Source of the DNA: Blastocladiella emersonii ATCC 22665
Lineage: Eukaryota; Fungi; Blastocladiomycota
Assembly: GCA_025594325.1 (NCBI GenBank)
Contig: JANHCV010000006.1
Location: forward strand, 868,001-932,000
Direction: 5' to 3'
DNA length: 64,000 bases
Shown here: piece by piece, positions 1 through 64,000 of the stretch
How the letters are laid out: every line of letters begins with the position of its first letter
Position numbering within the stretch: position 1 is the first letter of the stretch
The notes under the pieces: generated by a model
The model's input: only the letters and a program-made list of their open reading frames with translations
What the model was told of the DNA's origin: nothing
Database searches by the model: none
Program-made: the position numbers and the translations under genes

Positions 1-1646
1 CGAGTCCTCGGTGCTGCTGCTGTGTTCGGCGGCGCCGAGGGGAGGGCTGGGTGGCGCGACGGCAAGCGGGTCTGGGAGAAGCGCAGATCGAGCTGGCGAT
101 GGACGCGATGGAACGACTGATGGTGCGGACTTCTGGCGGTGCGGGACAGGTGGGACGGGCACAGGTTGCGCTGGCGGTGAAGGCCGTGAAATCGACGCGG
201 TGGCCTTGTCAGCGACCACGGCGGGCGCCGACTTGGTCCGCGTGGTCGGCGGCTGCTTGTGCTGCGGCACAGTGGAACTTTCTGTCCTCGGCTCGGGCAC
301 GGGCGCCTGTGCTGTAGTCGCCGCCGCGGCCGCTGGACGACGCGCCGTTGCTGCGAGTACAGGCGTCGTCGCTGCCCGACGTGCAACCGGCCGCGACGCG
401 GCAGCGGACGCAGGCTTGTCCACCTCGGTCGCGACCTTCTTGACGCCCTTCTTGACCGGCAAGCGCGTCCTTGCTGCCTTCTCCGGATCCACCAGCTTCT
501 CGACCTCGGGGAACGCCTCCACGAACGCGCGCTCGAGCTGCGACTCGGGTGGGACCTGGACGCGCGTTGCTGCGCGGTCGACGATATAGTCGGCGAACGC
601 GACTTTGCGCCGGTCCCAGTCGCGCGCGCGGGCCGTCGCGAGGGCGCGGTGCACCTCCTCCTGGTCGCGCGCCGCGCGCGTCTTCCGCAGGGCCTCGATC
701 CCACGGGTCTGTGCGCGGTCCGCGAGCTCGGCGGTGCGGCGCGCACGTTCTGCGGCAGCGGCCACGAGTTCCGCCTCGGACGCTACTGCCTCGGTCGCAG
801 CAGCGGGAGCCGCGTCGGCGGCGGGCCGTTCGACGGCGTGCGGGATCCCCGTGCGCAGCAGCGTCGAGTGGAACCGCGTCGACTGGTAGTCGACAACGGG
901 CGTGCGTTTCTCGGTCCCGGCGGCCGATCGAGGCCGCGACCGCGGGACCTCGACGGCCGCGAGCGTCGGTTTCGGGACATGCGTCCGCGCGCGCGTCACG
1001 GACCGCGTGTTAGCCGTCTCGAGCGCCTCGCGGCGGACCGACGCGCGCAGCGCCGCGACGGCCGCGGGCACCTGCCGCTGCTCGTGCTCGACGGCGAGCG
1101 CGTGCCGCGCGCGTTCGGTTTCGGCGAGCTGCATGCGAGATTGCCGGTTCACCTTGGACGTGACGGCGCGCTCGCGCTGCGCAGTGGCACCGGCGGCGGA
1201 CCGGTGCGCGGCGCCGAGCTCGGTGGCGGGCGAGGCGGAGGCCGGGTCGAGCAGGTGCGACTCGACGTGTACGCCGTTGCGCGCCCGCGGCTTCTTGCGC
1301 GACTTGGCGACCGCGGCTTCCTATACCACGCGCGGGGTGAGAATCGGGGTGGGACCATGGCGATGGGGAGGGGAGGGCCCCGTACCGCGATCTCACGCAG
1401 GAGCGCCGGCTCGGCCTTTTCGCGCACTTCCTTGTAGCACTCTCGTCGTTCCCGCGCGAGCTCGCGTTCACGTTCTCTCACCTACTCACTCTTCGTGTGT
1501 GAGGACTCGGAAGGTGTGTGATGGTTCCCAGCGATGGACGGCGATCGGACCTGCGCCAACGTCGCGAGCCGGCCCTCACGCTCCCTCTCCCTGCGCAACC
1601 GCGCAATTTCATTCGGGCTGAGCAAGTAGTGCGACGGCGAGTTCAT
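1..1646 (-). CDS. CEP295/Ana1-like centriolar protein, N-terminal part (3' end runs off the window)
   Basis: Exons 1646-1551, 1481-1386, 1320-<1 splice via GT-AG introns into MNSPSHYLLSPNEIARLRREREREGRLATLAQ|VRERERELA...RAQTRGIEALRKTRAARDQEEVHRALATARARDWDRRK...QLERAF. This parallels the CEP295 N-terminus (LSPNEE...LLQVREQERDIA...KAHVRGFQAMKKIHLAQNQE...DLARRR...ELEFAF). Confidence 0.7.
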
Positions 1647-1735
1647 TGCAAGGAGTGGGGTGCATGGAAACGGCGCTGCATGTATGAAGTGTGTGTGAGA
1701 GACGCGTCGGCGCGGCGCGGCGCGGCGCGTCCGTC

Positions 1736-4014
1736 TCACCGCGGCGCCTCCCCGCTTCCGCTGCCGTTCGTGTTGGGCGGCGACATGCTCCGCAGCGGCG
1801 GCGACCCTTCACGACGGGCGTTCGCGACGCCGAGCGGGATCCCGACCGTGGGCGGGAGCCCGACGGCTCCGGGTGGGATGGCCGAGGTGCGGGGCCCGGT
1901 CCCGCGGCGCCGCGGGCCAAAGAAGTCGTCGAACATCTCCTTGCGGCGGCGGCGCTGGATCTCGCGCTCAAGCTCGCGTTCCGACATGGGGCCCTCGGGC
2001 GCAGCACCGGCGGCGCCCGCATTCGCCGAGGCACCGGCAGCGAGCGCGGCAGCAGGGTGCGCGGCCGCACGCCACAGTGCCCCTGCGTCGCGGTCGCCGC
2101 TGCCGGTGCTCGCATCGGCTGCGGCGGCCGGAGCACTGCTCGTATCCGAGTCGCGATTGAGCCCGATGGTGCCGAACCCGGGGAGGTAGAACCCGGCGTC
2201 CTCGGCGGCCGCGTCGGTGCCGCCCGCGCCGAGGCCGCCGGTCCCGACGGCGCCGTCAGCGTCGACGGTGGGCCCGTTGGTGCCCGGGATCCCGTCGGCG
2301 GTCGGGACGACCTCGCTGAACTCGGACTCGCCGGGGCGCGCGCGGGTCCAGAAGCGCGTGGCGTAGTCGTTGGAGCCCGTGCACAGGACGTGGCCGAGCG
2401 GGTGCCAGTCGAGGGCCCAGATGTTGGCGTCGTGCGCGGTCAGGACCTGCGAGATCGGGCCCTCGGTGCGGTCCGCGAGCCACCACAGCAGACTGCCCTC
2501 GGAGCCGCCCGACGCGAACAGGGTCTCGTGGTGTGGGTGCCATGCGACGGCTAGATGACGGGGGTCGAATGAGTGAGCGGTTTCGGGTGGGCGGATGAGA
2601 GATGGGGACGTACAGCAGACCTCCTTGGGGTGGCCCTTGAAGTTGGCCATCTCGCGCATGGAGCGAATGTCGAAGATCTTGATGTTCTGGTCGCGCGACC
2701 CGCTGAGCAGCCAGTTGCCGTTGCGGTTCCACGACACGGCGTGGATCGTGTTCTTGTGGCCGTGCCTACACGCGCGCGTACCGTCGAGAGTCAGTCCAGC
2801 TGCGATTCGCGCAAATGGCCCACACAGACGACGTACAGCGTGGTGATCTGCTTTCCCGCGCGCGGGTCCCAAAGCTTGATGAGGTTATCCTTGGACCCAG
2901 ACGCGATCATGGCCTTGTACGGGTGCCAGTCGAGGCACTTGACGTCCCATCCGTGGCCGGTCATGGTGGTTTCGCAGGTGCCCTGGTGGAAGCTCCAAAC
3001 CTTGACCGTCTTGTCGTCGGAGCAGGTGGCGAACTTGGCGTCCGAGGGGCTGAAGGAGATGCCGCGCACGGCCTCCTTGTGGACCTGGATCGACTTGAGG
3101 TTGTTCATGTTGCTCTGCCAGTACTTGACGTAGCCGGCGTTGTCGCCCGACAGCAGCCACGAGCCCGACCGCGACCACCGCATCGAGCGCACCGACGTCT
3201 CGTGCGCCTGCAGAATCGTCTCGAAGTTGAACGTCAGCCCGTTCCACAGCGTGAACTCGCCGCTCGCGGAACCGGTGATGAGGCGGCGGCCTTCGGGCGT
3301 CCACTACGCGTTGAGACGGCGGTGTTAGTGGGTGCAGGAGAGCAAGGATCGCGTGGCCGGAGTGGCGTACTCTCACGACGTTGACGTAGGTGCGGAACTT
3401 GTTCATGGACGTGTGGATGAAGCGCGTCGTGCACGCGTTGACGGGCTTGTCTGGTGTCGCCATAGGCGGGAGCATCTAGACACTCCAGCGTCAGCACCGC
3501 GGATCTCCCTCAACAGTGTGGGACAAGCCGTACGTTGACGAGGTACTCAAGGTCGGGCTGAATGACGGGACACGACGACAGACGCGACGGTGCGCGCGCG
3601 ATCTCGCGGTGCTGACACGGCGAACAAGGGTAGTGTGGTCAGGGAGGAGGAAAGGCCAGTGTATTCCGCGTCGGACAAGTGACAAGTTACCTGCTGGTAC
3701 AGCACGACGCCGCCGTTATAGTCGACGGTGCGGCGCAGGAACGACCTCCGCTGGTTGTTGCGCGCCTCGTCGCCGTCGTCGCCCCCTCCACCGTTGTTCC
3801 GGTTGCTGGGCCGGTCGCGGTCCCGGTCGCCACCATAGTCGCGCCCACCCCCGCCGTACGCGGACGGCCGGTCGCCGTCGCCGCGGAAACTCGGCGGCGG
3901 GCCGCGGTGGTCGCGGTCGCGCATGTCGCGGTACCTGCCCGGCGGCCCGCGGTGCTCGTTGTTGTTGTAGTCTCGGCGGTAACCGCCGCCGCCGTCGCGG
4001 TGTGAGTGATCCAT
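1736..4014 (-). CDS. PFS2: Polyadenylation factor subunit 2 / WDR33 (WD40), multi-exon
   Basis: [54 protein letters not shown] and [26 protein letters not shown] match the WDR33/Pfs2 repeats. Confidence 0.95.
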
Positions 4015-4277
4015 GGTGTTGCTTGCGTTCTACTGCAGATGGCAGGGGAGAGCGAGGAGTGACACCGCGAAGGAGGCGGTGAGCACAGCGAAAAAGCGGT
4101 TTCAGAGCGTCACCTGACCCGCACGCGTCGGTCGAGCACGCGTCGGCAAGCGCGTTTTGCGGCTCAGCTGGCCGATCTTCCGCGGGTGCGCAGCTGACTC
4201 CATCGCCGACCACCCGTCGCAATGCAGCCAGTCATGGAGCCCGCTCTCCACGCAATGCATTCGCCGCCACCGCCGCC

Positions 4278-5752
4278 ATGGGATCAAAGCTGTGCTGCGT
4301 CGCGCTGTCGCCCTGCTCGCCCAACGGGCCCGGGTCAGGCAAGATGTACCGCCACTCGCTCTCGGGCATCCTGCGCCTGATGGGGTGCAAGAACCCGGCG
4401 CTCTTCACCGGTGCGAGTCTGTTCCGGTTGAGCGACACGCCGCTCGTGCTCACCCTCGCGCGCGGCGGCGGCACGTAGACCAGGTCTTTGCGCGGATCCA
4501 GTCGTCCATCACCACCGAGGCGGCGGAAGCGGAGCCAAAAGTGTCCGAGCACCGCTTCTTCGACGTGGTTGCGAGCGTCATGGCCGAGCACGGGCTGACG
4601 GCCGAGCAGGACTGGCTCGACCTCGAGCTCGCGTACCGCGTGCAGAACCGCCGCCAGAGCATCACGCTGCTCATCGGTGGTACGAGCGGGTCGGGCAAGA
4701 GCACGCTGGCATCGTTGACGGCGTCGCGGTACGCTCACCTTCAGGGAGTGATCAGCGATGTGATCTAACCCGGCCGTCGCCCCGCGTAGCCTCGGCATCT
4801 CGACGGTGCTCTCGACCGACAGCATCCGTCACCTGCTCCGCACCACGCAGCCCGAGTCCGAGTGCCCGCTCCTGTGGGCGTCGAGCTACAACGCGGGCGA
4901 CGCGCTGACGGGCGACCTGCCGCCAGACGCCGACCGCGTGATCGCCGGGTACGAGGCGCAGAACGCGCTGCTGTTCGACAAGCTCGACGACCTGATCGGC
5001 CGCTTCGAGGCGCGCGGCGAGTCGCTCATCCTCGAGGGCGTGCACCTCAGCCCGCGCGTCATGGAGCGGCTTATGGCCCGCCACGCGTCGTGTATCGCGT
5101 TTCTCATCTTCATCGGTAATGAGGTACGATCTCGCGGTGTTAGTGGACGAGGACTCGGGGACTGATGGACCGTGTAGAGCAAGCACCTCGAGCGGTTCGC
5201 CGTCCGCACAAAGTACATGACGCTCGAGCCGCGCGAGAACAAGTACGTCCAGCACTTCGGTAGAATCCGCCGCATCCAGCAGTACCAGCGCGCCGAGGCC
5301 GATCGCTGCCTGATCCCGAGCATGGACAAGTACGGTCTTCGCGCGCTGTCGGTGAACTTAACTATCGCTCACTCGCGCCCTGTAGCACGAGCGTTGACCG
5401 GGTACTCCTTCTCACAACTACACGGCGCTGTGCCGCTGACGCATCGCCGTAGTCCCTCTCGACGCTGCACCGCACCATTCTCAACGTGTTCACCGACGAG
5501 ACCGCGGTCCAGTCGCCCGGCGCCGGCGTGTACGACTCGGACTCGCAGACGACCCCGCGCCTACGCGACGCGTACGCGAGTGCGCTGCTTCGTGGGTGGA
5601 GCAGCAAGGGCATGCTGCAGCGCATCTACAGCAAGGTACGCCTTGCCGTGTCACTCCGTGGCCATGGACATTCGACTGACACGTATCCGCACCCGTAGCG
5701 CCGTGCCGACGACGATGGCCATGACCGCGCACCGGCCGCGCCCGCCGTCTGA
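4278..5752 (+). CDS. LPA1-like P-loop NTPase (2-phosphoglycerate-kinase-like), multi-exon
   Basis: LRLMGCK, LLIGGTSGSGKSTLAS (Walker A), STDSIRH, ILEGVHLS, HLERFAVRTKYMTLEP.ENKY and SKGMLQ follow plant LPA1 in order; first intron 4411-4478. Confidence 0.85.
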
Positions 5753-5861
5753 GCCAATCCGACCATCGTATACAATTCACAGATATATGCTTAATGGACC
5801 GCCGCCTCGACCATCGTAACCACCGCAAAAAAATGACCAGTCTCACCACGCTTCGCCCAAC

Positions 5862-8806
5862 TCAGCTCGGGAGGAACCCAGACCCGCCCTTGACGTCGTC
5901 GTCCTCGATGACCTCGGACGTGAACTCCTTGTCGAAGAACTTGACGTCAAAGTCGTCGGTGAGGTCGGGGCGCCACGGCGGCGGCAGCTCCTTGCGGAAC
6001 AGCTTGACAAAGTCAATGTCCTTGAAGAATGGGTGCTGCTGGATCTCGCGGCTGCCCTGCTTGCCGCTGCCGAGCCGCCGCTTGTAGTCGCGGTCCAGCA
6101 GCCGCGAGATCAGGTCCGACGCCTTGGCGCTCGTGAACGACGGGAACTCGAGCGGCGCACGCAGGATCAGCTGGTACAGGATCTCCGGGTTCGGGTTGTA
6201 GAACGGGTGGTAGCCGCACAGGAGCTCTACGAAGAGGGGCGCGGATGTGGGTGTAAGTTTAGTGGTGATGGCCGCGTTGATCCCGCCGCCGTGGCATCGT
6301 ACCGAACAAAATGACGCCAAACGCCCACCAGTCGGCCGGGAACGAGTAGTTGACGCCCTCGATGACCTCGGGAGCTACACGGGAGGCAGAGTCAGCGACG
6401 AGTCGAACACGCGCGGAACCGAAAGAGCACGCACCAAAGTACTCGAGCGTGCCGGCCATGGAGAAGGTGCGGTCCTGCTCGTCCTTGGTCGACATGCGCG
6501 ACAGGCCGAAATCGGCGATCTTGATGTGCCCGTCCTTGTCGAGCAGGATATTCTCGAGCTTGAGGTCGCGGTACACGATGCCCTTGCCGTGGAGGCACTG
6601 GAGGGCGAGGATGACCTCGGCGGCGTAGTACTTTGCGCGCTTCTCGGGGAACCGGCCGCTCTGCGACAGGTGGAAGAACAGCTCGCCGCCGTTCACGTAC
6701 TCCATGACCAGGTACAGGCGCTCGTGGTTCTGGAACGCGAAGTGCAGGCCGACAATGAACGGGTGCTTGATGGACCGCAGGATCTCGGACTCGGTGCGCG
6801 CCGTGTCCTCGCTCTCTGGGTCCTTCTGGATCACCTTGATCGCAAAAACCTTCCTGGACACCTTGTGCGAGCACAGCAGCACCTTGCCGTACTTGCCCTT
6901 GCCGAGCACCCGGTGGAACTCGAAGTCGTCGATGGTCGCGCGCTGCGACCGCGCGCGGGACCGCGTCGAGGCCGTGCGCGACAGAGTCGAGGGGACGAGC
7001 GAGTTGCCGCCGGACCCGGACGTCGGCGATAGCCCGCTGGCGGTCCCCGCAGCGGCGCTCGTCGCGAGCTTGTTGACGATCTGGACCCAGTCGTCGCGGT
7101 CGGTGATGGACGCGGCCGTGCACGTGTACATGAGCTGGCCCGTGTCCGAGTTGCGCAGCGTGAAGCCGCACTTGGCGGGGTTGGGCACCTCGGACATGAC
7201 GTGCTTGAGCAGCGTCGACAGCACCGGGTCGCGCGGCGAGATAGCCGACTCGCGCGACTCGCAGTACCTCACGTGCAGCGTGCCCTTCTCGAGACTGACC
7301 CAGGCCGTCGTCTCGCTGCCAATGTCGGGCCCGTCGACCGTGAGCCAGCCCTCCTTGAAGATGGTGTTCTCGTTGATGGTCTGCCGCTTCCACTGCGCCG
7401 CCATGTCGAGCCCGCCGTGCACGTCGTCGACGCCGCCCGCGGCCGCGAGCGAGTCGCTGAGCATGTTGAGCAGGTCCTCGATCTCGGCCTGCCCGGCCTT
7501 GATGGCGCTGTTCTCGGGCGACACGCCAAAGAAGGTGGCCAGCTTGGCCACCTTGCGCTGCTTGGTCGCGCCCGTGTCGGTGCCGCCGTTGGCCTCGGCG
7601 CCGTCCGCGTCCGCATCCGTCAGCGCGCCGTTCAGGTCGTCGGCCACGTCCGACTTGCCGCGGCGGCGGAACATGATGTACTCGCCGTCCTTCCACGAGC
7701 GCACGGTCTCGAACACGCGCTCCGAGTCCTGCAGGACGCGGTTCTCTACACGCGCGCGAGGCGTCAGTGATGCGCGGCCGGGGATGCCACAAGCGGGAGA
7801 TGCACGCGTACCCTTGCCGTCAATCAGGAACAAGCCGTACAGCTCCTCGTCGTCCTGGATCATGAGCTTGCGCATGGCGTGGCCGACGATCTCGCGGGCC
7901 GACGCCTCGACGGGCATGGCGACGATCATGTGGGTGCGGTTGGCGAAATGGACGCGCAGGAGGAACGTAGGCACGGCGTTGCGCGACTTGACGTCCGTCT
8001 CCTTGTTCTTGGCGACGATGCGGCGCAGCGTGCCGACATTGTCGTCCTGCGCGCCGAAGAAATCGACGAGCTTGCCCATGCGCGCGCGGTTGCCCTTGTT
8101 CGGGTCCTTGCTCGGGCTGACGCTCGGGTTCGAGTCCGTGAGGCTGCCGAAGCTGTCGTCCTTGCCGAGGTCGAGTGCGGGCAGGACGGGCGGTGCCGGG
8201 CCCACCATGTTGCCGTGCGACCCGGACCGCGGCACGTCGCCGAGCGCATGCGCGCCCGGTCCGCGGTCGCCGCGCACGCTCCGCGCGCCGCCCGACGACG
8301 ACGACGCGTGCGGGTCCTCGGGCGAGACGGGCGCGCTTGATGACGCGTCGTTCAGCAGCTCCTGCGACAGCGACACGCGCTTGATGTAGCTGGCGTTCTT
8401 CTTGAGCTTGACGGCCTTGATGGCCTCGGACCGGTCGCCGCTGATCCCCGACGACGCCAGCGCGTACTCGACCACCTCGTCGGTCCCGAACTTGCTCTGC
8501 AGCTTGTTGAGCTTGGCCGCGGGCGATTTCTACACGCACGCATGCGGGAGGGGGTGTGAGCTCACTCGACGGGGAGCGAGCAAGGGAAGCGTACGAGGAA
8601 CTCGTCCGCATCGATGTCAGGATTGTCGACGAGGTTCTGCAGCGCCTGGAGCTCGTTGCGGTTCTGGATCCCGAGCTTGTCGGCTACACGATCGCCGCTC
8701 GGGGATCAGGACCACGGCCGCGACGACGACTGCATGCAATCGCGAGCGTACCGAGCTTGTTGGCCCGCGTCGATGCCACGCCGTTGGGCGGCAGCGGCGA
8801 GGACAT
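5862..8806 (-). CDS. AGC-family Ser/Thr kinase with N-terminal RA/ubiquitin-like and PH domains
   Basis: Kinase motifs GKGKYGKV, VFAIK, YRDLKLENILLD, DFG, GTLEY|APE; AGC tail PPPWRPDL..DFDVKFFDKEFT; PH-like FKEGWLTV..AWVSL; RA-like LLRVHF..EASAREIV..LYGLF; upstream exons at ~8.46-8.53, 8.59-8.68 and 8.75-8.81 kb. Confidence 0.85.
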
Positions 8807-9367
8807 GGTGGGCGATGGCACCAGTCGATCGTTCAGCTGCAGCGGCAGGTGTATCGAGCGGAAGATGTGTGTGGCACACGGCCAGCGAGGAAGTGGGGCG
8901 AGCCCAGTAGCTCGGTGGTGGCGGTGGTCTTCGGTCAAGAATGCGGGTCCCAGGATGCAGCCCGCGTGGAATGGATGGTGTTGATACGTTGCAGAAGCCG
9001 GTGCAGAGGTGTGGCAGTGATCTAGACCTCCGCTGCCGGGGAGGGGAGGGGAGGAGAAGAATCGGAGACGCGTGCGATTCCGCGTGCACGCTGAGGATGG
9101 CCGTAATTTTTGCACCGATCTCGGATTGTGCGCTGGTGGAGTCTCCCCCCTCCTGCTCCCCCCGCCGGGACCGCCGCGCCGCTGTGCGGGAAGTGTCTCG
9201 CGCGCCCGAGGCAGGACGGACGTGGGGTGGGGACGCGTTTCCGCGTCAGGTGACCGACCGCGTCGCAGGTGCAAGACACGCGCTTTCGCGAACGAGAGCA
9301 CCGCTTTCACCGGACCAGGTGGTTGGCTGTAGTGCACTATGAGATACTATTACAGTTGGACTACGCG

Positions 9368-10559
9368 TCATCTCGCCTCGCCCCCCTCGATGGCGGCCTC
9401 GGTGAGCAAGACTTGTGGGCTGTACCGCGACGGGTCCCACGGGATCCGCTTCGACAGTACTGGTGGTGGTGGTGGTGGTGGCGCGGACCCGAGCGGCGCC
9501 GCGGCGAGCCGCTTGAGCTGGTAGTCGAGGAGCGTGGGCAGGAACGTATGGAAGGCGAACTCGGGCCACGACGCGTCGACAAAGGCGAGCTGGGCGCGGT
9601 CGACCACCTGCCACAGGAGAAAGTCGGACAGCCGGTGCTCGCCGCTCGTGCGAAGCAGGATGTCCACGGGCGGGCACGACGCCGTCTGCAGTGCCGCCTC
9701 GACGGCGCGCGTCAGGAACGACACGTCGCACGCGTCCTCGAGCGCGGCGCCGCCCGGCGACATGGCCAGCTCCCGGCGCACCGTCATCACGGCCTCGCGC
9801 ATCTCGTGCCGCGCAGTGTACGGGATGCAGATGTTGAGGATCGCGCTACACGGGTCGGTTGCGGTGAGTTAGCCCGGCGTCCCGACGCGACGGCCCGAGT
9901 GTGAACCGTACCCGTGGTTGTGCCGTGTGCTCCGCTCAACCTCGTACGCGGCGCGCTGTACTGGGATGGGCAGCATGCTCACGTCGCCCATGACACGGAT
10001 ACGGATCTGGTGCCGCTCGACAAAGTCGCTACGAAACGCGCGGCCGTGCAGGATCAGTCGGGCCGGTTCCAATGCGAGGTAGCGCGACCTGGGAACGTAC
10101 TTTTGCGTTGCAAAGTAGGCAAACTTCTCGATCATCATCTCGAACAGGTACGACACCTCGTCGGGGTCGCGCTTGAAGTTCTCGATCGAGAAGGCGTAGA
10201 TGGTGACGACCTTGATGCCCAGCTGCAGGCACCACTCGAGCGCCTACAAGTAGAGGGTCGCTCGTACGTCAGGACCCTGCTGCACCGTGTCGCAGCCAAG
10301 AAACCCCCCGCCGAACGCACCGACTCGAGCGCGATCCAGCCCATCATGTGGCCGACCTTCTTGTCCTGCCGCAGCTTCTTGGCGAACCTGGGTGGGTCGG
10401 ACAGCAGCAGTCAGACCAAGAGTCGCGCCGCCGATCCGCGGAGAACCCAACCTACCGGCGGTTCCCGTCCATGATGAAGGCGACGTGCGCGGGGACCGGC
10501 CCACACGCGAGGGCGCTGATGCACCATCGCCGCAAGCACGACGAGATGATTGATAGCAT
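9368..10559 (-). CDS. RER2: cis-prenyltransferase / dehydrodolichyl diphosphate synthase (RER2/SRT1/DHDDS family), multi-exon
   Basis: PAHVAFIMDGNRR, TIYAFSIENFKR, DILLRTSGEHRLSDFLLWQ, WPEF. Confidence 0.92.
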
Positions 10560-10929
10560 TGCAATGAGAGTGTTTGAGGACAAGAAGAGTGCGTGAGCGC
10601 TGTGGCGAAGGCGTGGAGACACTCGGGCCGCCGCCTGGGCCGCCGCCGTTTCATGCACCGTGAGCCGCGGCAAGGGCGCCGCCATGACGGCCATCACCTC
10701 ACGTGTGCGCTGAGCCGTCGGTTTTGCTCGCTGGCCTGCTGTTTGCCGCTAGCGGGCAACTCAGCGCGGCCCCAGCAATCCTCGTTCCGCCGTGGTTCTG
10801 ACGGACTGGTAACTATACGCAATGAATCTCTCCACCATGCATCGACACCATGACCACCATGTAATCCCGGCCGGTCGCTGACCTCGCCGTTCCCGCGACC
10901 TGCTCGCTCGCCCCGCAGATCGATAAGCC

Positions 10930-11323
10930 ATGTCCGCCGCCGTCTCGACGCTCAAGACCAAGACGCGCTCGCTGCAGCAGCTGGCGTCGACCGTGTTCCA
11001 GACCGTGCACAACCCGACGCACGCGCGCACGGGCCACCGCATCCTGCGCGAACGCCTCGCCGGCCCGCGCCTCACCTCCTACTACCCGCCCGAGTTCCTC
11101 TCCGTCAAGAAGCTGAACGCCGCGCTCGAGCCCGCCGGCATCAAGCTGACCGACTACGAGGAGGTGCTGCGCCTCGAGAAGATCCGCGGCCTCAAGGCCC
11201 GCGGCAAGGGCGCGCCCAAGAAGGGTACGTGAGATTGTGCGGAAGTGGCCGGGAGATCGCTGACGTGTCCGCTCGCATGTAGGCGAGGGCAAGCAGGCCG
11301 CGCTCAAGAAGAAGAAGAAGTAA
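10930..11323 (+). CDS. RSM27: Mitochondrial ribosomal protein mS33/Rsm27
   Basis: FQTVHNPTHARTGHRILRERLAGPRLTSYYP...RGKGAPKK; intron ~11225-11282; lysine-rich end with TAA at 11321. Confidence 0.92.
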
Positions 11324-11523
11324 TGGTTGTGCGCGCACGCCGACTTCACCTCAACTGTTCGCTCTTTGATTTATGTAAAGCCCTTAGTTCCTCCTCTCCC
11401 GAACGTGGTCGCTCGACGATCGTCGAATTAGCTACGGCTGCGGCTTCCTTGCGCTCGAATCCTGACCCTGACCACCAATCCTTTGGTTGGACTCACGGAA
11501 AACGGTTTCGATTGATGGAGACA

Positions 11524-13251
11524 CTACCCTCGCCTCGGTCGCATCCCAAACGTGGTCCGCAGCGCCTGGTTGAAGTGCCGGTCGAGCGTGAGCAGGATCA
11601 GCGGGTCGCACATCTCGCTCGCAAACTTGCTTACGACGAAGACTACACGCGCACGAATCGGTGTTGGTGGTCAGCACCACTCGCAAAACGCACAAGCGAG
11701 TCGCGTACACGTATCCACCGCAAGCGACGCCCGCCGGCCGTTGAGGAATCCCTCGAAGACTACACGAACGCGTCGGTTGTCAGCCACGCGGTCACGCACG
11801 CGCATACTCAACGACGACGTGATGTACGCACTGACGATGGTGAACGGGATCAGCGTGATGAGGAACCCGAGGAACGACAGGATCCCGCGCCGCAGGACGC
11901 GGAGCTCCGACTGCCGCTTCTGCTCCTCTTGCGTCGACCGCTTCTTTCGTCGCTGCGTCGGGAGCTTCACCGGCCGGACGAGCTGCGTCTGCGACTCGGG
12001 CTGCTGCGTCTCGCCGACTGGTGTCGGTGTCGGCGTCGGCGCAACGTTGCCCGGGAGCGGGAGCGCGCCCGCGCTGAACGCACGCTGCATAGGCGACGTG
12101 ATGGACAGCGTGACGTAAGTGTTGCCCGTGCCCGGATTGCTCGAGGTCGCCGAGAGGAACGGGTTAGAGGCCGCGCCCGGCCCTTGATCCTCGAGTGGGG
12201 TCGGCGATGGAAGCCTCCCTGAGCGGATCCTATATGGCGAATGAGGACGATGAGGCCACTCGAAACGAGGAAGCGAGGAGATGACGCGGGAAGCGCCTCG
12301 TACATGGCCAGGGACCCTGGAGGAAGCCGTGTAAGTGTGGATCCATGCATCACGCACGTCCGCAAGGGCGTACCGAGACTCTGCACCGAGAGGTTGTTGC
12401 GCTTCTCGATGCTCTCGTTGACGGCCGTCTCGAGCGACTGGATCGTGGCCGCGCCGAACTCGGGCGCGTTGCTCACCTTCTTCACGCTGCGGTACGAGTC
12501 GCGGATCTTGTACAGCACGCTCAGGTACCCGAACACGATGGCCACCATGTTCCCTGCAAGGAGCAGAAAGTCCAGAAGCCCGAGCCAGCTGTGGAAGGCT
12601 GTCGGGTAGCAAAATATTCTACGCGTGACAAACGGGTCAGCTTCCCGGTAATACACGATCCGTGCGATTGGTCGTACCCACTCTTGGTGATCACGCCGAT
12701 GCCGCCGTTGATCAGGTGCAACAGGCTATGGCCGACGGCGACCAACGCACACGCGCAGACCACGGTGTAAGCCTTGCGGCGCGAGACGTGGTACGACCTG
12801 ACCACGGACAGGTACCGCTCGCCGCTGATGCACACCATGACGAGCACCGACATGGTGACGAACACGACGTTGGTAGATGAAAACAGGGTACACATCTCCT
12901 TCGACCAGTGGTATTCGTGGACGAGCTTGACGCGCTCGGCCGCGATGGTCAGCCCGTAGAGTGCGTTGCTCAGGCTAGCGTGAGGAGAGCACGATTAGCG
13001 CGCGATGACTGGTCGCTCCAGTCTGGGAGTACAAACCATAGTCCGGCGAAGAGAATATTGGCGGCCGTGTCGAGGAGGTGCGGGTTCCTCGCCGCCAGTG
13101 CGACAACCAGCGTGTTCAGCGCGAAGACGAGGACGCTCTCGAAGATGACGACACCGTTGAACACCTTGGCTGTCTCGAGGTTGCTCAGCTCGAAGTTCCA
13201 TGGATCCCACTCCGACAGCTCCCAGCGAAGGAGCTCATCATGGTCGTTCAT
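11524..13251 (-). CDS. Rhodopsin-like (class A) GPCR, opsin-like candidate, copy 1
   Basis: Spliced product has 7 hydrophobic helices with N1.50 (ALNTLVV), LCLSN (2.50 as N), C3.25...GERY, ECL2 SGIFC, Y5.58 (VFGY), P6.50 (LIPF), TM7 VVSKFASEMCDPLI and helix 8 LDRHFNQAL; six introns. Confidence 0.8.
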
Positions 13252-13370
13252 TGCTATTTCGCCAAGTTGGGCGGTGCATTCGATCGCATCAAGGTTAAGT
13301 CTGGGAGCGCTGCGATCCCCAGGTGGTTCCCGAAAGCTTGGCTCGGCTGAGCGAACAACGCGTTTGAATA

Positions 13371-13420
13371 TCACGTGAGCGGTGCGAGACATGTCGTCGC
13401 GAGACATCGTTCGAGACACG
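13371..13420 (-). promoter_or_regulatory. Candidate GPCR1 promoter block: CACGTG E-box plus GTCTCGCACC and further GTCTCG repeats
   Basis: + strand tcacgtgagcggtgcgagac...gcgagac...cgagac, 120-170 bp upstream of the ATG at 13251; the same block lies upstream of the paralogue. Confidence 0.5.
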
Positions 13421-13589
13421 TCCCTAGGGACGCGCTCTTAGCTCGAACTCGTGCTGCGGACATTTGCACCCATGCGATTGCGATCAACCACCGTTTTCTT
13501 TTGAAGTGGGACACATGGAACGTGATCATTCTGGCGCCGATTCGCGGGGCGCGACTACAGGCGACCTGCTCCCATCCGTGTGACTGAGT

Positions 13590-14590
13590 CATCACGTGTA
13601 TCATGATCCTCGACATCGCGCCCACCTCGGCCACTGTTGAGCAGACGCTTTTGTGTCTCTACTACGCTAACCGCGTCAAGGAGCACTCGCACGGGACGGG
13701 CAACGGAGCGCCGGGGAGCGCCGACAAGCTCATTGCACAGCTCGCTGCGGCTGCGCCGTCTCCTGTGCAAGAAACGGCCGTTGCTGTCGGAGGCGAGCCC
13801 GTCTGGACCGAGTCGGCGAGTGAAAGCTCGGTCGAGGAGGACGAGGACCTGCCGGGCGCATCCGATGGCGATGAGGGCGACGGCGGCGAGTGCGCGGACG
13901 GACGAGGAGGACCCGGACTTGTCAGCCATGAGCCACCCGCAGATCGAGGGCGACGAGTTCGGGCACGAGTCCGAGGCGTCGATCCTCAACGCGTATGGTG
14001 ACGGTGACGGTGACGCTGCCGACGAGTCGGTCATGCAGCAGTCACAACAGCCGCAAAAAGACGAGGGCGAGTCGACGCCGCTTCCGATGCGCTCACAGCG
14101 GTACGCGTCGGCAGCGTCGAGCGAGTCGATGGTGATCAGCACGGTGGGTTCGGCCGAAACCGTGACGCCGCAGTCGTCCATGAGCACGCTGCGCCGCCTC
14201 GCCACGTCCGTGACCGCGGCCGCCGTCAAGTCGCTCCTCCCGTAGCCCATGGCGGCGCCGCCAGCCCAGACCGCCGCAAACTTCACGGACCAGGGCCTCA
14301 TGGAGCTGCACGTGCGCACGCTGCGCGCGGTGCTCGACCCGTCGAGAGAGTAGGAGGCGCTGGTCGACGACGCGGCGCGCGGCAAGGTGGCGGGCCCCGT
14401 GTACACCGAGGCGCTCGGGGTGCTCGTCGACGACAAGCTGCGGCGGCTGCTCAAGCTCAAGCTCAAGGCCATGGTCCAGGTCGTCCGCCAGCACCACACG
14501 CACAGCGACGTGCTCGACAGCCCGCCGCCGCCCGGCGGGACCGCGCGTGATCGGGTCCGCGCCATGCGGCGTGGGGCGGCGCCGTCATGA
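13590..14590 (+). pseudogene. Kinesin-13-like 3' gene fragment, pseudogenised
   Basis: TCIMILDIAPTSATVEQTLLCLYYANRVKE resembles the end of a kinesin-13 motor; the rest of the motor is absent (in-frame TGA just upstream); 4-bp GGAC duplication at ~13896-13903 shifts frame; in-frame TAGs at 14243 and 14348 precede a helical tail ELHVRTLRAV...DDKLRRLLKLK. Confidence 0.65.
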
Positions 14591-14792
14591 GATTGGTGGT
14601 GGCACAGACTGATCATTCATTCGATTCATGATGTGTGGGCGTGATGGTGTGAGGGAAAGAGTGCGAGCGAGCAGCGAGCCGGGTCAGGTGGGCGGCCTTG
14701 GCTGGGCTCTGGGGACTTGGAACACCACAACCACTTGCTCGCCGGCCTCCACGCCTCTCCCAGCCCACACTCGCCGATGTAACGAATGAATC

Positions 14793-16631
14793 ATGGACTT
14801 GATGCAACGCAAGCTTGATGTGGACGAGATTATCGAGGCGATTCTCGTCCGCGCCGTCCTGCTGCACGGCAACCGCGACGAGGACGTCGCTGGCGTGCTC
14901 CCGTACTTGCGCGTCCTGCCGCGATCCCGCGCTCCAAACGTTTCGCGCACGGTTCTGCGCCGCTTTCCGAGTCTCTCACTCGAAGCTGCCACGTGCGACG
15001 GGAATGTCAAGCTGTTGCGCCTGTGGCACGAGTTAAACTGGTTGACGCTCTCCATCGATGGCGAATGGGTTCGGGGGGCCATGCTCGAGGGGCACGAGGA
15101 CGTGCTTGCGTTCTGGCGCGAAAATGTTGCGTTCGTTGCCAAGTCGCACCTTGTGGACTTTTATTTCCGCGTCACACTCGATCTCCACGAGCCCGCACCA
15201 GCACCTGGCGTAGGACCAGGTGACGCAACACTCGCGCGAATGTCCAACGACATTGCTACAGGCCGGTGCCACGAAGTCAAAGTCAAGAACCGTCGCGTAA
15301 CTGCCGCTGGCCTTGACGAGCTCTCACGCGCGTTCGCCTCGCCAGCTCAGCGCGTCGAGTCGGTCTCTCTCGTTTGCTGTGATATTATTACTGCCAACTT
15401 GCTCCATCTGCGGCTTCCTGCCTCCGTCACGACGCTCAACTTGGCTCACAACCGGATCCTCGACCTTGCTCAGCCCTTGCCATGCATGCACGCTTCTCTG
15501 ACCGAGCTGTCGCTGGCTCGCTGCAACATGAACACCCTTGCCCTCACCAATTTGGCGCAGATGCTTCCCCACTCGCTTACCAGTCTCGATATCAGTGGCA
15601 ACGAGGTGAATCACGCTTCGGCCGAGGCGCTGAGCGCCGCTTTCCCGCCACAGCTTCGGCGCCTGTCAATGGCACGTTGCGCCTCCAACGGCGCGCTGCA
15701 GCCCGTCCTCGAACGTCTGCCCACCACGCTGGTCGACCTCAATTTATCGTTCAATACCCTGAACGATGTCAACGTGCGAACATTTGTGCACCGCTTGTCT
15801 TTGCTCAACGACCTCACCCGTCTTGTCTTCGAGTGCTGCTTCATGTCAGCGGACTTGCGAGCGACGGTGATCACAGCGCTTCCGGACTCGGTCGAGGTCC
15901 TGAAGATGTCCGCAGCCAGGGCAAGTCGAGCGGTCGTGGCAGCACTCGTGGATCGCCGACTACCGCACCTCAAGGTTTTGGGTGTAACGGAACTTCGCAG
16001 CAACGATGAGGCAGCATTGATAAATGCGCTCCCAGCTTCGCTTCTTGATCTCCATGTGAATACTGCGTCGCGTGATCTCTCCCAACTTCCAGCTGCGCTC
16101 GGTCAGCTGTTTGCGCGCGCTTCAGGGCTTCGTTCCCTCCGGCTCTTTAGTCGCTCCATGGCAAACCTCAATCTGCTCGAGTTTGTCGACACGCTTCCGC
16201 CCAGCATTGCGCGCTTCGCGCTTGACCACTGCCAGCTTGGACTCGATGTGATCCCGCGGCTACTCGCCCGCCTCCACGCGCCGACCGTGACGCACCTCAA
16301 GCTCCCGTTACTCAGTCTCACTGGACACGCTCTTGACGCGCTCCTCGTATGGCTGCGCGACGCCTCGTCGCTGGTCGAGCTAGGTGTCCAGCGAACCGGG
16401 CTCGTCAACGAGACCTTTGCGCTCCTCGTGGCCGCACTTCCCGACTCGCTCCAGACATTCGAGTTCTCTTTCAATGCGTTGGATGACACGATCATTGACA
16501 TGATCGAGGCCCGCGCGCTGCCCAACCTGTCCTCCATGCTGTACCACCGCACGGCTCTGTCATCCGAGGGGCTCAAGCGAATGCGGATCATGGAATTTGG
16601 GTATTGGAACAGCAATGGTGAATATACGTAA
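14793..16631 (+). CDS. Intronless protein with two ankyrin-like repeats and about 15 RNI-like leucine-rich repeats (612 aa)
   Basis: AATCDGNVKLLRLW and GAMLEGHEDVLAFW repeats; LPxSLTxLDLSxN-type repeats of ~28 aa; visibly lower GC and more T-ending codons than neighbouring genes. Confidence 0.8.
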   Translation: MDLMQRKLDVDEIIEAILVRAVLLHGNRDEDVAGVLPYLRVLPRSRAPNVSRTVLRRFPSLSLEAATCDGNVKLLRLWHELNWLTLSIDGEWVRGAMLEGHEDVLAFWRENVAFVAKSHLVDFYFRVTLDLHEPAPAPGVGPGDATLARMSNDIATGRCHEVKVKNRRVTAAGLDELSRAFASPAQRVESVSLVCCDIITANLLHLRLPASVTTLNLAHNRILDLAQPLPCMHASLTELSLARCNMNTLALTNLAQMLPHSLTSLDISGNEVNHASAEALSAAFPPQLRRLSMARCASNGALQPVLERLPTTLVDLNLSFNTLNDVNVRTFVHRLSLLNDLTRLVFECCFMSADLRATVITALPDSVEVLKMSAARASRAVVAALVDRRLPHLKVLGVTELRSNDEAALINALPASLLDLHVNTASRDLSQLPAALGQLFARASGLRSLRLFSRSMANLNLLEFVDTLPPSIARFALDHCQLGLDVIPRLLARLHAPTVTHLKLPLLSLTGHALDALLVWLRDASSLVELGVQRTGLVNETFALLVAALPDSLQTFEFSFNALDDTIIDMIEARALPNLSSMLYHRTALSSEGLKRMRIMEFGYWNSNGEYT

Positions 16632-16726
16632 CCACGAGCTTTTCAAGCTAAACCAGTATCACAGTGTTGAGGCAGCTTCTAGTTCACAATCATGTACTGT
16701 ATCATCAAAATTGATCGAGAAGGTGA

Positions 16727-18444
16727 TCACGGCTGCTTGAGCCCCACGGCTCGCCTCAACGCGCGGTTGAAGTGTCGGTCGAGCGTGAGCAGGATGATCG
16801 CGTCGCACATCTCGGAGAGAAGCTTGATCACGACCGAGACTACGCGGTCGGCGGCGGAACCGTCGTCAGTGGCCGCAGCGTCGGTGGCCGCGCTTAGCTC
16901 ACGGGAGAAGTAAACTGACGCACATGTGTCCAGCTCGAGCGAGATGCGCTTGCCGTAGAAGAACCCATCGATGACTACGGACGGAGACGGTCAGTCACAC
17001 GCGGTCGCTCGTCGGAACCTGCCGCCTGCGTACTCATCGCGCCGAACGGCACCAACGTGAACCACGACGCGAGGAACGAGAGCATGCCGCGGCGCAGCAC
17101 GCGGATCTCGGTCCTCCGCTTCTGCTCGGCCTGGACCGATCGCACCTTGCGGATCGGCCGCTTTTTCAGGCCCGACGACGCTTGAGGATCGGGAAACTGT
17201 GGCAGGAGGTCCGTGGTCGGGCTCATCGGGCTCATCGGGCTCATCGGCAGCGCGCTCATGCTCGGTGTCGTCGGGCTGTTGGAGAGGAGGCTCGCGCTGG
17301 ACGCGCGGGGCAGGAGAATGGAGGGAGCCGCGAGGGTAGGGTTGCTGCCGTGCGCGGACGCGGTGCCCGTCGTAGCAGAAGTCTCGTGGTCAGTCGTGGT
17401 CGGCGAGACTGAGACTCGACCGAGTCGGACCCTAGACACGGTCGTTCCGTTAGTCGCCGCATGAGGGTTACGCGGAAGGAGAGCGAGATAGCAACGATGC
17501 GAGAATGCCTACACGCCGATGGCAGGGTTAGTTCGGGGGCTGCGAGTAGAATCAGCGACAGAGGCGTACCGTGGCCGGTGTTGGGCGAGCTCCGCTTCTC
17601 GGCGCTCTCGTTGGCGGCGGTTTCGAGCGACTGCATCGTCGCGGCGCCGAACTGCGGCACATTGGTGATCCGCTTGACGCTCTTGTACGACTCCTGGATC
17701 TTGGCGAGGACGCTGAGGTAGCCAAACGCGATGGCCGATGTGTTCCCGAGCAGCAGGATCAAGTCGACGAGGCCGACGATAGAGTAGACCTGCGATGGAT
17801 AGCAGAAAATGCTACACACGCGGGTGTGAACTAGTGCTCGTACTGACGCGGTATCACGGAACCGTACCCGCTCCGACTGATCATCCCGACCCCGCCGCCG
17901 ATCGTGTGGATCAAACTGTGCCCGACACCCATGACGGCGCTCGAGACGACCATGGCGTACGACTTTTGGCGCGAGATGTATATTCCGCGGACCACGGTCA
18001 GGTACCGCTCGGCGCTGATGAACAAGATCAGCACAATCGAGGTCACGACAAAGGCGACGTTGGTCATGGCGAACAGGGTGCACATGGTCCGCGTCCACAG
18101 GTACTCGAAAATGAGCTTGATGCGTTCCGCTGCGATGGCGGCGCCGTAGAGCGCATTGTTGAGGCTACCCGCCGCGCTAGGTGGTCAGCTCGAGGAAGAC
18201 GAGCAACAGAGAGCTATACAGCCACGAACCAGAGTGCAACAAAGAGAATGTTGGCCGCCGTGTCGCGCAGGTGCGGGTCGCGGGCCGCGAGCGCGACGAC
18301 CGTTCCGTTGAGCAGCAGCACGACCAGGCTCTCGGCGATGATGATGCCATTGTAGACCTTGGCGGTCGCGAGATTCTCGGTCTGCCAGTTCCATGGGTCC
18401 CAGTCGAGCACCTCCCATTGCCGGAGCTCGCCTCCGTAGTTCAT
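16727..18444 (-). CDS. Rhodopsin-like (class A) GPCR, opsin-like candidate, copy 2
   Basis: Paralogue of 11524-13251 with the same intron positions: WDPWN N-terminus, LLNGTVV, LCLNN, MCTLF...SAERY, SGIFCYP, AFGY, LVPF, TM7 VVIKLLSEMCDAII, LDRHFNRAL. Confidence 0.8.
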
Positions 18445-18582
18445 GGTCGTGGCGAGTTCCCGTGTTGCATTCGTTTGCGCGTGGTCATTAGGAGGCGTTC
18501 CCAGCCAGAGTCGAGTAGATCGGGAGCAGCAGCCTGCGATTTCGAGGGCATCGCACGCGTCAAAATTGGCCGTGGCCGCCCA

Positions 18583-18620
18583 TCACGTGCAAGGTGTGAG
18601 ACGTGCGAGACGCGTCGGAC
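18583..18620 (-). promoter_or_regulatory. Candidate GPCR2 promoter block: CACGTG plus GTCTCACACC and GTCTCGCAC
   Basis: + strand tcacgtgcaaggtgtgagacgtgcgagac, ~140-175 bp upstream of the ATG at 18444. Confidence 0.5.
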
Positions 18621-18712
18621 AATCATGTGTTTCATATCGCGCTCAGCTCCTCCGAGCCGATTGACTATGCACAAATTTTCATATAAAAATCACACTGCCA
18701 CCCACACCTGCG

Positions 18713-21700
18713 CTATTCACACACCGACTCGACCTCGACCCCTCTCCGCGCCGCCACGGACGGCGCCGCCGCACTCAGCATCCCCGCCCCCGCGATCGCC
18801 TTGAACTGCGCGACGGGCACGGTGCCCTGGAAGTCCTCGACGACGAGCTCAGACACGTCGCCGATAACGACGGCCCCGGTACCCGCCACGTCCTCGTCGT
18901 CGTCGTCGTGATCCGCCGCCTCCTCGGCGAGCACGGGCAGCATCATCGAGTGGTCGCCGACCGCGTCGACGCCCGCGGACCCGAACAGCATGCCGGCGCC
19001 GCCCCACAGGGACTCGTCGCCGATCACGACCATGCTGGCGTCGGCCGCGTGGCCGTGTACTGGCGCGGGCGCAGGAGCGGCAGCGGGTGGTGCAGGCGGC
19101 TCGGGCGCGGCGACAGGTTCTGGCTCGTCAGCGTCAACGTCGACGTCGCCGAGCTTGAGGATCCGGTCCTCGTCGTCGGCGAGCACGATCTGGTCGAGCA
19201 TCGTGTTGTTCCCGTCGTCGAACTCAAAGTAGTCGAACATGGCCGAGTCGTCGGCGATGCCCGCCCCGGGACTGTGCACGGGCGGCGCGAGGAACGCGGA
19301 CTCGGCCGTGATGGGGACGGACAGCTTGGCGGAGGAGGAGGAGGTCGGCGGCGCCGAGTCGGCCGCGGCAGCGGGCGCCGCGGTCCCGAGGATCCGCGCG
19401 GCGGCCGTCGTGGTCACGGCGCGGATCTCCTCGCGGTGCGCAGCCGCCTCGACGGGGTCGAGCGGCGCGTTGATGGCGGCGTCGACAGCTGAGTTGGGGA
19501 GGGTTTTCGCGGCGGCGGTTGGTGGTTTTGGCAGCTCGGCGGCATCGACAGTGGACGCAGAGGGCGCTGTCTGCGCGGCCATGGACGACGCCATAGCGCG
19601 GCGGCGGAGACTGCCGTTCGCACCACTATTCGCGCCGGCGGATACCGCAGCCAGCCGCACCGAGAGCGCGCCGGCGGACGCGGCGTTGAACGACCGGCGC
19701 TTCGCCGCGACGGCATCCTCGCCCGCCGCGGTCGCCGCCGCCGTGGTGGGATCCGCGAGGAACCCGATGGTGCGGACCTCGGGCGACTCGGGGACGAGCT
19801 CGAGCTCCGTGAGGTGAAGCGACTCGGTGGCCCATGCGGCGCGGTCGAGGCCGACCATGGACGTCATGCCCTCCTCGTGCGGCGGCTCCGCTTCGGGTTC
19901 AGGTGCAACTTCTTCCGGGTCGCCGTAGTACCCGCCCGTGGCGATCGGCGGGCCCATGACGTCGTCGTCGTTGGCGTCAAAGTCGCTGCTCGCGTCGGAC
20001 GCCGCGTCGTCGCAGTCGTCGATGGTAGCGGGCGTCTCCTCAAACGCGGGGACGGGCGGGAACTCGATAGCGACGACGGGTGCAGGCGCGGGTGCGACGC
20101 TGGCGGGCCGCGATGGCGGCTGTTTGCGCGACGGCGTGTTCTCGTCGGGCATATCGTCGAGGAACCCGAAATCGGCCGTGTGCCCTTGCCCGTGGTGGTG
20201 CAGGGCGCCGGCGGGTGGGGTGATGGGGACGGGCGGTGGCGGCGCGTCAATGACCGCGGTACGCGCGGGAGCGTCGGCGAGAGTGGGGACCGCCGAGGGT
20301 GCGCGTGGATGGGGGAGCGGGGACGGCGAGAAGGTGCCGCCGCCGCTGGCGGTGGAGACGCGGCGCAGATCGAGTGCGGCGGGCGCGATGGCGGGCGAGA
20401 GCGGGGTGCCCGAGAAGGACCGGTTGTTCCGCGACGTCGAGTGCGACGACATGGACGCGACCGAGACGGTGGGCGAGGCTGGGAGCGGCGGGAGCGAGGC
20501 GGCCGAGGGCGGCGGGTCGCGCGCGTCGAGCTCGAGTTGCAGCTCGAGCAGGCGTTTTGTGAGGAGCACGTTCTACACAAATGGACGGGGTTAGCGTCGA
20601 GCGGTGGTTGCGGCGGGGATGCGGGAACGGACCTGGTTGATAAGGTTCAGGTGGTCCTTAGCGATGCCCGTCTCGTACTGGAGCACCTTGAGCTGCAGCT
20701 CGAGGTTCTGGTTGCGCAGCGCTTCCACATCCTACACATTCGGCCACGCAAGTCAGTCACTCATTCCCGCAACGAGCACAATCGTGAGCCGTACCACAGG
20801 CTGCTGCATAACCTGCGCAGCAATCCGTGCGGCCGTCGAGAGGTAGCTATTGAGCGCCTCCTTGGCCATCGCCATGGACGGCGTGATGGTGTGCCCGGAC
20901 GCAGGCGACGCGAGCGAGACTGAGGGCGCGCGGGACGTGCGGTTGGACCCGAACGACGACGACGAGGTCGAGTTTCGGAGGACCGGCGTGGTCCCGTTCA
21001 CGGACGCCGTGGACGACGCCGTCGAGAGCCGGCGCATGCGGGACGCCGCCGGCGTCGGGCTATCCGGCGTCAACGCAGCCGGCGCCGGTGCGGGCGACGA
21101 CGGCTGTTGTGGAGGCGGCGGGGTCGGCGCGCCGTCAGTCCACGCCTGCGCGGGCGAGCGCTGCGTCGGGACGGGCGCGGCGCCGCGGTACCGCTGCATG
21201 TCGGGCGTGGTCGCCACGGGCGACGGGGTGGGCGCGGGGCGCGACGCTTCGCCGACGGTGGCACGGCGCGCGGGCGGCGTCACGCGCGGCGGGGCTGCTG
21301 CGCGTTCGGAACCTGAGGTCGAGGAGACGGAGCTGTGGCGCGAAGCGCGCATGCCGAGCTGCGACGACGACGCGAGGGTCGCGGTGCCGTTCGTGGCCGC
21401 GGTCGTCGGGTGCGGCAGCGTCGAACCGCGACGCAGAGCGCCAGCACGCGCGGCGAGGAGCGACGACGACGCCGCACTCGTACTCCCATTTGGCGCAGGC
21501 ACGGCCGAGACGGGCGCGGGCGACGCGGAGAAGGCCATGCGGAGGTTCGGGACCGAGGCCGAGTTGGCGAGCGTCGACGCGGTGGTCGACGACCGGTAGC
21601 CCGAGACGGCGGGCGGCGCGTGCGCATGGGCGTGCGCGTTGACCGAGCCGCGCGCGCTCGACAGGTGGTTTCCGTCCTCAGACGCGGGCGCCGGCGGGTG

Positions 21701-22555
21701 CGAGTGCGAGTGGTGCTGGCGCGCGGAGCCATAGCGCGGCTGGTCCGAGGCGGTGCTCATGACGGACCCGCGGCGCGAGGCGGGGGGTACGCTGGCGCCG
21801 GGGCCGCGGAGCAGCGAGGACGTGGACGCGGCCATGGACGAGGGGCCGGCGAGGCGCGAGGGTGGCGGGATACCAGCGGCTGATGGCGGGTGGATGGCCG
21901 AGGGCGGGCGGATCGATGGGCCGACGCCGTTGCCGACAGGGCGCATCCCCGGTTGAGTCGCCTGCGGGTGCGCGAGGCCAGTAGCCGACGACGACGATGA
22001 GTGGGGCGGGGCAATCATGGAGCGCGCCATGCGGTTGCTGCCCACGGGGTGCGCGGCCGGCCCACTGCCGTTGGCAGCGATGCCCGAGAGGGAAGGTCGG
22101 GCGAGCGACCCGCCACTGCCGCTGCCGGTCCCGCTACTGCTGGCGGCGCTTCCCACGCTGCTGCTGCCGGAGCGGCGCGAGGGCAGCGAGGGCGCGGCCG
22201 AGGGCGCGACGGACGGCGTGGCGGCGTAGGGCGGGATCTCGATGAGCGGGCCGAGACTGAGGTCCGGGTCCGTGGTGTTGATGGCGCTCGCGTTGCGGCC
22301 GGCCGCCGTGGTGCCCGTGGCCGTCGAGTCGGCGGTCGTGGTGCTCGCCGCATCGTCAAAGGCAGCGCCGGTTTCCGCAGGCCGGTGGTGCGGGTACGGG
22401 TATGCGGGCTGGGTGCTCGGCACACGCCGCACGGGCGCAGCAGCCGGTCCCGCGGCCGTGAAGGGCGAGGCGGACCGCGGCAGGCGCGCCGGCGACGGGT
22501 TCTTGAGCGGGCCGCGCGGCGGCAGGCCCGAGGGTGCATCGTTTCGGCTTAGCAT
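18713..22555 (-). CDS. Large low-complexity Ser/Pro/Ala-rich protein with a short central coiled coil and acidic C-terminus, function unknown
   Basis: Two long open frames (20.8-22.55 kb and 18.7-20.57 kb) joined through a small exon DVEALRNQNLELQLKVLQYETGIAKDHLNLINQ; genome-typical codon usage. Confidence 0.7.
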
Positions 22556-22826
22556 CGTGGCGGATATAGTTGTTCCAGAGGGTGGGTGAGGAGAGCGGTG
22601 CAGCGCGATGGAGCGGGTCCCACGGGCGGCTGCGACAACGGCAACGGCGGCAACAGGGGCCGGTCCGGGTGCGGGTGCATCGGCTGGCCGCGTTGCAGCG
22701 GGCCGTGAGCGTGCGTGTGCGTGGGAAGGGCGATGCTGTCCGAGAGCAAAGGTGGGCGGAGAGCGAGAGGTCGAAGTCAACTCTTTCTTCTTCCGCTCCA
22801 AGGGCTCACTCAGCGTGGCATCACCC

Positions 22827-23000
22827 CACGTGGAGCTGCGACGACGCGTCTTGTCTCGCGTCTCGTCTCCTGTCTCGCACCACTCGCCTTTTGTCGCCCG
22901 CTCACCGCTCGTTGCTCCGGTCAATCGAGAAGACTCTAATTTTCGACACCCGTTGTGTCCGTGTGTCGCCCTCGTCAACCGGCCGCGTCTCGCACCTTGC
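22827..23000 (+). promoter_or_regulatory. Candidate 7TM-gene promoter block: CACGTG (22827) and GTCTCGCACC twice (22872, 22987)
   Basis: Same motifs as in the GPCR promoters, on the sense strand of the 7TM gene starting at 23239. Confidence 0.45.
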
Positions 23001-23238
23001 CTGCTTCATGCCTTGTTCGCGCGCTGGTCGCTGATCCGCGCGGCCTTGGCCTTCGGATCACGGCCGTGTGGACCAGTACCCCCGTTGCACACGCGAGCGC
23101 CGAGCATGGAGCGCGGAACACATACGCGGGGTTTCCATCCGCCCGGGCCCGAGGCGCTCTCTCCTCGGCCTCCGCGGAATCTCGATCACTGACCATCACC
23201 GCGGCCACCGATCACTCCCCTGGCCACCGACCACCACC

Positions 23239-24405
23239 ATGGCCTTGACCGAGGTATACCCACCTTCCGATAGCCACCATGACCACATACTCACCCGCTC
23301 ACCCGTATAGAGCTCTTTCTCGTGGAACGGCGGCTCCTTCTACCTGGGCGTGATCCTGACGCTGCACCTCAACACGATCGCCTCAGCGTTCGAGCGGTGC
23401 CGGGACCGTTTTTCGCCGTACTTTGCCGCCATCATCGTGCTCGCCGTCTCGCACATCATCACGCTCGTCATCATCGTGGCCTATGGCGGCCAGAACGACC
23501 CGACGCAGCCAGAGGGCAAGGTCGCGCCGCTGACGGCCGGTCTCAACGCGCTTGCGATTCTGCTCGAGCATGTCACTGAGGTTGGGTTCGTGTCGCTCAA
23601 TTTTTTCCGGTACGGTTCTCTGGGTGATCGGCGTCGTGGCGGGAGCTGGCGCGTCTCCGCCTGGTCATCACGATATCAACTGACGCCCATGGCCACGACC
23701 ACGTCCAATACGCTGAGTAGGCTCAAGAAGCTCGCGCAGGTCAAGTACCCGCTGCCGATCCGGATCATGACCATTCTCGTGTTCCTGTACATGCTCGGGG
23801 TCACCATCCACAACATCTGGTTCCTCGTGTTGCTGTCGCGCAACGACTCGCTCATCACCATGGCCGGGCCCGCCAGCATGTTCAACCGTACGCCCTTTCC
23901 CCCGTGTCCTCCCCTCACCCTTACGCTAACCCTCACACTCACCCTAGTCATGTCCTTCTACGACGGCCTGCTGAACGCGGGCATCTCGCTGGGCTTCGTG
24001 CTATACCTGCGCAGCGTGACGCTCGACCCGCAGTTCGCGCGGTCCCGCTCGAGCCTGAGCTCGATGCTGGCGTCCGTCAAGTACTCGCTGGGCTTCGAAT
24101 GCGCGGTCATCATCGCCGCAAACCTGCTGCAGCTCGTCTCGCCCGCGTCCGACCCGCTGTGGATCGCCACCTACCTCTCGCTCGCGCTCCGCCTGCGCAT
24201 CTTCACCTCGTTCCTGAGCACGCTCGGCGTCATGCTGCGCCAGACCAACCGCAGTGATGGCGGGAGCAGTATCACGGGCGGTGCAGCAGGGGCAAACGCG
24301 GCGGGCACGTCGAACAGCGCGCTCTCGCAGATCCCGCTGCAAGCGGGCGGTGGGGGTACGCTCGTTGGCTCCCCGGCGGGGATCTCGCGGACGGGCAAGG
24401 AGTAG
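23239..24405 (+). CDS. Seven-transmembrane (GPCR-like) membrane protein
   Basis: ACCACCATG start, 15-nt first exon MALTE, three introns; seven hydrophobic segments and a Gly/Ser-rich cytoplasmic tail; no DRY or NPxxY motif. Confidence 0.7.
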
Positions 24406-24509
24406 CGGTGGTGGAGTCGACGTGTGAAGTGTGGAGCAACAAGAAAGAAAATTCAACATTACGTAGCACCGAGTGTGGGGTAGAAACAGCTTGAGCGGAG
24501 CGCCGTCGC

Positions 24510-24873
24510 TTACTCCTCGTCGTCAGCGGCCTTGGGCGCCGTCTTGGTCCAGGGGTCGCGCTTCGCGAGCATGCCCTACAGAACGCTCGACCGGCGTCAG
24601 GACCTCGTTCGGTCCAACCGGAACCCCAAAAGCAGTACCTGGCCGGCCACCGACAACTGGTACATGGCAAAGGGGATAGCAACGAGGCAGATGGCGCCGA
24701 TGCGCAGGGTGCGGGCGTTGATGCGGAAGTGCGCGTCCGTGGTCTCGCGCATGTGCGCCCACGCCTCGATGGCGGGGTCGTGCTTGACGGCTAGTTTGGG
24801 GGGGACCCCTCTCTCAGTTCCATCGTCCATGCGCGCTCGATACATTGCACGAACCGTTCTTTCCGGCGGCCAT
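24510..24873 (-). CDS. NDUFB4: NADH:ubiquinone oxidoreductase NDUFB4 (B15)-like subunit
   Basis: MAAGKN|AVKHDPAIEAWAHMRETTDAHFRINARTLRIGAICLVAIPF: DPA motif, F-R-x-x-x-R and one TM helix; two introns. Confidence 0.8.
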
Positions 24874-24985
24874 GGTGTTGATACGTTGCAGCTAGTGGTT
24901 GCTCGTGGGGACTCGTTACGATCGTTCTCGAGCGGCAAGAGCGCCTCAACAGGCGGAACGGGCGATCATGTGAGCTCCATCGACC

Positions 24986-25473
24986 ATGCGCCGCGAGAAA
25001 ATCTGCAGTACACGCTGGTACCGCCCTTGCGACTCGGTGCAACGTCGCCGCGACGCCTGACATCGCGCCGTGGTAGGGAGAAGGTGTGGGTGACGCGCGA
25101 CGGCGCGCCGTTCCCGGTCCTCAAGTGGGTCAAGAGTGCGTGCCGCGCGAGCGCGATTCCCACTGGCGACCATGGACTGACAATCCCCAAACTAGGCGAC
25201 GTGCCGCTCCCGGAGGTCGACGACACTGACGACCTCGAGGTTCCGAGCGAGTCCGTGGACCCGTCCTCGAGCGCGGTCGAGCCTGAGCCTGAGAGTAAGC
25301 CCGCGGAGGAGCCCGTGGCCATGGAGGTGGACGGCGAGGGCGTCGCGGATGGCGAGGTCGACGCCGATGGCGCCAAGGACACGGACTCGACGTTCATGGC
25401 GGCGCACGACACGGCCATGTACGACCAGGAGCACGAGCTGGACGTGGACGCGCCTGCCGCGCCCACCGAGTAA
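24986..25473 (+). CDS. BCL7/BDH-like small SWI/SNF-associated protein
   Basis: Exons 24986-25017, 25077-25135, 25196-25473 give MRREKICSTRWEKVWVTRDGAPFPVLKWVK plus an acidic tail; compare BCL7 [22 protein letters not shown]. Confidence 0.6.
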
Positions 25474-25523
25474 CGCAGACCATGAGCCCGTGGTATATCT
25501 ATACATTTTGTGGATTCAATCTC

Positions 25524-27575
25524 TCACTGCTTGCTCAGGGCCACCCCGTCGCGCTCCTCCTGACTCGCGCGCCGCTTCTTGGGCACATCGCTCTCGCCGC
25601 CATTCTCGTGCTCGCGCTTGGCGCCCGCGTGGAAGTGCTCGCGCATCCACGCGAGTGCGTCGGCTTGCGCCGTCGTGTCGTGGGCGAGCTGGAACTCCAT
25701 GACCCACTCGAGCGCCTCCTTGAGCAGCGGGCCCTTGGGCACCTGCAGCGACTTGGCCACGTCGTTGCCGTTGATGGCGGGCTTCGCGGACCACGCGTCG
25801 CCGAGACGCAGCGTCGCGATGCGCGATAGGAGCGCCGCGTAGCCCCGCGCGACATCGCGCGCCGCGGATTCGTGGCCCGCCGCGAGCCCCGTCACGCGCG
25901 GGATGAGCGAGGAGGGGTCCGTGGCGATGGCGAGGTGCGGCGCGAGGTCTGCCGCGAGCGCCACGGTCACGGCCGCGCGCCACGCACCCCCAACCCCGCG
26001 GCCGCCGACGCGGCGCACGAGCTGGCCGAGCGCGACGCGTTCCTCGTGTGCGCCAGTCCACGCGAACTTGTGCACCGCCGCCGGCCGCGCGGCCGGGTCG
26101 GCGCGGTACGCGAGCGCCATGGCCGAGACGTGCGGGACGGCGGCGTGGCACAGGGCGACCCATTCGGCGTCGTGGTTGGTGAGCTTGAGGTTGGTCTTGA
26201 CGACGTGCGGGGCGAGCGGGTGGATTGCCGCGGGCGGGTGCACCTGCGACGCCTGCGGCTTCTTGGCCGTGTGCGGGAAGATGGACGAGGTCCGCGGCAC
26301 GCTGCACGCGTACGGGGCAAAGGGGAGGGTCACGGCGGACAGGAACGCGGTGGTGGTCGCGGCGTCGAGCGCGGGGAGGAGCGACGCGTCCGACGACAGG
26401 TGCAGCGCGTCGAGCAGCGCCGTCGCGTGGCGGTCCGGCCGCGTGCGCGCGAGCCACTCGAGCGCGGCCGCCGTCGCCTGGCTTCCCGTCAAATTCACGT
26501 CGCGCTGCACCTCGGCGAGCTCGGCGGGCACCACGTCCGTCGCGGGGACGAGCGTCGGCGCACCGAGGGCCAGGTTGTGCGGGGCCGTGCGGCGGAACAG
26601 GCGCAGCTCGTCAAAGTGGGCGAACGCGACGGTGCGCAGGACGCCCAAATGGTCGAGCATGGCGATGGCGTGGGCGGGGGACGGGCCGGCGAGCATCTTG
26701 CCGACCTCGACGCCGATGCGCTCCTTGGAGATCTTGTTGGCGAGGGCGTCGTGGATGGCGGGGTCGTCGCGGACGGCGGCGACCACGGACTCGTCGAGGC
26801 GGAACCCGAGTCGACTCGCGAACCGCACGGCGCGCAGGACGCGCAGCGGGTCGTCGTGGAACGTCTCGCGGGCGGCGAGCGGGGTGCGGATCACCTGGTG
26901 AGCGAGGTCCAGCAGGCCGCGGCCGGTCCAGTCCTCGACCTGCGCGGTCGCCACGCTGTAGAAGAGCGCGTTGATGGTGCAGTCGCGGCGCTGCGCGTCC
27001 TGCAGCGGCGTCCCAAACTCGACGGCGGCGGGGATGCGCGAGTGCTCCTGGTACGTCTCGGAGCGCAGGTTGACGAAATCGAGGTCGTAGCCGAGCACGC
27101 GGCAGGTCGCCGTCTCGAGGTGCTTGCTCTTGTCGGGGTTGCTCTGGATCTTGGCGAGCCCCGCGAACAGCGCGGCGTGCGGGCCGTGCTTGCTCGCGGC
27201 GCGCGCCGCGTCAACCGCGTCGGCCGCGTCGGAGACGACGGCGTGCGCCTCGTCGGCGTGGTCGCGCACGTACGCGGCGAGCACCTGGGCAAAGTCGTAG
27301 CCCATCATGGTGTCGAGGGCAATGTCGAGGTCGTCCGACTCCTTGCCCAGCAGCTTGTCCCGCACCCACCCGCCGGCGACGCGGCACACGACGGGCTGCG
27401 GCGCGTGGCGCGCGGCGGCGTTGAGCAGGCGGAACAGCCGCTGCTCGTCGACGGTCGGCGTGATGGCGAGGTCGGCGGGGTCCATGGTGGCAGTGGTGGT
27501 GGCGAGGTGGCGGGACAGCAGCAACGGCGGGGCTCGGTTCTTAATGGCGGCAGCGGCGGTGCGAGCCAGGTGCAT
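25524..27575 (-). CDS. CCA1: CCA tRNA nucleotidyltransferase, intronless
   Basis: RVAGGWVRDKLLG.ESDDLDIA, KSKHLETAT, DFVNLRSETY, DAQRRDCTINALFY, DDPLRVLRAVRFASR, SKERIGVE. Confidence 0.96.
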   Translation of the reverse strand: MHLARTAAAAIKNRAPPLLLSRHLATTTATMDPADLAITPTVDEQRLFRLLNAAARHAPQPVVCRVAGGWVRDKLLGKESDDLDIALDTMMGYDFAQVLAAYVRDHADEAHAVVSDAADAVDAARAASKHGPHAALFAGLAKIQSNPDKSKHLETATCRVLGYDLDFVNLRSETYQEHSRIPAAVEFGTPLQDAQRRDCTINALFYSVATAQVEDWTGRGLLDLAHQVIRTPLAARETFHDDPLRVLRAVRFASRLGFRLDESVVAAVRDDPAIHDALANKISKERIGVEVGKMLAGPSPAHAIAMLDHLGVLRTVAFAHFDELRLFRRTAPHNLALGAPTLVPATDVVPAELAEVQRDVNLTGSQATAAALEWLARTRPDRHATALLDALHLSSDASLLPALDAATTTAFLSAVTLPFAPYACSVPRTSSIFPHTAKKPQASQVHPPAAIHPLAPHVVKTNLKLTNHDAEWVALCHAAVPHVSAMALAYRADPAARPAAVHKFAWTGAHEERVALGQLVRRVGGRGVGGAWRAAVTVALAADLAPHLAIATDPSSLIPRVTGLAAGHESAARDVARGYAALLSRIATLRLGDAWSAKPAINGNDVAKSLQVPKGPLLKEALEWVMEFQLAHDTTAQADALAWMREHFHAGAKREHENGGESDVPKKRRASQEERDGVALSKQ

Positions 27576-28380
27576 GAGCGTCTCGTAGCGTTCTCGTCGC
27601 GACAGAGCTGGCGGCGGCGGAGAGGGAGAGGGCAGTGCGTCGATGGGGCGTGCAACGCTGCTCCCGGACTCGACCGAACGCGAGACGTACGGCACGTGCG
27701 CGACCTGCCACTCCGCTCGGCCGCGTCCCACGGCTGCCGCGCCACCATCGGCCGTGACCGTGACCCTTTTTTGTTCGCCTCGCAGCGGCCGCGCCCCGCC
27801 GCCCCGCTGGCGCTGTCGGCCTCGATCTCTCTCCCGCCGGGCCAGAGACCCCGACTGATCAAGGAGACCGCGACGGGAAACCCCGACTCGACCCAGGAAC
27901 GCCGCCCTGCTTGTACGTGCACGCGCTGTCGCCCACCCCCCGCTCTAGGTCCCTGCCGGGCTGTCCGCGCACATCTTGATGCCGTGGAAGCCGGCTGCTG
28001 AGGAGGAGATGAAGAGGACCCAGACCGCAGAAAGTCCGGCGTGGTGGGTTCCCCGCACACCCAGGCACGGGCAGCGTGCGGCGGCCGCGGCGGGCGACCA
28101 CGCGCCGCGCCGCCGCCGCGCCGCTTTCCGGCCGACCCCCTCTCCCCTCCCCTCTCCTCGCCCGAGCCGACCCCTACGCTCACACACCACCCCATGTTAA
28201 CACTACCTGCACTGCGCCCTAGCACTTGATAACCTGCTCCGGCCCGGCCCGACCACACTCGCCCTTGCGCACTTGCTTCACGGACGGCAGCGCCGACCCG
28301 ACACCCCGCCCCACCACGCGGCCTGCCACTCCCTCTACCCTCGCTACATACCCTCTCTCTCTCTCCCGCACTCTGGGCCG

Positions 28381-31263
28381 ATGCAGCAACCGCAGCCACC
28401 ACCCCCGCAACCCGCCGCGCTCCAGGCCCACCAGCTGCAGGCGCTCCAGAACCAGGCCCTGCTCCAGCAGCAACAGCAGCAGCAGCAACTCCTTCAGCAG
28501 CAGCAGCTTCACCAGCAGCGCATGCAGATGCAGCAGCAGCAGCAGCTTCAGGGCGGCCAGCCCATGCAGGTCCAGGTCCAGATGCCGCCCGGCCAGCCCA
28601 TGAACCCCCAGCAGCAACAGCAGATGCAGATGCAGCACCAGCTTCTCCTTCAACAGCAGCAGCAACAACAACAACAACAACAGCAGATGCAGCAGATGCA
28701 GATGCAGCACCAGCAGCTCACGCTCGAGCAGCAGCAGCAGCTTCTCCTCCAGCAGCAGCACGCCGAGCAGCAGCAGCAACAGCAGCAGCAGATCCAGCTT
28801 CAGATGCAGCAGCAGCGCCAGCAGCAGCTCCAGCTTCAGCAGCAGCAGATGCAGCAGCAGCAGGCCATGTCGCTGCACGCGAGCAACGCGTCGCTCACCG
28901 ACCTCGCGCGACCGCCGCCACCGCAGTCTGCCGCCGCCATGGCCGCTGCCCGTGCCTCGGCCACCCCGATGCCCACCAGCTTCCCGCAACAGAGCGGCGG
29001 GCCCGTGCAGTTCCAGCCCGTCGCCATGACCGCGCAGGGCCCCATCTACGCGCCCGGTGCCGCCGCCACAGCCGCTGCCCTCGCCACCGCGCGGCTCTCG
29101 GCGACCCCCGCCCCACTCGCCGGCTCGCTCCCCGGCGGCCCACCACCACCACCGGGACCCCCGCCGCCGCCCGCGCACAACATGGTCCGCGCCGCGACCG
29201 TCATGTCGACCGCGTCCGCTGCCAACAACAACCCCGGCGCGCCCGCGGGCCCGCCACCACCACCGCAGCTGCCGGCGCTCCCGCCCGGCTCGGCGCTCGC
29301 CAAGGTCCATGCCGTGCTCGCCGACTGGTCGCCGCCGCACCCCGGCATGGCCCGCGACCTCGGGTACTGGCAGGCCATGGTCCAGCGACACTTCCACGAG
29401 CACGCCACGCTGCGCTTCACCACGGCGCCGAGTAACGCGCCGCAGACGGCGGCGGCCGCGGCCGCGGCAGCTGCAGCAGCAGCTGCTGCGTCGTCCGAGT
29501 CGGGTCCTGCGCCACCACCACCACCCGCGCCGCCGACTGCCGCAACCCCGCCATCTTCGGGCGCGCGGTCGTTCGACCTGCCCGGCGGGTTCCTGCCGCG
29601 CTACTTTTGGCTGCAGTACGCGCTGGGCGGCGTGGTGACGTCGCACTTCTCGCTCGACGTGCCGCCGCGCGAGCACTACCTGCCAAACGGCACGCTGGTC
29701 GCCGACATCCCGCGGTGCACCATGGTGCAGCGGCTCGAGAACGGGAGCGCCATGACGTCCGACTGCACCCTGCGCGTCACGCTGTCGCCGACGTCCCCGC
29801 CGCCGCTCCCGCCACCACCGCCGCTCTCGGCCGCGGCTGCCGGCCTCGACAACGCGACGTACCAGCGGCTCATCCAGCAGTACCAGATGCACGTCCAGCA
29901 GCACCACGCGTTCGTGCCCACGTACAAGATCGAGTTCTGGGACTTGATCGTCAAGCGGTTCGAGGAGTCCGTGTCCCGCCCCGCCCTCGCGCGAGCGCAG
30001 GCCATGTGGCAGGCCCAGGTCGAAAAGTACCTCAAGAACCACCTCGCCGCCATGGCGTCGTCGTCCGCCGCCGCCGCCGCCGCGGCCGCGAACGGCGGCA
30101 CCGGGTCGACGCCGACCCCCGAGGAGCTCGCCGCGAACGCCGCCGCGAACGCCGCCGCGAGTCTCGGCCCGCCGCCGACGCTGAGACTGCCCGAGTCCAT
30201 GTCCAACGACGTCGGCGTCAGCGTCCGGCTCATGCGCGCGCTCGAGATTGCGGATGTCGTCAACTGCATGAAGGACATTATCGTGCTCTCGCAGGCCAAG
30301 TCGCTCGGCCCGTTCCGTACGGTTTTCTTGGGTGGTCGTTTCGCGCAACGCTGGCTCACACTTTGGTCCGACTTTGTAGAGGCGCTGCACCAGATCACGC
30401 TGCTCATCGAGCAACTTCCTCCTCACGCGCGCGGCATGGGTGCTCCCGCCGAGCCGTCCATCAAGTCGTCGCCGCCACCATTGCCCAGCAGCGCGCCGAG
30501 TACGCGGCCCAACACGGCCGCGACGGGCACGACGGACCCAGCGTCTACGGGCGCCATCCAGGCCCCGCCCACGCCCAACCCGTCGACGTCGCCCACGGGC
30601 CTGTCGGGCACCGGAACTCGCGACAAGGATGCCGCAGGGCAGAGCGATTCCGGTTCGTTCGCTGTGCTCGACTCGCGGGCAGACTATCAGCTGACACTCG
30701 ACCGTTTAGACCTCGTCCACGTCAAACCCGAACCCGACGCGTCCGCAACCTCCACCAACGGCGGCGCCGCCTCATCCGACTCGCTCAAATCGCCGCCGCC
30801 ACCGCCGCCACCACCCCCGGCCACCACGACCAAGGGCGGCAAGGCCGCCGGCGCCGTCAAGCGCAAAGCGTCGGGCGCCGCGGGCGGGAACCCGAAACGT
30901 CCGCGCGCGAAAGCGCTCCGGCTCAGCCCGCCGACGCGCGCCGCGGACCTCGCCGCGGGCGAACTCGACTCGCCGCGGTCCTCGGAGTCCTCGCCCCTCA
31001 CGTCGCCCACGCTCGCCGCCAACGGGCCCGCGTCCGCGCCGCCGACCGGACGCAAGTCCAAGGCAAGGTCGCGCGCCAAGGGTACTGCGGCGTCCGCCGT
31101 CACGTCGCCCGCGTCGCCGCAGCTCACGCACCTGCCGTCGTCGCCCGTCGTGCTCGTCGGGCGCGGCGGCGGGGTCACGGTGCAGCAGTCGCCTGGGTCG
31201 TCGTCGTCGCCCGCGGGCGCTGCGCCGGCTGCGCTCGCATCGCCGACGACGGGCGCGGCGTAG
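28381..31263 (+). CDS. LIM-domain-binding family transcriptional co-regulator (Adn1/Mfg1/PtaB/SEUSS-like) with polyQ N-terminus
   Basis: DLGYWQAMVQRHF, RSFDL...LPRYF, KIEFWDL, ND.GVS.RLMRALEIADVVNCMKDI...LGP; intron ~30318-30379. Confidence 0.85.
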   Translation: MQQPQPPPPQPAALQAHQLQALQNQALLQQQQQQQQLLQQQQLHQQRMQMQQQQQLQGGQPMQVQVQMPPGQPMNPQQQQQMQMQHQLLLQQQQQQQQQQQQMQQMQMQHQQLTLEQQQQLLLQQQHAEQQQQQQQQIQLQMQQQRQQQLQLQQQQMQQQQAMSLHASNASLTDLARPPPPQSAAAMAAARASATPMPTSFPQQSGGPVQFQPVAMTAQGPIYAPGAAATAAALATARLSATPAPLAGSLPGGPPPPPGPPPPPAHNMVRAATVMSTASAANNNPGAPAGPPPPPQLPALPPGSALAKVHAVLADWSPPHPGMARDLGYWQAMVQRHFHEHATLRFTTAPSNAPQTAAAAAAAAAAAAAASSESGPAPPPPPAPPTAATPPSSGARSFDLPGGFLPRYFWLQYALGGVVTSHFSLDVPPREHYLPNGTLVADIPRCTMVQRLENGSAMTSDCTLRVTLSPTSPPPLPPPPPLSAAAAGLDNATYQRLIQQYQMHVQQHHAFVPTYKIEFWDLIVKRFEESVSRPALARAQAMWQAQVEKYLKNHLAAMASSSAAAAAAAANGGTGSTPTPEELAANAAANAAASLGPPPTLRLPESMSNDVGVSVRLMRALEIADVVNCMKDIIVLSQAKSLGPFRTVFLGGRFAQRWLTLWSDFVEALHQITLLIEQLPPHARGMGAPAEPSIKSSPPPLPSSAPSTRPNTAATGTTDPASTGAIQAPPTPNPSTSPTGLSGTGTRDKDAAGQSDSGSFAVLDSRADYQLTLDRLDLVHVKPEPDASATSTNGGAASSDSLKSPPPPPPPPPATTTKGGKAAGAVKRKASGAAGGNPKRPRAKALRLSPPTRAADLAAGELDSPRSSESSPLTSPTLAANGPASAPPTGRKSKARSRAKGTAASAVTSPASPQLTHLPSSPVVLVGRGGGVTVQQSPGSSSSPAGAAPAALASPTTGAA
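28441..28866 (+). repeat. CAG/CAA polyglutamine tract (coding)
   Basis: About 140 codons dominated by CAG/CAA, punctuated by M, L and H. Confidence 0.95.
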
Positions 31264-31330
31264 TGCGGCGGGATCAGGATGAGAGAGAGAGGGTTGATAG
31301 GAGTAATATTTATTTATTTGAGCGGTTTCT

Positions 31331-33109
31331 TCAGTCGTCATCTGCGTCGACCTTCTCGTCGTCACCGTCCTTGCCGTCGCCCAGCGGCGCGTTGATGCTC
31401 GAGTCCAACATGAGCGTGAGGCCGCCCGTCACCAAGGCGAGAAGCGACATCACGTAGAAGATGAGGTGGTAGTCGAACGGCTCGGACGTCGAGTACAGCG
31501 ACAGCGAGAAGAGCGAGCCCGTCACGATCGGCGCAATGATGCGCGACAGCGACGCGAACGCCTGGCCGAGCCCGTTCATCGCGCCGCGGTCCTTGGTGAG
31601 CGTCGCGTTGCTGACCATCACGAACACGGACGTGAACGAGTTGGTCGCGTTGATCTCGAACACGACCTGGAGCACGAGCAGCACGATGCGCGACCCCCAC
31701 ACCGTGTCGACGAGCCCGGGCACCAGCTGCGGGACCCGCGGGTACAGTATATGCACGGCGATCGGCACCAGCGTCCCGACGCGGTACACGGTCAGCGCGC
31801 CGAACCGGCGCTCGAACGACGGGAACAGGACCAGCTGGTACGCCAGGTTGATGGCGCCGCACACGCTCGAGATGAACCCGAAGTCGGCCGACTCGAGCGC
31901 GAGCCCGCCCTCGGGGCGCGGCAGACGCGCCCACAGGATCGCCGCCTCGAGGAACGCCACATCCACGGCCGACGTGCAAAAGTACAGCAGGCACACGATC
32001 AGCGCGGTCCGCGTGCTGATCAGCTCGAGGAACGTCAGTGGGCGGTCGTCGACGGACTTGACGGCGCCCGTGTCCGCGTCCTTGGCCTTGGGGTCAGCGG
32101 TGGCCGCGGCGGCCGCGGCCGCGTCTTCCTTCTGTGCCGTGAGCCGCGTGCGCCCGTCTTTTCCGATATCCTGCAGCCACGTCAGGCCCGGGATTGGCGT
32201 CGGGTTGGGCAGGGTCTCGGGGAGGCACCAGTACATGAACGCGCAAACGAGCAGGCCGAGGATCCCGCCGACGAGCGTCGGGAGCGCGTACGGCCACACC
32301 CCAAAAAACGAGTCGGCCGCGAAGAGCCCCGGGTACTGCAGCGCCGGGCGCGCGAGATATCCACCGATTGAAGGGGCTAAAATCATGCCCAGGGACCAGC
32401 CGACCGTCATAATAGAGTATCCGCGCGATAAGTGCTCAGGCGCGCACACCTCGGCCATCTGCGCCTTGGCCGTGCTCAGCACGCCGTTGGCCAGGCCCAT
32501 GGCGGTGCGCCACACAATCGACCACGCGAACGACGACGAGAAGCCGAACAGGATCATGAAGACCGACGTCAAAGCGTAGCCGACGATCAGGACGACCTTG
32601 CGGCCGTACCGGTCGCTCACGACGCCCCACGGGTAGCTACACGACTCCAGATGTCAGTTCACTGATCCGCGCAATGTTAATAGGCGCAATGCGAGTAGTT
32701 GCGTCGGCTTTTGCAATGAGAATCGTGCAACGTACTTGGTGAGCGTCGAGCCGGCCATACACGACGCCGTCATCCAGCCTGCGTACGTCCCGACCTGCTT
32801 CGGGTCGTCTGTTACCCGGGCATCTTCCACCATCCACACCATATAGGGCAGAATGACCATATAACCAAGTCCTGCCATAAACATGCAAGAAGTAAGCGCG
32901 AGGACGGGAGCCCACGGGAACTTGGGCGGCGACTTGGCGGTCGACTGTGGTGGCGCAGCAGCAGCCCCCCGATCGGCAAGCGTCGCCGTATCGGATGCTG
33001 TGGGCAGCAGGACGAGCTCCTCGTCCTGGAGCTCGTTGCCGTTCGCAGCGGCAGCTGCAGCGACGGGTAGGTCGGCAGCTTGAGATTTCTCGTCGACGGT
33101 GGATTGCAT
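31331..33109 (-). CDS. MFS transporter (ZIFL/YCR023C-like DHA1 family)
   Basis: WGVVSDRYGRKVVLI (MFS motif A), RTAMGLANG, SIGGYLARPALQYP, GAMNGLGQAFASLSRIIAP. Confidence 0.9.
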
Positions 33110-33561
33110 GGCAAGTATCGTGGTTCCCGCGGATAGGCAGGGCGTGATGCAGGGAGAGAGAGCGCCGTCAGGCCACGAGCTCTCGCGCTACTTGATCCTA
33201 GCGCGGAAGAACGATAGCGTGAGCTGTGACTCGAGGTGGCTAGGTGTAGCTCGTGAGACAAGGGAGCGGAGCCGGCCGAAATCTCGGCTCGCCTCGCGAC
33301 CAAGCAACTCGGGCGGCTTCTGCCTGGGCTTCTGCCCGGGTCCCGAAAATGATCCTCGTGTATTTTCCCGGTATCGCGACTATGCGAGTATTTCGGTAGC
33401 GGCACGTGAGGCGCGTTCCCACTGAACGACGCGTCGTGCCACACGCCTCGCCTCGGCAGATCCCTAACCCTGACCTTTTCGCAGCCCCCACAAATTCGCC
33501 TGCCGCGGGACCGAGCTGCTGCCTCTCCCCCCTTAGCTCGCTCTTGTTGCTACGGACTTCT

Positions 33562-34521
33562 ATGCACCTTGCTCGACCGCGCGCGGCAATTTTGCACTCC
33601 TGCCGCCGTCTGATCCGACTCTCGACCTCAACCACCATGAACGCCACCGCCAACGATCACCACGCCGTCGTCGATTCTCGACCCAACGGCAAGCTCCACC
33701 AGGCCAACGGCAAGGCCAAGCTCGCCGCCGCCGCCACCACCGCCGCCACGGCCGCCGAGGACCGCATCATGTGGACGCCGGCGCAGATCGTGTCGTACTA
33801 CGCGTCGTACGCGGCCAAGTACGACGAGGAGATCGACGCCAACCTGCAGGGGTACCCGGCGCCGTTCGTCGTCGGGTCGTGGATCGTCGAGTACCTGTGC
33901 AAGCAGCAGCGCGACTCGGGCGCGGCGGCGACGCTCCGCGTCCTCGATCTCGGGTGCGGCACCGGCCAGAGCAGCCGCATGTTCTTCCAGGCGATCCGCG
34001 ACGGCACGCTGCCGCTCGAGGTGCACGGTGTCGACGCGACGAGCCAGGTACACTCGCGTGAGTCGGGTCGTTGGCGCGCACAGTGCGAGGTGGCTGACAA
34101 CCGGCGCGTGTAGATGCTCGAGCGCGCGAGCGGTCTCCCGTTCACGGACCTGCAGTGCGCCAACGTCGAGGAGCGGCTGCCGTACGCGGACGCGACGTTC
34201 GACGCGGTCATCTCGATTGGCGTGTTCGACTTCATCACGCGGCCCGTCGACCTGCTGCGCCAGGTGCGCCGCATCACCAAGCGCGGCGACAGCCCCGCGG
34301 TCCTCGGCATCACGCTGCCCGAGCGCTCGCTGCGGGAAGGCGAGGAGCAGCAACAGGAGCTCAACGGGTGGACGCGCGGCGAGATGGAGACGATGCTGCG
34401 CGAGGCCGGGTGGTGGGTCGAGCGGCACGAGCGGCTTCTCGGTTACGAGGACTCGCAGACGGGCGAGGCCCAGTGGTATCGCGCGTACCTCCTCGTGCGC
34501 GCTGACGGCGGCGACGAGTGA
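33562..34521 (+). CDS. Class I SAM-dependent methyltransferase, METTL27-like
   Basis: YASYAAKYDEE...YPAP, VLDLGCGTG, GVDAT|SQML, LPYADATFDAVISIGVF; intron ~34048-34112; second in-frame ATG at 33637. Confidence 0.85.
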
Positions 34522-34813
34522 TGGGCAGCAGCCGGTAGGGCTGCGAGTTGACTTGGTTTTGTCTATCCCCTCTCTTTTGAAAATGTAAAAGATCTCTCTT
34601 GTTTGCTCGTCCGACTCTCCATCCTATGGCCTGGAGCGTCGCGAAATGCCGACGCGAGAACCCCGACGCGTGCTCACGTGCGGTTGACCTGCTCCATGTG
34701 AGTCGGTCGATCGCTCCTCGTCATCGTTGCGAGCCCGCTTCCTCTCGCCCACTCCACTACGCTGCCCTGGAACGGCGACAGCACGCCGCAAACCACCTGC
34801 AACGCATCGAACC

Positions 34814-37432
34814 ATGGCAACCAACCTCGACTCGATGATCGCGTCGGCGATCGCCGCGTGTCCGCACGTCCTGCAGGCGCGCGCCCCGTCGAGCGGCACC
34901 CAGATCTACAAGGACGAGTGCACCCAGTGCTTTGATGGCTGGGTACTACCGCCTCGCTGCCGATATGAGTGCGGCGACAGCAGAACTGACTCGTTGGCGC
35001 GCGTAGGACAAGGACGAGGGCGTCGACGTGTGCCTGACGTGCTTCAACTCGGGGTGCGGCGGCCGCCACTCGCTCGCGCACGCGTTCCAGGCCGGCCACG
35101 CGCTCGCCATCAACCTCCGCCGCACGCCCAAGCCGCGTCGCGTACGTTGTCCCGTCCGTACGGGTGGTGCGCGGTACAGGTCTCTGACACGCTCGAATCG
35201 TGCCCGTAGGAGGACGGCACCCCGCCGCCGCAGAAGATGACCAAGCTCGCGATCGCCGCCGAGTCGGACGCGGAAAAGTACGACGTGCACACCAAGGTCA
35301 AGTGCTTTGAGTGCAACATTGACGAGGTGCCCCTGACGGGCAACGTGCGTGTCTCCCAGTCACCCATCCCCGCGAAAGCCCGCTCACTCACCCCGAATCG
35401 CGCGTAGCTCGCCGAGATTGTCAACGCCGTGACCACGTCGTCGTCGGCGAGCCTGCAGAACGAGGTCAAGGCGTGGGAGCTCGAGATCGAGGCGTGCGAG
35501 CACACGGTGTGCCTCGAGCAGGCCGCGGCCAAGGCGCTCGACGCGTCGACGGCGCACTGCGGCCAGTGCGACCTGCGCGAGAACCTGTGGCTGTGCCTGA
35601 CGTGCGGCCACCTCGGGTGCGGGCGCCAGCAGTTTGGCGGGCTCCCGGGCAACGGGCACGCGCTCGTCCACGCGACCACCGAGCACGGCCACGCGGTCGC
35701 CGTCAAGCTCGGCACCATCACGCCCGAGGGCGGCGCCGACGTGTACTGCTACGCGTGCAACGAGGAGCGCACCGACCCGTACCTGGCCTCGCACATGGCG
35801 CACTTTGGCGTCAACATCGCCACGGTCACCAAGACCGAGAAGTCGCTCGTCGAGATGCAGATCGAGCAGAACCTCAAGTTCGAGTTCGAAATGACGTCGG
35901 CCGACGGCCAGCAGCTCGAGCCGATCGGCGGGCCCGGGCTCATCGGCCTGCGCAACCTCGGCAACAGCTGCTACCTCGCGTCGGTCATGCAGTGCCTGGT
36001 GCGCATCCCCGAGTTTGTCGCGCGGTACGACGAGGAGGCCGGCGGCCAGGCCCACGCCACGTCGTGCGAGAAGCCGCACGGCGAGTGCTGGGAGTGTCAG
36101 TGGATCAAGCTCGTGTCGGCGGTCCGCCGCGGCCGTCCCGCCATCGACGCCAAGGCCGTGGCCGAGGCGAACCCGGCGCCCGTGCTGCCGTCGATTGCCC
36201 CCTCGCAGTTCAAGCACCTGATCGGCCGCGGCCACAAGGAGTTCTCGGGCATGAAGCAGCAGGACGCGTCCGAGTTCCTCGTGCACGTGCTCAAGGCCGT
36301 GCACCAGAACGAGCACCGCACGGGCCGCGACCCGTCGCACGTCTTCAACTTCACGCAGACCCAGGTGCTCCGTTGTGGGTCCTGCAACGGCGTGCGCGTC
36401 GCCGACACGGACGCCAACGTGTGCAACCTCATGGTCCCCGATGCGGCGCTCAAGGCCGCGCTCGCGACCGCCAACGACGAGACCGTGCCGCCGACCACGG
36501 TCCAGGCCACTGAGTGCCTCGCGGGCGCCATGGGCGAGACCGTCGAGTTCCACTGCCCGCGGTGCGCCAAGCAGGTGACGGGCACCAAGACCACGGGGTT
36601 CAAGACGTTCCCCAAGTACCTCGCCCTCGTCGCGCAGCGCTTCACGTACGACAACTGGGTCCCGAAGAAGTCGAGCGTCCGCATCGCGTGGCCGCAGGGC
36701 GCCGCCGAGTCGCTCGCGCCCATGGACCTCGGGTTCCTCCGCGTCGCCATTGACCCGGCGACCACCGACGTGATCGAGGAGTCAGCGGCCGCTCCCGCTC
36801 CCGCGGCGGCGGCGGCCCCGCAGCCCGACAGCGAGGCGCTCCTGCAGCTCATCTCGTTCGGCGTGCCGCGCGGCAAGGCGCGCCGCGCGCTCCGCCTCAC
36901 GGGCGGGTACGACCTCGAGGCGGCGCTCAACTGGGCCATGGACCAACCCGAGGACGTGGACGAGGCCGAGGAGGACGCGATTGCCGGGCTGCCGCAGAAA
37001 AAGTCCCCGCCCGTCGACGAGGGCGCGGTCGCCATGCTCGCCGACATGGGGTTCACGCGGCCGCAGGCGGTCCGCGGGCTCCGCGAGACGGGCGGGTCGC
37101 TCGAGCGCGCCGTCGAGTGGCTGTTCTCGCACCCGGACGTGACGGGCGACGAGCCCGCGGGCGAGGCGGCGGGTGGTGCGAGTGATGCGCCGGCGGCGCC
37201 GGCGGGCGAGCGCAGCGACGTGGCGGCCGAGCACCCCAAGTACGTGCTCGACGCGTTCGTCAACCACAAGGGCCCCTCGATGCTGTGCGGGCACTACATC
37301 AACCACATCGCGCTGCCCGGCGGCAAGTGGGTCATGATGAACGACGACCGCGTCGTCGCGCAGCCGGCGCCCGTCCCGCTTCTCGAGGAGGCGTACGTGT
37401 ACGTGCTGCGTCGAGTTGATGACAGCGAGTAG
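34814..37432 (+). CDS. UBP14: Ubiquitin C-terminal hydrolase 14 / USP5 (isopeptidase T)
   Basis: IYKDECTQCFD, ZnF-UBP LWLCLTCGHLGCGRQQFGG, Cys box NLGNSCYLAS, QQDASEF, two UBA domains, His box CGHYINH. Confidence 0.96.
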
Positions 37433-37525
37433 GAGAGAGGTTTTGGATAGGGCGTGATGGGATGAATTGGAATGATATACAGCGTTGTATGAAGAACACG
37501 AGTACTGGTACAGATAACCTACACT

Positions 37526-38786
37526 CTACTGGCCGCCGCCGTTCCCCTCGAGCGCATCCCAGCACATCTCGTACGTGGCAAACGTGACAGCGTTGACGAA
37601 GAAGGCGCGCAGCAGCGTCGGCTGCATGCCGCGCACGAACACGCGCCACCCCTCGGCGCGCCACATGTCCCTCGACACGCCCGCGGCCTCGCGCGCCGCG
37701 CCCATCACGAGCCCTGTGCGATGCGAACCGACGGCGGGCTCCGACACCTGGATCCGGCTCTTGACGACGTCAAGCGGGTAGATGGACGCCCAGCTGAGCA
37801 CGCCCGCGGCGCCGCCCGCGAGGAACTGGGCCGCGCGGTCGCGCGTGGACTCTTCAGCCTGCGGGAGCACGCGGGCCAGGGGAGCAGCGAGGCCGCGCTT
37901 GACCGCCTCGTACCCGACGAAATAGACGGCGTACCCGGGCCCGTCGCGCGCGAGCGTCACGAGGCCGCCGCGGTAGAACCCGGCGAGGCCTGACGTGCGG
38001 GCGACGGTCGCGGCGACGGCGAACGACGAGTGTGCGGGGACGGTCCATGCGCGGCCGGTCGCGGGGCGCGTCGTGATGCGCCATGGCGCGGTGAGCGGGA
38101 CGCGCAGGGCCGAGGCGGGCGGGGTGGCGATGTTGGCGGTGCTGAATCCCGGCGGCGTAGTGGTGCCCGTGCCGCTGCGGATGATCTGCGCGCGGCACTT
38201 GATGAGCTCGGTCGGCGTGCTGATCAGGAAGCACGCGAAGCCCGCCGCGGTGCCGGCGAGGGCGATGTCGGTCAGCGAGCGTTCGCCGTTACGGCCGCCA
38301 CCACTGGAGGTGGTTTCAATTGTTGGTGGTGGTCCGCGGAGGTGCTGCAGCAGGGCGAGCGACTGCGAGTAGCTGACGAAGAGCATCGAGTTCATGGCGG
38401 CGACGGAGAGGACGGGCGACGCGATGCCGCGGAACAGGCTCGACACGCCCTCGCCGTGCACGAGCGACTTGACGAGGGTCCATGTCGACGGGCGCGTGGC
38501 GAGGGGGCCCGCGGACGTGGCGAGCTCGAGCTGGGGTACGCCGACGGCGGGCGCGGTTTGCAGGCGGACCTACGCGCGAGGGCTGTCAGCCACGGCCACG
38601 TCCAAGGCCGACACAGGACAAGCGTGCCTTGATGACATCGAGCGGGCTGCCGACAAGGACGCCGAGGCCGCCGCTGACGGCGCCGGCGATAAAGTCGTTG
38701 GTGCTCGAGGCTACGCGGCGGTCACATCACGCGGCCATCAGGCACTGAGTTTGTCGCCGTTCATCAGCTTGCATTTACTCACCCAT
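37526..38786 (-). CDS. Mitochondrial carrier (carnitine/basic amino acid carrier-like, SLC25A29/45 group)
   Basis: PLDVIK|VRLQ, PTELIKCRAQ and PLDVVKSRIQ signature repeats; 4-nt first exon ATGG; second intron is GC-AG. Confidence 0.9.
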
Positions 38787-39396
38787 GGCGGTGCACGGCT
38801 CTATATCAGATGTCGTATTAGTTGAAGAGGAGTCGTCGCTCACGGTGGTGATGACTGGACTGGTGGCGCGGAAGCGGGCGAGTGGCTGAGCCGGGCCCGA
38901 CCTCGCGGACCCCCAAACCCCGTGACCGTGACGCGTGAAAGGGCTGCACGCGTGTGTGGAGAGCGCTCGCAGTCCAAACGATCCGGGCATCACCCTGCCG
39001 CGGGCCGTGCATAATAAATTCGTGCAAGCTTTAAAGCGCTGTTCTGGTCAAGAAGAGGCGCAGGCGTCGGAAAGAGCCGGGTGGCTGGGAGGCGTGGGCG
39101 GGGCGGGGAGAGCCGGAAGGGCGCGACCGACGTCACGTCGAATTCACGGCTGCCGTCACCGGCCGGGCCACGCGACCCGCGCCCGAGGTGGTCGCGCCCA
39201 TCCTTCTTCGGCGGAGGCAAGCGTCCTGCGTCGGCTGGCTCTGGAATCTTGGTCGCTCGCTACGCCCACCCCGCCCGCCCGCCCTATAAAACGCGCCCGC
39301 TCCCCCGCCCCACCCCAATCCCGGCTCCCATTCCGCTCTCTCTCCCACGGATCTGCTACGCCACCGACTACCGCAACGACGACTATACACCCCACC

Positions 39397-40475
39397 ATGT
39401 CTGCTGCCGCCGCCAAGAAGCCCGCGGAGAAGAAGAAGACGCTGTCGACGCACCTCATTGGTATATAGCACGCGCGATCGCGCTGGCTCGCACGCACGCG
39501 TCGTGCAGTGCCCGTTGCGCCACAGCCGGCCGGTCGCTCACCTCACCGCGACGTGTAGCCGGCGGGTCCGCTGGGTTCATGGAGGCCATGGTGTGCCACC
39601 CGCTCGACACGATCAAGGTGCGGCTGCAGCTGCAGTCGGCGCGCGCCGCGGGCGAGAAGCGCGTCGGGTTCATTGGCACGGGCGTGCGGATCGCGCAGCG
39701 CGAGGGCTTCCTCGCCCTGTACAAGGGCCTGGGCGCCGTGGTCACGGGCATCGTGCCCAAGATGGCCATCCGCTTCTCGTCCTTCAACTTCTACAAGACG
39801 GCGCTCGCCGACAAGACCACGGGCGTCACGTCGACGGGCGGCACGTTCCTGGCCGGTCTCGGCGCGGGCATCACCGAGGCGGTCCTCGTCGTGACGCCCA
39901 TGGAGGTGGTCAAGATCCGGCTGCAGGCGCAGCGCCACTCGCTGTCGGACCCGCTCGACGTGCCCAAGTACCGCAACCCGGCGCACGCCGCCTACACGAT
40001 CGTCAAGGAGGAGGGCTTCTCGACGCTGTGGCGCGGCGTGTCGCTGACGGCGCTGCGCCAGGCTACCAACCAGGCCGCCAACTTCACGACTTACCAGGAG
40101 CTCAAGAAGCGCGTCGAGGCGCACCAGGGCACCGAGCTGCAGTCGTGGCAGCACCTGACGCTCGGCCTCATCTCGGGCGCCATGGGCCCGCTGTGCAACA
40201 ACCCGATCGACACGATCAAGACCCGCGTGCAGCGGTCGCCCACCAAGCCCGGCCAGACGGCCATGCAGCACATGCGCGAGGTGGTCGTCCACATGTGGGC
40301 CAAGGAGGGCGTGTCCGCCTTCTACAAGGGTCTCACCCCGCGGTTGCTGCGTGTCGCGCCGGGCAACGCCGTCACCTTCACCGTCTACGAGTTTGTCGCC
40401 AAGCGCCTCGACCTCATCTCCGTGTCGCTCAAGCAGACCGAGGAGCAGCTCAAGCAGAAGGACGCCGAGTACTAG
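39397..40475 (+). CDS. SFC1: Mitochondrial succinate-fumarate carrier
   Basis: HPLDTIKVRLQ, GIVPKMAIRF, IRLQAQRHSLSDPLDVPKYRN, LTALRQATNQAANFT, PIDTIKTRVQ. Confidence 0.93.
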
Positions 40476-40622
40476 GCTCCGCAGCAAACTCTACCATCAT
40501 TTTGACCCCACCCCGCCCTGCGGGCGCGCGACGCGCCCCTTCTCTCTCCTCCTTTTGCTCTACTCAAGACCCCCCACTCTGTTCATATAATAATGTATCT
40601 ACTTGTGCAGCACCGACCTAGC

Positions 40623-41503
40623 CTAGAACGCGACGCCGGCGGGGACCGAGTCGACAATCGACGCGCGCAGCTTGGGCGAGATGGGCTTCTCGTCGCGCAG
40701 GTACGCGGCGAACAGGGCGCGCGCGAGCCACTTGCTCTGCACGGTCCCGACCTCAACACCCTCGTGGTGCATCACCAGATCGCCGCCGCCCGCGCCTGTG
40801 CGCCGGAACAGGAACACCTGGCCCTTCTCGACGTTGGCCTTGGGGAACGCGGCCTTGAACGCGTTCACGTCGTCGAGCATCGCCGCGCGCACCGTCTCGT
40901 CCTGCTCGCGGTGCACCGCGTCCATGAGCGCACGCACAAACCCGTCGCGCAGGTGCGCCGCGCTCGTGTTGCGCGCCGGCGTCAGGTACAGGACGAGGTC
41001 CGACGCGGTCGCTGGGGAGGTCAGCAGCGACGCCGGGTCCTCGCGCGCCTCCGCGCCCGCGGAACGGCCCGCCGGCGTGTCCGGAACGTAGATCCCGACC
41101 GTGTACACGTTGATCGACAGGAACGTCACCTGGCGCGCGCCCAGGCCCACGAGGCGATATGATGCGCCCGAGGGGAGGGTCAGCTTGGTCGGTAGGCTCG
41201 CCGACGTCGACGGGTCGACTATGGGTGGGGGAGCGCGGGTCAGAGTTGCTGGGAAAGCCTTGTTCGACGGGCGTGTCCCGTACCCACGAACGGCGTGTCC
41301 ACCGCCGCCTCGGCCTCGGCCGTCGTCGACAAGAGAGTCATGGCGGTCCCAAACCCGGCGAAGGCGACCGCGGCAGCGCTCACGGCCATGCGGCGCGACC
41401 CGTTCAGTACGATGGGGCGGCGAGCGGCCGTCGCAACGTTCCGCGCGACGGGGCGGGCGGCGCGGGCCAGCGAGCGGTGTGCAGCAAGCGCTCTCGATAG
41501 CAT
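40623..41503 (-). CDS. AIM18: Chalcone-isomerase-fold mitochondrial protein (Aim18/Aim46-like)
   Basis: Arg-rich presequence, LVGLGARQVTFLSINVYTVGIY, PARNTSAAHLRDGFVR, YL....PISP; one intron. Confidence 0.85.
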
Positions 41504-41717
41504 GGCGTTCGTTCCGGTGCTTTGATTGCGGGCTCGAGAGAGACGAGCAACGACGCGACGAACAGGGCGCGTGGAGTCCGCTCACGGTGGCATCAGGTGA
41601 CGTCGCAGTCACAGATCAGCGAGCGGTTTCCGTCGCGCTGCCCGCTAGCCGACTGTCTTCGTCCCGCCCGCTCTCTCTCCCTCGCTCGCTCTCTTGCCGA
41701 CCGCCCCACCACCCACC

Positions 41718-43738
41718 ATGACGGACACGACCTTCAACCGCGAGGCGCTCGAGAACGTGCTGACGCGCCGCTTCTTTGTGGCCCCGTCGTTTGAGATCTA
41801 CGGCGGTACGGCCTTCACCCGCTCGCTCCCAACCTCGCTCCAACAACGCTAACGCTCCCCCAAACATCAGGCACCGCCGGTCTCTTCGACTTTGGCCCGC
41901 CGGGCACGGCGCTGCTGGCCAACTTCACGGAGGTGTGGCGCAAACACTTTGTGCTCGAGGAGGACATGCTGGAGATCGACAGCACGATCCTGACGCCGTT
42001 CGAGGTGCTCAAGACGTCGGGCCACGCCGACCGCTTCTGCGACTGGATGTGCAAGGACACGGTCACGGGCGACATTTTCCGCGCCGACCACCTCGTCGAG
42101 AACGTGCTGTCGGCGCGCGTCGAGGCCGACGCCCGCGCGCGCGGGGCCGCCGTCGCGGCCGCCGCCACCGAGGCGCCCAAGGCCCCCGCCAAGAAGACCA
42201 AGCAGAAGGTCGAGCTCGCCGCGACCAAGCTCGACGACGCGGTGCGCACCGAGTACGAGGAGACGCTGGCCAAGATCGACAACTACGGCGGCGCCGAGCT
42301 CGGCGAGCTGATCCGCACCCACGACATCCGCACCCCCGAGGGCAACGTGGTCACGGACCCCGTCGAGTTCAACCTCATGTTCGACACCAACGTCGGCCCG
42401 ACGGGCGACGTCAAGGGCTTCCTGCGCCCCGAGACGGCCCAGGGCCAGTTTGTCAACTTTGCCAAGCTGCTCGACTACAACAACAACCGCATGCCGTTCG
42501 CGTCCGCGTCCATCGGCAAGTCGTTCCGCAACGAGATCTCGCCCCGCAACGGCTTGCTGCGCGTCCGCGAGTTCCTCATGGCCGAGATCGAGCACTACGT
42601 CGACCCCGAGGACAAGTCGCACCCCGGCTACGAGGCGCACAAGGACGTGGTCCTCAACCTCCTCCCCGCCGCCACCCAGCTCTCGGGCTCCACCGCCATC
42701 ACCCAGATGCCCATGGGCGAGGCCGTCGAGAAGGGCATCATCGACAACCAGACGCTCGGCTACTTCCTGGCCCGCGTGCACCTGTTCCTGACCAAGATCG
42801 GCATCCGCCCCGAGCTGCTGCGGTTCCGCCAGCACATGGCCAACGAGATGGCCCACTACGCGTGCGACTGCTGGGACGCGGAGCTCAAGTCGTCGTACGG
42901 CTGGGTCGAGTGCGTCGGGTGCGCCGACCGGTCCGCCTACGACCTGACGCGCCACTCGGAGCGCACCGGCCGCAAGCTCTGCGTCCGCCAGGCGCTCCCC
43001 GAGCCCCGCGTCGTCGACAAGTGGACCGTCGTCGTCAACAAGAAGAAGTTCGGCCCCGCCTTCAAGAAGGCCGCCAAGGCCCTCGAGACCCAGATCGCCG
43101 CCCTCGCCGAGCCCGAGATCCTCGCCATCAAGGCCGGCCTCGAGTCCGCCGCCAAGGCCGCGCCCATCGTCAGCACCGACGACGGGAACACGTACTCGCT
43201 GACCGCCGACGTCATCACCGTTGAGCGCATCACCGTCAAGGAGCACGTGCGCGAGTACGTGCCCAACGTCATCGAGCCGTCGTTCGGCATCGGCCGCATC
43301 CTGCACTCGCTGCTCGAGCACGTCTTCTACACGCGGCCCGAGGACGCGGCGCGCGGTGTGCTCCGGTTCCCGCCCACCATGGCGCCCATCAAGTGCCTGC
43401 TCGTCCCGCTGTCCAACAACGCGGCGTTCGTCCCGCTCGTGACCGAGATCCGCAAGAAGCTGCGCCAGCGCGGCCTCGCGTCGCGCGTCGACGACTCGGC
43501 CTCGTCCATTGGCAAGCGGTACGCGCGCAACGACGAGCTCGGCACGCCCTTCGCCATCACGGTCGACTTCCAGTCGGTCGAGGACCGCACCGTCACGCTC
43601 CGCGAGCGCGACTCGACGGCCCAGATCCGCGCCCCGCTCAACACGGTCCTCGATATCGTGGCCTCGCTCGCCGAGGAGGCCGTCACCTGGGACGAGATCG
43701 CCGCCGAGTACCCCGCGGTCAAGGTCGCCGAGAACTAA
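41718..43738 (+). CDS. GRS1: Glycyl-tRNA synthetase (eukaryotic homodimeric type)
   Basis: RRFFVAPSFEIYG|G, FLRPETAQGQF, IGKSFRNEISPR, FRQHMANEMAHYA.DCWDAE, PNVIEPSFGIGRI, IGKRYARNDELG. Confidence 0.98.
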
Positions 43739-44256
43739 GAGAGAGCGATGTATGGGTTGTGAGGAGGGTATATACACTTTGCGTGTTGCTCATTTCAGGT
43801 TTGGCCGCCGAGCGCGCTGCGACAGGGATGCTGGCTGCGAGCGAGGAAAGGGAGGACCCGTCGTGCTGCGCCACGGCGTGATCGTGTCATACCGCTCGCC
43901 GCTGCTTCAGTGCTCCTTCGAGGGCACCTCAAACGTTTTCTCCTCTCACCGACGAAGTAGAAACATGGAAGCGGAACTGATCACTTGCTGCACCTTGTGA
44001 CGAGAGACCCTGCAAGTCGAACACGACCAAATGAGGGGCCGAGGTCGGAACCGCGACACTCGCGACTCGACTCGTGGCCACGCGGGGAGCACCCGACGGT
44101 CGGGATCACTATTTAGGATCTCTTCTTCCACGGGCTTGCCGAAACAAAGTTGATGTGTGCGTGCGTGCGTGCCCCGCCGTTGATACAAATGCGGGCGCCC
44201 CCGCCCCTACGGCGTGCTCTCCTCGCGACCCACATCTTGCGCCCAGTATCACCACC

Positions 44257-45187
44257 ATGACCAACGACACCGAATCTCGTCCGTCCGCCAACGACATCCA
44301 CAACCACCAGATCAGCGTGCTGTGGACCGAGGAGCGCAAGTGGGGCCACACGGTCCCCGTTGGCACGTTCGTTGACGCGGTCATCAACAGGGCCGAGAAC
44401 GCGTACGCTGCGTTTGCCGCCGACAAGGGCTTTGACGTCCACGACCACATGATGGACGGGTTCCGCGAGCACCTGCACGCGATCCTGGGCGACGGTGTCG
44501 TGACCGTCGACGCGGCCAACGAGGTCTTTGCGTTCGACTTCTCGCCCATCTCGTACGCGCTGCTCACGACCGTGCACCTGCGCGGGCTCGAGAACAAACT
44601 GTACGTGTCGACGTCCCACTTGGCCAGTGCGAGCACTGATTCGTCGCCCCTGTGCATGTAGTCTGAGTGAGATCGCCACGCTCTGCCGCGACACGAGCGC
44701 TCGCCTGGTGCGCAGCCTGTCGCATGATGTCGGGTTTGGCGCCGTGTCCGAGGCCCTTGCGCCCGAGTTCACCAAGCTCGCTCGCCTCTGCGAGCACGCG
44801 GCCACGGACAACCTCGACGGCGTCGCGGCCGAGGATTTCGCCAAGGCCGCCGAGTACACGCAGGTCGAGTGTCTCGACTGGATGCGCGATGAGGTGTACG
44901 GCAAGGACCTGCTCGATAGCTTCACGGCCTCGTACCGCCGGTTCGTGGTCATGCACGCGCGCGGGCCCCTCAAGTACTTTTCTTCGCCGTCGCTCAAGTC
45001 CGAGTTTGCCAAGCTCATCGAGGCGTTCGACGATCTGTCCGCCATGACGGCCGTCAACGCGGGCGGGTCGTGCACGGCGCCCTTCAGGCTGGCTGTGTTC
45101 GAGATCGCGGCCGCGTTCAAGCTCGCGTTCCCCGATGCGGTCGTGCGGCTTGACACGGTGCTCAAGATGAACACGCTCGCGTGTTAG
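44257..45187 (+). CDS. Hypothetical, probably all-helical protein (~290 aa)
   Basis: ACCACCATG start, GTACGT..TAG intron ~44602-44661, genome-typical codon usage; no family recognised. Confidence 0.7.
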
Positions 45188-45370
45188 ACCAGGGCCGGAA
45201 TGGCGGGAATACATAAATCCTCTCGCGCGTTGCTCATTTCGCTCGTCCGGTTCGTCGAAAGAGTCTCGCGCTGCGCCACATCGTGACCGACCGCGTCGCA
45301 TTCGCACCACGTCTCTCTCTGACCCAGTCTTCGCGCGCCCGCGAACGAACAATCAATCATATGCATTACA

Positions 45371-48300
45371 CTACAATCCCTGCGGCTCCACCCCAATCCG
45401 CGCCGCCGTCGCCTCGGCCATACTTATTTCCACCGGTGGCGGCGGTGCCTGCCCGTCTGCCCTCGCCTCCTCGGACCCCGCAGCCGCGGCCGGCGCCTGC
45501 GCCTGCTTGTGCCGCCCGGCCATGAGCGCGCCCGAGAACAGGCCCGTGGAGTCGAGCAGCCAGTCGTACTCGGCAAACTCGCGGTCGAGGTCGATGTTGA
45601 GTGGCGGCGAGTCGCTGGTGGCGAACAGCTCGGAGGGCAGCGGGGGCAGCGACGCGGGGAGGGCGAAGAGCGACGCAAACTCCTCGTCCGTCATGTCCGC
45701 CGGGCTGAGACCCTCGAGCGGTGGCGGGACGTAGGAGGTGGTAGATGGGGCGGGGACGGGCGCGGGCACTGGAGCGGGGGCGCTGAGGAACGGCTGCTGC
45801 GGCTGCGGCTGCTGCTGCGTGGGCACGGGTGGTGGTGGTGGCGAGAACGGCGCGCTCACCTCAACGGCCGCGTTCGGGACGGCTCCCGCCGTGTGCATGC
45901 CGGGCACCAGGTTCGCGAGCGGGAGCAGCGCGAGCTGCGTGCCCTTGCCCGCGGTCGCGGCCATGGGCGTGCCGCCGACAGACCCGAGCCGCGGGAACGC
46001 CGCCGCCTGCGGCGAGAACACGGCCGCCGCGTTTCCGCCGCTGCCGTCCATGGCCTTGACGACGCGGAGCTCCTCGGCGAGCGCGGCCATAGCGAGCTCG
46101 GCCTCGGCCTTTTCGCGGTACATGTCGCCGGTCGTCGACGCGATGAGGGCCTGCTCGGCGGCGACCTGCTGGCTCGTGATCGCGTACATGGCGGCCTCGA
46201 GCGACGTGGTATCGGGCGGGACGCCGCTGGTGCTCTCAACTTTGAGGAGGAACTCGGTGGCGACGAGGCGGAGGAGCTGCGGGTAGTCGGTGGACAGGTG
46301 GCCGACGGCGTCGAGCATTTGGCAGCACAGGCGGAGCGCGTGGACGGCGCGGGCGCGACGCGCGGGCGTGGCCTCGATCAGGGCGAGGACGCCGGCCATG
46401 ATGTACATGGCGAGCTGCGACGCCTCGAACGGGTAGACGCGGGCCTCGGCGGCGTGGCGCAGGCAGATGGTCGGGATCGCGATGACGCACGTCTCGACGA
46501 TATTGAGAAAGTTCTCCTGCAGCGCCGCGTCGGCGCGCACGCGGCGCGAGAAGAGGAGCGGGCGGTACAGCGACAGCACCGCGTTGTAGTAGTTGACGTT
46601 GAGGAAGGCGACGTGGATCGACTGTGCGGGAACGGGCGCCGAGAAGTCGTGGACGAGGTGGCGCGGCAGGGACCGCTGGAAGTCGAGCAGCATGGCCTGC
46701 AGGTCGGGGAGCGAGTGCTCGAGCGTGCGCCGGTGGTGCTTGTGCCGGACGTTGTTGATGGCGCGCACGATCTTGCCCTCGATGTCGGCGAGGCGCACCT
46801 GCCACACGAACGGCGAGTCGGCGGGCTCGAGGTCCTCGTCGGGGAACCGCGCCCGGTTCTCGGGCGTGTCGAGGAACACGTCGATGCCGAGCGAGCACTG
46901 CTCGTTGGTCAGCAGCGACGGGCGGCCGAACGCGTTGCAGATCCCGTGGTCGAGCGTGAAGATGACGGCCCACACTTTGCCGTACGTGACAGCCTGCCGC
47001 GCAATCGACTCGGGCGCCTTTTCGCACAGCGCGCGCGTGTCGTTGAGACCGAGTTCGAATGCCATGCGAACTGCGAGGCCCGACGACTGCCACGCATTCG
47101 ACAAAAACGACGGCAGGTCGGCGACCGTGACGAGCACGCACGCCTGCACGTTCTCGATGTTGTTGAGGAACGAGAACATGCACTCGCCGAGCAGCTGCTT
47201 GGCGCGGTGCGCGAACGCGCGCGAGGCCGGGAACCGCGGCGCCGTGGTGTTGCTCGGGAGCGTGGCCGCGGACGCCGAGTGCTTGGCCGAGAGCCCGTAC
47301 CGGCGCTCGAACATGGCGGCGGCGACGTAGAGGAACGAGTATAGGAGAAAGTAGTGGGGCTGCTTGACGACGGCGCCGTTCTCGTCAAACACGTTGGTCC
47401 CCGCACGGCGCGAGGACGCGAAGCGCTGGTACGCGTCCATGCGGTCGAGGTGGTCCTGCAGCTGCTTGCGCGGGACGATCGGGACCCACTGGTGCAGGTT
47501 GCCGTAGTAGTAGTCGACGAGCATGTCGACGAGGTCGCGGTTCGACGGCCACAGGAACAGCGTGCGGTCGAGCAGCCGCGGGCCCGCCACGCAGTCGAGC
47601 TGCTTGTACACCGTGTACAGGTACCCGCCGCCCGGGCCCGACAGCGCGCGTGGGCTCACCTTGTCGAACAGGTGCATCCCCGACGTCTCGCCCATCATAT
47701 ACACGCCCTGCGGCTGCCCGTGGTCGTCGTGCATGACGTGGATCGCCATGTTGGACGCGTCGTCGTCGTCGGCGTCGTTGCGCCGCTGGATGACGACCGG
47801 GTAGATGGGGTTCGTGGTGGACGGCACCGTGGCAGAGGCGGGCTGCAGGCCGGGCGTGGGCGGTTCCGTGGACAGCGCGGGCGACGCGCTCGAGACCGTG
47901 CGAGGCGCGTCGCCATCGTGGGACCCCGCGCGGCTCGGCTCGCCGCTCGCGGTCGCCGACCGGTCGCCCCGCGACTTGCGCGTGCTGCCGGTCTTGGGCC
48001 CACGCTTCTTGGACCCCGAGAAGACGCATTCGGCGGCGCGCTCGTCGCCGCACCGCGAGCATGGCCGTTGCCCGTCGCACTTGACCTTGCGCTTCCTACA
48101 CCCGTATGAACTCAGCATCGGTTCACTAGTGCGGCAATCGTGGACCGCAGCGCACCGGCACGGGTCGCACGCCTCGGTGACGCGCCGGAGCCGCTTCTTG
48201 GCGCTGCCCTCCTCCTCCTCGCCGCCGCTCTCGCGGGGGTGCTGGCGATCGGCGGGTGGTGGAGCGTCAAGTGGCTGCGTCGGCGGTGGTTGCGTGGGCA

Positions 48301-48463
48301 GGAGTGACAGCGGTTCCGGCGGTGATGGCTGCTCCGTTGGCGATGCGAGCTGCGACGGGTGCGCTAGCGGCGCTGGTGCATGGTGATGGTGGTGCGGCTC
48401 CGGTTGCGCCGCGAGCTGGAGCGGGTCTGCTGGTGGTGGTGATGGTTGTTGCGAGAGCTCCAT
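45371..48463 (-). CDS. Zn(II)2Cys6 transcription factor with fungal-specific middle homology region
   Basis: ACDPCR|KRKVKCDGQRPCSRC...C; YMMGETSG; W...GLAVRMAFELGL; WAVIFTLD...FGRP. Confidence 0.93.
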   Translation of the reverse strand: MELSQQPSPPPADPLQLAAQPEPHHHHHAPAPLAHPSQLASPTEQPSPPEPLSLLPTQPPPTQPLDAPPPADRQHPRESGGEEEEGSAKKRLRRVTEACDPCRCAAVHDCRTSEPMLSSYGCRKRKVKCDGQRPCSRCGDERAAECVFSGSKKRGPKTGSTRKSRGDRSATASGEPSRAGSHDGDAPRTVSSASPALSTEPPTPGLQPASATVPSTTNPIYPVVIQRRNDADDDDASNMAIHVMHDDHGQPQGVYMMGETSGMHLFDKVSPRALSGPGGGYLYTVYKQLDCVAGPRLLDRTLFLWPSNRDLVDMLVDYYYGNLHQWVPIVPRKQLQDHLDRMDAYQRFASSRRAGTNVFDENGAVVKQPHYFLLYSFLYVAAAMFERRYGLSAKHSASAATLPSNTTAPRFPASRAFAHRAKQLLGECMFSFLNNIENVQACVLVTVADLPSFLSNAWQSSGLAVRMAFELGLNDTRALCEKAPESIARQAVTYGKVWAVIFTLDHGICNAFGRPSLLTNEQCSLGIDVFLDTPENRARFPDEDLEPADSPFVWQVRLADIEGKIVRAINNVRHKHHRRTLEHSLPDLQAMLLDFQRSLPRHLVHDFSAPVPAQSIHVAFLNVNYYNAVLSLYRPLLFSRRVRADAALQENFLNIVETCVIAIPTICLRHAAEARVYPFEASQLAMYIMAGVLALIEATPARRARAVHALRLCCQMLDAVGHLSTDYPQLLRLVATEFLLKVESTSGVPPDTTSLEAAMYAITSQQVAAEQALIASTTGDMYREKAEAELAMAALAEELRVVKAMDGSGGNAAAVFSPQAAAFPRLGSVGGTPMAATAGKGTQLALLPLANLVPGMHTAGAVPNAAVEVSAPFSPPPPPVPTQQQPQPQQPFLSAPAPVPAPVPAPSTTSYVPPPLEGLSPADMTDEEFASLFALPASLPPLPSELFATSDSPPLNIDLDREFAEYDWLLDSTGLFSGALMAGRHKQAQAPAAAAGSEEARADGQAPPPPVEISMAEATAARIGVEPQGL

Positions 48464-48789
48464 GGCAAATGCGGTGTGGAAGGGTGAAGGAGCGAGCGAG
48501 CGATGCACGTCGACGCGACAACAAACCGCGCGCGCATGTGCGCGAACAGGCGACGCGCCTTGACGCCGCTGCCAAGGATCGAACCCCGGGCTGCGGCGCC
48601 ACTTTCCCCCAAGGGTGATGGGCGTGGCAGCGCGCTCACCTGGGCTCAACAAATCCGGTCCGGCCCGAATGATTTTTTCACTTTGACCTCGATCAAGCTG
48701 GCGTGCCGTTCGACCCCTGCCTGCCTGCCAACGGATCGTCCAACGCATCGAGCCGCACTCCCTGCAACGCAACGCATCTGCATTTGACC

Positions 48790-49242
48790 ATGTCGTTCAA
48801 CGCCGCCACCCTCCGCAAGGTCGCCGAGGCCGGGATCCGCCGCGCCTCGACCCTCGCCTCGGGCGCCAACGCCCAGCAGGCCGCCGGCAAGATTGCCGCC
48901 AAGCTCGGTATGCGCATTCCGGGCTACCTGGCGTTGCGTGTGCCCGTGCGCTGACCCCAGCGTCGCTCGCATGTAGAGCCCGTCATCTACACCGGCAAGG
49001 TCGTGGCCGAGGTCGGCAAGCAGGTGTACCACGCCGAGAAGCTGGCGCCGCCCGCGCTCGCGACGCTGGCCGAGGCCCAGACGGTGGCGACCAACCTGGT
49101 CCAGGCCGTGCGCTCGGGCGCCTTCAAGAAGTGGTCCAACCAGGACCTCGTCAAGGGCTCGATCCTGGCCGGCGAGGCCCTCACCTTCTTCCTCCTCGGC
49201 GAGATTGTGGGCCGCCGCAGCCTCATTGGCTACGACGTCTAA
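48790..49242 (+). CDS. ATP20: Mitochondrial ATP synthase subunit g
   Basis: KVVAEVGKQVYHAEKLAPP...EALTFFLLGEIVGRRSLIGYDV; one intron. Confidence 0.95.
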
Positions 49243-49489
49243 GCTGTCTCTCCACAATGGATTGGTCTTCTTGCGTCCTTGCCCGCCCCCGCCCTCGTTC
49301 ATCCTTCTCCCCACCACCACCCTCCCCTCACGCCGCGCGCGCGCCCGTGTGTGTGTAACTATCTGGAAACACCTCAAAATATCTAGTTTAACCACCCTGC
49401 GTGCGCACGTCACCTTCACCGTCTGCTGGCCTCTGGATTCAGATGTGTGTCTATATTGCCGCGTCCTGGCGCGCGCTCGTTTCGCGAGA

Positions 49490-50244
49490 TCACTGCATCT
49501 TGTCGGCGAGCTTGACAGCCTGCTCCCAGATGGACGGCCCGTGCACCTTGGTCTTGGGGAACACGAGCCCCGCCGCGTACCGGATCACGACGTTGGTCAG
49601 GATGTAGATGAACGTGGCCGAGCACTCTACAAACCCTCGATCATCAGTCTCCATCCATCATCACGCAGTCGGCGCCGACGTACCGCGCGGGTCGCTCGTA
49701 TCGGGCAGCCCCTTATGGGTCATGCCGCGGATCAGCTGGAACGGCTCGAAGGGCAGCTTGGCGACGACGACGCCCTCGAACAGCGTGTTGAGCTGGGTGT
49801 AGGCGAGGACCAGGATCAGCACCGACGCGAGCGCGCCGCGCATCTGGAACCCGGACCCGCCGCGCTGCAGCTCCGACAGCTTGGTCTCGTAGATCTTGAT
49901 CTGCTGGCTCGTGCCCTTTTTGGTCGGGTTCGCCTTGGCCTTGAACACCTCGACTGGATGTGTGCGGGTTGTTAGCAGGGGCCGCGAGCGCGCGGTGAAG
50001 GCAGCAGCGTACACTGCGCCGCGACATCGGCCGACCGCTTCTTGATCTCCTGGTACTTGGGCTGGCGCCGGACGAGGTACCACTGCGCGGCTACATCATG
50101 ATGCGTGTTGGTACCCGGTACAGCGCACGGGGACCGAGCTCACCTACCCTCGGAGATGGCGCTGACCACGGCGGCGAACAGGATCACCTGGAAGAAGGGC
50201 ACGAGCGTGCTCTCAGCGGCAGCGGACGGCGCGGGCGTCGACAT
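49490..50244 (-). CDS. TMCO1: TMCO1 (Oxa1-superfamily ER insertase / CLAC channel)
   Basis: AISEAAQWYLV, LNTLFEGVVVAKLPFEPF..IRGMTHKGL, ECSATFIYIL; three introns. Confidence 0.9.
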
Positions 50245-50447
50245 GGTTTATGGGAATCCGTTGCTATGAGTGGTCGGGCGATCTCCTCAGGAAGTTCGCG
50301 CAGCAACGGGCAGAAGAGCGGCGCGCACGCGCGACACGGTGGCGAGGGCGCGCATCAGCTGATGCGAGGCGCGTCGATGGACGCCGTGTTGATCCGCGGC
50401 CCTGCGATGCTTGCTCTCTCTCTTGCAGCCTTGCACCAACGAAGCAA

Positions 50448-50866
50448 ATGTCATCGCAAGCATCTTCAGACTTTGTGCCCGACGTCGTCGACAACGTCGC
50501 GCCTTCGGTCGGGACCCCAGCGCCGCACCAGCACCGGACGCAGCAGCCGCGGCCGGCCCGCGATTACGACTGCCTGCCGTGCCGCCTGACGGGTCTGTCC
50601 CATGTCCTCGGACCGGGGAGTGTACCCTCCGCTGACTATGAGGGGAGAGTGTAGGCGCCACAGCACTCGGCGGCCTCGCGGCGTACGCCTTCTACAGCGC
50701 GACGAACGCGCCCGGCGCGGCGCAGCTGCCCATGAACCGGCGCGTGGCGATGGGCGTGTTGGGTGTGGGTGCGTAGCGCTGCTTTGACGGCTACGAGCGG
50801 GACTGACGACCGACCGAGCGGGGGATAGGTTTTGCGAGCGGCGCCGTGTTCCGGCTTCTCTTTTGA
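50448..50866 (+). CDS. DUF4536/DMAC1 (TMEM261)-like small mitochondrial membrane protein
   Basis: DYDCLPCRLTG|ATALGGLAAYAFY...GVLGV|GFASGAVFRLLF; CxxC followed by two Gly-rich TM helices; two introns. Confidence 0.7.
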
Positions 50867-50980
50867 ACGATACACACGCTTCACTCTCAACCGGAAACCA
50901 TGAAGTGCGAGCGAGCGAGGCGTTGCGCGAGGCGAGGGGACGTGTATTCACTCCGAGGGCTCAAAACGAGAGATCAGTAC

Positions 50981-51014
50981 ACGCACACGCACGCACACGC
51001 ACGCACACGCACGC
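50981..51014. repeat. (ACGCACACGC)x3.4 tandem repeat between convergent stop codons
   Basis: Three exact 10-mers plus ACGC. Confidence 0.9.
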
Positions 51015-51039
51015 GCGCGCCGCGCGTCGACCACAAAGC

Positions 51040-51678
51040 TCACCGGAAAATGTCCGTGTTGCGGAAGGACGAGTTGTCCTTGAGCGACTCATTGTGCTGC
51101 TTGTACTCGAGGACGGCCGTCTCGGGCAGCTGCAGCAGGGCCTTGATGGCGTCGCGGATGCGCAGCACCTCGGCGCCGTCGCCCGCGTGCGCTGTCCACA
51201 CGCTGAGGATGTCTTCGCTGCCGCGGATCGACAGCACGATGCCGTTGATGGGGTCCGTGAACTGCTCGCCGATGACGCCGAGGATCTAGGCGGGTGCGAG
51301 CGGGACGGGTGAGCTGCGAGTCAGGAACAGCAAGGGAGACGAACGCACCAAGTCCTCCCAGAAACGTTGCGACAGGCCCTTGCGCAGCCTGATCATCCAC
51401 TTGCCGCCGTGGATGTTCTCCTTGTCCTCCCACATGGGCCGCACGCCCGCCTTGAAGATCTGGAAGTCGGTGATGGGCGCAATCTCGCTTGGCCGCTTGA
51501 GGTGCGAGTACACGCGCCAGAACGCCTCGACCGTCGCAAACTCGCCCAGATTCTTGATCGCGTCCTCGTAGTTGGTGATCCGCTGCGCCGGCGTCCGGTG
51601 CGAGTAGTACACCGTCCACGCGTGCGCGAGCGCGTGCTCGCCCGCTGGACGCGCTGTCGTCATTGCAGGGTGATTCAT
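51040..51678 (-). CDS. EIF4E2: Class II eIF4E (4EHP/nCBP-like)
   Basis: HALAHAWTVYYS, NYED, TVEAFWRVYSHL, FKAGVRPMWED, GGKWMIRLRKG, RFWEDL, SVW; Tyr at the Trp43 and Trp56 positions; DNSSFRNT tail. Confidence 0.92.
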
Positions 51679-51928
51679 GGTGGTCGGTGTGCGGGCGTGC
51701 GTCGCGCTTGAGGGATAAGTCGAGGGCGGCGAAGTGAAGCGCGCGCGCAAGAGCAGGGAAAAGCGATCTCGAACGGGCCGTCACGTTGGACCAGAGACGG
51801 GTGGCAGACGCCCCGCCGCCTCGCCGCTTCACGTCACGGCGCGTCAGCCTTGCTCACCTTGCACCTCGCTCCGTAAGCTCTCTCTCTCCCCACAAACGAC
51901 CCTTCTGTGCAACGTAATCAAACGAACC

Positions 51929-53390
51929 ATGATGAGCAGCAACTCCGAGCAGCAGCCTGCCGCTGCTCCTTCCACCACCGAGCCCGAAACCACCGTGTCC
52001 GAGTTCGGCGCCGTGCGCGTCGTGCACAGCACCAAGCAGGCGCCGTCCAACGGCGCGCCCGCGCTCGCTGCGGCTGACGGCAAGCTGGTGCCCGTGTCCT
52101 CGGGTGGTCCGCAGGATCAGGACGACGATGACGAGGAGGAGGAGGACCACAGCGGCGACGAGGCGGCGGCTGCGCCCAACGGCGCTGGCGCCGCCGACGA
52201 CGACGTGCAGGTGACGACGGTGCACCCGGGAGAAGACGTAGACGAGTCCGAGTTCCTGGCCGAGGTGCCCGACGATGTGCCCGTACACGCCCCCACCCCA
52301 TCACGCACGCTCGCCGCGGTGTGCTCACCCCGCCCTCGCGTAGGAACTCGACCTGACGCACTGCCGGCTTCGCGACATGTCCGCGCTCGGGCTCGCGCGG
52401 TTCACGCACCTCGAGCGGCTCGGGATGCGCCAGAACCTGTTCCCGAAGATTGACGGCGTCGAGGCTCTCGCGCCGACGCTGCGCGAGCTCGACCTCTACG
52501 ATAACCGCATCGCCAAGTTTCACGCGCTCGAGCCGCTCGTCAACCTCGAGTACGGTTGTAACCGCTTTGCGCGGGACCTGTCGTGCTGACCCAACCGTGT
52601 AGGGTGCTCGACCTGTCGTTCAACAAGATCAAGCGGATCCCCGTCGGCGTGCTGGCGCAGATGAAGAACCTGACGGACCTGTACTTTGTCGCCAACAAGC
52701 TTGCCGAGATTGAAGGGCTCGAGGGGCTCGAGTCGCTGCGCAATCTCGAGCTCGGCGCGAACCGGATCCGCGTACGCTCCCTCCCCCACCCCGCTTCCCT
52801 CACATCCCGCCACTGACCCCCGCTTTGCTCGCCCGTAGACGATCCAAGGCCTCGAGCACGTCCCTCGGCTCGAGCAGCTGTGGCTGGGCAAGAACAAGAT
52901 CACGTCGCTGCAGGGGCTCGGCCACCTGCAGTCGCTGCGGCTGCTGAGCATCCAGAGCAACCGGATCGTGGACCTGGCCGGGCTCGAACACCTGGCCAAC
53001 CTCGAGGAGCTGTACCTGTCGCACAACGGCGTGCTGCGCATCGAGCACCTCGAGCACAACCCGAAGCTGCGCGTCCTCGACCTCTGCAATAACCGCATCG
53101 CTAAGCTCGAGGGCGTCAAGCATCTCGTGCATCTCGAGGAGCTCTGGGTACGTTACGTTTCCTCGTCGCGTGGGAGACGTCGCATTCATAACTCGTTGAT
53201 TTAGCTGTCGAACAACAAGCTCGACGACTGGACCGACGTCGAGAACGAGACCAAGGGCATGCCGAACCTCGAGACCATCTACCTCGAGGGCAACCCGCTG
53301 CAGGCCGCGGCCGGCGCTACGTACCGGCTCAAGGTCAAGACGCTGGTCCCACAGGTCAAGCAGATCGACGCCCAGTTTGTCCGCGCCTAG
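51929..53390 (+). CDS. SDS22: Protein phosphatase 1 regulatory subunit Sds22/PPP1R7 (LRR), multi-exon
   Basis: LERLGMRQN, LRELDLYDNRI, LDLSFNKIKRI, LYFVANKL, LELGANRIR, LWLGKNKI, LSIQSNRI, LYLSHNG, TIYLEGNPL. Confidence 0.95.
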
Positions 53391-53466
53391 CCGTCGTCGT
53401 TGCGTGCGTGTAAATTTTGATACTGATTGATATGTACAAGGATGGAAAGGGAGGGAATGAACACCA

Positions 53467-54840
53467 TTAGAACACAGCTGCCGCCGCAACACCACCGCCC
53501 CCATCGCTGCGACCCGCCCGCGCGCCCGCCGCCGCGCTGTACTTGCGGTACGCGTCGCCGACATCGTCGGCACTTGACGACGCCACGGCGTCCTCAGCGG
53601 CCATGCCGAGGTTGAGCCCGAGCCGCAGGCCCAGCGTGTCGAGGCCGTCCATCTGGCGCAGGTCCGGGTACCCGCCGAGCACGTTCTCAGTCTCGCGACC
53701 GTACTGGGCGGCCTCCTCCTCCCCATCGTCCGCCAGGTCGTCGGCCGAGATCCACGACCGCAGCTGCGAGAAGGGCCAGCGGAAGCTCGACGCGGATGCG
53801 GACGCGGACGCGGGCTCGACAGGGGGGTCAGGAGGGGCCGCGGCGGCAGTGTAGGTCGACGGCACGTAGTCGCGCGCGTTGTTGAAGGACCGGTGGTGGT
53901 TGTGCATGGACGCGTGCGACTGCGACCGCGGGAGCGCCGTGGCGAGCGAGAGCGCGGGGAACCGGTCGCTGTCCTCTTCCTCGTCGACGACCTGCTGCTG
54001 CGGTGGGCGCCGTGTAGGCGACGGGGACGTGCGGCGGCGGACGACGCGCGCGGGTGTCGGCGGGTGGTACTCGCTCGCCGCGGACGCGGATGAAGTGGTT
54101 GTAGCCGCGGGATCGTCGTCGACGTCGAGCAGCGCGCGCGCGACGAACGTGAACACTTTGCCGATGCCCCAGCCCCACCCGGCGCCGCCGGCGGACTCGG
54201 GCTCGGCGGCGAAAACGTCGTCGTCAGCGGCGGCGGCGGTAGCGGCAGGTACCTTGGAACGCGGCGGCGACGACGGTTTGTACGTCGCGACTAGCGCGGG
54301 CGAGGGCAGCGGCGACAATGCGCTCGACAGGTCCACGTCCTCGTCGTGCGCGCCGCGGCGGGCCGACACGAGGCCGGGGATGTGCGCGGCGACGACGACC
54401 GACGACGACGGCCCACCGCCTATCGGGAACAGGCCCGGCGAATCGTCGCTATCGTCGCTCGAGCTGCTCCCGCTCTCGTTGGCACTGCTGACGGAGCGGA
54501 CGCCGAGGTGCTGGGTGCCGCGGGCGGCAATCGTGTCCCAGGGCGTGGTGGCGGCGTGCGGCGACAGGGCGCGGTCGGACCCGACCTCGCTCCACGACGC
54601 CGACGATGCCCACGACACGGAGCCGTCGGCCTCGCCGTCCTCGTCGCCCGACGTGCAGCTCAGAACGCCGAGTTCGCTCGACTCGGAGGTCGCGGACGCG
54701 AGCGGCGCCGAGCCGAGTGGTGCGGAGACGAGGGTCGGTGAGGTCGACGTCGACGAGGTCGTGGACTGCGTGCTCGCGTGGCGCGCGGGACCCGGTGGGG
54801 GCAGCGGCGCGGTGCCGCGGCGGCGGGCCAGGTCGGACAT
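53467..54840 (-). CDS. Hypothetical Ser/Asp-rich, largely disordered protein, intronless
   Basis: Long open frame from MSDLARRR; a few aromatic islands (WGWGIGKVFTF, FRWPFSQLRSW); no family recognised. Confidence 0.6.
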   Translation of the reverse strand: MSDLARRRGTAPLPPPGPARHASTQSTTSSTSTSPTLVSAPLGSAPLASATSESSELGVLSCTSGDEDGEADGSVSWASSASWSEVGSDRALSPHAATTPWDTIAARGTQHLGVRSVSSANESGSSSSDDSDDSPGLFPIGGGPSSSVVVAAHIPGLVSARRGAHDEDVDLSSALSPLPSPALVATYKPSSPPRSKVPAATAAAADDDVFAAEPESAGGAGWGWGIGKVFTFVARALLDVDDDPAATTTSSASAASEYHPPTPARVVRRRTSPSPTRRPPQQQVVDEEEDSDRFPALSLATALPRSQSHASMHNHHRSFNNARDYVPSTYTAAAAPPDPPVEPASASASASSFRWPFSQLRSWISADDLADDGEEEAAQYGRETENVLGGYPDLRQMDGLDTLGLRLGLNLGMAAEDAVASSSADDVGDAYRKYSAAAGARAGRSDGGGGVAAAAVF

Positions 54841-55213
54841 GGTTGCGTAGGGCGGATGAAGTTGATGCGTTGCGTTGAGAGTGAGAGGTTGAGGAGCGAG
54901 GGCAGCGGGCGAGGGGACGGGTCCGGTTTTGAGGTCCGCCGAGCTGCGCGCACCACCACGCGCGCGTGCTGTTCTCTTCAAGCCTCCGAACAACGAGCGA
55001 GCACGCGAATGAACGAACGGGCAACGCAGCGCAACATGAGAACGGCGAGGCGCTGGGTCCCATGTCCCGCGTCGGGGAATCTGCGCCATTCGGTGCGCCA
55101 CGCCTCATCCGCGCGTGGCGGTGCGGCGCAACGCGACTCGCAGCGCGCCACGTGAGCGCTGCAGCTGCGCAAGGCGACGCGTTGATCATGAGCCAAGGAA
55201 GGGTATATTATTA

Positions 55214-58200
55214 CTAGGCGACGACCATGCGACGCAGGACCGCCGCGTTCTCGGGCCCCGTCTCGTCGACGAGCGCCGCAAACGCCGAGTCGCCGCGCGC
55301 GAGCAGGTCCCTTGGCGGCGCAAACTCGCGCACCCGGCCGGCGTCCATGAACAGGATGTAGTCCGAGTCCATGATCGTGTTGAGCCTACACTCCCGGTGG
55401 TCAGACTTTCCTCGGCGGTGACGATAGAGTGAGAACGTACCGGTGAGCGACCGTGAGCACCGTCGCGCGGGCAAAGTTGCGCGACCGGACGACCGACTGG
55501 ATCAGCGCGTCCGTTTCGTTGTCGACGGCCGCGCTCGCCTCGTCCTATTGGTCCCAAAAGTCAGTCGCGGACGGTGCGACGCGCACGAGAGGGGAGTAGC
55601 GTACCATGACCAGGATCCGCGCCTCGTGCACCATGGCGCGCGCGAGACACATGAGCTGCGCCGTGCCGACCGACAGCCCGACCACGGACAGGGGCGCGTC
55701 GAGCCGGGCCTCGTGCGCCTCGACCTGCGGCTTGAGACCCGTCTGGTCCAGGCTACACGACAGTGTCAGCGCACCGCGCCTGCCTCACGAGTGAGAAGCA
55801 CGCGTACCAGTCCCACAACCGCGCGTCGTCCACCTCGCCGAGCGGGTCGAGGTTGCTGCGCACCGACCCGGTGAAAAGCTGCGGCTGCTGCGGGATCACG
55901 GCGATCCGCCGACGCAGCTCGAGCAGCGGCACGTCCGCCGTGTCGACCCCGTCAATCTCGATCGACCCGCTGCTTGGCTCGGCGAGACGGAACAGCGCCG
56001 CGAGCAACGTCGACTTGCCGCTCCCGGTTCTACGGGTAGCGTGTCAGTGCTGCTCTTGACCGAGTGCCGACAACGAAGCGAACGTACCGCCCGACGATCC
56101 CAACCTTGGCCCCCGCGGGAATCTTGACCGACATGCGCCGCATCGCGGGCTCGAGCCCGGGCCGGTACGCGAGCGTGACGTCGCGGAACTCGATCTCGCC
56201 GTGCTGCGGCCACTCGGCGGGCACGACCTGCTCCGCCGGGACATCCACACTCGGCCGCTCGACGGGAACCTGCTCGCAGTACGCGAGGATCCGCTCGACG
56301 CTTGAAAGCTGCGTCTCGCCATCGGTCGCCATGCGGACCGTCCACGTCAGCGCGCCCGTCACCTGCAGCGCGTACGAGAGGCTGAGCCCGACGACGGCCG
56401 CCGACACGCCGAGGTCGCGCGGACCCGCCTGGCTGAGCACCGTCACGCCGAGAACACCAAACACGGCCGCCAGCAGCACCATGACCGCGCCCAGGAGCTC
56501 GAGCCGGATCGCGAGCCACCGCTGCGCCGCGAACTGCAGGAAGCTCGGCGACGAGCTCAGGTCGATCAGGCGCATGTGCGCCCGCGCGAACGCCGTCGTC
56601 TGCCCGTACGCGCGGATCGTGGCCGCGGCCGCGCCGCCCACCACGCCGCCGCCGCTGGTCGAGTCCGAGGAGGTCTTGCCGTCGCCGCCCTTCTTCTTCT
56701 GCTTCTTACCCTTCTTGGCCCCCACCGCGCCGCCACCCCCGCTGCCCCCGCCAAGCGACTCGCCGAGATGCGCGAGGAGCGGCGACCGCGCCATGGCCTC
56801 GATCCGCCGCAGCTCGCGCGACGTGCGGAGGTACCGCTGCTGGACGTGCGCGTAGACGGCGAGGAGCGGGACGAGCGGGACCGCGAACAGCGGCGTGGCG
56901 CCGACCATGACGGCGAGCGACGCGACCGTGTTCCCGAGCGACCCCGCGAGCTGGCGCACCGCCTCGGGCAGCGCCGCGTCGAGCGCGTCCTGGTCGCGGC
57001 TCATGCGGTTGATGATCCGCCCCGCCGGCTGCGTGTCGAAGAAGGCCATGGGCGCGCGCAGGAGGCGTTCGACTGCCGAGGCGTGCAGCGTGCGAGATGC
57101 GCGGACGCCGGCGACTGCGATGTGCGCGCCGTTGCCCAGCAGGGCCAGGATCTGTGCCGCGGCGAACGACGCGTAGATGCCGAGGTACGCCCCGCCGCCG
57201 TCGCCCGCGAGCGCCGCGATCCCGCCCGACGACCACAGCGACAGCCAAATGTCGCCGCCCGTGCGTGCGGCCTGCGCGAGCACGACGCCGAGGACCACGC
57301 CGAGACCCGTCAGCGTGCCGCCTGACGCGCGAAGATAGCTCCGGTACACGGACCACGACACGCTGCCCTTGACGCGGTCCTCGGCCGCGATCAGCGGGCC
57401 GCTCGGCTTCTTGGTCTTGGCGAGCGTGGTGCTGACGACAGACGCGGTCGAGCGGCGGCGACACGGCGTTGGAGAAGGTGTCGATGACGATGACGACGAC
57501 TCGAACTCCTCCTCCTGCGGGCTCGGCGTCGTCACCTCGCTCGACACCGTGGCCGACGCGCCGAGCATCTGCGCGAGCACGCCGCCGGACCTCTTCGCGA
57601 GCTCGTCGTACGTCCCGACCTCAGCGACGCGCCCGCCCTGCATCGCGACGACGAGATCCGCGTGCCGCGCGAGATGCACTGCGTGCGTCACGAGAACACG
57701 CGTCTTGCCCTTGAGCGCCGTGACGATGGCGCCGTGGAACAGCGCCGCCGCGACCCGCATATCGCACGCGGCGAGGATATCGTCGAGGAGGACGAGGTCG
57801 GCGTCGGCGTAGATGGCGCGCGCGAGGGCCACGCGGCTCTGCTGGCCGCCCGACAGCGTCGACCCTTGCTCGCCGACCTCGACCGTGTCGCTGCCGGGGA
57901 GCTGCTCGAGGTCCTTGTCGAGCGCCGCCGCGCGCAGCGCCGCGCGGTACCGCGCCGCGTCGTACGGCAGGCCGAAGGTCACGTTGGCGCGGATGCTCAC
58001 GTTCATCAGCACCGACTGCTGCGAGCAGTACGCGGCGAACGGGCGCGCGGGACCGATCGGCTCGCTCGTGCTCGTAGGCTCGGACACGATGAACTCGCCG
58101 CGCGTGTGCCGCATCTCGCCGAGGAGCGCCGAGAGAAACGAGCTCTTGCCGGAGTTGACACTGCCCACGACGATGACGAGGGCGCCGCGCGGGATCGACA

Positions 58201-59821
58201 GCGTGATGCCCGAAAGCGTCAGCGGGGTCGTCGCGTCCGACTCGGGCGCGTTCCACCGGAACTCGGCGTCGGTGAGCTGGATGTGCGGAGTAGCGGTGCC
58301 GGACGGCGCGACGCGGACGGGCTTGGCGCGCGGCGCGAGCTCGTCGGCCGTGAGCAGCGCCGTGACGCGATTGACGGCGACGCGCGCGTCGATGAGGAGC
58401 GGGACCATGGTCGGGAAGTCTACCGTGCGGGTGGAGAGGTTCGTGTCAGATCACTGAACGGATCACGAGCGTGAAGTGAAACGCGACGCGTCGTTCAACG
58501 TACAGAAGAGGGGGAGTTTAAGCAAGTTCAAACAAGCTAGGGCCGGGTACAATATCGGGACGCTCAGCGCGCCGCCGACGGCGTACACGTACGCGAAAAC
58601 GACGAGCGCGGCGAGCGTCGGGACCATCTTGGAGATCGCATTGAGCGCGGCGCGCCACAGCGCGAGCCGCCGGATATACACCATCTCCTGGTCGCGCAGC
58701 CCCAGCACCGCGTCGCGCCGGATCTCGTCCCACGCGAGCAGCTTGACGACGCGGATCGCGCCAATCGTCTCGGCGAGCGACCGCACGCGCGCGTCCGCGA
58801 ACGCCTGGTTCGCGCGACGGTACCGCGTCAGGAACCGGAGCACGCGGCTCTGCACCGGGATGAAGGCCACCATGAGCGCGAACGCCGCGAGCGCGCCGGC
58901 ACCGACGAGGCGGACGAGAAGGGCGAGGACCACGACGAGTTGGACCGGCAGCGACCACGCCATGTGTAGGTACGGCACCGCGAGCTCGAGGCGCGCCGCG
59001 TCCGTCGATGCCACGTTCTGGATCAGACCCGTATCAAACTGCGCGCGCGTGTGCGCCGCGAGCCGTTGCGTCTTGCGGAACACGGACGCGGTCACGGCGC
59101 CGCGCACGCGGATCCCGAGCCTGCGCGTCTGCACGAAATACGCCGAGTTGCTGAGCACGGCCACGACTTGGAGCAGGAACAGGGCCAGGGCGAGGAGGTA
59201 GCCGCGCGCGCCGTGATCGTCGCCGTGATCTGCGGCCGCGTGCGCGAACCCGCCGCGGTGCGCGTCCTCGTACCGCGTCAGGTACGCCATGAGCTCCTCG
59301 AACACGAGCGGCGAGACCATGGACGCGACAATGTTGACGACCAGGAATACGCCGGACCACAGCCACTCGGTGCCGTACGCGGTCCACATGGCGCGGAGGA
59401 ACGACGGCGGCTTGGCCACCGTGGCCGCGGTCACCGTGGCCGCCTTGGCCGCGGCCCTGTCGCGCTCGGCGGCCCAACACTCGACGAACCGCGCCTCGTT
59501 GCGCTCGGCGGACATGGACGCGTCGACTTGGTACATGTCGGCGGCGTCGAGCGGGCGGTCGAACCCGAGCCGGACGAGCGGCGTCAACCACGTCATGAAC
59601 AGACGCGACGCGAGCCCGGCCGTGGGTTCCGGGACCTCGACGTCGCAGTTGCGCGCTGGAAGCTGTTGCCGCGCGCGGGCGTACTTGGTGCGCGACGCCA
59701 TTGTATCGAAAAGGAGGATGTCGTCGGCGAGATCGGCGAGGTTGACGACTGACGGTTTGTCGGGGACGCGAGGGCCGCCGCTGGGCTTCTCGCCCAGCGT
59801 TTTGAGCGGGATCCGCGCCAT
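55214..59821 (-). CDS. ABCC/MRP-type ABC transporter (short form without TMD0, Yor1-like), multi-exon
   Basis: SRLFMTWLTPLVRLG, NBD1 GSVNSGKSS...LSGGQQSRVALARA..LLDD, FFDTQPAGRIINRMSRD, NBD2 GRTGSGKST...LSVGTAQLMCLARA...DEASAAVD. Confidence 0.93.
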
Positions 59822-60873
59822 GGTCGTGAGGTCTACGGGAACGACGACGACGCGCATCACGAGGATCAGTTTGGTCACGTCCTACTCTACGTTGTCGTCG
59901 CCATGGCGACAAGGGCGACCATGCACCGAGGATGGCGGCATCGCCGTGAACGACGCGAGGCGGCCATCACCGTTGATCAAACGGTGCAAGTCGCCTTAGA
60001 ATGTAGAGACGGGACGGCGACGGACCAGGTTGACGCGAAGGTGGGTCGTGCGAGTCGGTGGCCAAGGGCAGGCTGGGCCTCGTGGTCGGCCGGTGGTGCG
60101 GCAGTCGCTGCAGGGCGGAGAGCGGGAGCCGCGTAGCGACCCTCTTCCACCTCCACCACCTCGTCCGTGCGACCAACCCTCAGGGACCAGCAAAACATGT
60201 GATCCGGCCCTCTTCCTGACCTTTGCCTCCGATGGAAGGTGTCTCCATCTCGGCAACCGCGCTGATCGTCGCGATACACCGAGTCGGCTGTGCGCCGCCG
60301 CGAGACACTTGCACCGCGCGCCGCGGCACGCGTCGCGAACGTCCGGCCGGCCACAGGCCGATCCTTTGGTCCGCACGCTCGGGTTCGGGTCGGTCGCGCC
60401 CTGAAACCCCCGCGGCGGTCGGATGCTCGCTTCCGCGACGCGCGTGTTATCGCTTTCCCATCGCAGGTCGCGCGCTGCGTGCGTCAACGGTTGTGATCCG
60501 TCGGCGTAGATCGATCGCGACGCTTGTGCACGCGAGGCTTAAACTATGCCTCCGTCCGGGCAGGGACTGACGACCGACGGCTGACGCGTCACGACGACGC
60601 GTCGCTCATGTTGATCGTCAAGGTGATGGCGAACTGGCTTGAGCATGCATGCGGGCGGAAGCTGCACGTCTAGTTATATGTTGTACGATGGCGGGTGGGG
60701 GGATGGTGAAGGTGAAGATGGAGTAGAATAGATAGGCGGGACGGGTAGACACAAGAGGGAAAAGAGGGAGCGGGGGACAGTCGTCAAGACTAGCCAATAA
60801 TTAGGACGGGAAGGGGAGGGAGATTACACGAAGGGAAGGACAGGTGGGTGGAGCGACGCGACGGTCGTCACTA

Positions 60874-63435
60874 CTACTGCTGCTGCTGCGACTGCAGCTC
60901 GGCCGGCGGCGGTGCGGGCGAGTCAGCGAGCCGGAGGTAGCTGGTCGCCGGCGGCGGCGGGGGCGGGGCCATGGGCTGCAACTGCTGCTGCTGCTCCTGG
61001 CCTTGTGGTGGATGAGGATGGTGGTGGTGATAGAACGGCTGCTGCTGCGGCTGCGGCGGCGGCTGGTACTGCTGAGGCGGCGGCTGCTGGTACACGAACG
61101 ACTGCGGGTGCTGCTGGAACGGCTGCTGCTGTTGCTGGAACTGCATCTGCTGTTGTTGCTGGTGCATCTGCATCTGCTGGAACTGCTGCATCTGCTGCAT
61201 CTGGAGCTGCTGCTGCTGCTGGTGGTGCTGCTGCTGCTCGGGCGTCGCGTGGACAAACGACGGGACCTGGCCGAGGACGATCGGGGCCATGGGCGCCGGC
61301 ATCCCCATCGCGTGCGCGGCGGCCGCTGCCGTCGGGTGCGGGAGCGGTGCGCCGTTGAGCGAGGGCGTAGGCGGAGCCGACGACGCAGCGGACGTAGACG
61401 CGCCCGACGACGCGGCATCCGCGTCCCCCGCCCCCGCGGCCTCCTTCCCCGCCGCCGACTTACCGCTCGTCTTGCGGCGCTTGGTCGTCGACATGCTGGC
61501 AGCGGCGGCGGTGCCGGGCGGGAGCTTCCCCTGGGCCTCGAGGTCCTCGAGCTCGGCCTTGGTGAGGAACCGGCCGCCGGGCCCGCGCGGGCGCCGCATC
61601 GCGTGCTTGTGGCGCGACTCGTGCAGGTACGGCTTGCGCGAGCGGGCGCCCTTGAGCTCGTTCTCGAGCCGCAGCCGCGCCGCACGGCGCTTGATGATGC
61701 GGTGGTACTGCTTAGCGTTCACGTACATGGGCTCCTCCTCGACGGGCGGCGGCGCCATGGGCGGCATGCCCGCGGGGCCGGCGGCGGGGGGTGGCGGGGG
61801 CGGCGGCGCCTGGGTTCCCGGCGCGACCTGCGCGGCCTGAACGGCGGCGGCGGTCGCGACGTGCACCATCATGGGCGCGTGGAGCTGCTGCTGCTGCTGC
61901 TGACCGGGCTGCTGCGGCTGCTGTTGCGCGACGGGATGGCCCATGTTGCCGACGGCGGTCGGCGTGACGACAGCGCCGAGCGCGGGCGACGCGAGGGCGT
62001 GCGGCTGCTGCGGCATGCTAGCCGCCGCGACGGCCGCGATCGCCATATCGGGCGCGGTGGCGATCAGGTTTCCGTTGGGCCCGACCATGGGTGATATGGT
62101 AGCGGCGTAGTGCGGACCGACGAACGGCGACGCGTGCGCGGTGGCGGGCGCCGAGGCGGACATGAGCGCCATGGCGGGATCGTGTGCGCCGGGGAGGGGT
62201 GTTGGTGGAAGCGAGGCGTGCTGCTGTTGTTGTTGGGACGGATGAGGAAGATGGTGGTGGTGTTGCTGCGTGAGATGATGGTGGTGGTGGTGCTGGGACT
62301 GATCCTGCAGTCCCTGCTGCTGTTGCTGTTGCGCGAGAGCGAACCCGAGCCCGTTGGGCGCCGGTGTCGTAGTCGTAGTGGCGGCGCGCGGCGCGCCGTG
62401 GTGGACGAGCGGGGAGGGGATGGGCGCCTGCAGCGATCCGGGCGGGTGCATGCCGCCGCCGTTGGCGAGGTGCTGCTGGATCTGCGGCGAGACGTGCATT
62501 CCGTTGCCCGGCGTCGAGCCCGCGAGCATAAGAACAGCGGCGGGCGGCGCGGGGCTCGGGTGCGCCGAGGACGACTGCGAGCCAGTCGCACTCGACTGCG
62601 CGTTCATGAGGTTGGCGAGCGACGGCAGGTTCGCCATGCCACTAGCGGCGGGGTGGTGGTGATGATGATGGTGGTGGTGCAGGTCCGAGGTGGAGAAGAC
62701 GGACGAGTGCAGGTCAATGGCCGACGACAGGTGGGGCAGGCCGGCGGTGATGCTTGGCAGCGTCGAGTGGTGGTGCGCGTGGTGCTGCTGGTGCTGGTGG
62801 TGATCCATGGGCGGCGGCGCGCTCAGGCCGCCGACCGGCGAGGGCGAGAGGAGCGAGGGAAGCTGCTGCGAGTGCTGCTGCGACTGCGAGTGCTGCGACT
62901 GGTCGGATGCGAGTCCCATGGCCTGGTCGAGCGTGCCAGCGCCAGTGCCCGCAGTCACGCCCGCGGCGGCAGCGAGGTCCTGGGCGTGGTGCGCGGCGGT
63001 GCCGAAAAGGACCGGGTCGGCAGCGGGACTCTGGCCGATCGAGGACGCGGCGTCGAGGCCAGAGGGCGCGGGCGAGGCGGCGGCAGCGAGGCTCACCGAG
63101 GGGCTGTGCATGGCGGCGGCGGCGGCAGCGGACGCGGCGTCGTTGGCGACGAGGTGGTCCTGGAACATGGTGGGCTGCGCGGAGGCGAGCGAACCGGGCG
63201 CGAAGCTGATGCCGGGCATGATCGCAGCCGCCGGTTGCTGCGGTTGAGGGGGAACCGGCGGGCCCATGGCGGACGCGAGGTCGGCGGCAGCGGCGGCCTG
63301 CGCCTGGTCGGCGGACACGTCCGAGCGAGGCTCGGTGTCGTTGAGCTTCTGCTGCTCGTGCTGCTGCTGCACCTCGACCACGGCCGGATCGGCAGGCGCG
63401 GGCGCGGCGGTGGGCGCCTCGAGCGGCAGATCCAT
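60874..63435 (-). CDS. HAP2: CCAAT-binding factor subunit Hap2/NF-YA with long Q/H-rich regions (853 aa, intronless)
   Basis: [21 protein letters not shown]...[26 protein letters not shown]. Confidence 0.95.
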
Positions 63436-64000
63436 GGGGCCGGCGAGGATGAGAGTGTGTACAGGTGACGAAAGCTACATGGCCAGACAACGAAAAAGGT
63501 GAGTTGAGAGCGGCAGGGAGCAGGTGGGTGGCGAAGCCGGGCGGCGAGGTGAAGCGACCGACGCGGCGCGATGCGCCACCTTGGGCTCGATCTCCTCCTC
63601 CCCCTCTCTCCGCCCCCGCGCCCGCCTGTTGGGGGAAGCACAGCAGCCAGCGTACCTCGCGCAGTCTATCGGCTGAGCCGCCGAGGGTGCGCAGGTGCGT
63701 CGCGATGCGGGATCAGCGGCAATCACGCACGGGCTCGAGGTCGCGGTCACGGTGCTCGCTCGTAGTCGTCGACAGGCCAGCCAGTCGATGGCGCGGGTGA
63801 GCACGCGCGCGGGTAGGTGGTACGGCGGCGCTCGTGCGTCAGCGGCGGCGGACGCTGGTTGGTCCGCGGCCGGCGTGGAAGGGGGGACAGGGATTTGCGC
63901 AACGACGGGGCCAGCAGCGCGCGGAACACGGGGCGTCGCGGATCGCAGGGGGCGGTGGGTGCGGCGGCGGCGGCGGCGGCGTCAGCGGAGCGACGTGAGT

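Follow-up and report, generated by a model that had tools for sequence, protein, structure and literature searches.

The closest described counterparts proposed for the locus analysed here are the CEP295/Ana1 proteins, a family found in organisms that build centrioles, and CEP295NL/DDC8 (PF28375), their vertebrate paralogue. Human CEP295 (KIAA1731) is about 2600 aa long, and the C-terminal parts of the animal CEP295/Ana1 proteins bind CEP152/Asl and CEP192; CEP295NL/DDC8 is a vertebrate-level duplicate of about 480 aa and is testis-specific. Human CEP295 and Drosophila Ana1 are only 15% identical overall; what they have in common is a resemblance to Ddc8 at the N-terminus and a single motif at the C-terminus (PMC2965680), and weak similarity is therefore to be expected in this family. 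The DDC8-like domain of human CEP295 (aa 1-564) was found to be required for centriole localisation, directing the protein to the centriole wall, and PINA and PICA motifs are conserved in CEP295 (PMC5007451). The CR1 region, aa 19-134 of Ana1, is present in all CEP295/Ana1 homologues, and the main Cep135-binding helix of Ana1 is formed by aa 282-301 (PMC13422256).

The family has also been reported from a zoosporic fungus. Using hmmsearch with an animal CEP295 profile, Ito et al. 2019 listed a CEP295 orthologue (GI 1028574944) in the chytrid Batrachochytrium dendrobatidis JEL423 (PMC6559791, source data to Figure 1). For the same species CEP135, SAS-6, CPAP and STIL were also listed, with CEP152 and CEP192 entered as "n.d." (PMC6559791). 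Like the organism studied here, B. dendrobatidis is a zoosporic fungus with centrioles, and the comparison made with it is a comparison with that published listing. An earlier note on this DNA had described the CEP295 module as one discussed mainly for animals. That view has to be amended in the light of the listing, since with this chytrid a CEP295 orthologue from a zoosporic fungus is already on record. No paper was returned by a text search for the N-terminal motif of animal CEP295.

The window analysed was a 64-kb stretch of a Blastocladiella emersonii contig (G000:C18, positions 868001-932000), and the gene of interest lies at its left edge. It is a real gene with three exons on the minus strand. 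Exon 1 (1551..1646) provides 32 codons from the first ATG (1646) and bears an N-terminal block around LSPNE, while exon 2 (1386..1481) provides a further 32 codons over which the first long helix carries on. They are separated by intron 1 (1482..1550; 69 nt, GT..TAG), which could not be retained and read through because its final codon is an in-frame stop. Intron 2 (1321..1385; 65 nt, GT..TAG) leads into exon 3 (1..1320), which contributes 440 codons within the window and is open throughout. When the flanking DNA was read, exon 3 was found to run on beyond the window edge for 207 coding bases (69 codons) to a stop at C18:867791-867793, giving a predicted full product of 573 aa. GC3 values were 0.88, 0.69 and 0.83 for exons 1, 2 and 3, respectively. 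The earlier note had placed two short exons upstream of a frame open from 1320 to the window edge, and all of the peptides that it quoted were present on the minus strand. It was also right that the ORF track had missed the gene, which is absent from the ORF list because ORFs running off the end of the window go unlisted.

One alternative gene model, in which a further intron would carry the gene past the stop, was rejected because the conserved C-terminal motif, terminal in the two full-length relatives, is already at or near the end of the protein.

Relatives of the protein were sought with full HMMER (phmmer) using exon 3 residues 1-300 as the query, which did not include exons 1 and 2, against 1.84 billion representatives at E≤1e-3. 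Four were found, all blastoclad-like and all named hypothetical. The full-length Catenaria anguillulae protein ORZ39952 (628 aa) matched at 4e-36 with 43% identity. The others were a JGI metagenome protein (455 aa), Allomyces javanicus KAJ3359796 (337 aa) and the full-length Blastocladiella britannica KAI9223228 (632 aa), the last at E=5e-4 with 37% identity over about 100 residues. No chytrid protein was among the matches to this query in the 1.84 billion representatives. Word-index protein searches with exon 3, with an alignment of the conserved halves and with the metagenome relative returned nothing or the queries alone; the first missed the known Catenaria relative and the second the known Allomyces relative, so these blanks carry no information. 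Metagenome scans with the family motifs found no relative, and a PDB profile search of the family was blank. The family is small and fast evolving, and it is seen only in Blastocladiomycota-like sequences, namely, those of Catenaria, Allomyces, Blastocladiella britannica and one metagenome contig. The B. britannica protein is much more distant from the exon 3 product than the Catenaria protein is; this reflects either rapid evolution of the family or a genus that is not monophyletic.

Support for the exons came from these relatives. Searches were run exon by exon, with the full-length Catenaria protein as a contiguous stand-in, and the profiles were made from database relatives only, leaving out the sequence of the target genome. 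Among 220 six-frame pieces, the four-relative profile matched the exon 3 frame at E=1.5e-76 over residues 62-507, reaching as far as the C-terminal motif. With the profile of the relatives' N-terminal region, the top-ranked piece was exon 1 (E=1.6e-6, profile positions 6-38) and the second was exon 2 (domain E=0.009, positions 36-64), the two matches being collinear, so that all three exons were recovered in collinear order by profiles built from relatives alone. The exon 1 product aligned with the N-terminal ends of the Catenaria protein and the metagenome protein. Intron 1 falls at the same codon position in L004, the contig of the metagenome relative, with ..RLAK closing one exon and VRQ.. 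opening the next. Across intron 2, 34 aa lie between the RR encoded by exon 2 and the VHVESH block encoded by exon 3; in Catenaria the figure is 35 aa. The predicted splice junctions, 1551/1481 and 1386/1320, rest on this comparison with relatives. In the metagenome relative the gene caller had dropped the first two exons, and its database entry is N-terminally truncated as a result; the region concerned (L004 3523-3766) has intron 1 at the identical codon, but the corresponding exon 2 has 22 codons rather than 32.

The family alignment contains a series of short conserved blocks. The block around LSPNE is followed by R-L-x-x-V-R and an Arg-rich helix, and a second block has the form A-N-x-R-S..A-R-x-H. 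Next is VVDYQSTRFHSTLL (856..897, minus strand; Y-x-x-T-R-F-H), a block within a non-helical linker in which the Y, R and H columns are invariant. The most conserved element is a central helix, RAQTRG..ALRK..ARDWDRRK (604..717, minus strand; about residues 266-303), with the family pattern R-A-x-x-R-G-x-x-A...A-R-D-W-D-R-R-K and invariant R, R, G, A, L, D, R and R columns. It is followed by QLERAFVEAFP (508..540, minus strand), of which the family form is L-E-x-A-F-x-x-x-F-P and the F..F columns are invariant, then by a variable Pro/Ser/Thr-rich stretch and S-M-F-T-G-L-S-A-P. The family C-terminal motif, W-x-T-x-T-x-D-E-M-x-D-E-L-G-S-x-L-S, occurs here as W-x-T-x-T-L-D-E-M-x-D-E-L-G-S near the end of the exon 3 frame, to the left of the window (C18:867833-867895, minus strand). 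It forms the extreme C-terminus of the two full-length relatives, whereas in the present gene and the two remaining relatives it lies within 13 to 48 residues of the end.

AlphaFold models of the Catenaria protein contained long confident helices at residues 28-86, 115-191, 264-343 and 353-392, together with a short C-terminal helix; elsewhere they were disordered, and no compact fold was present. Helix 264-343, the counterpart of the central helix, had a pLDDT of >90. The predicted layout combines long helices in the N-terminal half with a disordered tail rich in Pro, Ser and Thr and, at the C-terminus, a conserved helix motif.

As to what the protein is, the 573-aa product is probably a compact member of the CEP295/Ana1 family, to which we assign a probability of roughly 0.65. 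The independent tool evidence for this reading consists solely of the Atlas language-model feature search. When Catenaria residues 20-385 were searched against 7.7 million clusters, ranks 1 to 3 all belonged to PF28375 "CEP295NL", a family of Pfam 38.1, and the family was carried by 6/10 of the best family-bearing matches. The top three, chordate "CEP295 N-terminal-like" and "CE295 fragment" clusters, scored 0.85, 0.85 and 0.84, the first of them sharing 149 features with the query; these values lie below the tool's 0.9 line and are a lead rather than proof. With exon 3 alone, the same search returned unnamed clusters only, at 0.80, which fits a signal residing in the N-terminal block. The protein may also resemble human CEP295 motif by motif, a candidate likeness that the earlier note drew for animal CEP295/Ana1. 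The identification made in that note is supported in part, and no result refutes it. PF28375 clusters head the Atlas list; on the other side, none of the searches matched an authentic CEP295/Ana1 sequence with statistical significance, no ALMS motif was found and the protein is small.

Under one alternative, the protein is instead a lineage-specific blastoclad product made of charged single helices and disorder, with no common ancestry with CEP295, its likeness being one of composition (Arg/Glu/Ala-rich helices) plus one short chance motif. The phmmer search, for which the CR1-like block in exons 1 and 2 lay outside the query, found no animal protein at E≤1e-3 among the 1.84 billion representatives, the only relatives being the four blastoclad-like ones. 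When the three exon products and the four relatives were scanned with 24736 Pfam models, a set that did not include PF28375, no relevant family was matched, and these blanks may be false negatives. A C-terminal ALMS motif (PF15309), which the earlier note had proposed to look for, was found neither in exon 3 or the four relatives at E≤10 nor in a six-frame scan of the whole genome; the control genomes gave none either. A shape search with the confident N-terminal model (pLDDT 87) returned generic long-helix proteins alone, as did the Atlas structure search; searches of this kind are uninformative for long helices. The Atlas score, moreover, falls where chance matches are also found, 0.8 being reached by one in three shuffled proteins. 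A lineage-specific origin nevertheless appears unlikely, if by no means negligible. Three Atlas matches out of 7.7 million clusters fell on precisely the family already named in the earlier note, which makes a chance neighbour improbable, and the conserved blocks are short, specific and not of low complexity, being invariant between the metagenome contig at 40% GC and the present locus at about 70% GC.

A second alternative accepts the relationship to the CEP295 N-terminal module and disputes the role. The protein would then act like CEP295NL/DDC8: its place would be in the flagellum or axoneme of the zoospore, and it would not be a factor for centriole-to-centrosome conversion. Its 573 aa and its N-terminal-only layout without an ALMS motif are nearer to DDC8/CEP295NL than to CEP295, and the nearest Atlas clusters bear the name CEP295 N-terminal-like. 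Ddc8 itself is located on the tails of spermatids and spermatozoa (PMC2965680). The paralogue is, however, a vertebrate gene, and a blastoclad gene could not be its orthologue; the similarity of layout would have to be convergent. The gene is also present in a single copy, and no second CEP295-like gene was found in the genome. A DDC8-like role is considered very unlikely.

Compared with CEP295 and Ana1 themselves, the blastoclad protein, taken as a compact member of that family, has both likenesses and differences. It likewise has an N-terminal helical region that opens with a short conserved block, here the one around LSPNE, and it likewise consists mostly of long helices plus disorder. In Ana1, Cep135 is bound near where the blastoclad invariant helix sits (residues 270-300), a match by position only; the Ana1 helix has invariant Arg, Phe, Ile, Val and Glu. 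At 573 aa, or 628 and 632 aa in its full-length relatives, the protein is far shorter than Ana1 with 1729. Unlike CEP295, it lacks the long central coiled-coil repeats and the ALMS motif, and the blastoclad family has a conserved C-terminal helix motif of its own, which may or may not correspond to the PICA/CR2 motif of CEP295/Ana1 proteins.

A mechanism can be proposed from this layout. The N-terminal helices would correspond to the CR1/PINA "CEP295NL" region plus the rest of a DDC8-like domain and would form a centriole-docking module. The invariant central helix is a candidate counterpart, by its position, of the Cep135-binding helix of Ana1. The protein might thereby dock on Cep135/Bld10 and on the microtubules of the zoospore basal body, while the conserved C-terminal amphipathic helix, which may recruit a partner, would be presented at the tip of a long disordered arm rich in Pro, Ser and Thr. 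Neither the extended coiled-coil middle of the animal proteins nor their ALMS end would be present. The absence of CEP152- and CEP192-binding parts fits the chytrid listing, in which neither partner was detected.

Carried further, the proposal would make the blastoclad protein a "mini-CEP295" whose parts are joined by a disordered linker in place of 1000-2000 residues of coiled coil. We regard this as improbable. If true, it would show the smallest set of parts with which the family can function and would mark the CEP152/CEP192-binding and ALMS parts as later animal additions. Should the homology hold, blastoclad fungi would own the shortest known CEP295/Ana1 relative, and such a natural minimal version would help to show which parts of this poorly conserved scaffold are essential for centriole docking and which are animal additions that serve to build pericentriolar material. 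It would also give a name to proteins of Catenaria, Allomyces and Blastocladiella that are at present annotated as hypothetical. The gain would be incremental, because the CEP295 orthologue of a zoosporic fungus has already been published for the chytrid.

Elsewhere in the genome, a match to the SAS-6 N-terminal domain was detected at G000:C17:1734831-1735124 (64 bits, 4e-16). With SAS-6 encoded, the centriole assembly set is therefore taken to be present. The matching stretch holds one in-frame TGA, probably belonging to an intron.

The surroundings of the CEP295-like gene were also recorded. Upstream on the same strand lies a WD40 gene (ORF 1736-2872; WD40 repeats by Pfam), and only 89 bases separate its stop from the ATG at 1646 (window 1647-1738), so the promoter and the 3' end of the WD40 gene must overlap or be very short. 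On the other side, at a distance of about 3 to 7 kb from the left edge of the window, are two further genes: one encodes EB1 (L003 1058-1684, minus strand; EB1 C-terminal motif, 2e-15), the other a protein with a doublecortin domain (L003 3819-4802, plus strand; DCX, 3e-16). Both lie within about 8 kb of the CEP295-like gene, which places three microtubule-related genes close together.

Follow-up and report, generated by a model that had tools for sequence, protein, structure and literature searches.

Paired class-A receptor genes of Blastocladiella emersonii share a helix-7 lysine and are probably orphan chemoreceptors rather than animal-type opsins

Main finding

Two neighbouring genes of Blastocladiella emersonii ATCC 22665, here called g1 and g2, encode class-A G-protein-coupled receptors (GPCRs) that have a lysine in helix 7 and a glutamate one turn below it. 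Because of this lysine, the original prediction was that the genes are a candidate pair of animal-type (type II) opsins. We instead consider it likely, with a probability of roughly 0.7, that they are functional, diverged paralogues within a radiation of orphan, ligand-activated class-A GPCRs found only in Blastocladiomycota, and that they are not photoreceptors. Both genes lie in the window, by which we mean the whole 64,000-nucleotide stretch of DNA that was analysed.

Opsins are generally regarded as having originated in animals. In a recent survey, the opsin lysine was reported from no holomycotan rhodopsin-family GPCR, with Blastocladiella and Catenaria lying outside its sampling (PMC12716839). 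Newly defined here is a fungus-only class-A clade with an invariant lysine and a near-invariant acidic partner in helix 7, in a host that makes retinal and is a model for optogenetics. Even as chemoreceptors, these proteins have an unusual class-A activation core, with a charged pair and without D2.50, W6.48 and Y7.53, and the lysine-bearing clade is a defined set of candidate zoospore chemoreceptors.

Gene models and their integrity

The two genes and their upstream elements are located in the window as follows.

18444-16727, minus strand: g1, class-A GPCR gene; predicted spliced model of 442 aa in 7 exons (18444-18230, 18164-17868, 17811-17570, 17508-17496, 17431-17034, 16974-16924, 16839-16727)
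17508-17496, minus strand: g1 micro-exon of 13 nt in intracellular loop 3; present in the NCBI model; predicted splicing
18583-18602, minus strand: g1 copy of the promoter-like block GTCTCRCACC...CACGTGAT, ~150 nt upstream of the g1 ATG
13251-11524, minus strand: g2 (H9P43_005604, P0001), class-A GPCR gene; 425 aa in the NCBI annotation, 445 aa with the micro-exon (exons 13251-13037, 12974-12678, 12618-12374, (12316-12304), 12229-11832, 11759-11709, 11642-11524)
12316-12304, minus strand: g2 candidate micro-exon of 13 nt, at the place homologous to that of g1; absent from the NCBI model
13371-13390, minus strand: promoter-like block GTCTCRCACC...CACGTGAT, ~130 nt upstream of the g2 ATG

The start codon of g2 was placed at 13251. 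NCBI has no separate model for g1; it appears there only at the end of P0002, a fusion model of 1657 aa whose residues 1221-1657 are identical to residues 6-442 of g1. Because a promoter-like block precedes the ATG of g1, we interpret g1 as a gene of its own and not as the tail of the upstream open reading frame.

The genes were originally said to share all six intron positions. This is correct if both use the 13-nt micro-exon, in which case each has six introns with phases 2,2,1,2,1,1; it is not correct for the NCBI annotation, which gives g2 five introns. Introns of 40-41 nt in intracellular loop 3 were also considered, and were dropped since the 13-nt micro-exon fits the NCBI model of g1 and makes the phases equal.

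One explanation of the shared lysine is that one or both genes are decaying, functionless duplicates that retain it by descent alone. One observation that might suggest decay is the alanine at position 7.50 of g1, where proline is expected; however, this alanine is shared with a Catenaria orthologue. Moreover, the reading frames are unbroken over seven exons in both genes, the introns are canonical (GT-AG, 56-84 nt), dN/dS between the two genes is 0.33-0.50, the upstream block is conserved ahead of both, and every family-invariant residue is present in both copies. We therefore regard decay as very improbable.

Class-A identity and structural landmarks

That the genes are paralogous class-A GPCRs is well supported: the proteins are 50% identical, and the g2 protein matches Pfam 7tm_1 (PF00001) with E=1.4e-22 and 80.8 bits, against a cut-off of 30.5. 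This match spans residues 46-402 and covers all but the ends of the profile (positions 2-259 of 260). In each gene, the exon 2 piece is enough by itself for a 7tm_1 match, with E=3.8e-7 for g1. AlphaFold models of g1 (pLDDT 79.9) and g2 (pLDDT 83.4, pTM 0.77) both have seven helices, a hairpin in extracellular loop 2 (ECL2) and helix 8, which is located at 408-417 in P0001 numbering. The rhodopsin landmarks that had been proposed were recovered as N46 (1.50), C100 (3.25), E124-R125-Y126, C174 (ECL2), Y202 (5.58) and P365 (6.50), also in P0001 numbering; E124, R125, C100 and C174 are invariant in our subfamily alignment, A2 (n=15). The E-R-Y motifs were read from the sequence.

18010-18002, minus strand: E-R-Y motif of g1
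12820-12812, minus strand: E-R-Y motif of g2 (3.49-3.51)

The microswitches D2.50, CWxP and NPxxY are typical of class A, though not obligatory, and they are absent here. Position 2.50 is Asn, 6.48 is Leu (with P6.50 kept), and the counterpart of NPxxY is D-P-x-x-L in g2 and D-A-x-x-L in g1. With neither Y7.53 nor W6.48, the receptors may be activated in a non-canonical way. On the G-protein side, the E/R/Y residues, E6.30, Y5.58 and helix 8 are kept, and from the conservation of ERY, E6.30 and Y5.58 we predict that the receptors probably couple to heterotrimeric G proteins. The third intracellular loop is long, disordered and rich in Ser, Thr and Pro. At the other end of the protein, an N-terminal segment, E-L-x-x-W-E...W-D-P-x-N-F, is conserved and is modelled against the extracellular face with pLDDT >90.

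The helix-7 lysine and glutamate

The lysine codons are exactly where they had been reported in both genes, and the glutamate one turn below was also found in both copies, at K+4.

16825-16823, minus strand: AAG codon of the g1 lysine, position 7.42; invariant column K392 in A2
16813-16811, minus strand: codon of the g1 glutamate at K+4, position 7.46; read from sequence
11628-11626, minus strand: AAG codon of the g2 lysine, position 7.42, K392 of P0001; invariant in A2
11616-11614, minus strand: codon of the g2 glutamate at K+4, E396, position 7.46; read from sequence

Relatives retain the lysine, as the original prediction requires: it is present in all 15 subfamily members in A2, which are 20-54% identical, and column 7.46 has Glu in 14 of the 15 and Asp in the other. 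Further invariant residues are D399, I402 and D407. Judging from this alignment, conservation of the lysine exceeds chance, and the lysine and the glutamate below it are under strong constraint. We found no mention of K7.42 or E7.46 in any GPCR in the literature that we searched.

The lysine, the glutamate, D7.49 and L7.53 are predicted to form one stripe of helix 7 that faces the core (spacings i, i+4, i+7, i+11). In both AlphaFold models, the helix is broken exactly at the lysine (K-F/L; residues 392-393 in g2). The strict co-occurrence of K and E is compatible with the glutamate serving as a counterion, and also compatible with a simple buried salt bridge. It is also plausible that, as was suggested, the lysine marks a putative ligand site.

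A radiation confined to Blastocladiomycota

An exhaustive phmmer search of 1.84 billion proteins returned 58 matches in all, and the best of these are all from B. emersonii, B. britannica or Catenaria anguillulae. In this search, the lysine-bearing clade consists of 15 full-length receptors and 3 fragments, found only in Blastocladiella and Catenaria. A word-index protein search, with the exon-bearing open reading frame and P0001 as queries, returned P0001 alone. The clade has the helix-7 signature [ST]-K-[FL]-x-x-E-x-x-D-P. In a sister clade, both K and E are absent, while in a nested clade without the lysine, the residue at 7.46 has drifted and may be G, A, N, D or K. Across the whole Blastocladiomycota radiation, N, Y or H stands in place of D2.50, and position 7.49 is D.

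The 54 PF00001 genes of the B. emersonii genome fall into 8 orthogroups and include tandem duplicates (PMC9730499). By our count, the family has at least 9 paralogues in this species, most of them arranged in tandem clusters. Column entropy among the paralogues exceeds 2 bits at the pocket positions 3.28, 3.36, 3.37, 5.42, 6.48, 6.51, 6.52 and 7.39. As far as sequences can tell, this combination of paralogue number, tandem clusters and a variable pocket is what would be expected of chemoreceptors that are diversifying. Within the window, no third 7TM gene was detected by tblastn with the family, or by Pfam on the open reading frames at 22955-25470.

Relationship to animal opsins

The fungal receptors resemble animal opsins (bovine, squid and jumping-spider rhodopsin, and TMT opsin P0061) in their class-A 7TM fold, N-terminal cap, ECL2 hairpin and helix 8 (Z 25.7-27.5), as well as in the E-R-Y motif, the C3.25-ECL2 disulfide cysteines and a conserved lysine in the middle of helix 7. 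Nevertheless, membership in the type II opsins is not supported; the register of the lysine, the counterions, W6.48, the pocket, the profile ranks and the tree speak against it.

The register was determined with MAFFT --add using TMT opsin P0061, anchored on P7.50. The opsin lysine lies 7 residues before P7.50, while the fungal lysine lies 8 before and pairs with an alanine of the opsin. It had been anticipated that the fungal lysine would be at 7.42, one off the opsin position of 7.43, and comparison with the D2 receptor likewise places it at 7.42. Further suspected departures were also verified. Position 3.28 (rhodopsin 113) is Phe; the E181 site, six residues before the ECL2 cysteine, is Thr in g2 and Ser in g1, where P0061 has Glu; and 6.48 is Leu instead of Trp. 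Among lysine-bearing paralogues, 6.48 can be L, V, S, T, I or A, and the positions that would form a retinal pocket (3.36, 3.37, 5.42, 6.51, 6.52) are not conserved. Two further differences from opsins are N2.50 and the replacement of NPxxY by DPxxL or DAxxL.

It is important to note that overall structural similarity does not discriminate in this case. VIA gave Z scores of 25-28 to more than 50 class-A structures, and although jumping-spider and squid rhodopsin are among its top matches (Z 27.5 vs 27.8 for the best), scores from Foldseek, VIA and Atlas are flat across class A, such that opsins are not separable from other receptors. When profile A2 is compared with solved structures, the octopamine beta2 receptor ranks first (1.5e-11), followed by the D2 receptor (4.5e-11), and cone opsins occupy ranks 9 and 14. 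The hhalign alignment of A2 with opsin covers only TM1 to ECL2. A profile A1 matched beta-1 adrenergic receptors with E=1e-53; we set this match aside as evidence of affinity because A1 included animal aminergic-like rows, and the clean A2 gives ~1e-11.

In the phylogenetic tree, which contains one opsin sequence, the opsin groups with animal aminergic-like receptors, and a branch with 100% SH-aLRT support separates the fungal radiation. Forcing the lysine-bearing clade together with this single opsin costs 86.9 lnL and is rejected by the AU test (p-AU 2e-13), so the phylogeny goes against an opsin grouping, and the lysine arose inside the fungus-specific radiation.

This result leaves the hypothesis that the receptors are retinylidene photoreceptors that gained a Schiff-base lysine independently of animals, with K7.42 binding retinal or another aldehyde and E7.46 as its counterion. 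The lysine is invariant, buried and only one residue off 7.43, its acidic partner is always there, and the helix-7 break at K-F/L might reflect a local bulge that could shift the structural register by one. In addition, the g1/g2 orthogroup has a hydrophobic pocket with a cap over it, and a hydrophobic, lidded pocket with one deep lysine is how a retinal-binding protein would be expected to look. B. emersonii also has genes for carotenoid synthesis and for carotenoid dioxygenase, and its zoospores use retinal (PMC4046227). However, the alignments with both opsin and aminergic receptors place the lysine at 7.42, position 3.28 and the E181 site both lack an E or D, W6.48 is missing, and the candidate chromophore pocket varies across lysine-bearing paralogues. 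E7.46 is on the cytoplasmic side of the lysine, beside the region of the Na+ site, which is an unproven place for a counterion. The clade is nested among fungus-only receptors whose sister clades lack the lysine, and the type I rhodopsin-cyclase BeGC1 already provides an explanation for phototaxis in B. emersonii (PMC4046227). Given these considerations, we think that a retinal-binding function is improbable. In the equally improbable event that it is correct, a G-protein-coupled photoreceptor that binds retinal or an aldehyde would have arisen a second time, independently, in the lysine-bearing clade (g1 and g2 together with at least 13 relatives), with a kinked helix 7.

Possible roles of the lysine-glutamate pair

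Under our preferred reading, that of orphan chemoreceptors, K7.42 and E7.46 would make up an ion pair buried in the floor of the ligand pocket, immediately above the canonical Na+/D2.50 site. One option is that this pair holds the polar head group of a ligand that is small and mostly hydrophobic; alternatively, it might act as an activation switch that replaces the missing W6.48 and Na+ site. In the g1/g2 orthogroup, the pocket would be lined by F3.28, N3.32, V3.33, V/I3.36, an aromatic residue at 6.51 and V7.39, and capped by the conserved N-terminal W-D-P motif and the ECL2 hairpin. Ligand binding would then be relayed by a heterotrimeric G protein, with chemosensing by zoospores as the probable role.

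It might instead be the case that the pair is purely structural, i.e., that a tethered cation and an anion replace the Na+/D2.50 site and steady the helix-7 kink. Activation would then not involve contact with the lysine, and could arise from the N-terminal segment as a built-in ligand, from a peptide bound by the loops or from constitutive activity. This hypothesis fits the loss of D2.50 alongside D7.49 throughout the radiation, and the i, i+4 placement of K and E on one helix face is favourable to a salt bridge within the helix. The confidently modelled N-terminal segment and the drift of 7.46 in the nested, lysine-less clade are also in its favour. However, sister clades with the same N2.50/D7.49 arrangement have neither K nor E, so the pair is not needed to offset the loss of D2.50. 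Moreover, in several class-A receptors the residue at 7.42 belongs to the lining of the orthosteric pocket at its bottom, e.g., S277 of adenosine A2A and C7.42 of muscarinic receptors, which makes contact with a ligand at least as likely as a structural role. We therefore view a purely structural pair as rather unlikely.

Comparison with other receptors

Among solved structures, the best sequence and profile matches are aminergic receptors (octopamine beta2 9m55, dopamine D2 8tzq and histamine H4). These have in common with the fungal pair a long third intracellular loop and a polar residue at 3.32 (Asn in the fungal receptors, Asp in aminergic ones). However, E-values are only 1e-9 to 1e-11, and the fungal pair lacks D3.32, W6.48 and Y7.43; the aminergic residues at 7.42 and 7.46 are Gly and Ser, in place of the fungal Lys and Glu. 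GnRH receptors have the N2.50/D7.49 exchange that is seen in the whole Blastocladiomycota radiation. They do not have K7.42/E7.46, and their relation to the fungal receptors ends at this motif.

The chytrid 'opsin-like' GPCRs are also class-A receptors of zoosporic fungi, and have been discussed as possible type II opsins; they include proteins of Spizellomyces punctatus, the Allomyces 'Opsin-5' (P0041/AMAG_11340) and B. emersonii H9P43_009365 (P0040). Unlike g1 and g2, they have D2.50, W6.48 and NP, and in the tree they cluster on their own among the canonical receptors. The Allomyces P0041 and Blastocladiella P0040 members have no TM7 lysine, and among these GPCRs the lysine is stated only for the S. 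punctatus protein (Ahrendt et al. 2017, PMC5410147).

BeGC1, the known phototaxis receptor, is a retinal protein of the same organism and also has a helix-7 lysine (PMC4046227), but it has a microbial-rhodopsin fold fused to a cyclase, does not couple to G proteins and is unrelated in sequence to g1 and g2. The helix-7 D-x-x-x-K of microbial rhodopsins resembles the i/i+4 K-E pair of the fungal receptors, with the charges swapped.

Gene structure and annotation

g1 and g2, two neighbouring genes for class-A G protein-coupled receptors, were delimited by six-frame reading and splice-site models, with the following features:

16727-18444, minus strand: g1, from the ATG at 18444 to the stop at 16727
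11524-13251, minus strand: g2, from the ATG at 13251 to the stop at 11524
17496-17508, minus strand: 13-nt micro-exon of g1 in intracellular loop 3 (splice model), present in the NCBI annotation
12304-12316, minus strand: candidate 13-nt micro-exon of g2 in intracellular loop 3 (splice model), absent from the NCBI model
16727-22555, minus strand: NCBI fusion model P0002, comprising a disordered ORF (18713-22555) and g1 without its first five residues
18583-18602, minus strand: promoter-like block upstream of g1, GTCTCRCACC then CACGTGAT, 130-150 nt before the ATG
13371-13390, minus strand: the corresponding block upstream of g2, also 130-150 nt before the ATG

In the splice models, each gene has seven exons, separated by GT-AG introns of 56-84 nt. 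The original prediction that all six introns are shared holds if each gene uses its micro-exon, in which case the intron phases are 2,2,1,2,1,1 in both. It does not hold for the NCBI model of g2, which skips the micro-exon, has a single 196-nt intron at this site and encodes 425 aa, i.e., 20 residues fewer than the 445 aa of the six-intron model. An exon-anchored protein search retrieved this NCBI protein, P0001 (hypothetical protein H9P43_005604 of Blastocladiella emersonii ATCC 22665, encoded on JANHCV010000006.1 in assembly GCA_025594325.1), which equals g2 minus the micro-exon and matches Pfam 7tm_1 across its whole length (E=1.4e-22). In g1, a second AG, 12 nt ahead of the intron-1 acceptor (18165-18179, minus strand), would add four residues to TM2 if it were used. 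We favour the acceptor at 18165/18164 because g2 and the family alignment lack such an insertion.

In the NCBI annotation, g1 appears solely as the last 437 residues of P0002 (1657 aa), fused to the upstream disordered ORF. Several features of the sequence suggest that this is an annotation merge of two separate genes: g1 has its own, family-typical Met start at 18444, the N-terminus that begins there can be aligned with g2 and the family as a whole, the upstream ORF is closed in frame by a stop codon (18713-18715), and the promoter-like block precedes g1 and g2 alike. A further block, CGAATGCA, lies about 30 nt before the ATG of both genes. The GTCTCRCACC decamer is also found at 22872 and 22987 of the plus strand; we looked for a family receptor gene near these two sites and found none.

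The g1 and g2 proteins are 50% identical, and their pairwise dN/dS over alignable blocks is 0.33-0.50. Between the genes, at 14793-16631 (plus strand), is an intronless ORF of 612 aa that contains leucine-rich repeats (Pfam LRR_6, E=5.9e-7), where NCBI instead has two short minus-strand models.

A fungal receptor clade with a helix-7 Lys-Glu pair

Run exhaustively over 1.84 billion representative proteins, phmmer found only 58 relatives (E<=0.001). Every close match whose source was looked up came from B. emersonii, B. britannica or Catenaria anguillulae, and the first animal match looked up was an echinoderm adrenergic-like receptor (about 1e-9). Among the 15 closest full-length sequences, Lys 7.42 is invariant, as are D7.49, I7.52 and a helix-8 Asp, while Lys +4 is occupied by Glu in all but one, which has Asp. 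Three Catenaria fragments also carry the Lys-Glu motif. In Blastocladiomycota subfamilies that are more remote, the Lys column holds I, L, M or F and the Glu column P, V, T or G; because both residues are absent together, we infer that they were gained or lost jointly.

The tree supports a radiation made up of fungal receptors alone (SH-aLRT 99), in which all 15 Lys-bearing sequences fall into one clade whose sister lacks the Lys. A Lys-less group is also nested within the clade of 15, so one gain and one loss are enough. g1 and g2 are closest to each other (support 100), and together they cluster with two receptors of Catenaria and one of B. britannica (97). At least nine genes of this type are present in B. 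emersonii, mostly in one tandem cluster (H9P43_003914 to 003931). They belong to the 54 PF00001 genes that were counted in its genome and assigned to eight orthogroups (PMC9730499).

One annotated protein, P0003 (H9P43_003931, 761 aa), contains two Lys-clade receptors, both complete and both with the K...E...DP motif; the entry represents a tandem fusion or else the merging of gene models. The Lys-less sister clade (P0013-P0016, P0019 and P0024) includes H9P43_004235, 004264, 004268, 004470, 004471 and B. britannica BC828DRAFT_284773. Its members have Asp at 3.28, where rhodopsin has its counterion E113, and an aromatic residue (W or F) at 6.48, and lack both the helix-7 Lys and P6.50.

Comparison with opsins

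The original prediction was that g1 and g2 are candidate animal-type (type II) opsins. The sequence features that it named are indeed present in both, i.e., N1.50, C3.25, E-R-Y, the ECL2 Cys, Y5.58, P6.50, helix 8, a Lys eight residues ahead of position 7.50 (its codon exactly where predicted in each gene) and a Glu at Lys +4. Opsin membership, however, is not supported by the Lys register, counterions, pocket or tree. As opsin reference we used TMT opsin b (P0061), found by search and added to the family alignment, with P7.50 as anchor. Its opsin Lys lies one column past the fungal Lys, which is opposite an opsin Ala. Alignment to the D2 receptor agrees on this register, with K opposite G7.42 and E opposite S7.46. 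At the E181-equivalent site, six residues ahead of the ECL2 Cys, P0061 carries Glu, g2 Thr and g1 Ser, and both fungal proteins have Phe at 3.28 and Leu in place of the opsin-type W6.48, as the prediction had conceded. Positions 3.28, 3.36, 3.37, 5.42, 6.48, 6.51, 6.52 and 7.39 vary widely among Lys-bearing paralogues, which seems unlike a family with one common chromophore.

A profile of the Lys clade matched an octopamine receptor (1.5e-11) and a dopamine receptor (4.5e-11) best, with cone opsins only at ranks 9 and 14 (2e-8 and 3e-8). In a tree built with P0061, this opsin falls among animal aminergic-like receptors, and a fully supported branch separates the fungal radiation. Constraining the Lys clade to join this one opsin was rejected (delta lnL 86.9, p-AU 2e-13). 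g1 and g2 are also distinct from a fungal 'opsin-like' group (Allomyces 'Opsin-5'/AMAG_11340 and B. emersonii H9P43_009365), which lies on the canonical side of the tree and lacks the Lys, consistent with Ahrendt et al. 2017 (PMC5410147). Phototaxis of B. emersonii zoospores is accounted for by the type I rhodopsin-guanylyl cyclase BeGC1 (PMC4046227).

Retinal might nevertheless bind the helix-7 Lys of g1 and g2, although we consider this very improbable given the 7.42 register, the missing counterions and W6.48, the variable pocket and the rejected opsin grouping. In its favour, helix 7 is interrupted in both AlphaFold models (pLDDT 83.4 for g2 and 79.9 for g1) precisely at the Lys and the residue after it (392-393 of g2, 406-407 of the g1 fragment), and a bulge there could shift the structural register by one. 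Within the orthogroup of g1 and g2 the pocket is conservatively hydrophobic and lies beneath a well-modelled N-terminal cap and ECL2 hairpin. Structure comparison places rhodopsins among the best matches, but Z-scores are flat over class A (25.3-27.8), as are Foldseek E-values. B. emersonii makes retinal (PMC4046227), and a moved Lys is tolerated in engineered rhodopsins, according to a passage of PMC3879442 citing Devine et al. 2013.

g1 and g2 were already annotated as hypothetical proteins, and the family size had been counted (PMC9730499). We found no description of the K7.42/E7.46 signature in the literature searched. A recent survey reported no opsin lysine in holomycotan receptors, in a sample without Blastocladiella and Catenaria (PMC12716839).

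Probable role of the Lys-Glu pair

In class-A receptors, the face of helix 7 with 7.46, 7.49 and 7.53 is directed into the helix bundle. K392, E396, D399 and L403 (P0001 numbering) are spaced i, +4, +7 and +11 and hence lie on one helical face, so that the Lys is probably buried rather than lipid-facing. Position 2.50 is N, Y or H and position 7.49 is D throughout the fungal radiation, which argues that E7.46 is not mere compensation for a missing D2.50. The pair is a clade-specific addition coinciding with the loss of W6.48.

Most likely, K and E pair as ions buried in the floor of the pocket, where they would either hold the polar end of a small and mostly hydrophobic ligand or act as an activation switch. 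The signal would pass to a G protein via the intact ERY, E6.30 and Y5.58 apparatus. Variable pockets and tandem expansion fit zoospore chemoreception. The main non-opsin alternative is that the pair is purely structural and that activation comes from the conserved N-terminal segment or from loops.

Across most members of the Blastocladiomycota radiation in the broad alignment, with or without the Lys, the extracellular half conserves positions 2.61 (R/K), 5.43 (D) and 7.35 (D/E), which suggests a common polar framework at the pocket entrance.
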